This document shows, one piece after another, positions 1 through 30,010 of a stretch of DNA of 30,010 nt. Source of the stretch: a virus (Duplodnaviria; Caudoviricetes); IMG/VR virus record IMGVR_UViG_3300050160_000054, positions 1 to 30,010 of that record, one strand, 5' to 3'. The position numbers were made by a program, and so were the translations under genes. Every line of letters begins with the position of its first letter. Position 1 is the stretch's first letter. The notes beneath the pieces were generated by a model. It saw only the letters and a program-made list of their open reading frames with translations. It made no database searches and was not told where the DNA came from.

Positions 1-286
1 CCGTGATGGTGGCGCTGGTCCAGCCCGGTGCCAGGTTGGTGAACGTAATAGGCACCCGGTTGTTGGTGGTGTCCACTGCGCCCACTGTGGCTGTGACTGC
101 AACGCCGCCCGCGGTGTAGCCGGCGCCAGTCACCTCGGTGGAGATGGAGCTGCGGAAGATGTGCGTGTCAAGGTCGGATTCGCTGGGCAGTGCCGACAGC
201 AGCATGCACTTGAATGAGCCGGTGGCGAAGTTGATAGCGCCACGTGCCAAGTGGTCAGCCAGGTTGCGGTAGTTCGATGATGCCAT
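1..286 (-). CDS. Putative virion structural protein (runs off window start)
   Basis: Own translation from ATG at 286 with CAGGAG RBS: MASSNYRNLADHLARGAINFATGSFKCMLL...TEVTGAGYTAGGVAV...; open to position 1; directly downstream of the portal. Confidence 0.7.
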   Translation of the reverse strand, partial: MASSNYRNLADHLARGAINFATGSFKCMLLSALPSESDLDTHIFRSSISTEVTGAGYTAGGVAVTATVGAVDTTNNRVPITFTNLAPGWTSATIT

Positions 287-349
287 TGTGTTTTCTCCTG
301 GAAAAGTCTGTGAAATGCGCTACGGGTGGCTGCACCTTGGCCACATTGC

Positions 350-2287
350 TCAGGACTCGTATTGGGTGACGGTGCTGACGATTTCACCGTCGGCGTCGTG
401 CTGGACGGTCTGGACAGCGCGCTTGGGGTGACTCTGGATGACATGCACTTGCGCCTGGGGCACGCTGGCCTCCAGCGTGACGTTGGGTGCAGCCACGCTG
501 ACGTTGACCACGGGCGCCGGTTGCTCTGGCACCTGAATGTTGACTTGCATTTCGCGCTCCATGACCGCTCGGGCGGTGGATTCAAACTTCTCAAAATAGG
601 GTGCGGCGGCTTTGGTGATGGCCGCATCCATGGCACTGGCAGTAACGTCCACGGCCAAGGCCACGGGCGGCGTTGCTGCGGGTGCGCGCTGCCCGGCCAC
701 CAGGGTGCGCAGCAGCTCATGAAGCACAGGTTCCGCGTCTTTGGTGGATTGGGACTTGGCGGCCACCGGCTCTGCAGCGGGTGCTGCCGAGGTGGCGCCG
801 GGGGTGCCGTCGTAGGCGGTAAGTTGCACCCCGACTTCAGCGGCCAGCTTCATGGCCATGGCAATGGCGTCGACCGTGTCTTCGAAGTCGTAACCCATGG
901 CCGCGCACAGGTCTTGCGGTGACATAAGGCCGGCTTTGACGGCGAGGATCTTGGCCTCCATGTCGCCTTTGGGGTCCACCCACTCCCAGCGGCGGGCCTG
1001 CCATTCATGGCGGCTGAACTTGGCCAGCTTGCTGTAAGGCAAGGCGTTGCCATTGGGGAATGTGATGGCGCCCATGAGCAAACTGGTGCTGAGCCACTTG
1101 CGGTACACGGGCTCCATGAAGACGTTGATGAACCACTCTTGATCGTCCATCCAGCGGTCGCGCTCTTCCAGTGCGCCTGAGCGGATGCTGCTGTAGCTGA
1201 CGCCCTCCAGATCGTTGCCGACGCTGTGATAGGCCACAGACCAGCCGCTGGCCACGCGCTGCAGGGCGGTTTTGACAAAGGGGCCGAATACCTCGTTGGG
1301 GTATTTGCTTTCGTGCGGGGTGAAGGTGACGCCGGAAGGCAGGGTGTCGTACACGCCGGGCTGGCTGGTGGTGATGATGGGGGCACCGGGCTCAGGGCTC
1401 TCTGGCGATCCAATCGGGGCCTGCGCCTCTGCGCTGGTGAAAAAGCCGTAGTGGTTGGCGCCATGCTCAGCGGCCAGCACCGCGGACAGCATGAAGCCGC
1501 CCAGGTGGTGCAGGCTCAGCATGCCGGGTGCCATCCAGGGAATGCCGCGCAGTTGTTCGGCCCGCTCTACCTTGAAGCGGTGCAGCACCTCGGTGGTGGG
1601 CACACGCACGCGGGTGCGGCTGGTGCTGGTGCCATCGCTGGGGTGGCCGGTGAACAGGTGCAGGGCTACGGGGCGGCGATAAGCATCTACCTCGACGCCC
1701 ATGATGACGGCGTTGGTGGAGCCGGTGGCGCTGAGGTTGTAGGTGGTGTCGATGCGGTCTACATCGATGACTTGCAGTGCAAAGCCGAAGCGGTTGCCTG
1801 CATCGGCACCGACGACCATGCGAACACAAAACTCACCATCGCTAGGCAGGCCGCCGACGATGGTGTTGCACAGGTCGCGCAGGCTTTGCTGGCCGCTGAT
1901 GTCGCAGGCGGAGGCCCACTCTTTCCACGCGGCCTCAATGGCGGCATTGGCTGCGCGGTCGGGTTTGCCGGGGCTGTCTTCAACACGCACTTGCAGGCGG
2001 ATGCCGCCGGGGCCGATGATGTTGCTGGTGACCATGCGGGTGAACTTGGCCGCATAGTCGTTGTTGTGGCGCAGGTCTCGGCCACGGGCGCGCAGGCGGT
2101 TAAGGTCGCCGCGCAGCTCCTGGTTGATTGACTGCTCGGTGGTGACCCAGTCGGATGCCAAGCGGCCGAGCTGAGCACCTTGGAAGCGGCGAATCTGAAG
2201 GCGGGCCGGCATGAGGCGGGCCACAGTATTGCTAACCGCGCGTGACAGGCCTGAGCGGACACGCTGGAGGAAGGTGCTGGTGGGCAT
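350..2287 (-). CDS. Phage portal protein, lambda family, with C-terminal extension
   Basis: LRARGRDLRHNNDYA, EQLRGIPW, DLEGVSYSSIRSG and WEWVDPKGD motifs; follows terminase and gpW-like gene. Confidence 0.95.
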   Translation of the reverse strand: MPTSTFLQRVRSGLSRAVSNTVARLMPARLQIRRFQGAQLGRLASDWVTTEQSINQELRGDLNRLRARGRDLRHNNDYAAKFTRMVTSNIIGPGGIRLQVRVEDSPGKPDRAANAAIEAAWKEWASACDISGQQSLRDLCNTIVGGLPSDGEFCVRMVVGADAGNRFGFALQVIDVDRIDTTYNLSATGSTNAVIMGVEVDAYRRPVALHLFTGHPSDGTSTSRTRVRVPTTEVLHRFKVERAEQLRGIPWMAPGMLSLHHLGGFMLSAVLAAEHGANHYGFFTSAEAQAPIGSPESPEPGAPIITTSQPGVYDTLPSGVTFTPHESKYPNEVFGPFVKTALQRVASGWSVAYHSVGNDLEGVSYSSIRSGALEERDRWMDDQEWFINVFMEPVYRKWLSTSLLMGAITFPNGNALPYSKLAKFSRHEWQARRWEWVDPKGDMEAKILAVKAGLMSPQDLCAAMGYDFEDTVDAIAMAMKLAAEVGVQLTAYDGTPGATSAAPAAEPVAAKSQSTKDAEPVLHELLRTLVAGQRAPAATPPVALAVDVTASAMDAAITKAAAPYFEKFESTARAVMEREMQVNIQVPEQPAPVVNVSVAAPNVTLEASVPQAQVHVIQSHPKRAVQTVQHDADGEIVSTVTQYES

Positions 2288-2301
2288 GAGGTGGGGCTGC
2301 C

Positions 2302-2868
2302 TTAGTAAGGGCCGCCGCCGAAGCGGACATAAACGCGGCGGGGGTCTGGCAGGCCACGGGCCACGGCGTTGGCTGCGTTTTCGACAACCAGCTCGGCCTT
2401 GTATTTGTCGCGCAGGCTCAGCAGCTCGGCCAAGGGAATGCGCTGCAGGCTGCGGCCGGCGATGGTGTAGTTGGCGGCGGTAAGGTTGTTGCCGTCTTCG
2501 AGGTAGGCCTCGATGTTGGCCAGCACCCGGCGAACATGGCTGCGGGCGTCAAGGGTGGCTGCGGAAAAGCTGCTCTGCACCGTGAAGGTGCCGCTGCCGA
2601 CGGTGTAGACCTCTAGGGACTTGGTGACGCGGGCGCGCCAGGCATATTCACCCGGCAACCAGCCGGCGGTGACCGATGCGGCTGCGGTGATGAGGTGGTC
2701 AGACCCGCTGGCGGTACCGATGATGGTGATTTTGCTGGTGCCATTGATGAGCACATAGCTGAGCACCCAGCCATCGGTGGCCGGGTAATCAGCCAGGGTA
2801 CGGAGCCACTTGGCGGTGTCGCCCGCAATGAGAACGTCGGGCTCTGTGGTGGGTGTTGGTGCAGCCAT
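2302..2868 (-). CDS. Head-tail joining/adaptor protein (gpW-like C-terminus)
   Basis: YTIAGRSLQRIPLAELLSLRDKYKAEL motif; immediately upstream of the portal. Confidence 0.7.
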   Translation of the reverse strand: MAAPTPTTEPDVLIAGDTAKWLRTLADYPATDGWVLSYVLINGTSKITIIGTASGSDHLITAAASVTAGWLPGEYAWRARVTKSLEVYTVGSGTFTVQSSFSAATLDARSHVRRVLANIEAYLEDGNNLTAANYTIAGRSLQRIPLAELLSLRDKYKAELVVENAANAVARGLPDPRRVYVRFGGGPY

Positions 2869-2894
2869 TTGGCCCCTACTTTGGGGGCCTGACT

Positions 2895-2922
2895 GTCTAG
2901 TTTTTAAGGCAAAGAACTAGAC
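2895..2922. promoter_or_regulatory. Dyad site GTCTAGTT-N12-AACTAGAC, candidate Mor/C-activator site of the late promoter
   Basis: Perfect 8-bp inverted repeat between the Mor gene stop and the first head gene. Confidence 0.55.
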
Positions 2923-2926
2923 GTTT

Positions 2927-3262
2927 TCAGCTTTTGATGATCTGCCAGATGCGGGGCCTGCTTAATTTGTAGCGGCGCTCCAGCAGTGCGATGCGCTCGC
3001 CTTTGAGGTAGTCGGCTTTGATCTGGGCGTTGCGCTGGCTGCTGCCCTCCCCTGCCCGGCTGGCGATATAGGGGCGATCCCCCGCCCATTTGGCGCGGAC
3101 CTGCTTGTCCACCTGCTTGGCAATGGCCGCACTGAAATCGGGCGCCATGGCAATGACGGTGGCCAGTATGTCGTGGATGATGTCGTTTTCGCTGGCTTGG
3201 AATTCCGCAGCGGTGGCAGCGGTACCTTGGGTTTGGGGGGTGCTGTCGGTTTTGGTCACCAT
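2927..3262 (-). CDS. Mor/C-family transcription activator
   Basis: WAGDRPYI...RNAQIKADYLKGERIALLERRYKLSRPRIWQII matches the Mor-family HTH pattern. Confidence 0.85.
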   Translation of the reverse strand: MVTKTDSTPQTQGTAATAAEFQASENDIIHDILATVIAMAPDFSAAIAKQVDKQVRAKWAGDRPYIASRAGEGSSQRNAQIKADYLKGERIALLERRYKLSRPRIWQIIKS

Positions 3263-5172
3263 GATGGCCTCTGTGGAGTGCGGTTAGGTCTTTGGATCAG
3301 GGGGCGTGGCGCCGGCTGCTGGACCGGTGCGGCGGCAGGCAGGTCGGGGGCTTCATAGACGCCCTGTGGGGTCTGGTTGAGCAGCAGCGCCTCGATGCGG
3401 TCCCAGTCGGCCTTGGTGGCGCGGTGCAGGCGCAGCTCAGGGTGGTGGGCAGCGGCAAAGGCGTAAACCCATGTGTCCAAGGGCTCGTTGCGGGCACCGC
3501 GGCGGTTCACAAACCGGTTTTGGGCGGGGTTGTAGGTTTCGGAAACCAGGCCGGGGAAGTATTCGGGCGGCAGCTCGCTGGTGAAGTGGGTGACGCGCAG
3601 CTCGGGGGCTTTGGCGCTGTCTACACTCAGGCGACTGTAGAGCCAGTGCTTGATGCCGACCGTGCCAACGTGGTGAACCATGACGCCGCGTTTGTCTTGC
3701 TGGCCCTTCCAAGTCACATCCTGCAGCTTGCCCTTGGACAGCACGGGCGCGTTGTTGGGGATAGCGCCGAAGATGCACAGGGGGCGGCGCACGCGGCGGC
3801 TGCGGACGAAGTTTTTCACATCCTCGGTGCGGTGGCCGCCGGCATCAACGGCCATGGCTTCCACCCGCAGAATGCCGCCGTGCTCGGACTGGATGGGCTT
3901 GTTGAGGTATTCGGTGAGCGCATTCCACACCTCGGGGCCGGCCGGATCGCCGGGCAGTTCCACATAGTCCAGCACCCAGAAGGCCATGCCACGGCCCCAG
4001 CCCACGAGCTGCACGGCCAAGCGGTTGTCTTGAGTGTCCACGCCGGCGGTGATGCAGAGCACGCCCTTGGGGGCCACGCGCAAGGCGTAGGGCTCGGCGC
4101 GATCGGCAATGGCGTTGTGCTTGACGTTGCGCATGGCTTGGTCTTCCCAGGCTTCGGCGCGGCGGTCGTTCATGAAGGTTTTGAGGCGGGCGGGATCGCC
4201 CTGAGCACTGACCCATGCTTGCGCCATGTCCAGCCAGCGGGGGCCGAGGCCGAAGCGGTAGTGCAGGAAGCTGGCACGGTAGCCGCGGATCCGGCGGCCC
4301 GGATGGGTGGGCACCCAGCGGCCACGGTCGCTCATCCAGTCTTTTTGGTGCTCTTCGATCTCGGCACCACAGTCTGGGCACACCACCCATGCGCGGGTGA
4401 CTTTGCCGTCAGGGCCGGTGGCCCAGTGGAAGCCGTCCCAGGTGAGCGGGTGCTCATGGCCACAGTGGGGGCAAGGCACGTGCCAGTGGCGCTGGTCGGA
4501 TTCTTCCCACTTGGCCTCAAGGCGGGACTGTCCGACGATTTCGGGGGTACCCACGCTCATGCGTTTGAAGGTGCTGGGGAAAGCGCTGGTGCGGCCATCG
4601 AGAAGCGCGTCGGGGTCGTCACCGGTTTTGAGGCTGCTGGCGAAGCTGTCGAATTCGTCAGCCACCACCAGTTTGGCACTGGTGCCCTTGAGGCGCTTGG
4701 GGCTGCCGGCGTGCTCGATGTAGAGCTGGCCACCGGCAAAGTCTTTGAATTCTTTGGCGTTGCTGCTGTTGCGACTGTTGGTGCTGGTGAGCACTTCGCT
4801 GCAGGCGGGGGTTTCCTCCAGCAGCGGGTTGAGCTTTTGGTTGATGAACTTGAGCTGGGAGACTTCGCCGGGCAGCACGGCCATGATGGGCCCCGGGTTC
4901 TCGCACATGGTGTAGCCGATGACGTTGGTCTCCAGCTCGGACTTGCCGAACTGGATCGGGAAGATGCACACGATCTCCTGCACCGGACTGCGGGCGGACA
5001 TGCTATCCATGGGCTCGCGCAGCATGGGGGTGCGATCGGTGGACCACGGGCCCGGGATGGCGCTGGCCTTGCTGCTGAGCACACGGTTGGCATCTGCCCA
5101 CTGGCTGACCGTGAGCGGCTTGCGCGGTGCGATGGAGCGCGAGGCTGTATGGAACAGGTCGGTGGCTTGCAT
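3256..5172 (-). CDS. terL: Terminase large subunit, lambda GpA family
   Basis: LTVSQWAD, Walker A-like IQFGKSE, VVADEFD, CPHCG/CPDCG, and AGVDTQ and NEPLDTWVYA nuclease motifs. Confidence 0.95.
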   Translation of the reverse strand: MQATDLFHTASRSIAPRKPLTVSQWADANRVLSSKASAIPGPWSTDRTPMLREPMDSMSARSPVQEIVCIFPIQFGKSELETNVIGYTMCENPGPIMAVLPGEVSQLKFINQKLNPLLEETPACSEVLTSTNSRNSSNAKEFKDFAGGQLYIEHAGSPKRLKGTSAKLVVADEFDSFASSLKTGDDPDALLDGRTSAFPSTFKRMSVGTPEIVGQSRLEAKWEESDQRHWHVPCPHCGHEHPLTWDGFHWATGPDGKVTRAWVVCPDCGAEIEEHQKDWMSDRGRWVPTHPGRRIRGYRASFLHYRFGLGPRWLDMAQAWVSAQGDPARLKTFMNDRRAEAWEDQAMRNVKHNAIADRAEPYALRVAPKGVLCITAGVDTQDNRLAVQLVGWGRGMAFWVLDYVELPGDPAGPEVWNALTEYLNKPIQSEHGGILRVEAMAVDAGGHRTEDVKNFVRSRRVRRPLCIFGAIPNNAPVLSKGKLQDVTWKGQQDKRGVMVHHVGTVGIKHWLYSRLSVDSAKAPELRVTHFTSELPPEYFPGLVSETYNPAQNRFVNRRGARNEPLDTWVYAFAAAHHPELRLHRATKADWDRIEALLLNQTPQGVYEAPDLPAAAPVQQPAPRPLIQRPNRTPQRPSW

Positions 5173-5174
5173 GA

Positions 5175-6002
5175 TCAGCCCTCTGCCCTGCCAAGCTTGC
5201 TGAGGTTGCGGGAGGCGGTGTCCAGCGCATGCTCGATTTCGGTGTGCAGCAGGGTTTTGACTTGCACTTCGTCGCTGGTGGCGGCGAGCTGTGGTGCCAG
5301 GTTGAAGGCGATGCCCTCGATGCTGGTGCGCAGCACGGTGATGACTTCGGCCATGACGGAGCGCACTTCGGAGGCGGGCAGCAGCTCGCGGATCTTCTCG
5401 CGGTAGCTGGCCTCGGCTTCCATAGCGGCGAAGTGCTCGCGCTTGGCTTTGCTGCCTTGGTAGTCGTAGCCCTGCCCAGCGGGTGGCTGGGTGCCCTCGC
5501 CTGCTATGTTTCCAGTAGCTGCTTGCACATACTCAGCGGGGGCTAGCGGCTGATTTTGTGTTTTTTCTGCATGGCCGGTAGCCACCTCGGCGATCAACTT
5601 CGCTGCACGGTCTACAGCATGGCGAGCAGCCACGCCTGCTTTGCTGAGGTCTTTGCTTGCCAGATATCGGTCGCGGCTTTCAGCACACAAGAAATAGTTC
5701 GGCTTCCCCGCACCTACAAGTTTGCCCTGATGCTCGAGCTCGTAGGTGTAGCTGACAGTTTTGATCTCCAAAAATTCAGCCAACTCTGCGCGATTCACCA
5801 CCTTTGGGAGCGGGTAGGTCAAAAATGCCTCACGATCCTCCGCAATACGGCTAGTGCGTTCTTTTGATTCCGCCACAAGTACATGCTGCCCATCTGGCGT
5901 AAGCGCTACGCGGCGGGTGTACACCAGGTGTGCAAACTGCTTGGGCTTGATGCCCAGCATCTTGCAGTATTCGGCGCGAGTGGCGGTTTCGGGGGTGCTC
6001 AT
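5175..6002 (-). CDS. terS: Terminase small subunit (Nu1-like)
   Basis: Start placed at MSTPETA (ATGA overlap with the upstream gene). N-terminal wHTH-like segments and helical C-terminus (AKREHFAAMEAE...LAPQLAATSD); directly upstream of terL. Confidence 0.8.
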   Translation of the reverse strand: MSTPETATRAEYCKMLGIKPKQFAHLVYTRRVALTPDGQHVLVAESKERTSRIAEDREAFLTYPLPKVVNRAELAEFLEIKTVSYTYELEHQGKLVGAGKPNYFLCAESRDRYLASKDLSKAGVAARHAVDRAAKLIAEVATGHAEKTQNQPLAPAEYVQAATGNIAGEGTQPPAGQGYDYQGSKAKREHFAAMEAEASYREKIRELLPASEVRSVMAEVITVLRTSIEGIAFNLAPQLAATSDEVQVKTLLHTEIEHALDTASRNLSKLGRAEG

Positions 6003-6202
6003 CGGGGAACCTCGCCTTTGAAATACTTCATGGGTTCGGGCTTCAGCCAGGCGGCGTGCACCTCTTTGGCTGGGCCAAGTGGGTAGGGTTCGGACTGATC
6101 CAGCTCGCGCACCCGGATGATTTCGCCGGATTGCATGGCGATGACCGGTTTGTCGCCGAGCAGGTAGCGGTGGCCTTGGTGAGCGATGGAGGCCATGGTC
6201 AT
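5999..6202 (-). CDS. Small phage hypothetical protein
   Basis: 67-aa ORF with ATGA overlaps to both neighbours. Confidence 0.65.
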   Translation of the reverse strand: MTMASIAHQGHRYLLGDKPVIAMQSGEIIRVRELDQSEPYPLGPAKEVHAAWLKPEPMKYFKGEVPR

Positions 6203-6978
6203 TCCCCCACTGCCTGCCGGATGCGGTAGCGCAGGCGGCGGGCCAAGTAGTTGTTGCTGTCGGCTTTGTCGGCAATGCGCTTCATGCTGAGGCGTGGCGT
6301 GTAGGTGGGGTTTTTGACAAACATGAGCACGGGGCGAACATCGGCGCCCGTAGTGCCCACGACTGCCCAGATGCCAGGTGCGAGGTGGCTGGTTTTGCCG
6401 CTGCGCAGCTTGCCGTAGGCCACGAAGTAGCGCCGGCCGGAGACCTTGCTGGTGCCTTTGATCAGGGAGGCCTTGCGCTTGTCGCTCATGCTGGCCTTGA
6501 AGCCCTGCTCCCCGAAGGCTTGGAAGTAGCTGATGAGCTGCACCAGAAAGGGCCCGCGCATGTTGCCGCGGCCATCGTCACTACCGGGGAAGGGAACGCG
6601 GGGCAGCGCGGTCTGGTAACCGGCAGGCAGGATGCCGGCACGGCGCAGGGCGACCTCGGAGCGCTTGTCACGGCGGGTGCCGCCGGCCTCTTGCGCGCGC
6701 AGGATCTGCTGGGGGTCTATGCCCTTGCCGCCAAAGTAGGTGGGCTCGATGGTGGCGCTGAGGCTGCTGGCGTCGGCCTGTTTGACGTAGACGCTTTTGA
6801 GGATGTAGGGCGTGGGGTCTTGGAAGACGCTGGCCAGCTCCGCCTGCATGGTGCGGCGCACCTGAAAGGCGGTGTCGTTGATGGCCTTGGCTGCGGCTTC
6901 GCGGAGCTGGGGGCCACTGAGCTGGTCGAGCTGCTTGCGGACCTTCTCCAAGCCGTCCATCTTGAGGGTGATTTTCAT
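6199..6978 (-). CDS. Conserved phage protein, possibly neck/tail-completion-like
   Basis: MKITLKMDGLEKV...AAAKAINDTAFQVR...FQDPTPYIL; basic, Arg-rich C-terminus; coupled to neighbours. Confidence 0.65.
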   Translation of the reverse strand: MKITLKMDGLEKVRKQLDQLSGPQLREAAAKAINDTAFQVRRTMQAELASVFQDPTPYILKSVYVKQADASSLSATIEPTYFGGKGIDPQQILRAQEAGGTRRDKRSEVALRRAGILPAGYQTALPRVPFPGSDDGRGNMRGPFLVQLISYFQAFGEQGFKASMSDKRKASLIKGTSKVSGRRYFVAYGKLRSGKTSHLAPGIWAVVGTTGADVRPVLMFVKNPTYTPRLSMKRIADKADSNNYLARRLRYRIRQAVGE

Positions 6979-7289
6979 GACTGGCCTTTTAGTCGCTCAA
7001 GTTGTGTGCGCAGTCCGTTCACTGTGCATGGCTCTATGCCTATTGGAGTGCCTGCATTGATGTTGTAGCCTTCGCCATGTGCCTTTAAGTGAGCTGCAAT
7101 AAGCTTTGCGTGCGGCGACATATGGCCGCACCAGCGGTCTAGATCATCTACCGCCCAGCGATAGCGATTACCCAAGTCCATGTGGTCTTGCCAGAGTCTT
7201 CTTTGCTCCTGGCGTCCAATTGCTTTACCTAATGCGTATGCAAGCCATATGGCCACTACTGCCGCGAAGATGATTTGCTCTTTGGTCAT
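6975..7289 (-). CDS. Hypothetical protein with N-terminal membrane anchor
   Basis: MTKEQIIFAAVVAIWLAYALG hydrophobic start; ATGA overlaps on both sides. Confidence 0.6.
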   Translation of the reverse strand: MTKEQIIFAAVVAIWLAYALGKAIGRQEQRRLWQDHMDLGNRYRWAVDDLDRWCGHMSPHAKLIAAHLKAHGEGYNINAGTPIGIEPCTVNGLRTQLERLKGQS

Positions 7290-7549
7290 GACGGGGTTCC
7301 CTCGGTGGTGGTGCTTTCGGTTTTTGCGGCTTTGGAGGCGATCAGCGCGGGGATGGCACCCAACCCCTGCGCCACACCCTCTTTGCTGCCGGTGAGCGTG
7401 ATTTGCAGGCTGCGCAGGCCGGGGAAGATGCCTTGGGCGATCAGGTCGCGGCAAAGGGTGCCGAGTTCAGGCCAGTCGCGCAGGGCTTGCTTGAATTCGG
7501 GGAGGTTTTCTTCCGTGCAGCGAATAGTTCGCGAGGTTATTTGCGACAT
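7286..7549 (-). CDS. Phage hypothetical protein
   Basis: MSQITSRTIRCTEENLPEFK..., the part of the track ORF downstream of the repeat-rich origin. Confidence 0.6.
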   Translation of the reverse strand: MSQITSRTIRCTEENLPEFKQALRDWPELGTLCRDLIAQGIFPGLRSLQITLTGSKEGVAQGLGAIPALIASKAAKTESTTTEGTPS

Positions 7550-7559
7550 GAAATTAACC

Positions 7560-7784
7560 TGAGACGTACTGAGTTGGATACTGAGACGGAAAAAACCCCC
7601 ATAACTTATTGATTCGTAAGGAATGAGACGGGTGAGACGGGTGAGACGGGATATATATTTTTGAAACGAGTTTTTTGTTTTGGTTTGCATGAGCGTGGCG
7701 CGTACTCGCGCACGTGCGCATGGAGCGCTGAAAACCCGTCTCATCCGTCTCACAGGGCTAAAACCCGTCTCACAGCCCGACTCA
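7560..7784. repeat. Putative replication origin: TGAGACGGG iterons, AT-rich core, IHF site
   Basis: TGAGACGGG x3 tandem (7624-7650) plus variants at 7560 and 7582; inverted copies at 7735-7752, 7764-7772 and 7776-7784; AT-rich 7651-7686; exact IHF consensus (AATCAATAAGTTA, minus strand) at 7602-7614; directly downstream of the primase. Confidence 0.75.
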
Positions 7785-7827
7785 GTTAGCGGCACAACGT
7801 CAAGACCCGGCACAAAATTGGCGAATT

Positions 7828-10210
7828 TCATGCGTATCCAGCCTGCCGATAGGCTTTGAGAGCGTCTTTGAAAATTTCCACACGATCTGCGAGCCAGTCG
7901 CCCTCGTTTTTTCCGGCGGGTAGCTCCAGCCCGTCAGGTAGATACAAGATGCGGACCTGATTGCCACCACCACTGATTCGCTTGCGCAGCACTAGGCCGC
8001 GATGCTTACGGTTGACTGCATTCATGAACCTAGGCTGGCTTAAGGCCCGGACGCCTTGGCGCTTAGACCATTCGCAGTACAGGTCAAAGAAGTCTTGGCT
8101 AAGGCACGGCGTGAGTACGGCAGGCGCTGCCTTTGCCGGGAATCCTTCAACGTCACCACGCTCAAAGGCCAGAACAAAGCGACTTGGGCTATCCATGCCA
8201 AGGTCGATGAGCTCTCGCTTGGCATCGTTCATCGGGGGCAGCGTGGCCTCCGAAAACTTGCCTAGGTCGAGATGCAGCAAGTAGTCGTGGAGAGCTTCAA
8301 CACCACCGTTATCAATCTCGTACTTAACCTCTTGATAGAAGTCGGCATCCAACTTCTCGGGTGTCCAAATCACAGCATGGCGGCGGTCATCCTCTTCCAG
8401 CACAACGGGCATGGCTTCGTTGGACAGAAATACCATGTTCACATGGTTGCGCTCGTCATAGGCGGCCATGTTTTTGGGGTTGATGCGGATCCAGTCCCCA
8501 GTGATAAATGCCTTGAGCTTGTTTTTGATGTGGTACAGGTCAGAGCGTGCAACCACCTCGTCAGCGATCAGGAAAAGCTTGCGGCTGGCCCAGTCGTTGA
8601 ATTTGTCTTCAATGGCAGACTGGTCGATCACGCGGCCATAGCGACCGTAGATGGCCATGATGCATTCGAAGAACATGTTCTTTCCCGTGCCCTGTGGACC
8701 ATGGATGACCACGGTGGTTTTCATCTTGGCGCCCGGGTGTTGAATCGGGTATGCCAACCAAGACAAAACCCACTTGTACATCTGCTCCCCGCACATGTAG
8801 AGCAGCAGATCTAGCAACGCCTGACACTTGCCAGCCTTGGGTGTGGTAGGCCACCCTGACCAAAGGTTGCATCGGATTTCAGGGTCGGTGCAGGCAGGGT
8901 CAAAGCCTACCTCTTTGACGCGGACGATTTGCCGGTCCGGATGCTCCGCCCATGCTCGGTGAATCTCACGCTTCAAGCAGGCATCGCGCATGTCGCTTAA
9001 GGGAAGCAGCATGTGCTCCTGATGGTCAAACACAGTACTGCCCTGCCCATACACCAGGGCAAAGCGGTCCAGCAGCTCTTCCACGCTATCCATCGGGCGG
9101 AGTGGGTTGTTTTCGCGGCCACCCTGCCCCCCTGTGGCGGTGGCGGCGCGTTTTGGGGACGCGCGCCAATTCAGCTCCGAGAGGCGGACCTCGATCTGGT
9201 TGCGGACTACGTGGAGGCCTTCCAGCAGTTGCAGGTCGTTGAAGTCGTTGAGCTTGGTGCCCTTCTCCATCCAGCCGGCCTTGCGGGCTGCTGCATCGGT
9301 GAACCTTGGGGCAATCCATGCACCGCCCACTTCCATGGCGGCTGCACTGGCGGCGGTGATGCCAGCGTTGGCAGCCTTGTGCGGCTGACCACAGTGTGGG
9401 CAGTTGGGGCCATCGGCAGGCCATACCGGCTTGCGGCATTCTTGCTGCTGGCACTTCTGGGTTTCGTCGTCATCCGCGCAGATGAGGAACTGGGAACGCT
9501 TGTGGCGTGCGCGCAGGTTGCGCACGACGTGAATGATGTTGCCGGCATCAAATGCGATGACCACGGGCAGGCCGGTGGCTTCGTACAGGCTGGCGCCCGT
9601 GGCATAGCCCTCAGCCACCAGGACGATGGGGCCAATCACCCCGATCTGGTGAAAGTGGCCTTTCTTGGCGAGACCGGCTGGCCAGAATTCCTTGTCCAGC
9701 TTTTTGCGCTCGCCGGTTTGTTTGCCGCGGATGACCTGCAAGCCGTGAATCTGGCCGGCCACATCCAGCACGGGGATGATCATGGCCGCGCCAGGTGAGT
9801 ACCGCACGCCATGGCCCAGCACGCCCTTGCGGGTGAGGTATTCGCACTCGCCCTGCTCGGAGTATCGGCCCCATGCTTTGCGGGCCCGCTCCGCTGCGCG
9901 CTCCTGGTCGGCCTTCTCTGCCAGCTCGGAGTTACGCTTGTCTTCGGCCATGCGGCGGCGCACTGCGTCACGCTGCTCGGTGCTCAGCTCCTGCTTGCCA
10001 ATCTCCACCTTCTGGACATTGTTGTTGGTGCCTTGCCAGATTCCGTAGCTGCCCACGATCCAGCCGGATTTCATGCAGTTGATACCAGCCGCGCTTTTCC
10101 TTGCCGCCATCCTTCGACCGGCAGCGCTGGCGCTTGCCAATTTCGAGGTGGTCGACCAGTAGGCCGAACGCCTGCAACTGGCTCAAAACTTCATGGTAGT
10201 TGGAGGACAT
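7828..10210 (-). CDS. P4-like primase/helicase (TOPRIM + SF3-type ATPase), +1 frameshift near 10055
   Basis: VAEGYATG and ICADDD TOPRIM motifs, NDFNDL, Walker A GPQGTGKN, IADE. The plausible N-terminus (MSSNYHEVL...RGWYQLHEIRLD, 10210) is in a different frame from IVGSYGIW onward. Confidence 0.85.
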
Positions 10211-10382
10211 CAGTAACTTTCGGGGCCGCTAGCTACACACAAAAAGGGGTTCGAATTACCCGCACGCAGAGGTACAGGGAAGGACCCAATGCCGGGGGTG
10301 CATGCATCAGCACCACGCAACGCGCAGGAAGCAACGCCAGCGTTTACCGCTGCTGCTCCCAATGGGGAGGTGGGGCTAGCTC

Positions 10383-10907
10383 TCATGAATTGAAGGATTT
10401 GGGTGGCGTTGGAAGCTGCGCGCGCAGGCCGGCCAACAGGTTGTTGATGGCGCTGATGGCCTCTGATGCCAAGCCATCGCAACGGCGCATGCTGTTGCCT
10501 GTGACCCCTGCCGCAAAGGCGTCGGACACTGCGTGCTGCAGGTCTGCCACCAGGGCGTTCATCTGCCAGTACAGGGCGTGGGGATCGTCCGTGCTGGCCG
10601 GTACCGACTTGATGACGTTGTAGCCAAGGCGCGCAGCCTCGGCTTGCAGGATCCACGGCAGACCGGAGAACTCCTGCATTTGCAGGGCTTCCTCGACCGT
10701 CGTGTGGTGGGTGGTGTTGTTGGGGTTTACCTTGTGGTTCAGGGTATCAACCGACTTGCCCATGCGTGATGCCAGGACTTGGATGCCACCTTGGCATTTG
10801 TGCGCGGTGTGATAGATGGCGTCCTGGACGCTCATGTCGGCGATGTTGGGAATGTCCTCATCTTCGCCATAGGCAGTTGCGCGTGGGATGGAAACACTAG
10901 ATCTCAT
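10383..10907 (-). CDS. Phage regulatory protein CII (CP76-like)
   Basis: GGIQVLASRMGKSVDTLNHKVNPNNTTHHTTVEE motif; GAGGTG RBS; downstream of cro. Confidence 0.8.
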   Translation of the reverse strand: MRSSVSIPRATAYGEDEDIPNIADMSVQDAIYHTAHKCQGGIQVLASRMGKSVDTLNHKVNPNNTTHHTTVEEALQMQEFSGLPWILQAEAARLGYNVIKSVPASTDDPHALYWQMNALVADLQHAVSDAFAAGVTGNSMRRCDGLASEAISAINNLLAGLRAQLPTPPKSFNS

Positions 10908-11168
10908 GAACACCACCTCACCTAAACAACTGCAGCCAATTGGCCACGTCGTGCGCCAGCTGGTGAAGCAATGCGCCGAACAGGCGCGAAGTGAACTCCG
11001 GGCAACACATCCGAAGTACCGCAGTTATGGCGGTGACCTTGGTCGGTTTGCGTCAGGGCCAGCAAAGGAGCAGCGCTGTGGCTGATCCAGTCTTGAAGGA
11101 GAGTCCCCCCACAGGTGGACAATGGGAGCTTCTCACCACCACCAACGCCACCACAGGGGGTACTCAAA

Positions 11169-11381
11169 ATGGATACGAATGCTTTGATCTTGGCCGCGCA
11201 CATCCGTACGATTGCGCAGGAGCTGCGAATGAAGGCCATGCGGGAGCAGGTTTCACAGGACTTGCCCTTAAACGAGCTCCATGTAGCCGAGGCGGAGTGG
11301 TACAAAGCGAACCACTTGCACGAGTTCGTGGACGAGGCCATGGAAGAGCTCAGGGTCATTGCAGAGCGCTTTGCACCTTAG
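11169..11381 (+). CDS. Small helical protein antisense to the cro operon
   Basis: MDTNALILAAHIRTIAQELRMK...; 70 aa, protein-like composition, GGGG RBS; fills the gap between minus-strand genes. Confidence 0.55.
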   Translation: MDTNALILAAHIRTIAQELRMKAMREQVSQDLPLNELHVAEAEWYKANHLHEFVDEAMEELRVIAERFAP

Positions 11382-11529
11382 GCTTGCGACGCTTGCCCTC
11401 ATACGGGCCTGTGTCTTCTGGCGGCATACCGTTTTGGGCCCAGCTGTTCAAAATCTCTTTTGACTCTTTGGTATCTGCCGCGATCTGGCGCAAAAGCGCC
11501 AGCATCTCTGCTGCTTGCTGTTCGTTCAT
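11356..11529 (-). CDS. Small hypothetical protein (57 aa, below ORF-track cutoff)
   Basis: AAGGA RBS, then MNEQQAAEMLALLRQIAADTKESKEILNSWAQNGMPP... Confidence 0.55.
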   Translation of the reverse strand: MNEQQAAEMLALLRQIAADTKESKEILNSWAQNGMPPEDTGPYEGKRRKPKVQSALQ

Positions 11530-11539
11530 GGGATTTCCT

Positions 11540-11785
11540 TTAACTTGCTACAGTTTCAGTAGCTGCTTGCGCAGACTCGGCAAGCTCTGCCATAAGGTTT
11601 GGCATGAAAAGCGTTGGATGCTGGACTTTGACCGCACTCGGAATGCCGCGAACCGTCCAGTTTTGGACGCGCTGCACGGGGTGAGCACCGGTCAAACCAA
11701 GTTGTTTGGCCACTTTTGTAGCGCCGCCCAATTGCTCAATCAACTGACGGTCCGCTTCGATGTTTGTGTTTTTTATGGATGGCAT
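11540..11785 (-). CDS. Second Cro-like HTH protein
   Basis: LIEQLGGATKVAKQLG...QRVQNWTVRGIP, a Cro-type HTH pattern; start uncertain. Confidence 0.7.
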   Translation of the reverse strand: MPSIKNTNIEADRQLIEQLGGATKVAKQLGLTGAHPVQRVQNWTVRGIPSAVKVQHPTLFMPNLMAELAESAQAATETVAS

Positions 11786-11794
11786 CACAAGCAC

Positions 11795-12058
11795 TCAACT
11801 TTCCGCAGATTCAGTGGTTGCTTGCGCAGATTGGGTGGACGCTTGTGCAAGTTCTGGCCAAATGGTTTGCCAATCATCTGGTCGCAAATCTCGACGTGTT
11901 ACTGCACCCCCAGTGGCGGTCTCAATACTTGGACAGCGCCATACAGGTACCGGCTTGACACCTGTTGCCCATTGCCAAACCAACTGGGGCTGTGTACCAA
12001 GTGCACGAGCCAAGTTGGATTTACTGCCGTGCTCAGAAAGATAAGCGGATAGCTTCAT
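11795..12058 (-). CDS. cro: Cro-like repressor (YdaS family)
   Basis: LARALGTQPQLVWQW...CPSIETATGGAVTRRDLRPDDW; divergent from CI. Confidence 0.85.
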   Translation of the reverse strand: MKLSAYLSEHGSKSNLARALGTQPQLVWQWATGVKPVPVWRCPSIETATGGAVTRRDLRPDDWQTIWPELAQASTQSAQATTESAES

Positions 12059-12143
12059 AACCGACAGTATAAGCGCGGCGCTTAACTTAATGCAAGAAAA
12101 AATTATGCGAATCGCTCATTCCCTTTTTTAAGCGCATTGCTTT
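12042..12143. promoter_or_regulatory. OR operator cluster and cro promoter
   Basis: TAAGCG-N3-CGCTTA perfect at 12070-12084; degenerate copies at 12042-12056, 12104-12118 and 12129-12143; minus-strand TTGCAT-N18-TATACT promoter. Confidence 0.75.
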
Positions 12144-12154
12144 AAATCGACACC

Positions 12155-12622
12155 ATGAACACCATTGATGAGATCAGGCTGGAAAACCTGCGTGCGCTAA
12201 TAAAAGAGAAGGGCTCGCAAAAGAAGGTCTCCGACGACACCGGAACAAGCCAGGTCTATTTGAGTCAGCTCCTTAACGCAGCCAAGGATGCAAAGACGGG
12301 AAAGGCAAGACAGATTGGCGACGACATGGCACGTAAGCTCGAAATCGGATGCGGAAAAGTACGCGGCTGGCTTGATAACGTCCACTCAACTCGCCCAAAC
12401 CTTGAGTACCAGCAAGACAGTCCAACCATCGCAGTTGCGGCAGAGCCAAATGTTGTTTACACAATCAAGGCTGCTCCCGATCTACATACAGAGCGCCTAA
12501 CTCAGCTGTGGAATGAACTAGACGTATCCAGCAAGACTGAACTTCTCAACATGATTGAATTTTTCGTTGCGGGTCGCCGCCCACATCGCGACGGCCAAGC
12601 TCATACCGTGGCCGGGTACTAA
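12155..12622 (+). CDS. cI: CI-like XRE repressor without an S24 peptidase domain
   Basis: IRLENLRALI...YLSQLL...IGDDMARKLEIGCGKVRGWLD; divergent from cro across the operators. Confidence 0.8.
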   Translation: MNTIDEIRLENLRALIKEKGSQKKVSDDTGTSQVYLSQLLNAAKDAKTGKARQIGDDMARKLEIGCGKVRGWLDNVHSTRPNLEYQQDSPTIAVAAEPNVVYTIKAAPDLHTERLTQLWNELDVSSKTELLNMIEFFVAGRRPHRDGQAHTVAGY

Positions 12623-12727
12623 TAAAAAGCGGGAGCGCAGGGGCAACAAAAACAATAACCCCGGACAACTTAATCCTGCCCTGGACGTCGTGGAAAACAA
12701 CACATCCAACAGGTGCAACAGCAAGCA

Positions 12728-13321
12728 ATGAGCGCGTCACTTGAACCTCTGCAACTTCTTGGGATCAAGAAGCGGGAAAAGCGCGCCTTTTTTGCGCGTT
12801 ACGGGGTGCGCGTAGTCGAGGAGCTCTACAAAAAAAAATTCTTTGCCCTTTTTGAAAATCGCTGTTTCCGGTGCGGCGCCTATGAAGCTCCTACCTGGGT
12901 GTGGGCGCCGGCAGTCCTATGCATGGACCATCACATTCCATTTCACAGAGGCGGGCATTTTGAAGCTGGGAATTTGGTATGCCTTTGTCGGCCATGCAAC
13001 ACTCAAAAACGAGACAAGGACCCTGCGATTTACTACCCCCCTTCTTTACTGAACCGGTTGACACCCTTGTTAAGTGCACAGGAAACACTTTTCAAATTTC
13101 AGTGGAACGAAGAGAAATGGCGCGCTGACCCAGCAGGCTACCTCGCAAGTATTGGTGTTCCCAGCGAACAGATCCACTTAACCTTTAACGACGAGTATTT
13201 TTACGGGTACATCCATCCTGATGATGTAGCGCTACCCCTTTGGGGCATCACCATAAAGTGCTCCGACCCTGATGCGCTGCTACTAGGGAAAGATCAGTTA
13301 AGCGCGCAGAATAAAATTTAA
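12728..13321 (+). CDS. HNH endonuclease-domain moron in the immunity region
   Basis: CFRCG...DHHIPFHRGG...NLVCLCRPCNTQK; more AT-rich than flanks; start at 12713 or 12728. Confidence 0.8.
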   Translation: MSASLEPLQLLGIKKREKRAFFARYGVRVVEELYKKKFFALFENRCFRCGAYEAPTWVWAPAVLCMDHHIPFHRGGHFEAGNLVCLCRPCNTQKRDKDPAIYYPPSLLNRLTPLLSAQETLFKFQWNEEKWRADPAGYLASIGVPSEQIHLTFNDEYFYGYIHPDDVALPLWGITIKCSDPDALLLGKDQLSAQNKI

Positions 13322-13359
13322 GCGCTTCGCTTGACTAATGAAGCGTAACGCTTAATAAT
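13299..13359 (+). promoter_or_regulatory. OL operators and early promoter
   Basis: TAAGCGCTTCGCTTG (13319-13333), GAAGCGTAACGCTTA (13340-13354) and a half site at 13299; TTGACT-N17-AATAAT at 13331-13359. Confidence 0.75.
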
Positions 13360-13399
13360 TCACTCCAAGCCCGCAACTTCATGCGGATTGGAGTGAAAA

Positions 13400-13828
13400 G
13401 TGAAGTTCTCAACCCTCCCACCATTCAAAGCCACCGGAAAGGTGGCTGTTTATCAAAGCAAAGGTTTTGACACCAACGTCATTGAGTTGGTTGTCACCGT
13501 CTACACCACGGACTCGCATGCCATTGCATCGGCCATGGAAAGTGCAGCCAAATGGCAATTGGAGCGCCTCGGAGTGCCCGTTGCAAGCATTCGGGATATG
13601 GGCTTTGAGTACAGCGGAACCGATCACCTGCTCGCCCTTGAGCCCAAGGGTGTGAAACAAGTGTGGGGCGAGGCCGTTGAAGGCTTTTTTGATGGCGTCA
13701 GCCACTCCGAAGCCAAGCGCGCCACTTTGATTCGCCAGCGCCGCCTACTGCCGCATGACCACGCCGAGGCTCTGGCCATCTACGGCAAGCCAGTGCAAGC
13801 CAAGCAAGAAGAGGCGGTGGCAGCATGA
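13400..13828 (+). CDS. Early hypothetical protein
   Basis: GGAG RBS, GTG start; first gene after the early promoter. Confidence 0.7.
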   Translation: MKFSTLPPFKATGKVAVYQSKGFDTNVIELVVTVYTTDSHAIASAMESAAKWQLERLGVPVASIRDMGFEYSGTDHLLALEPKGVKQVWGEAVEGFFDGVSHSEAKRATLIRQRRLLPHDHAEALAIYGKPVQAKQEEAVAA

Positions 13829-14124
13829 ACACAACCGCACACCGCCTGGTCAACATCCTGCTGGCCCTCGCCATCGTGGCGATCTATGCAGCCATGCAAC
13901 AGCTTGACGGCATTCCTGACGGCCGCGCAGAAATGGCGCAGTCAGCAGCCACTCAAGACGCTATCAAAACAGAAGCTGCCCGCGCACGTTTCATGCGGGC
14001 CGCTGCCAAATCCTGCGGAAATGCTGACTGGGTGGAGGTTGACTCCAACACCGTGCGCTGCATCCCCCGCAAGGCCCCCGCCAGCACTGGCGCTGTAGTG
14101 GCTTTGGCCGAGGTGGCGCGATGA
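13825..14124 (+). CDS. Early hypothetical protein with N-terminal TM helix
   Basis: LVNILLALAIVAIYAAM; ATGA coupling. Confidence 0.65.
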   Translation: MNTTAHRLVNILLALAIVAIYAAMQQLDGIPDGRAEMAQSAATQDAIKTEAARARFMRAAAKSCGNADWVEVDSNTVRCIPRKAPASTGAVVALAEVAR

Positions 14125-14444
14125 ACTGCTGCAACGACTACGGCCAATGCACCCAAGGGCAGGACTGCCCTGCCCGCCCGGCTGCTGTGGCCCCAATCAA
14201 ATTGACCCGTGCACGTACCTGCGAAGAGCTTGGCTTATGCCAAAGCAAAGCAACACCATGTGCCGGATGCGCACCAATCGAGGTACAGCCCGCACCTGCG
14301 CTGCGCGCCCCGATGGATGACGAGCTGCCGGCCAGCAAATGGGACCTGCTCTGGTTCTGGGGCACTGTGAGCGTTACCGGTGTTTGCACGCTGGTCGTGA
14401 TTGCCGGCGGCTTGGGCTGGGCCTACGGAAAGTACATGGCATGA
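14121..14444 (+). CDS. Cys-rich protein with C-terminal TM helix
   Basis: MNCCNDYGQCTQGQDCPAR...TCEELGLCQ; hydrophobic C-terminus; ATGA coupling. Confidence 0.7.
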   Translation: MNCCNDYGQCTQGQDCPARPAAVAPIKLTRARTCEELGLCQSKATPCAGCAPIEVQPAPALRAPMDDELPASKWDLLWFWGTVSVTGVCTLVVIAGGLGWAYGKYMA

Positions 14445-14752
14445 GAGCGCCACGTTGCCACGCCGATGCGGCCGGCATGCCGCCCGTGACCGATGCCCAC
14501 CGCCATGCGGCCTTTGAGGCCATGCACTGGAAGGGCTGGACCTACGAGCAGGCCATGCAGTTCGACATGCGCAGCAAGTTGATCGAGTGCCGCGCTGCTG
14601 CACTGCGCAAGGCCGAGTGGGAAGCCACCACCAAGCGCACCACTGTGCCTGTGCGCCGTGTCCGCCTTGGCAGCGATGGCCACCCCGTGGGCTACGTCAC
14701 CCAGATGGTCAACGGCCCACGCAAAGCCATTGTGCAGCCGGACCTGATCTGA
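14441..14752 (+). CDS. Early hypothetical protein
   Basis: MRAPRCHADAAG...; ATGA overlap with the previous gene. Confidence 0.6.
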   Translation: MRAPRCHADAAGMPPVTDAHRHAAFEAMHWKGWTYEQAMQFDMRSKLIECRAAALRKAEWEATTKRTTVPVRRVRLGSDGHPVGYVTQMVNGPRKAIVQPDLI

Positions 14753-14784
14753 CTGCTCTCCACTTCTTTCACAACTACACCACC

Positions 14785-14994
14785 ATGCCCCACCAAGTTC
14801 TTCCAATTGCGGCCATAGAGGCCAAGGCCCGCACAGATGCGGCGATCTACGACAACGTGAACGACGCCTGCCCCTACAGCTTCTACACCGAGGCCGGCCG
14901 CGTCTACAAAGCCGCCTTCCAGAAGGAACGCCTTGCCATGTCCATGAAGGGCAAGCCCGAGGTGAAGACCAACCGGACGAGGGCTGCAGCGTGA
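14785..14994 (+). CDS. Small early protein (ACPY motif)
   Basis: MPHQVLPIAAIEAKAR...NDACPYSFYTEAG; GTGA overlap with the next gene. Confidence 0.6.
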   Translation: MPHQVLPIAAIEAKARTDAAIYDNVNDACPYSFYTEAGRVYKAAFQKERLAMSMKGKPEVKTNRTRAAA

Positions 14995-15626
14995 ACTGGC
15001 TTGTAACCGCCCACGCCCGTGAGCATGAGCTCACCGGTACCGCTGCCACCCACCCCGACAACGTGCCCAGCCTGAGCGAGATCGGGCACTCGCTGGCACA
15101 GATCAACCGGTTTACCGGCCACGCCACCCGCCCCTACAGCGTTGCAGAGCACAGCCTGCTGGTGCTGAGCTTGGCCCGTAATGAGTACGCATCGCCAGAG
15201 CTGCAATTTGCAGCCCTGATGCATGACGCCCACGAGTGCATCACCAGCGATGTGGCCAGCCCGATCAAGGCCGAGCTGGGCCCAGTGTGGGCTGCCTTTG
15301 AATGGAAGCACCAGCGCCACTTGCTGGAGCAGTACGAGCTGCTGGACGTGTTCACCCAGTACAAGGCCCGCATCAAGCGCTGGGACCTGATCGCACTGGC
15401 GACCGAGCGCAGCCAGATCACCCGCTTCAACCCGCTGTACCACCGCCTCTGGCCGATTCTGGACACGCCAGGCGAAGAGATACCGGTGGCCACCAGCGTG
15501 GATCTGAATGAGCACTGGCGCTGCGTCAACACCTGGGCGACTTGGGCCCACGTGTTCACCCAGCAGGCCGAAGAGCTGCAGACCCGAATCATGAAGGCCA
15601 ATGTGAACGGGCGGGCTGCAGCATGA
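14991..15626 (+). CDS. HD-domain phosphohydrolase (YfbR/YfdR-like nucleotidase)
   Basis: LAQINRFTGH...YSVAEHS...ALMHDAHE...DLIALATE motifs. Confidence 0.85.
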   Translation: MNWLVTAHAREHELTGTAATHPDNVPSLSEIGHSLAQINRFTGHATRPYSVAEHSLLVLSLARNEYASPELQFAALMHDAHECITSDVASPIKAELGPVWAAFEWKHQRHLLEQYELLDVFTQYKARIKRWDLIALATERSQITRFNPLYHRLWPILDTPGEEIPVATSVDLNEHWRCVNTWATWAHVFTQQAEELQTRIMKANVNGRAAA

Positions 15627-15868
15627 GCACCACCCTCGCAGACCGCGCCAAAGGCACCGCCTTTGAGGTCATCTACCAACCACGCGCAGTGCCTGACAGC
15701 TGCCGCCCGCCGAAGAAAAGCGGACCGAAGCCCAGCAGCACCAAAAAACACGCCGCATGGGCTGGCCTGCAGCCGCTGGAAAACGTGGCACCCGGATTCA
15801 ACACCCCTATCACCACCCGCGAGCAGTCAGCACGGACTGCGCGCATTCGTGGGCGAGGAAACAAGTAA
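15623..15868 (+). CDS. Basic early hypothetical protein
   Basis: MSTTLADRAKG...; ATGA coupling. Confidence 0.55.
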   Translation: MSTTLADRAKGTAFEVIYQPRAVPDSCRPPKKSGPKPSSTKKHAAWAGLQPLENVAPGFNTPITTREQSARTARIRGRGNK

Positions 15869-15896
15869 CCCCACCCACCACCAACAGGAGATCACC

Positions 15897-16224
15897 ATGC
15901 TCACCATCGCAAACCTACCCGCCCTAGGCGAACAACTTGAAAACGGCACCTTTGCCGGCATCACTACCAAGCCTGACGGCACCCACCATGCCGTGGTTTT
16001 GCTGCCTGACCAAGGCACAGAGCTCACATGGAAGAAAGCCATGAACTGGGCCAAGAAGCTGGAAGCAGAGCTGCCCTCACGCCCCGTAGCGGCACTGGAC
16101 CAGCGAGGAAGACGACGCCTCTTTCGCCTGGTGTTGCGGCTTCGACGGCGGCAACCAGGGCTACTACCGCAAGAGCTACGAAGGCTCGGCTGTTGCCGTC
16201 CGCTTGATTCCCCTCACCGCTTGA
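15897..16224 (+). pseudogene. DGR target 1 (DUF1566/C-lectin-like), frameshifted near 16095
   Basis: CAGGAG RBS; MLTIANLP...LTWKKAMNWAKKLEAELPSRPVAAL continues in the +1 frame as HWTSEEDDASFAWCCGFDGGNQGYYRKSYEGSAVAVRLIPLTA*; paralogous to 16258-16719. Confidence 0.85.
16115..16203 (+). repeat. DGR variable repeat VR1
   Basis: 89-bp ungapped match to TR; 13 mismatches, all at TR adenines. Confidence 0.95.
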
Positions 16225-16257
16225 TTCTTCAATCCTTTTAACCCCTCGGAGCCAACT

Positions 16258-16719
16258 ATGTCCACACTTACCCTTGAAGTCATCGAAGCGAAACACAACG
16301 AGCTGAGCAAGCTGATTGCCCAGTTCAAAGCCGATGCCAACAAACCCACAACATGGTTTTTCCCAGAAGTCTCTATTGAACTCGCACCGGGCGAGCGCTA
16401 CGCCGGCGCAGTGCTGACTGAAACAGGCCATATCGACCACCACCTCGTGCTGATGGCCGCGCGCCCAGAAGGAAAGCTGGAGTGGCAAGCCGCCATGGAT
16501 TGGGCTGCCAGCGTTGGTGGTGACCTGCCTAGCCGTCAAGAGCAGGCTCTGCTCTACGCCAACTGCAAGCCGCATATGAAACCAGAGTGGCACTGGTCCA
16601 ACGAGACCCATGAAAACGACGCCTCTTACGCCTGGGGTTGCTACTTCAGCAACGGCGGCCAGGTCAACCTCCGCAAGAGCTACGAAGGCTCGGCTGTTGC
16701 CGTCCGCCGGATTCGCTGA
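16258..16719 (+). CDS. DGR target 2 (DUF1566/C-lectin-like)
   Basis: WQAAMDWAASVGGDLPSRQEQALL...WHWS...AW...AVAVRR; VR2 at the C-terminus. Confidence 0.9.
   Translation: MSTLTLEVIEAKHNELSKLIAQFKADANKPTTWFFPEVSIELAPGERYAGAVLTETGHIDHHLVLMAARPEGKLEWQAAMDWAASVGGDLPSRQEQALLYANCKPHMKPEWHWSNETHENDASYAWGCYFSNGGQVNLRKSYEGSAVAVRRIR
16619..16707 (+). repeat. DGR variable repeat VR2
   Basis: 89-bp ungapped match to TR; 11 mismatches, all at TR adenines. Confidence 0.95.
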
Positions 16720-16762
16720 GTCCTTCAATCCTTTAATTCTTTGAACTGAGCCACACCAAGCC

Positions 16763-17125
16763 ATGGCTTTGCACACCGAACTTCCCATTTACCGCACAGG
16801 CGTGCGCCTGCTTGACTTTGCCGTCAAAGCACAAGTGCAGATGCCACGCACCGTGAAACGCGCACTGGGCGAAAAAATCACCCAGCACTGCGTTGAAATG
16901 CTGGACCTGATGGCCTTGGCCAATGCCACCCAGCGCGATGTGCGCGCCGGGCATATCGACCAGCTACTGACCCGTCAGCGCGCCATGACTGTGCTGCTGC
17001 GTGTCAGCCACGATGCCCGGTACATATCGCCGAAGCTGTGGGCAGACTCCATTGAGTTGCTGGGAAGCATCGGCAAGCAGGCTGGTGGCTGGCTCAAGAC
17101 TGCGAACAGGGCGCCTGCTGTATGA
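16763..17125 (+). CDS. avd: DGR accessory variability determinant (four-helix bundle)
   Basis: ELPIYR...PRTVKRALGEKI...IGKQAGGWLK; located between the targets and TR/RT. Confidence 0.9.
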   Translation: MALHTELPIYRTGVRLLDFAVKAQVQMPRTVKRALGEKITQHCVEMLDLMALANATQRDVRAGHIDQLLTRQRAMTVLLRVSHDARYISPKLWADSIELLGSIGKQAGGWLKTANRAPAV

Positions 17126-18480
17126 CGGTCAAGGCCCTCATGCCCGTGCGCATAGTGAATCTGGTCGCGCCGCTGGCCCACAAGGCCACCAACATGCACA
17201 CCACGGATACCGCTGCCACTGCGCAGGCTGCGTCCAGTGCAGCCGCCCCACTGATCGGCGCGAGCCTTCGGTCGGCCGGCCTAAATAGCGCGATAGGTAC
17301 GCCTCTTACGCCTGGAATTGCAACTTCAACAACGGCAACCAGAACAACAACCACAAGAGCTACGAAGGCTCGGCTGTTGCCGTCCGCAGATCCACACCTG
17401 TTCCAGCAACTGGTGCAGGCCTACCTCGACTGCCGACGCACCAAGCGCAATAGCGCCAGTGCGCTGGCTTTTGAGGCACAGGCTGAGCACAACCTTTTCC
17501 AACTCTACGAAGAGCTGGCATCCGGCACCTACCAGCCCGGCGGCTCGGTGTGCTTTGTTATCACCCACCCTAAGCCACGCGAGGTGTGGGCAGCACGCTT
17601 CCGCGATCGCATCGTGCATCACCTGCTCTACAACCACATTGCGCCGCGCTTTCATGCGCGATTTGTGGCCGACATTTGCGCCTGCATTCCAGGGCGTGGC
17701 ACGCTGTACGCCGCCAACCGGCTGGAGCACCAGGTGCGCAGCTACACGGCTAACTGGAGCCAGCCGGCGCACTATCTCAAGTGTGATTTGGCGAACTTCT
17801 TTGTCTCGATCAACAAAGCGGTGCTGCTGGAGCAGCTGCAGCGCCAGGTGCCAGAGCCATGGTGGATAGCACTGGCCGAAGTAGTCCTGATGCACGACCC
17901 ACGCCACAACGTGGAAGTACGCGGAACCCGCAGCGAATTGGCACTGGTGCCCCACCATAAGAGCCTATTCAATGCCCCGGATGGCCACGGCCTACCCATT
18001 GGGAACCTGAGCAGCCAGTTCTTTGCCAACGTGCTGCTGGACGATCTGGACCAGTTCATCAAACACCAACTGCGCGCACCGACCTATGTGCGCTATGTGG
18101 ATGACTTCGTGATGCTGCACACCAGCCCGCAATGGCTCAATGCTGCGCGCCAGCGCATCGAGGCCAAACTGGAAACCTTGAGCTTGCAACTCAACCCACG
18201 CAAGACAATTTTGCAACCGGTAGCGCGTGGTATTGACTTTGTTGGACACATCATCAAACCACACCGCCGGATCACGCGCCGCAAGACCGTGCGCACTATG
18301 CTGGATCGCCTGCAGGACATGCCAGCAGCCGACCTGCACCAATCCGCCAACAGCTATTTCGGGCTGTTGCGCCAAGCCACACACAGCCACCACGACCGCA
18401 CCCGGGTTGCCAAGCTCATGCTGCAGCGCGGCCATGTGGTGGCGGGGGACATGACCAAGATTTACAGGAAGCACACGTGA
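17122..18480 (+). CDS. DGR reverse transcriptase
   Basis: PKPREVWAARFRDRIVHH, LKCDLANFF, GLPIGNLSSQFFAN (DGR-type SQ), YVRYVDDF, GIDFVG. Start uncertain; the conserved core begins ~17398. Confidence 0.95.
   Translation: MTVKALMPVRIVNLVAPLAHKATNMHTTDTAATAQAASSAAAPLIGASLRSAGLNSAIGTPLTPGIATSTTATRTTTTRATKARLLPSADPHLFQQLVQAYLDCRRTKRNSASALAFEAQAEHNLFQLYEELASGTYQPGGSVCFVITHPKPREVWAARFRDRIVHHLLYNHIAPRFHARFVADICACIPGRGTLYAANRLEHQVRSYTANWSQPAHYLKCDLANFFVSINKAVLLEQLQRQVPEPWWIALAEVVLMHDPRHNVEVRGTRSELALVPHHKSLFNAPDGHGLPIGNLSSQFFANVLLDDLDQFIKHQLRAPTYVRYVDDFVMLHTSPQWLNAARQRIEAKLETLSLQLNPRKTILQPVARGIDFVGHIIKPHRRITRRKTVRTMLDRLQDMPAADLHQSANSYFGLLRQATHSHHDRTRVAKLMLQRGHVVAGDMTKIYRKHT
17299..17387 (+). repeat. 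DGR template repeat (TR)
   Basis: ACGCCTCTTACGCCTGGAATTGCAACTTCAACAACGGCAACCAGAACAACAACCACAAGAGCTACGAAGGCTCGGCTGTTGCCGTCCGC; 26 adenines, 8 AAY codons in the target frame. Confidence 0.95.
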
Positions 18481-19385
18481 AAGCAATTGATCTATTTGCC
18501 GGTGCTGGTGGCTTTTCCACTGGCGCCATCATGGCCGGCGTGCAAGTTGTCTGGGCTGCCAACCACTGGCCAGCTGCTGTGCAAGTGCATGCAAACAACC
18601 ACCCGGACACCATTCACCTCTGCCAAGACCTTCAGCAGGCCGACTGGAGCCAAGTGCCTGAGCATGATCTATTGATGGCGTCGCCGGCCTGCCAAGGCCA
18701 CAGCCGCGCCCGGGGCAAGGAACGCGCTCACCATGACGCACAACGCTCCACAGCATGGGCAGTAGTGTCTGCCGCCGAGTTTCACCGGCCCAAGGCATTG
18801 CTGGTAGAGAACGTGCCCGAGTTTGGCAAGTGGGAACTTTTCCCCGCCTGGTGCTCTGCGATGGGTGCACTGGGTTACGCCCTGTCGCCCATGATTCTGG
18901 ATGCAGCTGACCATGGCGTGGCGCAGCACCGCCGCCGCTTGTTCATTGTGGGCACCCGCAGCAAGCACCCCGTGGCGCTGGATCTGCCCCGCCGTGCACA
19001 CGTTGGCTCTTCCCAAATCATCGACTTTGAGGCCGGCCGCTGGTCTGCCGTCAACAAGCAAGGGCGCAGCCTGTCCACTTTGGCGCGCATCACCGAAGGC
19101 CGCAAGGCCCACGGCGAGCGCTTCCTGACTGCCTATTACGGCAACGAGCAGGGAGGCCGAAGCCTGAGCCGCCCCGTGGGGACCATCACCACCCGTGACC
19201 GCTGGGCCGTCATCGATGGTGACCGCATGCGGATGCTGTCAGTGGATGAATGCCGCAAGGCTATGGGCTTCCCCGCTGAGTACCAACTCCCTACCCGCGC
19301 CAAAGACGCCATGCACATGCTGGGTAACGCAGTTGTGCCAGTGGTTGCGCGGGATGTGATCGAAGCACTGAAGGCAGCCGCATGA
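18477..19385 (+). CDS. C5 cytosine DNA methyltransferase (orphan)
   Basis: DLFAGAGG, SPACQGHS, VENVPE, QHRRRLF and LGNAV motifs. Confidence 0.92.
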   Translation: MKAIDLFAGAGGFSTGAIMAGVQVVWAANHWPAAVQVHANNHPDTIHLCQDLQQADWSQVPEHDLLMASPACQGHSRARGKERAHHDAQRSTAWAVVSAAEFHRPKALLVENVPEFGKWELFPAWCSAMGALGYALSPMILDAADHGVAQHRRRLFIVGTRSKHPVALDLPRRAHVGSSQIIDFEAGRWSAVNKQGRSLSTLARITEGRKAHGERFLTAYYGNEQGGRSLSRPVGTITTRDRWAVIDGDRMRMLSVDECRKAMGFPAEYQLPTRAKDAMHMLGNAVVPVVARDVIEALKAAA

Positions 19386-19936
19386 CCCCCCTCCAACGCA
19401 TTAAAAGCCGTTGCCGGGTGGACAGCATCACCGGCTGCTGGATCTGGACCGGTGCCAACAGCAAAAGCAATGGGGGCACCACCGTGCAGCCGCGGATCCA
19501 CAGCGAGGACTACACCCGCGACGCCAGCGGCAAAACCAAGGCCGTGCAATCCGGCAACCGTGCAGCGTGGCATGCCTTCACCGGCAAGCCCATTCCGGCT
19601 GGACACCGAGTTTTCAAGACTGCCTGCTGCACCGATGGGATGTGCGTCAACCCCGCGCACCTGCAGTGCGGCACCACCACCGAGTGGGGCAGCAGTTTGA
19701 CCAGCAAGGGTATCTGGAAGGGTCAAGCCACCCGCATTCGCGCCAACCGCGCCATCGGCCGTACGCGCTCGCACGTCACACCGGCCATGGCCGCTGAGAT
19801 TCTGAAAAGCAATGAAACCGGCTTGCAGCTCTCTGCCCGCCTGCAGATCGGTGACAGCGTGGTCAGCCGGGTGCGCCGGGGCCAGCTGCCATCCATCCAC
19901 CAAATTAACAACCCATTTGCAGGACTCATGTCATGA
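19382..19936 (+). CDS. His-Me finger (HNH-like) protein with C-terminal HTH-like segment
   Basis: GCWIWTG...CCTDGMCVNPAHL...LSARLQIGDSVVSRVRRG; catalytic His not clearly retained. Confidence 0.65.
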   Translation: MTPLQRIKSRCRVDSITGCWIWTGANSKSNGGTTVQPRIHSEDYTRDASGKTKAVQSGNRAAWHAFTGKPIPAGHRVFKTACCTDGMCVNPAHLQCGTTTEWGSSLTSKGIWKGQATRIRANRAIGRTRSHVTPAMAAEILKSNETGLQLSARLQIGDSVVSRVRRGQLPSIHQINNPFAGLMS

Positions 19937-20409
19937 GAAAGACCAGCACCTTCGCCCGCAAGCGCAGAGCAGGCCACGGCCACCACGCCAACCCCATTGC
20001 AGCTTTCAGCCTGCTCGACCAGGCGCGCCCGTTTGATGAAAACGACAGCCTGCAGCACCTGATTGACGACCACCAGGCGGCGTACACCCGCCTGTGCACC
20101 GGACAGGGCAGCCACGAGGACTTTGACAACGTGAGCATGAAACTCAATGTGGGCCTAGTCCGCGCCGAAGACATTGACCCCCTGTTGGTTGCCACCATGA
20201 ATCTGGGCATTGGCGCCATGGTGCGCATGCAGCAGCGTGTGATGCGCGGCCTGTCTTTCGGGTTTGACGCTGACGGCCTGCGCGATGTGCCCTATGCACT
20301 GGAAGCCTATGAGGCCATTCTGGTCAAGAGCAGCCCGCTCCAGATGAAGCTGGCCATTCAGGAAGCATGGCGCCGGGTGACCGGTGGTGATGTGTTGGAG
20401 GTGCATTGA
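19933..20409 (+). CDS. Phage hypothetical protein
   Basis: 158-aa ORF, ATGA-coupled within the operon. Confidence 0.7.
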   Translation: MRKTSTFARKRRAGHGHHANPIAAFSLLDQARPFDENDSLQHLIDDHQAAYTRLCTGQGSHEDFDNVSMKLNVGLVRAEDIDPLLVATMNLGIGAMVRMQQRVMRGLSFGFDADGLRDVPYALEAYEAILVKSSPLQMKLAIQEAWRRVTGGDVLEVH

Positions 20410-20410
20410 T

Positions 20411-20887
20411 ATGAGCCAAGGAGCCGAAATGACACTGATTGAACAATTACGTGCTATTGCATGGCAGGACGAAGCACATAGCTCTGATCTATATGACAAA
20501 GCCGCCGATGCCATTCAAGCGCTGCAAGCAGAGAACGAGCGCATTGAGTCTGAGTTAAATGCCGCAGTTGCAAACTGGTCGAGCATGGAGACGTCCCTTG
20601 TAGATTGGCGCAACAAATGCCGCAAAGCAGAAGCCGAGCGTGACGCCCTTGCTGCAAAGCTGGTGCCGCTGACGGATGAGCACATCAAAGCCGCACACAT
20701 TTGCCACCAAGCTGGGCGTGTATCGGTGTCTATGGTTCAGCGCAAACTGGCTACAGGCTACAACCGCGCACAGCAACTTGTCACTGAAATAGTTTCCGCT
20801 CGACTTGTTGATGGGCTTGAAGTTGCGGGACTGCCGAATAGCGCTCACGGAATCCAAGCCAAGGGAGGCCAGCATGAAGATGCCTGA
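20411..20887 (+). CDS. Coiled-coil protein with FtsK-gamma-like domain
   Basis: Coiled-coil N-terminus, then GRVSVSMVQRKLATGYNRAQQLV; start at 20411 or 20429. Confidence 0.7.
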   Translation: MSQGAEMTLIEQLRAIAWQDEAHSSDLYDKAADAIQALQAENERIESELNAAVANWSSMETSLVDWRNKCRKAEAERDALAAKLVPLTDEHIKAAHICHQAGRVSVSMVQRKLATGYNRAQQLVTEIVSARLVDGLEVAGLPNSAHGIQAKGGQHEDA

Positions 20888-21137
20888 GCCGGTGGCAGAA
20901 GTGCGCGAGAGCCGACCGGTGAATACCAATGGCGACACGGTGAGGGCGGCATTTCTTTTCGATACCAGACAGGCCAGACTGCTATTCAAGCAGACCGGCA
21001 TTCCACACCATGTGGATCACATCATCCCGTTGACTGGGAAACGGGTCAGCGGATTGCATGTGCACAATAATTTGCAGGTCATCCCAGCACGTGAGAACCT
21101 GCGCAAACACAACCACTTCGAGGTTTCGCATGAGTGA
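20874..21137 (+). CDS. Short HNH-domain protein, possibly chimeric
   Basis: GGAGG RBS; HHVDHIIPLTGKRVSGLHVHNNLQVIPARENLRKHN. Confidence 0.7.
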   Translation: MKMPEPVAEVRESRPVNTNGDTVRAAFLFDTRQARLLFKQTGIPHHVDHIIPLTGKRVSGLHVHNNLQVIPARENLRKHNHFEVSHE

Positions 21138-21399
21138 ATTAACCCGCCAGCAACTCTGTGCTGCGCTGGGCATCAGCGAGAGCACGGTCCGGCGTCTGGA
21201 GGTCGATGGTCTACCATTCACCCCCGTGGGTGTCAGGGCGAAGCGTTACGACCTGGCCGAGTGCAAGGCATGGCTTAAGGCAAATCAATGTCAATCTGGG
21301 AAGACAAACAAGGGCGTAAGCACGTCGGCATTATGGTCGGCGGGCAAAGAATTCACCGCATCCTACCGGAAGGCACAACTGCGCGTGATGCCAAGCTGA
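21130..21399 (+). CDS. xis: Excisionase-like wHTH protein
   Basis: LTRQQLCAALGISESTVRRLEVDGLP...RYDLAECKAWL; overlaps the 5' end of int. Confidence 0.75.
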   Translation: MSELTRQQLCAALGISESTVRRLEVDGLPFTPVGVRAKRYDLAECKAWLKANQCQSGKTNKGVSTSALWSAGKEFTASYRKAQLRVMPS

Positions 21400-22331
21400 T
21401 TGAGGCCGAGTTACGCTCGGCTGTCGTCAAGTCACCCAAAGCGGTGAACATCCCCGGCGATCCACCCATGACCGCCATCCTCGCGATCTACGTCGCCCAC
21501 GCCAAGAGCCTCAGAAGTTCCGACACCTCAGAGCACCACGCTAACCGGCTGGGGCCATGGGCTGAAAAGTACCGAGCCAGTCAGGCCCGAGAGTTTGCCG
21601 CCCACGTGATCAAGGACATGAGCAAGCTAATTCCCGACGAAAAGACCGGCAAGAAAAAACCCGCCTACGCTGCGGCCACCATCAACCGAAGCCTAGCCAC
21701 CGCCAAGAAGGGTTTGGCCTTGGCATGGGATCAGAACCTGACGCCCGAGAACTACGGCCTGCGTATCAAGGGCGTGGCAGTGAACAACAAGCGGGAGATA
21801 TTCCTGAATGTGGAGCAGGTCCGAACAATCACCTCCCATTGTTCGGAGCAGGCGCAGGCCGCTATCTGGGCTGCACTCCTGACCGGTGCCCGCCGTGGCG
21901 AACTATTCCAGATCAGGGCAGAGCACATCCTCGAAGACGTGATCGTCATCCCCGCCAGCCATACCAAGACCCAGCGCAGCCGCATGGTTCCCATCATCCC
22001 CGCCCTGCGTCCATGGCTGGCTCACTTCCCGCTGACTATTACTGTGGACGGCGTGAAGAGTGCATGGAGACGCGCCAGGGTGGAGGCCGGCATGCCTGAC
22101 GTGAATTTCCATGATCTGCGCCACAGCTGCGCCAGCATCCTCTTGGGTCTGGGTGTCGATCTGTACACCATCGGGGAAATCCTTGGGCACAGCAACGTGC
22201 AAACCACCAAGCGTTATGCACATTTGCAGATCGAGCAGCAACGCGCAGCCCTGAATAAGCTGAGCGCCTTGGTATTGCCAGAGGAAAAACAAAAAACCCG
22301 CACCACCAAGAAGGCAGTGCGGGTTGCTTGA
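21288..22331 (+). CDS. int: Tyrosine integrase
   Basis: TGARRGE, HTKT, FHDLRHSCAS, LGHSNVQTTKRY catalytic residues. Confidence 0.95.
   Translation: MSIWEDKQGRKHVGIMVGGQRIHRILPEGTTARDAKLIEAELRSAVVKSPKAVNIPGDPPMTAILAIYVAHAKSLRSSDTSEHHANRLGPWAEKYRASQAREFAAHVIKDMSKLIPDEKTGKKKPAYAAATINRSLATAKKGLALAWDQNLTPENYGLRIKGVAVNNKREIFLNVEQVRTITSHCSEQAQAAIWAALLTGARRGELFQIRAEHILEDVIVIPASHTKTQRSRMVPIIPALRPWLAHFPLTITVDGVKSAWRRARVEAGMPDVNFHDLRHSCASILLGLGVDLYTIGEILGHSNVQTTKRYAHLQIEQQRAALNKLSALVLPEEKQKTRTTKKAVRVA
22285..22325 (-). terminator. Rho-independent terminator embedded in the int 3' end
   Basis: Minus strand AACCCGCACTGCC-TTCTT-GGTGGTGCGGGTT stem (two G-U pairs) followed by TTTTGTTTTT. Confidence 0.7.
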
Positions 22332-22549
22332 TTACACCGAGGATTACACAGGGTTGCCTGTGTGCTACTGTTTTAGTAGCTAGAAACCCTTGATTTCTAT
22401 TGGTGGGCGATACATGGATCGAACATGTGACCCCTGCAGTGTGAATGCTATTGAACGCCAAAACCTCCGGCACTTCCCCTTTGATACCGATCTGCTGACG
22501 CCGTGGAATGCGTGCCGATCGGCAGGAAATTACACCGGGATTTACACAG
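22331..22549. other. attP: tRNA-Val(CAC) 3'-half core (22401-22448, minus strand) flanked by arm-type repeats
   Basis: Minus strand GCA-TTCACAC-TGCAG-GGGTC-ACATG-TTCGATC-CATGT-ATCGCCC-ACCA with no 5' half; repeats ATTACACCGAGGATTACACAG (22331-22351) and ATTACACCGGGATTTACACAG (22529-22549). Confidence 0.88.
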
Positions 22550-22551
22550 AC

Positions 22552-22764
22552 TCACGGAACCCCAGCAGCCCTTCGGCATGCGTAATAAATCCCCGAGACC
22601 TCTACCAGTTTGGACGTTGTAGCGCCAAAGCTGTCATCACTTAGGGGGGTGAGCTTGGGGCAGTTCGCCACTATCAGCGGGGACGGTTCCGCCGTTGAGG
22701 GCTTGATTGGCAAGGCGCAGGCCGTCAGGAGAATGGCGGCAATCAGCATAGATAACTTTTTCAC
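22552..22764 (-). CDS. o-spanin lipoprotein (Rz1-like)
   Basis: GTG start, KKLSMLIAAILLTAC lipobox; overlaps the Rz-like gene in another frame. Confidence 0.8.
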   Translation of the reverse strand: MKKLSMLIAAILLTACALPIKPSTAEPSPLIVANCPKLTPLSDDSFGATTSKLVEVSGIYYACRRAAGVP

Positions 22765-22981
22765 GGGTTTCCCTTTCCACAGCGTTCTGAATGGTGGTGA
22801 ACTTTGGCTTGATGTTGGCGATGGCTTGGGCGGCTGCATTGTTCGCAGCGTCCACCGCTTCGGCTATGTGCTCACGCTCTCGGGACTGGGCGGCAATCTC
22901 GTGATCCGATCCCAGCTTGAAGCCTCCGGCCCCAGCTCCTGCAAGGGCCAGCAGGAAAACGATGATCAGGTATGGGTTCAT
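22637..22981 (-). CDS. i-spanin (Rz-like)
   Basis: N-terminal TM helix, helical periplasmic part with Cys; follows the endolysin. Confidence 0.8.
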   Translation of the reverse strand: MNPYLIIVFLLALAGAGAGGFKLGSDHEIAAQSREREHIAEAVDAANNAAAQAIANIKPKFTTIQNAVERETREKVIYADCRHSPDGLRLANQALNGGTVPADSGELPQAHPPK

Positions 22982-23412
22982 GGGTTCTTCACCTCCAGCA
23001 TGACGGTGCGGCCTTCAGAGATTGCTTGCCGGACCACCTCCTTCACCAGAGCCACGGCGGGCCGGCTGGTGCCCCCCATGATTCCCGTGGGGGTGACTTG
23101 CATCCCGAGCAGCGGGCAGCCTTCAGTGTCGGCCTCGGTGTTTCCTGCGTGCATCCGTACCCCTGTGAATCCTGGCACTGCGTTCACGGTCAGGGTGTCC
23201 AGACCAAAGCGCGGTGAGTTCTCCAAGGTGATGCGGTAAGAGCCTGCAGGGATCGCTGTTTTCCCGTGCACCTTCCAGTTCCCCACAGGTTGGCCGGGCA
23301 CTTCCCGCACGGCGTCCTCCAGTGTGTAGCAGAGGCGGTGCCCATCCTCGGCTTCCAGTTTCCCGAAGGTGCGGGTGGGCGTGAGTTCGTAGCGGGTCAG
23401 GGTCAGCTTCAT
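22978..23412 (-). CDS. Putative endolysin (DUF5675-like)
   Basis: TFGKL...CYTLED...TAIPAGSY...GVRMHAGNTEADTEGCPLLG; located between holin candidates and spanins. Confidence 0.8.
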   Translation of the reverse strand: MKLTLTRYELTPTRTFGKLEAEDGHRLCYTLEDAVREVPGQPVGNWKVHGKTAIPAGSYRITLENSPRFGLDTLTVNAVPGFTGVRMHAGNTEADTEGCPLLGMQVTPTGIMGGTSRPAVALVKEVVRQAISEGRTVMLEVKNP

Positions 23413-23648
23413 GATGCGCTCCGGCTGTCGAAATAGAACTTGATTGCGGCGGCCTGCAGAGCCATGTAGGGCCCAGTCACTGCGGCAATGATTGCGGCGA
23501 TCTCCAGCCCGGGCTTGTCTGCGTGGGCGGTAGCGAATGCCATAGCCCAGCTGGTCAGAATCTTGGTGCCGTACAGCACGACGATAGACACCACGTGCTT
23601 ATCGATGTCACGCTGGTCGATCCAATCCCAGATGCGCGTGAAGTTCAT
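23409..23648 (-). CDS. Holin/antiholin-like membrane protein (2 TM)
   Basis: MNFTRIWDW...two hydrophobic segments; ATGA-coupled to the endolysin. Confidence 0.65.
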   Translation of the reverse strand: MNFTRIWDWIDQRDIDKHVVSIVVLYGTKILTSWAMAFATAHADKPGLEIAAIIAAVTGPYMALQAAAIKFYFDSRSAS

Positions 23649-23824
23649 GGGACTGGCGGACCCCTTCGGGTCGTCCATTCTTTGTGCAGGCGGAAGGCGA
23701 TCTGGATCACCACCCAGATGGTCGACACGATGTAGAACATGTCCTGCCAAGTTACCAAGCCGGTAACGCTGGTGAATAGCACCGTGGCCGGTGGGATGCT
23801 GGCGATCTTCTCCGCCGCTGACAT
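23645..23824 (-). CDS. Holin-like small membrane protein
   Basis: MSAAEKIASIPPATVLF...WQDMFYIVSTIWVVIQIAFRLHKEW; basic tail. Confidence 0.65.
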   Translation of the reverse strand: MSAAEKIASIPPATVLFTSVTGLVTWQDMFYIVSTIWVVIQIAFRLHKEWTTRRGPPVP

Positions 23825-23835
23825 TGCGTGATCGC

Positions 23836-23928
23836 TCACTTGAAAATCTCCCAGAGCATGAAGCCCGTAAATCCCCAAAAGACACAGAGGCTCAGGGCCA
23901 TGCCGGTGTAAAACTGTTTTCTAGTCAT
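23836..23928 (-). CDS. 30-aa single-TM peptide
   Basis: MTRKQFYTGMALSLCVFWGFTGFMLWEIFK; ATGA overlap with the upstream stop. Confidence 0.45.
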   Translation of the reverse strand: MTRKQFYTGMALSLCVFWGFTGFMLWEIFK

Positions 23929-24218
23929 AGCGCCATGGCCTTGATGTGCTTCCCTGTTGGGGATATTTCGTTGATTTCGTGAGCTATGGCAGCAGCGAGC
24001 AACCAGCGTGGGTGTTTGTGTTCGGAGACGATGCGCTCTAAGGTGTGGGAGATCGTCCATTCACCACGCTTGGGCCAGCCGAAGACCAGCGCCCAAGTCG
24101 TATGTGCAATGAACACATCGAGGAACCACGCAGGAATGACCGCCCAGCAGTGCCACCACTTGCCACCCTCTACGCATTGCAGGGCAGGCTTCAGGAGGAC
24201 GAGGAATAGGAAGATCAC
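23925..24218 (-). CDS. Hydrophobic hypothetical protein between tail and lysis genes
   Basis: GTG start overlapping the upstream TGA; IFLFLVLLKPAL...EWTISHTLER. Confidence 0.6.
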   Translation of the reverse strand: MIFLFLVLLKPALQCVEGGKWWHCWAVIPAWFLDVFIAHTTWALVFGWPKRGEWTISHTLERIVSEHKHPRWLLAAAIAHEINEISPTGKHIKAMAL

Positions 24219-24628
24219 GCATCCACCTGTGCAAAAGCTGTAGCAAGCGATGGCGCTGCACTGATCGCGTTGTAAGCAATGGCCTGATACCGATTGAACA
24301 AATCCAGCTCCACAGCATCGGGGTCTGTGGGCAAGTCTTTGGTGATGTCCAGCAATGCCTCGGATGCAATGTCGCAGGCAGCAGCAAGTTCGGTATCGCC
24401 CTTGCGCTGTGCGCGCCCAGCTATGCCAGCCAAGCGATCTAGCACTTGCTCTCGCAGGACGCGCACGGCCTGCTTCTTGGCCTCGATGATCGCGGAAGGG
24501 TCCGGCTGCACACGCTTGCTCTCGCAAAGAGCAGAGAACTCAGCCTCGTCAATTTCAATCCATGAATCATCCGGCGCAACATCAGCGCGGATGGTGTCGT
24601 TTTGCTGATTTTTGAAAATCTGTGTCAT
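24215..24628 (-). CDS. Tail fibre assembly-like protein
   Basis: WIEIDEAEF...ALLDIT pattern; follows the tail fibre gene. Confidence 0.6.
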   Translation of the reverse strand: MTQIFKNQQNDTIRADVAPDDSWIEIDEAEFSALCESKRVQPDPSAIIEAKKQAVRVLREQVLDRLAGIAGRAQRKGDTELAAACDIASEALLDITKDLPTDPDAVELDLFNRYQAIAYNAISAAPSLATAFAQVDA

Positions 24629-24637
24629 GAGTAGGCC

Positions 24638-25327
24638 TTAACGGAAAATGGCAATAGAGATTCGTCCGTCATCCTGTATCGCATTGCTGACCTGATTGCG
24701 AACAGTTAAGGACACTGAACCAGCAAGCGCTGTGGCTGTACTTTTTAAGTGTGCAGAGACACCGTTACCGCCAGCGCCGGTAGAAGCCACAACTGAATAA
24801 AGACCATCCGGAATGGCTGTTGTGAACGTGACCGTGTAATCACCTACGCCGTTACGGGTAACGCTAGAGACATTCCCGCCTGAGGTAGGCGCATTGGTGC
24901 CCGTCAGTGTTCCGTCAAACACACACCAAGCGCGTGCGCCGTAGATTGGAGCACTACCAGTTTGTGCGCCGGATAACTTTGCAGCAGTGATTGCGGCGTT
25001 TGCAATATCAGCAGTCAATACCGAGTTGTCAGGCAAGCCGCCAGCAGTCAGTGCGGTCAGGCTGGTAATGTCGCCGTTTGCACCAGATGCTGCGGCACCG
25101 GTTGGCACACCTGTGGCTAAATTCAGCACATTCACCCAGGCGCTGTTGGCTGCGTTGCGCTGCTTCAAGATGCCGCTGGTAGTGTCTGCCCACCATTGAT
25201 AAGCAAATGTGGTGGCAGGCGCAGTAGCACCGCTGCTGTTGCTGGCCAGAGCTTGCAACGCAGCATTAATGTCTGCCCGCGTTGCAGTAAAGGTCTGATT
25301 ACTAACGTCCATGTCATGCTGTGCCAT
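24638..25327 (-). CDS. Short tail fibre/receptor-binding protein
   Basis: MAQHDMDVSNQ...RADINAALQAL, GANGDITSL, ARAWCVFDG...NVSSVTRNGVGDYTVTF. Confidence 0.75.
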   Translation of the reverse strand: MAQHDMDVSNQTFTATRADINAALQALASNSSGATAPATTFAYQWWADTTSGILKQRNAANSAWVNVLNLATGVPTGAAASGANGDITSLTALTAGGLPDNSVLTADIANAAITAAKLSGAQTGSAPIYGARAWCVFDGTLTGTNAPTSGGNVSSVTRNGVGDYTVTFTTAIPDGLYSVVASTGAGGNGVSAHLKSTATALAGSVSLTVRNQVSNAIQDDGRISIAIFR

Positions 25328-25338
25328 GTGATTCCTCT

Positions 25339-27948
25339 CTAAACAGGTGTTTTGATATCCACAGCCAGCGTGCTAACTGCGATGTTGTGGGTACTGACGC
25401 CGCTGACCAGATCCAGCCGGAACTTGACGGCGCGTGCGGTGATGTCGGCCACAAAGAACGGCGTCCACGGCCCCCACGTGGGGCTGCCGGCGGGGTCGTC
25501 GTTGGTGGTGGCGTAGTACAGGGTGGCGTCACAGTCGTTGATGGCTGTGCCATCAAAGTCGCCGGGCGCATCGTCAAAAAGCCCGGGACGGCTGTCGAAC
25601 AGATCCAGGCTGTCAAAAGACAAAACCTTGATGTCCGCCTCAATGCGGCGAGTAGCCACGGTGACCATGTCGGTGTAAGTGTTAAACAGATACGTGCCGG
25701 CAGTGGCAAAACCGCCATAGCTGTCAAACAAGCCAATGGCCGAATCGAACAAGCCACCCACACTGTCAAAAGTGGCTGTGGTGTCTAGCAGCAGCGAACC
25801 GCCCACAGCAGCCACCCCGGTCTTGCTGCCTGAGAATGCTGGGCTCTGTGTGTTGCTGGCCACGGTGTTGAAGCCTGTGACCATGCCTTCAGCAGCCACA
25901 AAACTCGCCATGGTTGAGCTAAAGCTGCCAGAGGAGTCTTTGAACTTTGCCATGTAGGTGCCGGTGATCAGCGGCAGCAGGCCGCTGGTGGCATCACCAG
26001 CAAACTCATCGAGCACCACACCATCCTGCCAAGTGGCGCCACTGGTTTGGGGGCTGTGGCGCACCACCACGCGCCCACCAATGCGCACATCAAGGTCGGT
26101 GGTCAAATTCCACGCTGCAATGGCTACGCCGCCCACTTTGGTGATACTGAAGTTGTTCACATTGGACGGCGCCGCAATCAAGCCCAATACTTCACGGGTG
26201 ACGGTGGGGCTGTATTCGCTCTTTACGCCGAATGTGTTGACCGCCCGCAGCCGGAACAGGTAAGTGCCGGGCGCCAAGTCTTGCAGCTCATGGCTGGTGT
26301 CTGAGGCCATGGGCAGCACTGTCCAATCCACATCGGTGGAATTGCGGTACTCCAGCACATAGCCCACTACAAAGGCATCATTTACAGGCAGCCAGGTAAC
26401 AATGGCTTTGCTCTTGACGCCCGCGCTGCCGGTGGTTTGGTAGATCTGCTCGGTCACTGTCGGGCCGCCAGGCGCCTCCACCACAAACGGATCACCAAGG
26501 CCGGTATCGGGGGCCGGGTCCACCACGGTCTCCAGCCCGCTATTCCAGTTGTAGCTGGCGGCTGTTTCCTCTTGCAGCACCAGGTTGACACCACCGTCAG
26601 CGCTGAAGCTCCACTCCAACACCTTGAACTCTTTGGTCGACCAGCCAAGCTGGCTGAGGGTGACCATGACGGTATCCATGGTGGCAACCTTGAAGGCGGT
26701 GAGCTTGCACGGCAGCTCCACGGTGATGCCTTGGCGGCTGCGCTCCAGCGTCAGCTTGGCAATGCGCTGGGCTGTAGCTGAGCTGGTGGTGTACGGCATA
26801 ACCGCATCGCGCCAGATGACTTGCCCGCCGTCTTGCGCGGCGTAGGTAGCATTGCTCACCGTGGGGAAGTCGGTCGGCTGCCAATAGGCGTCGGGGTCCA
26901 CAAACGTGCCGCGGACGGCATTGAACAGCTCTTTGCGGCTCAGGCGCGGGCGCACTTTGACAGGGCCGCGCAGGTCATCGGCTGTGAGCGTGACGGCCGG
27001 CGCAGTGTAGGCACCGGCGTGGATCTGATACACACCCGCACTCCAGACCACAAAGCCCGCCATGCTGGTGAGCATGTCTTCCATGATGCTGCGCGGGGTG
27101 TCGCCAGTGTCCACCACGCCGTTGCAGGTGTAGCGGGCCTCTGTGCCACCACCGGCCAAGGCCACGGATTCATCGCACACATTGGCGGCAGCCACCAGCA
27201 AGGCGCTGTCCACCTCAGACGCGGATGCTTCCAGCCCGTAGGCGCTGGTGATGTAGTCACGCACGCACAAGGCGGGGTTGGCACTCCAGGCGGTGAGGCC
27301 GGTGCGGGGGTCGTAGACCTTGCGGCCACGGACCACAGCTTTGATGTTGGGGATGCCGGTGGGAAACGCATCGGCAGACCACTGCAGGCGGATGGCCATG
27401 TAAGCCACACCGGCCAGGCGGTGATCGGCAGTCCAGCCGATGTTGGCAGCCACCAAGTCAGCGTCTGCGACATCGCCAGCGGTGCCCAGATGCTTTTTGA
27501 CCAGCACTTTGCCGGTGTAAGGCGCGGTGGTGGCGTAGCCTGAGCCATCCAGGGCCACTTCCACATCGTTCAAATACAGAGTTTCAATGGCGTCAATCTC
27601 ATGCGCGCCCACCGGCACTACCAGCCAAAGGTATTGATTCGACGTACCAGCCACCCCACCGAACACCAGCGGCCCGGACACCATGGCGCGGCCATAGATG
27701 ACCGTGCGGTTGGCCACACTGGAGCGGATGAGCTGATCACGCCCCTGCACCGATGCTGCAAACGATTTGGACAAGTCGCCTGAGCCCTTCCCCTTAATAG
27801 CGCCATTTGCGGTTTTGCCTAAGCTGTACCCTACGGCGGCGCCTTGGGGGCCACCATATACAAATCCCACCACGGCGCCAACATAGGGCAGAGCGTCGAC
27901 AATGACGTTGCCTACATCCTGGACGGCTTTTTCTACTGCTTGAGGCAT
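25339..27948 (-). CDS. Tail tip/host-specificity protein (gpJ-like, FN3 domain)
   Basis: VIYGRAMVSG, VRGRKVYDPR...WSANPALC, YLFRLRAVNTFG; start MPQAVEK. Confidence 0.85.
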   Translation of the reverse strand: MPQAVEKAVQDVGNVIVDALPYVGAVVGFVYGGPQGAAVGYSLGKTANGAIKGKGSGDLSKSFAASVQGRDQLIRSSVANRTVIYGRAMVSGPLVFGGVAGTSNQYLWLVVPVGAHEIDAIETLYLNDVEVALDGSGYATTAPYTGKVLVKKHLGTAGDVADADLVAANIGWTADHRLAGVAYMAIRLQWSADAFPTGIPNIKAVVRGRKVYDPRTGLTAWSANPALCVRDYITSAYGLEASASEVDSALLVAAANVCDESVALAGGGTEARYTCNGVVDTGDTPRSIMEDMLTSMAGFVVWSAGVYQIHAGAYTAPAVTLTADDLRGPVKVRPRLSRKELFNAVRGTFVDPDAYWQPTDFPTVSNATYAAQDGGQVIWRDAVMPYTTSSATAQRIAKLTLERSRQGITVELPCKLTAFKVATMDTVMVTLSQLGWSTKEFKVLEWSFSADGGVNLVLQEETAASYNWNSGLETVVDPAPDTGLGDPFVVEAPGGPTVTEQIYQTTGSAGVKSKAIVTWLPVNDAFVVGYVLEYRNSTDVDWTVLPMASDTSHELQDLAPGTYLFRLRAVNTFGVKSEYSPTVTREVLGLIAAPSNVNNFSITKVGGVAIAAWNLTTDLDVRIGGRVVVRHSPQTSGATWQDGVVLDEFAGDATSGLLPLITGTYMAKFKDSSGSFSSTMASFVAAEGMVTGFNTVASNTQSPAFSGSKTGVAAVGGSLLLDTTATFDSVGGLFDSAIGLFDSYGGFATAGTYLFNTYTDMVTVATRRIEADIKVLSFDSLDLFDSRPGLFDDAPGDFDGTAINDCDATLYYATTNDDPAGSPTWGPWTPFFVADITARAVKFRLDLVSGVSTHNIAVSTLAVDIKTPV

Positions 27949-28367
27949 TAGCCGACCCTCACGCAAGACTGCAAACCGGAGTGATCCAGCCGCACATATT
28001 CAAGACCTTTGTGGCCCAGCACCGCCACTTGGCTGCCGGTGCACACGCCCAAGTGCTCGCCATACTTGTCATGGAAAACCAGCACATCACCACGGCGGGC
28101 GGTCAGCACGGGCGATGGCGGCACGCCAATCACCTTGGCGGCAGCGGCCTCCAGCGTGGCGCCATGCTTGGCCAGCACCTCCACAGCCTCGCGGCGGGTC
28201 GTGTAGCCGGCAAAGTGCGACCAAAAGTCAACCCCGCACATGGCGGCAATGCACTGGCAGGTAAAGCGCAGGCAGTCATGCACGCCGATCTGGTAGGGCT
28301 TGGACTGGGCGGCAGCCACTTGCGCGGCAAGCTGCTCGGGCCAGTCTTGGTGGCGGGTGAGTTGCAT
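27948..28367 (-). CDS. Tail-tip NlpC/P60-like protein
   Basis: DWPEQL...GVHDCLRF...ARRGDV...HLGVC. Confidence 0.75.
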   Translation of the reverse strand: MQLTRHQDWPEQLAAQVAAAQSKPYQIGVHDCLRFTCQCIAAMCGVDFWSHFAGYTTRREAVEVLAKHGATLEAAAAKVIGVPPSPVLTARRGDVLVFHDKYGEHLGVCTGSQVAVLGHKGLEYVRLDHSGLQSCVRVG

Positions 28368-28369
28368 GC

Positions 28370-28927
28370 TTAGTACCCCCACCGCAGTGATTTCTCGACC
28401 ATCTGGGGCACAAATTCAAAGCCCTTGTCAGTGGCATCGGTGATGGCCTGGTCGGCGGCGTTGTAGCGGCGCACCCGGGGGCGGTCCCAGTCAGCCAGGC
28501 GGCTCTCAGCACTCACGGTGATGGTGGCGGTGCTGCCGATTTCCACATCCATGGTGTCCATGCGCCCGGAAAACACCAGCGCGGGATCGGGCAACACGGC
28601 ATAGCCCTCATCGAGCGGAGCCAGCCACACCTTGCAGGAGCGGCCCTGATACTGCTGGCCCAGTGCGGTGGCGATATTGGCGCTATCGATGCCGGTGATG
28701 GTGAACTTGAGGCTGCGGGCCTCCAAGGTCATGCCCTCGCTGACAGCATCGATGCTGCCCAGCCGGCCAATACCCAGCCAGGTGTAGCCATTCCAGCTCA
28801 TAGACTGGGCGGAGTTGTTGACGCGCAGAAAGCCGCCAGGGAAATCCATTTCCACAAACACCACGCCGCGCACTTGAGCTGCGGCAAGGGCATTGGAAGC
28901 GGCGGTGGTAAGTGAACGGCCGGCCAT
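28370..28927 (-). CDS. Minor tail/tail-tip hub protein
   Basis: WNGYTWLGIG...FSGRMDTM...ESRLADWDRPRVRRY...DKGFEFV. Confidence 0.75.
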   Translation of the reverse strand: MAGRSLTTAASNALAAAQVRGVVFVEMDFPGGFLRVNNSAQSMSWNGYTWLGIGRLGSIDAVSEGMTLEARSLKFTITGIDSANIATALGQQYQGRSCKVWLAPLDEGYAVLPDPALVFSGRMDTMDVEIGSTATITVSAESRLADWDRPRVRRYNAADQAITDATDKGFEFVPQMVEKSLRWGY

Positions 28928-29529
28928 TACCAAGCCTCCGTGGCAGAAATGGCAAAGCTGCTGATCAGCGCGGGGGCGGTGGACCAGCGCACGGTGTCTT
29001 CATCGAGCTTGAAAACGCCTTTGGGCTTGTTGGTGGTGATGACTGCGGCATTGGCCGGGCTAGCGCGCAGTGGCGGCTCAAAGGTGACGGAGGCAGCGCC
29101 TGAGCCGTTGGATACTGCGTCGGCCACCACCATTTTGAGCTCGCCATTGACTTCAAAGAAGTCGCCAGCCTTCAGCACGGCGGCACTGACCGGCCAGCCA
29201 GTGGTGGTCAACGTGGTGCCTGTCTGCCCTGCCCCGCTGACAACCGGCGAGCCACCAGCCACGCCGCGGGGAATGGGGTGCGCCATGTTGTGCATGTAAA
29301 AGCGGCCGGACTGGCCGCGCAGCTTGACCAACCATGCGCGCAGCAACGCCGCATCATCAGGGTGCAGGTTGTTCATGGGGAAGCTGAACTGCCAGCGGGC
29401 ACCGGGCAGTTCCAGCGTTTGCACGCTGCCGGACAAGGGGCTACTGAATGTCTGGGTATTGCTCACCAGTGCCCATTCCAGCGTGGCTGGGCCTGAGCGC
29501 GTGAGGGTGGGCCATGTGTGGATGGTCAT
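28927..29529 (-). CDS. Distal tail protein
   Basis: FSSPLSGSVQT...GARWQF...LKAGDFF...FEPPLR; directly downstream of the tape measure. Confidence 0.75.
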   Translation of the reverse strand: MTIHTWPTLTRSGPATLEWALVSNTQTFSSPLSGSVQTLELPGARWQFSFPMNNLHPDDAALLRAWLVKLRGQSGRFYMHNMAHPIPRGVAGGSPVVSGAGQTGTTLTTTGWPVSAAVLKAGDFFEVNGELKMVVADAVSNGSGAASVTFEPPLRASPANAAVITTNKPKGVFKLDEDTVRWSTAPALISSFAISATEAW

Positions 29530-30010
29530 GCGTAAACCCCGCCGGCACGGCGGCTCTGTTGAATGGTGGCCAGCGTGGATTGCTTGGCCTGCTCCATGGC
29601 GGCAAGGATGGTGGCCTGGTCAGAACGGCTGTCGATATTGATGTTTTGCACCACCGTGACGGCGCTGCCGCCTGTGCCGGTTTGGCCTTTGGTGTGGTCG
29701 AGCACAGTTTCTTGTGGGTGCAGCAAAGCCATGAAGCCGCCTTTGCCGTCAAGCCCGCCGGTGCGCGCGCCGTTGCCGGTGCTGCCTCCACCATCGAAGC
29801 TGAGAATGCTGGAAATGAAATCAGCAATGCCGCCACCAGAACCACCACTGCCACCGCCCAGGTAGGAACCCAAGCTCTCCATGGCGGCTTCGCTCAGTGC
29901 GGTGGCCGCCCGGGTGAACATGATGTTTTCCAGCGCATCGCCAAAAGCCTTGAGCGGATCGCCGGAGCTGTCGCGGAAGGCGGCGCTGAAGGCGCCCTTC
30001 AGATCGTTTT
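29526..30010 (-). CDS. Tail tape measure protein, C-terminal part (partial)
   Basis: Frame open to the window end; FDGGGSTG...GGLDGKGGFMALLHPQETVLDH motif. Confidence 0.85.
   Translation of the reverse strand, partial: NDLKGAFSAAFRDSSGDPLKAFGDALENIMFTRAATALSEAAMESLGSYLGGGSGGSGGGIADFISSILSFDGGGSTGNGARTGGLDGKGGFMALLHPQETVLDHTKGQTGTGGSAVTVVQNINIDSRSDQATILAAMEQAKQSTLATIQQSRRAGGVYA

Follow-up and report, generated by a model that had tools for sequence, protein, structure and literature searches.

A DGR cassette lies on the plus strand of the window, the 30,010-nt stretch of phage DNA analysed here, in the order target1-target2-avd-TR-RT that the initial annotation had given. The template repeat (TR, nt 17299–17387) is 89 nt long, AAC-rich, and contains 26 adenines. 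It sits inside the RT ORF (+1 frame), a point absent from that annotation, and aligns without gaps to two variable repeats: VR1 (nt 16115–16203), with 13 substitutions (9 to G and 4 to T), and VR2 (nt 16619–16707), with 11 (7 to G, 3 to T, and 1 to C). As had been claimed, all 24 mismatches (16 G, 7 T, and 1 C) fall at TR adenines, with a chance probability of about 1.6e-15, and the two VRs differ from each other, at 14 sites, every one a TR adenine. A third VR was sought across the contig and none was found, the next best place having 28 non-A mismatches. VR2 is identical to that of the window in the contigs of both runs holding this phage (X1 and X2). In the class mechanism, established for BPP-1, RT and Avd copy the TR RNA into cDNA, making errors at adenines, and this cDNA takes the place of the VR. 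With this TR/VR signature and with intact avd and RT, the cassette is a genuine DGR. Its earlier description as a complete two-target DGR stands for avd, RT, and target 2, but target 1 is frameshifted by the loss of 44 nt.

Target 1 (nt 15897–16224, plus strand) is broken in this contig, its N-terminal half lying in frame 0 and its VR-bearing lectin C-terminal half in frame +1. The ORF from ATG 15897 encodes 114 aa and ends at nt 16241 with an out-of-frame tail, in which VR1 is read in the wrong frame. The contig of run X2 equals the window over nt 15700–16097, continues for 37 more letters, and rejoins at nt 16091. By this comparison the window lacks 44 nt, lost between copies of a 7-nt direct repeat, one of which remains at the junction (nt 16091–16097). 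Restoring them yields a protein of 123 aa, and run X2 holds the intact form with the VR in frame at the C terminus; the relatives of target 1 are likewise intact (122–145 aa), with about 12 extra codons at the deletion site. No piece among those listed for runs X1 and X2 bridges the junction in the window's form, VR1 being thinly covered in X1 and partly absent from X2, as judged from contigs. The missing 44 nt may be a real deletion or an assembly collapse. With target 1 broken, target 2 is the only folded variable protein that this copy yields, which makes the window copy a poor model system.

Target 2 (nt 16258–16719, plus strand, 153 aa) has a heptad-like amphipathic N-terminal helix (residues 6–27) followed by a predicted C-type-lectin domain, with VR2 in frame at the C terminus of the fold. 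The helix is missing from several target 2 copies (loci L011, L012, L019, and L028). The AlphaFold model has a pLDDT of 84.9, falling below 60 in the VR loop, and matches the tip of Bd2740 (VIA Z 10.3) and the C-terminal domain of Legionella Lcl (VIA Z 9.7). The targets had been called DUF1566/C-lectin-like; the lectin fold of target 2 is supported by the model, but the match to Pfam Lcl_C (PF07603, DUF1566) is weak, at 23.7 bits (E 6e-5) against a cut-off of 34.9. Many homologues carry PF07603. Foldseek at E 0.001 gave no match in PDB or BFVD, a PDB sequence search gave a weak sole match, to Lcl (E 0.08), and the ESM Atlas matches were unnamed viral clusters and Lcl_C. Complex prediction for target 2 of the window with target 1 of another phage (L007) reached a median of 0.25 against a mark of 0.32. 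In a hydropathy scan, a hydrophobic N-terminal stretch occurred in only 3 of 144 targets, in agreement with the earlier remark that signal peptides are absent, and lipobox patterns occurred in none of 168 family targets. Target 2 is predicted to be a C-type-lectin (Lcl_C-like) protein without a signal peptide.

Downstream of target 2, avd (nt 16763–17125, plus strand) encodes a basic protein of 120 aa (pI 10.2; PF22296, 43.4 bits against a cut-off of 40; phrog_3206). The RT ORF (nt 17122–18480, plus strand, 452 aa; PF00078; phrog_1423, E 1e-107) is open throughout, with YVDD intact at residue 325. Its start ATG at nt 17122, likewise overlooked by the initial annotation, overlaps the avd stop, a second in-frame ATG lies at nt 17194, and the conserved core starts at about nt 17389. 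Between avd and the TR, the structured RNA RT-15 (nt 17109–17300, plus strand) is matched over its full length (Rfam RF03018, 157 bits, E 5.6e-39). Only 13 nt separate the TR end from the invariant Phe codon of RT, with no start codon between. An ATG after the TR is likewise absent in 85 of 85 family loci, and spacer lengths preserve the reading frame in 56 of 58, with loci of unparsed TR end left out of these TR/RT frame counts (10 in one, 8 in another). From the absence of a later ATG and the frame-keeping spacers we infer that the RT frame of the family must be translated across the template. Translation would start at the avd-overlapping ATG and run through the RT-15 RNA and the TR. This was not found in print as a tested claim. 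An excess of synonymous conservation after the TR was not significant (p 0.095). For a sister clade whose frame is closed, a separate start codon downstream of the TR was also considered; this proved wrong, the ATGs sitting inside the TR.

A pyrimidine-rich tandem 8-nt motif follows each VR, at nt 16225–16237 and nt 16721–16733 (both plus strand), and is a candidate target mark. Across the family it stands where BPP-1 has a GC hairpin. No such GC-rich hairpin is found in the window, where the hairpin energies after VR1 and VR2 are −1.2 and −4.4 kcal/mol. The family post-VR sequences fold with a median of −3.5 against −3.3 when shuffled, and reach −8 or lower in 23 of 168. Roughly two thirds of DGRs are without the hairpin. 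The tandem motif may mark the target in its place, a trait not found in print as a tested claim. Pairing of the motif with the DGR RNA was rejected, no complement with at most 1 mismatch being present in nt 16701–18500.

The family is common, with at least 578 RT relatives in the part of IMG/VR scanned. In 168 VRs from 83 related loci, admitted with at most 6 non-A substitutions per VR, 1861 substitutions fall on A and 35 on other bases. These counts exclude duplicate contigs and the loci L085, L030 (with many frameshifts), and L053 (edge). Between loci L003 and L037, 1500 nt of avd-TR-RT show no difference, and the only divergence in the sequence tested is at 13 TR adenines in the VR of target 2, a pattern that indicates ongoing DGR activity in a relative. 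Target length is 100–229 aa in 165 of 168. Across 27 whole records, among them 3 cultured phages and 13 records with a completeness rating of 90% or more, frames with a family match never exceed 389 aa. When longer proteins were sought, 6 matches of 289–381 aa appeared, none tail-like by inspection. The proposal of small stand-alone lectin-fold targets is supported across the family. Median pN/pS is 0.18/0.64 for target 2 and 0.21/0.57 for target 1, values by which both scaffolds are under purifying selection. The variable residue spectra of the two targets do not differ (p 0.72) and thus give no sign of different ligands. Their variable surface is rich in Tyr, Asp, Gly, and Ser. Cys occupies 7 variable codons against 82 expected, a figure in which RT bias and selection are inseparable.

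The cassette sits between cI and the integrase. A Cro-like regulator (nt 11795–12058, minus strand; phrog_35, E 2.7e-23) starts the divergent replication/late arm, and a CI-like repressor (nt 12155–12622, plus strand; phrog_12107, E 2.3e-22) bounds the early arm, which bears the DGR, on its upstream side. In this arm, an HD-domain nucleotide phosphatase (nt 14991–15626, plus strand; phrog_318, E 9.7e-36) is the upstream neighbour of the cassette, a C5 DNA methyltransferase (nt 18477–19385, plus strand; PF00145, E 1.8e-49) overlaps the RT stop, and a tyrosine integrase (nt 21288–22331, plus strand; PF00589, phrog_1) forms the downstream end. The tail module (nt 24638–29529, minus strand) encodes a short tail fibre, a J-like central fibre, and a distal tail protein, siphovirus-like at the tail tip and without a VR. 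Target 2 is separated by 7.9 kb from this opposite-strand module, close to the distance of about 8 kb noted before. The phage is temperate and likely of Comamonadaceae. Since the contig is without capsid and tape-measure genes, a remote structural target may exist. A promoter and terminator scan gave no excess over chance, promoter sites being fewer than chance.

The non-tail placement also extends to the family. An integrase downstream or cro, cI, or primase upstream is found in 46 of 54 loci; the other 8 have no early-region marker and count against an early-arm reading. By hand count, none of 109 flanking ORFs has a head, tail, or connector protein as best match, and the 24 with named matches are mostly of DNA metabolism, methylases, and integration. 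The repressor-to-integrase position recurs in Magia, vB_E192a, QDWS, Haboob, Cruim01, and LPPA56. Magia is a predicted myophage, and the window has siphovirus-like tail-tip genes, so that the occurrence of the targets is not tied to the type of tail.

The usual view of phage DGRs is that they tune adhesins of the virion. Our preferred reading, at a probability of about 0.5, is that the DGR rewrote adenine codons in the tip regions of two small early-arm proteins, both predicted C-type lectins, which are likely early cytoplasmic binders of host proteins and most plausibly blunt strain-variable defences. Their expression would be early and cI-controlled, and the ligand would be a host protein. 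Gene position and the lack of export or anchor features make an intracellular early role likely, no tail-family match or anchor domain having been found in the targets; an anti-defence role might be conjectured from the neighbourhood. PADLOC returned no match for the targets. In passages from the papers on Haboob, phPA-G, and E192a, neither virion proteomics nor a discussion of a DGR was found. Against the intracellular reading count the published phage DGR targets, mostly virion proteins and in particular tail proteins, and the nearest solved folds, the surface adhesin tips of Bd2740 and Lcl. These same facts speak for virion accessory adhesins, attached non-covalently to the tail or the head (in the case of target 2, by the heptad-like helix) and varying host or surface binding like Mtd of BPP-1, and the Magia authors name host range as a possibility (PMC7883833). 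Such adhesins are nevertheless unlikely: family targets are never beside structural genes, the same targets occur across phages with differing tail types, the helix is missing from the target 2 copies listed above, and extra target copies, such as Magia gene 57, are spread over the early arm.

Alternatively, the targets could be prophage-borne sensors or exclusion factors that act in the lysogen against proteins of competing phages and vary to keep pace. All cultured carriers examined are temperate, 11 of 24 IMG/VR records are proviruses, and the composition of the variable surface fits protein binding, but the targets have neither an effector domain nor a conserved neighbour with an effector role, the arm would be repressed by cI, and PADLOC is silent, which leaves this reading rather improbable. 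A largely selfish or episodically useful moron, with targets kept mainly as landing sites, would account for the variable neighbours, the broken target 1, and the truncated and deleted RT of relatives L015 and L020. It is quite improbable given the purifying selection, the orphan target genes that stay intact without a DGR (L013 and L035), and the fact that target 1 of the window is the only one of 168 targets broken away from a locus edge. The targets are small and soluble, and cI, xis, and int adjoin them in many loci, as might suit receptor decoys acting post-lysis or regulators of the phage's own lysis-lysogeny switch. Yet hypervariation is hard to justify toward a partner from the same genome, and linkage to lysis genes amounts to 1 weak holin-like neighbour in 109, so that we regard such roles as very improbable. 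Beyond the preferred reading of early cytoplasmic binders, it can be proposed, tentatively and with considerable doubt, that temperate phages of proteobacteria, as a widespread class, employ the DGR to make proteins that act like antibodies inside the cell and inhibit defence proteins of the host. In this proposal the mechanism would be one of their own, with the RT translated through the template and the targets marked by hairpin-free tandem 8-nt direct repeats.

If the family evolves cytoplasmic binders, it would amount to a programmable means of countering defences or taking over the host, and cultured phages would allow this to be tested. Whatever the target function, the VR-specific 8-nt repeat allows a direct test of target recognition in hairpin-less DGRs, and the frame conservation a direct test of a possible control of retrohoming by translation through the TR.

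BPP-1 (mtd-avd-TR-brt) has the same gene order, adenine-specific signature, Avd, and placement of the VR at the C terminus of a C-type-lectin fold (Z 6.7 for Mtd), and one TGATTCTT 8-mer lies at the end of its VR. In contrast, bRT is 31% identical to the RT of the window, and the BPP-1 target is a 381-aa tail protein, whereas gene evidence gives no tail receptor-binding target here. Moreover, brt starts 145 nt after the TR, a non-coding spacer that is absent here, and the GC hairpin after its VR has −17.2 kcal/mol against −1.2 and −4.4. The putative DUF1566/Lcl_C-like domain, here below the Pfam cut-off, would link the targets to category 'd' (CLec2, DUF1566; Legionella LdtA type), architecture B, of Wu et al. 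2018, where about half of the category are short stand-alone proteins and two targets occur in 13% of DGRs. LdtA itself is a surface lipoprotein; the 168 targets here show no lipobox pattern. The Rfam RT-15 motif (RF03018; Weinberg et al. 2017), which Pseudomonas phage Cruim01 also has in its annotation, is here tied to a DGR and placed inside the RT reading frame; the main text of Weinberg et al. 2017 only speculated on a DGR role for RT motifs other than RT-10. DiGReF 2012 recorded multi-VR DGRs in Ralstonia, Burkholderia, Collimonas, and Pseudomonas. Its structural group 3, a possible parallel to our cassette, has a TR overlapping the annotated RT ORF; the overlap was taken from annotation only, and separate RT and TR transcription was suggested.

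The closest known system is Burkholderia phage Magia (MT701587), with two short lectin-fold targets, avd, TR, RT, the repressor-to-integrase position, and an annotated RT start upstream of the TR. Identity to Magia is 62% for RT, 46% for target 2, and 44% for Avd. Magia differs in a contractile tail and in a third, remote target (gene 57). Its authors reported a potential DGR whose targets are short ORFs, naming genes 47 and 57 only, and neither discussed the early placement nor tested the DGR (PMC7883833). The novelty first attached to the locus was thus overstated, the Magia cassette being already annotated and published and the RNA being Rfam RT-15. This kind of cassette is already catalogued, and the window shares with Magia the RT-15 RNA, the short tandem targets, and the position between repressor and integrase.

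The cassette is near-certainly a diversity-generating retroelement (DGR), a genuine member of a phage family that is catalogued already, though uncharacterised, the early-arm loci of the type found in Burkholderia phage Magia (MT701587). On the plus strand, the 89-bp template repeat (TR, 17299–17387) aligns without gaps to the variable repeats of targets 1 and 2, VR1 (16115–16203) and VR2 (16619–16707). VR1 departs from TR at 13 positions and VR2 at 11, and all of them (13/13 and 11/11) are TR adenines, the pooled changes being 16 to G, 7 to T and 1 to C. With 26 adenines among the 89 nt of TR, the chance of such placement is about 1.6e-15. The alignment reproduces the signature reported in the initial annotation, including the divergence of the two VRs: they differ at 14 sites, every one a TR adenine. 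No further VR was found in the whole contig. Avd (16763–17125, plus strand) scores above the Pfam cut-off, the avd–TR spacer matches the Rfam RT-15 RNA (RF03018, E 5.6e-39), and the reverse transcriptase (RT) is an open frame with YVDD.

The cassette had also been called a complete two-target DGR. This holds for avd, TR, RT and target 2, but target 1 is broken in the window copy. In the frame of the ATG at 15897 the N-terminal half is normal and VR1 is then out of frame, giving a product of 114 aa; the lectin C-terminal half sits in frame +1. Relatives carry about 12 extra codons at the break point. This phage occurs as contigs in two sequencing runs, X1 and X2. That of X2 equals the window over 15700–16097, continues with 37 extra letters and rejoins at 16091; therefore 44 nt between two 7-nt repeats are absent from the window, and target 1 with these restored has 123 codons. 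The corresponding X1 contig ends two mismatching letters beyond 16097. The loss may exist in the phage as a true variant, or it may come from a collapse during assembly; among 168 targets in 83 loci, no other is broken except at a locus edge.

The two targets are paralogous to each other. For target 2 there are 896 relatives of like length, and its predicted model (mean pLDDT 84.9, low in the VR loop) comprises an N-terminal helix, amphipathic with heptad-like spacing and absent from some copies, and a domain resembling C-type-lectin folds in structure comparison: the Bdellovibrio Bd2740 tip (Z 10.3, rmsd 2.8 over 103), Legionella Lcl (Z 9.7, rmsd 4.3 over 112) and Mtd, the target of Bordetella phage BPP-1 (Z 6.7). 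The description of the targets as stand-alone C-lectin-like proteins is supported; the DUF1566 match of target 2 (PF07603) lies below the Pfam cut-off. Most family targets (165 of 168) span 100–229 aa. None of the 168 has a lipobox pattern, and a hydrophobic stretch at the N-terminus is seen in 3 of 144, in keeping with the annotated lack of a signal peptide. No target-family match lay within a long frame in 27 whole records, and a search scoring 8000 candidates gave six longer homologues (289–381 aa, including a T1–T2 fusion), none with the look of a tail protein. P0121 (290 aa) is a fusion of targets 1 and 2, natural or mis-called, with a VR-like end on each part. Distant loci (L059, L068, L070, L076, L086–L115) have targets of 160–230 aa with lectin-domain insertions and keep the tandem layout. 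At AAC codons of the 168 VRs, Tyr, Gly, Leu and Thr exceed the expectation for independent substitution, and Cys, Ala and Val fall far below it (Cys 7 vs 82).

Family VR substitutions number 1861 at A and 35 elsewhere. Two VRs occur in 61 loci, three in 11, four in 2, one in 5 and none in 4. Loci L003 and L037 are identical in avd-TR-RT and differ at TR-adenine sites, 13 in the VR of target 2 and 1 in that of target 1. VR2 of the window equals that of the X1 and X2 contigs, which neither shows nor excludes activity, since contigs drop rare variants. Several loci depart from the usual layout. L020 (5000–6500) keeps both targets and avd and breaks off inside TR, with RT absent; L013 (5001–5400) and L035 (1937–2350) each retain a single intact target, without any DGR in the vicinity; in L015/L016 (from 6528) a frameshift stops RT at 231 codons, both targets being intact. 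The phages of L019 (5001–6629), L102, L092 and L090 carry three or four targets each, a few of them 3–9 kb upstream in the same arm; L019 has three near-identical tandem copies whose VRs differ.

The record, 30,010 bases long, represents part of a temperate phage and includes lambda-like portal, terminase, primase, cro/cI, integrase, lysis and siphovirus-like tail-tip genes. Assemblies of Curvibacter, Hydrogenophaga, Limnohabitans and Acidovorax contain close RTs (73–84%), and the host is therefore likely one of the Comamonadaceae; the best representation is in leaf-litter metagenomes. An HNH nuclease gene directly after cI (12713–13321), with weak PADLOC matches (PDC-M01B, type II REase, E 5e-4), is a possible lysogen-expressed moron, and a small protein of the early arm combines a coiled coil with an FtsK gamma domain (20384–20887; PF09397 above cut-off). 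The DGR shares its strand with cI and is flanked by genes for an HD phosphatase and a C5 methylase, with the integrase further downstream. The tail genes are on the opposite strand, 7.9 kb from target 2, as the annotated distance of ~8 kb had it. Among the 54 loci that span 12 kb or more, 46 have at least one early marker, the integrase is within range in 38, downstream on the same strand in 30, and cro or cI lies upstream in 27. The cassette occupies the equivalent arm in the cultured phages Magia, vB_E192a, QDWS, Haboob, Cruim01 and LPPA56, with TR/VR pairs checked in the first three. By analogy with the lambda leftward early operon, this arm would hold early host-takeover genes.

We favor, at a probability of about 0.52, the reading that the targets act early, in the cytoplasm, as variable proteins that bind proteins of the host, and that the binding probably serves counter-defence; the ligand class is a guess from the gene neighbourhood. 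That the targets are non-virion proteins is likely. A virion accessory adhesin is unlikely: viral targets are mostly tail proteins in the accessible text of Roux 2021 (PMC8144416; preprint 10.1101/2020.04.01.020958), whereas here 54 of 109 de-replicated flanking ORFs match PHROGs and the 24 named best matches, counted by hand, include no head, tail or connector gene (DNA metabolism 10; methylases, kinases and similar 7; integration 5; PAPS reductase 1; weak holin 1). A lysogen sensor is somewhat less likely still. A near-neutral cassette, set beside the purifying selection on target scaffolds, appears quite improbable, and a post-lysis or self-regulatory role for these early-arm proteins marginally more so.

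The Magia announcement reported a DGR of this family with short targets and no test (PMC7883833), and stand-alone DUF1566 targets and two-target cassettes are known from the portion of Wu 2018 available (PMC5758913). Within a literature search covering mostly open-access papers, no published test of these targets, statement of their early placement or description of the post-VR repeat was found; the literature compared, in part, includes PMC3240598, PMC5737381, PMC11661182, PMC12860723, PMC11846083, PMC11433742, 10.1101/2024.10.15.618418 and 10.1101/2023.10.23.563531. Features of this family may be on record already in the supplements of Wu, Roux and Weinberg. The function of the targets is amenable to testing, and two further features, the RT frame through TR and the post-VR repeat, merit tests.

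The RT ATG overlaps the avd stop, and the frame continues through RT-15 and TR (17122–17400). From the TR end to the invariant Phe of the first RT helix, no in-frame ATG exists in any of 85 non-redundant, mutually related loci; the frame is open from an ATG upstream of TR in 66, starts at an ATG inside TR in 18 and at an upstream TTG in 1. A sister clade has a stop inside TR followed by two in-frame ATGs, also within TR. Loci with the ATGA overlap are in frame in 56 of 58 cases, the ten avd-to-TR lengths (253–283 nt) all differ by multiples of three, and the other two frames of the 56 contain stops in 56 and 46. These frames suggest that RT is translated through its template. Against this stand an in-frame TTG 10 nt past TR in 14 of the 85 loci, a GTG inside the first RT helix in the window and the kinship of the loci. 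The spacer also lacks a codon-position pattern (0.81/0.79/0.78), and the extension would accordingly serve as a linker that keeps the frame rather than as a conserved peptide. Overlap of TR with annotated RT ORFs is on record in the accessible part of DiGReF (PMC3521204), and a figure legend of Wu et al. calls TR untranslated (PMC5758913). In BPP-1, cDNA synthesis is primed by the RNA downstream of TR; here that RNA would be RT coding sequence.

A tandem 8-nt pyrimidine-rich repeat follows VR1 (16225–16237) and VR2 (16721–16733). Its 13-nt motif, established from the first 25 loci and upheld on those added later, occurs 79 times on both strands of 2.39 Mb of loci; 77 copies lie within 45 nt downstream of a called VR, and the remaining two stand behind VR-like sequences that fell below threshold. 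At least two core copies follow 133 of 168 VRs, an arrangement seen at the ends of 4 of 744 control ORFs and after none of 83 TRs. The motif is also present behind remote targets, autocorrelation after the VRs peaks at 8 nt, and folding energy there equals that of shuffled sequence. Hairpins are given for only 34% in the available text of Wu 2018 (PMC5758913). In BPP-1, the VR end is followed by a hairpin required for efficient homing. That end carries a single similar 8-mer, and the tandem repeat stands here where BPP-1 has its hairpin; the repeat may therefore be an expanded form of the BPP-1 VR-end element, IMH, rather than a new element.
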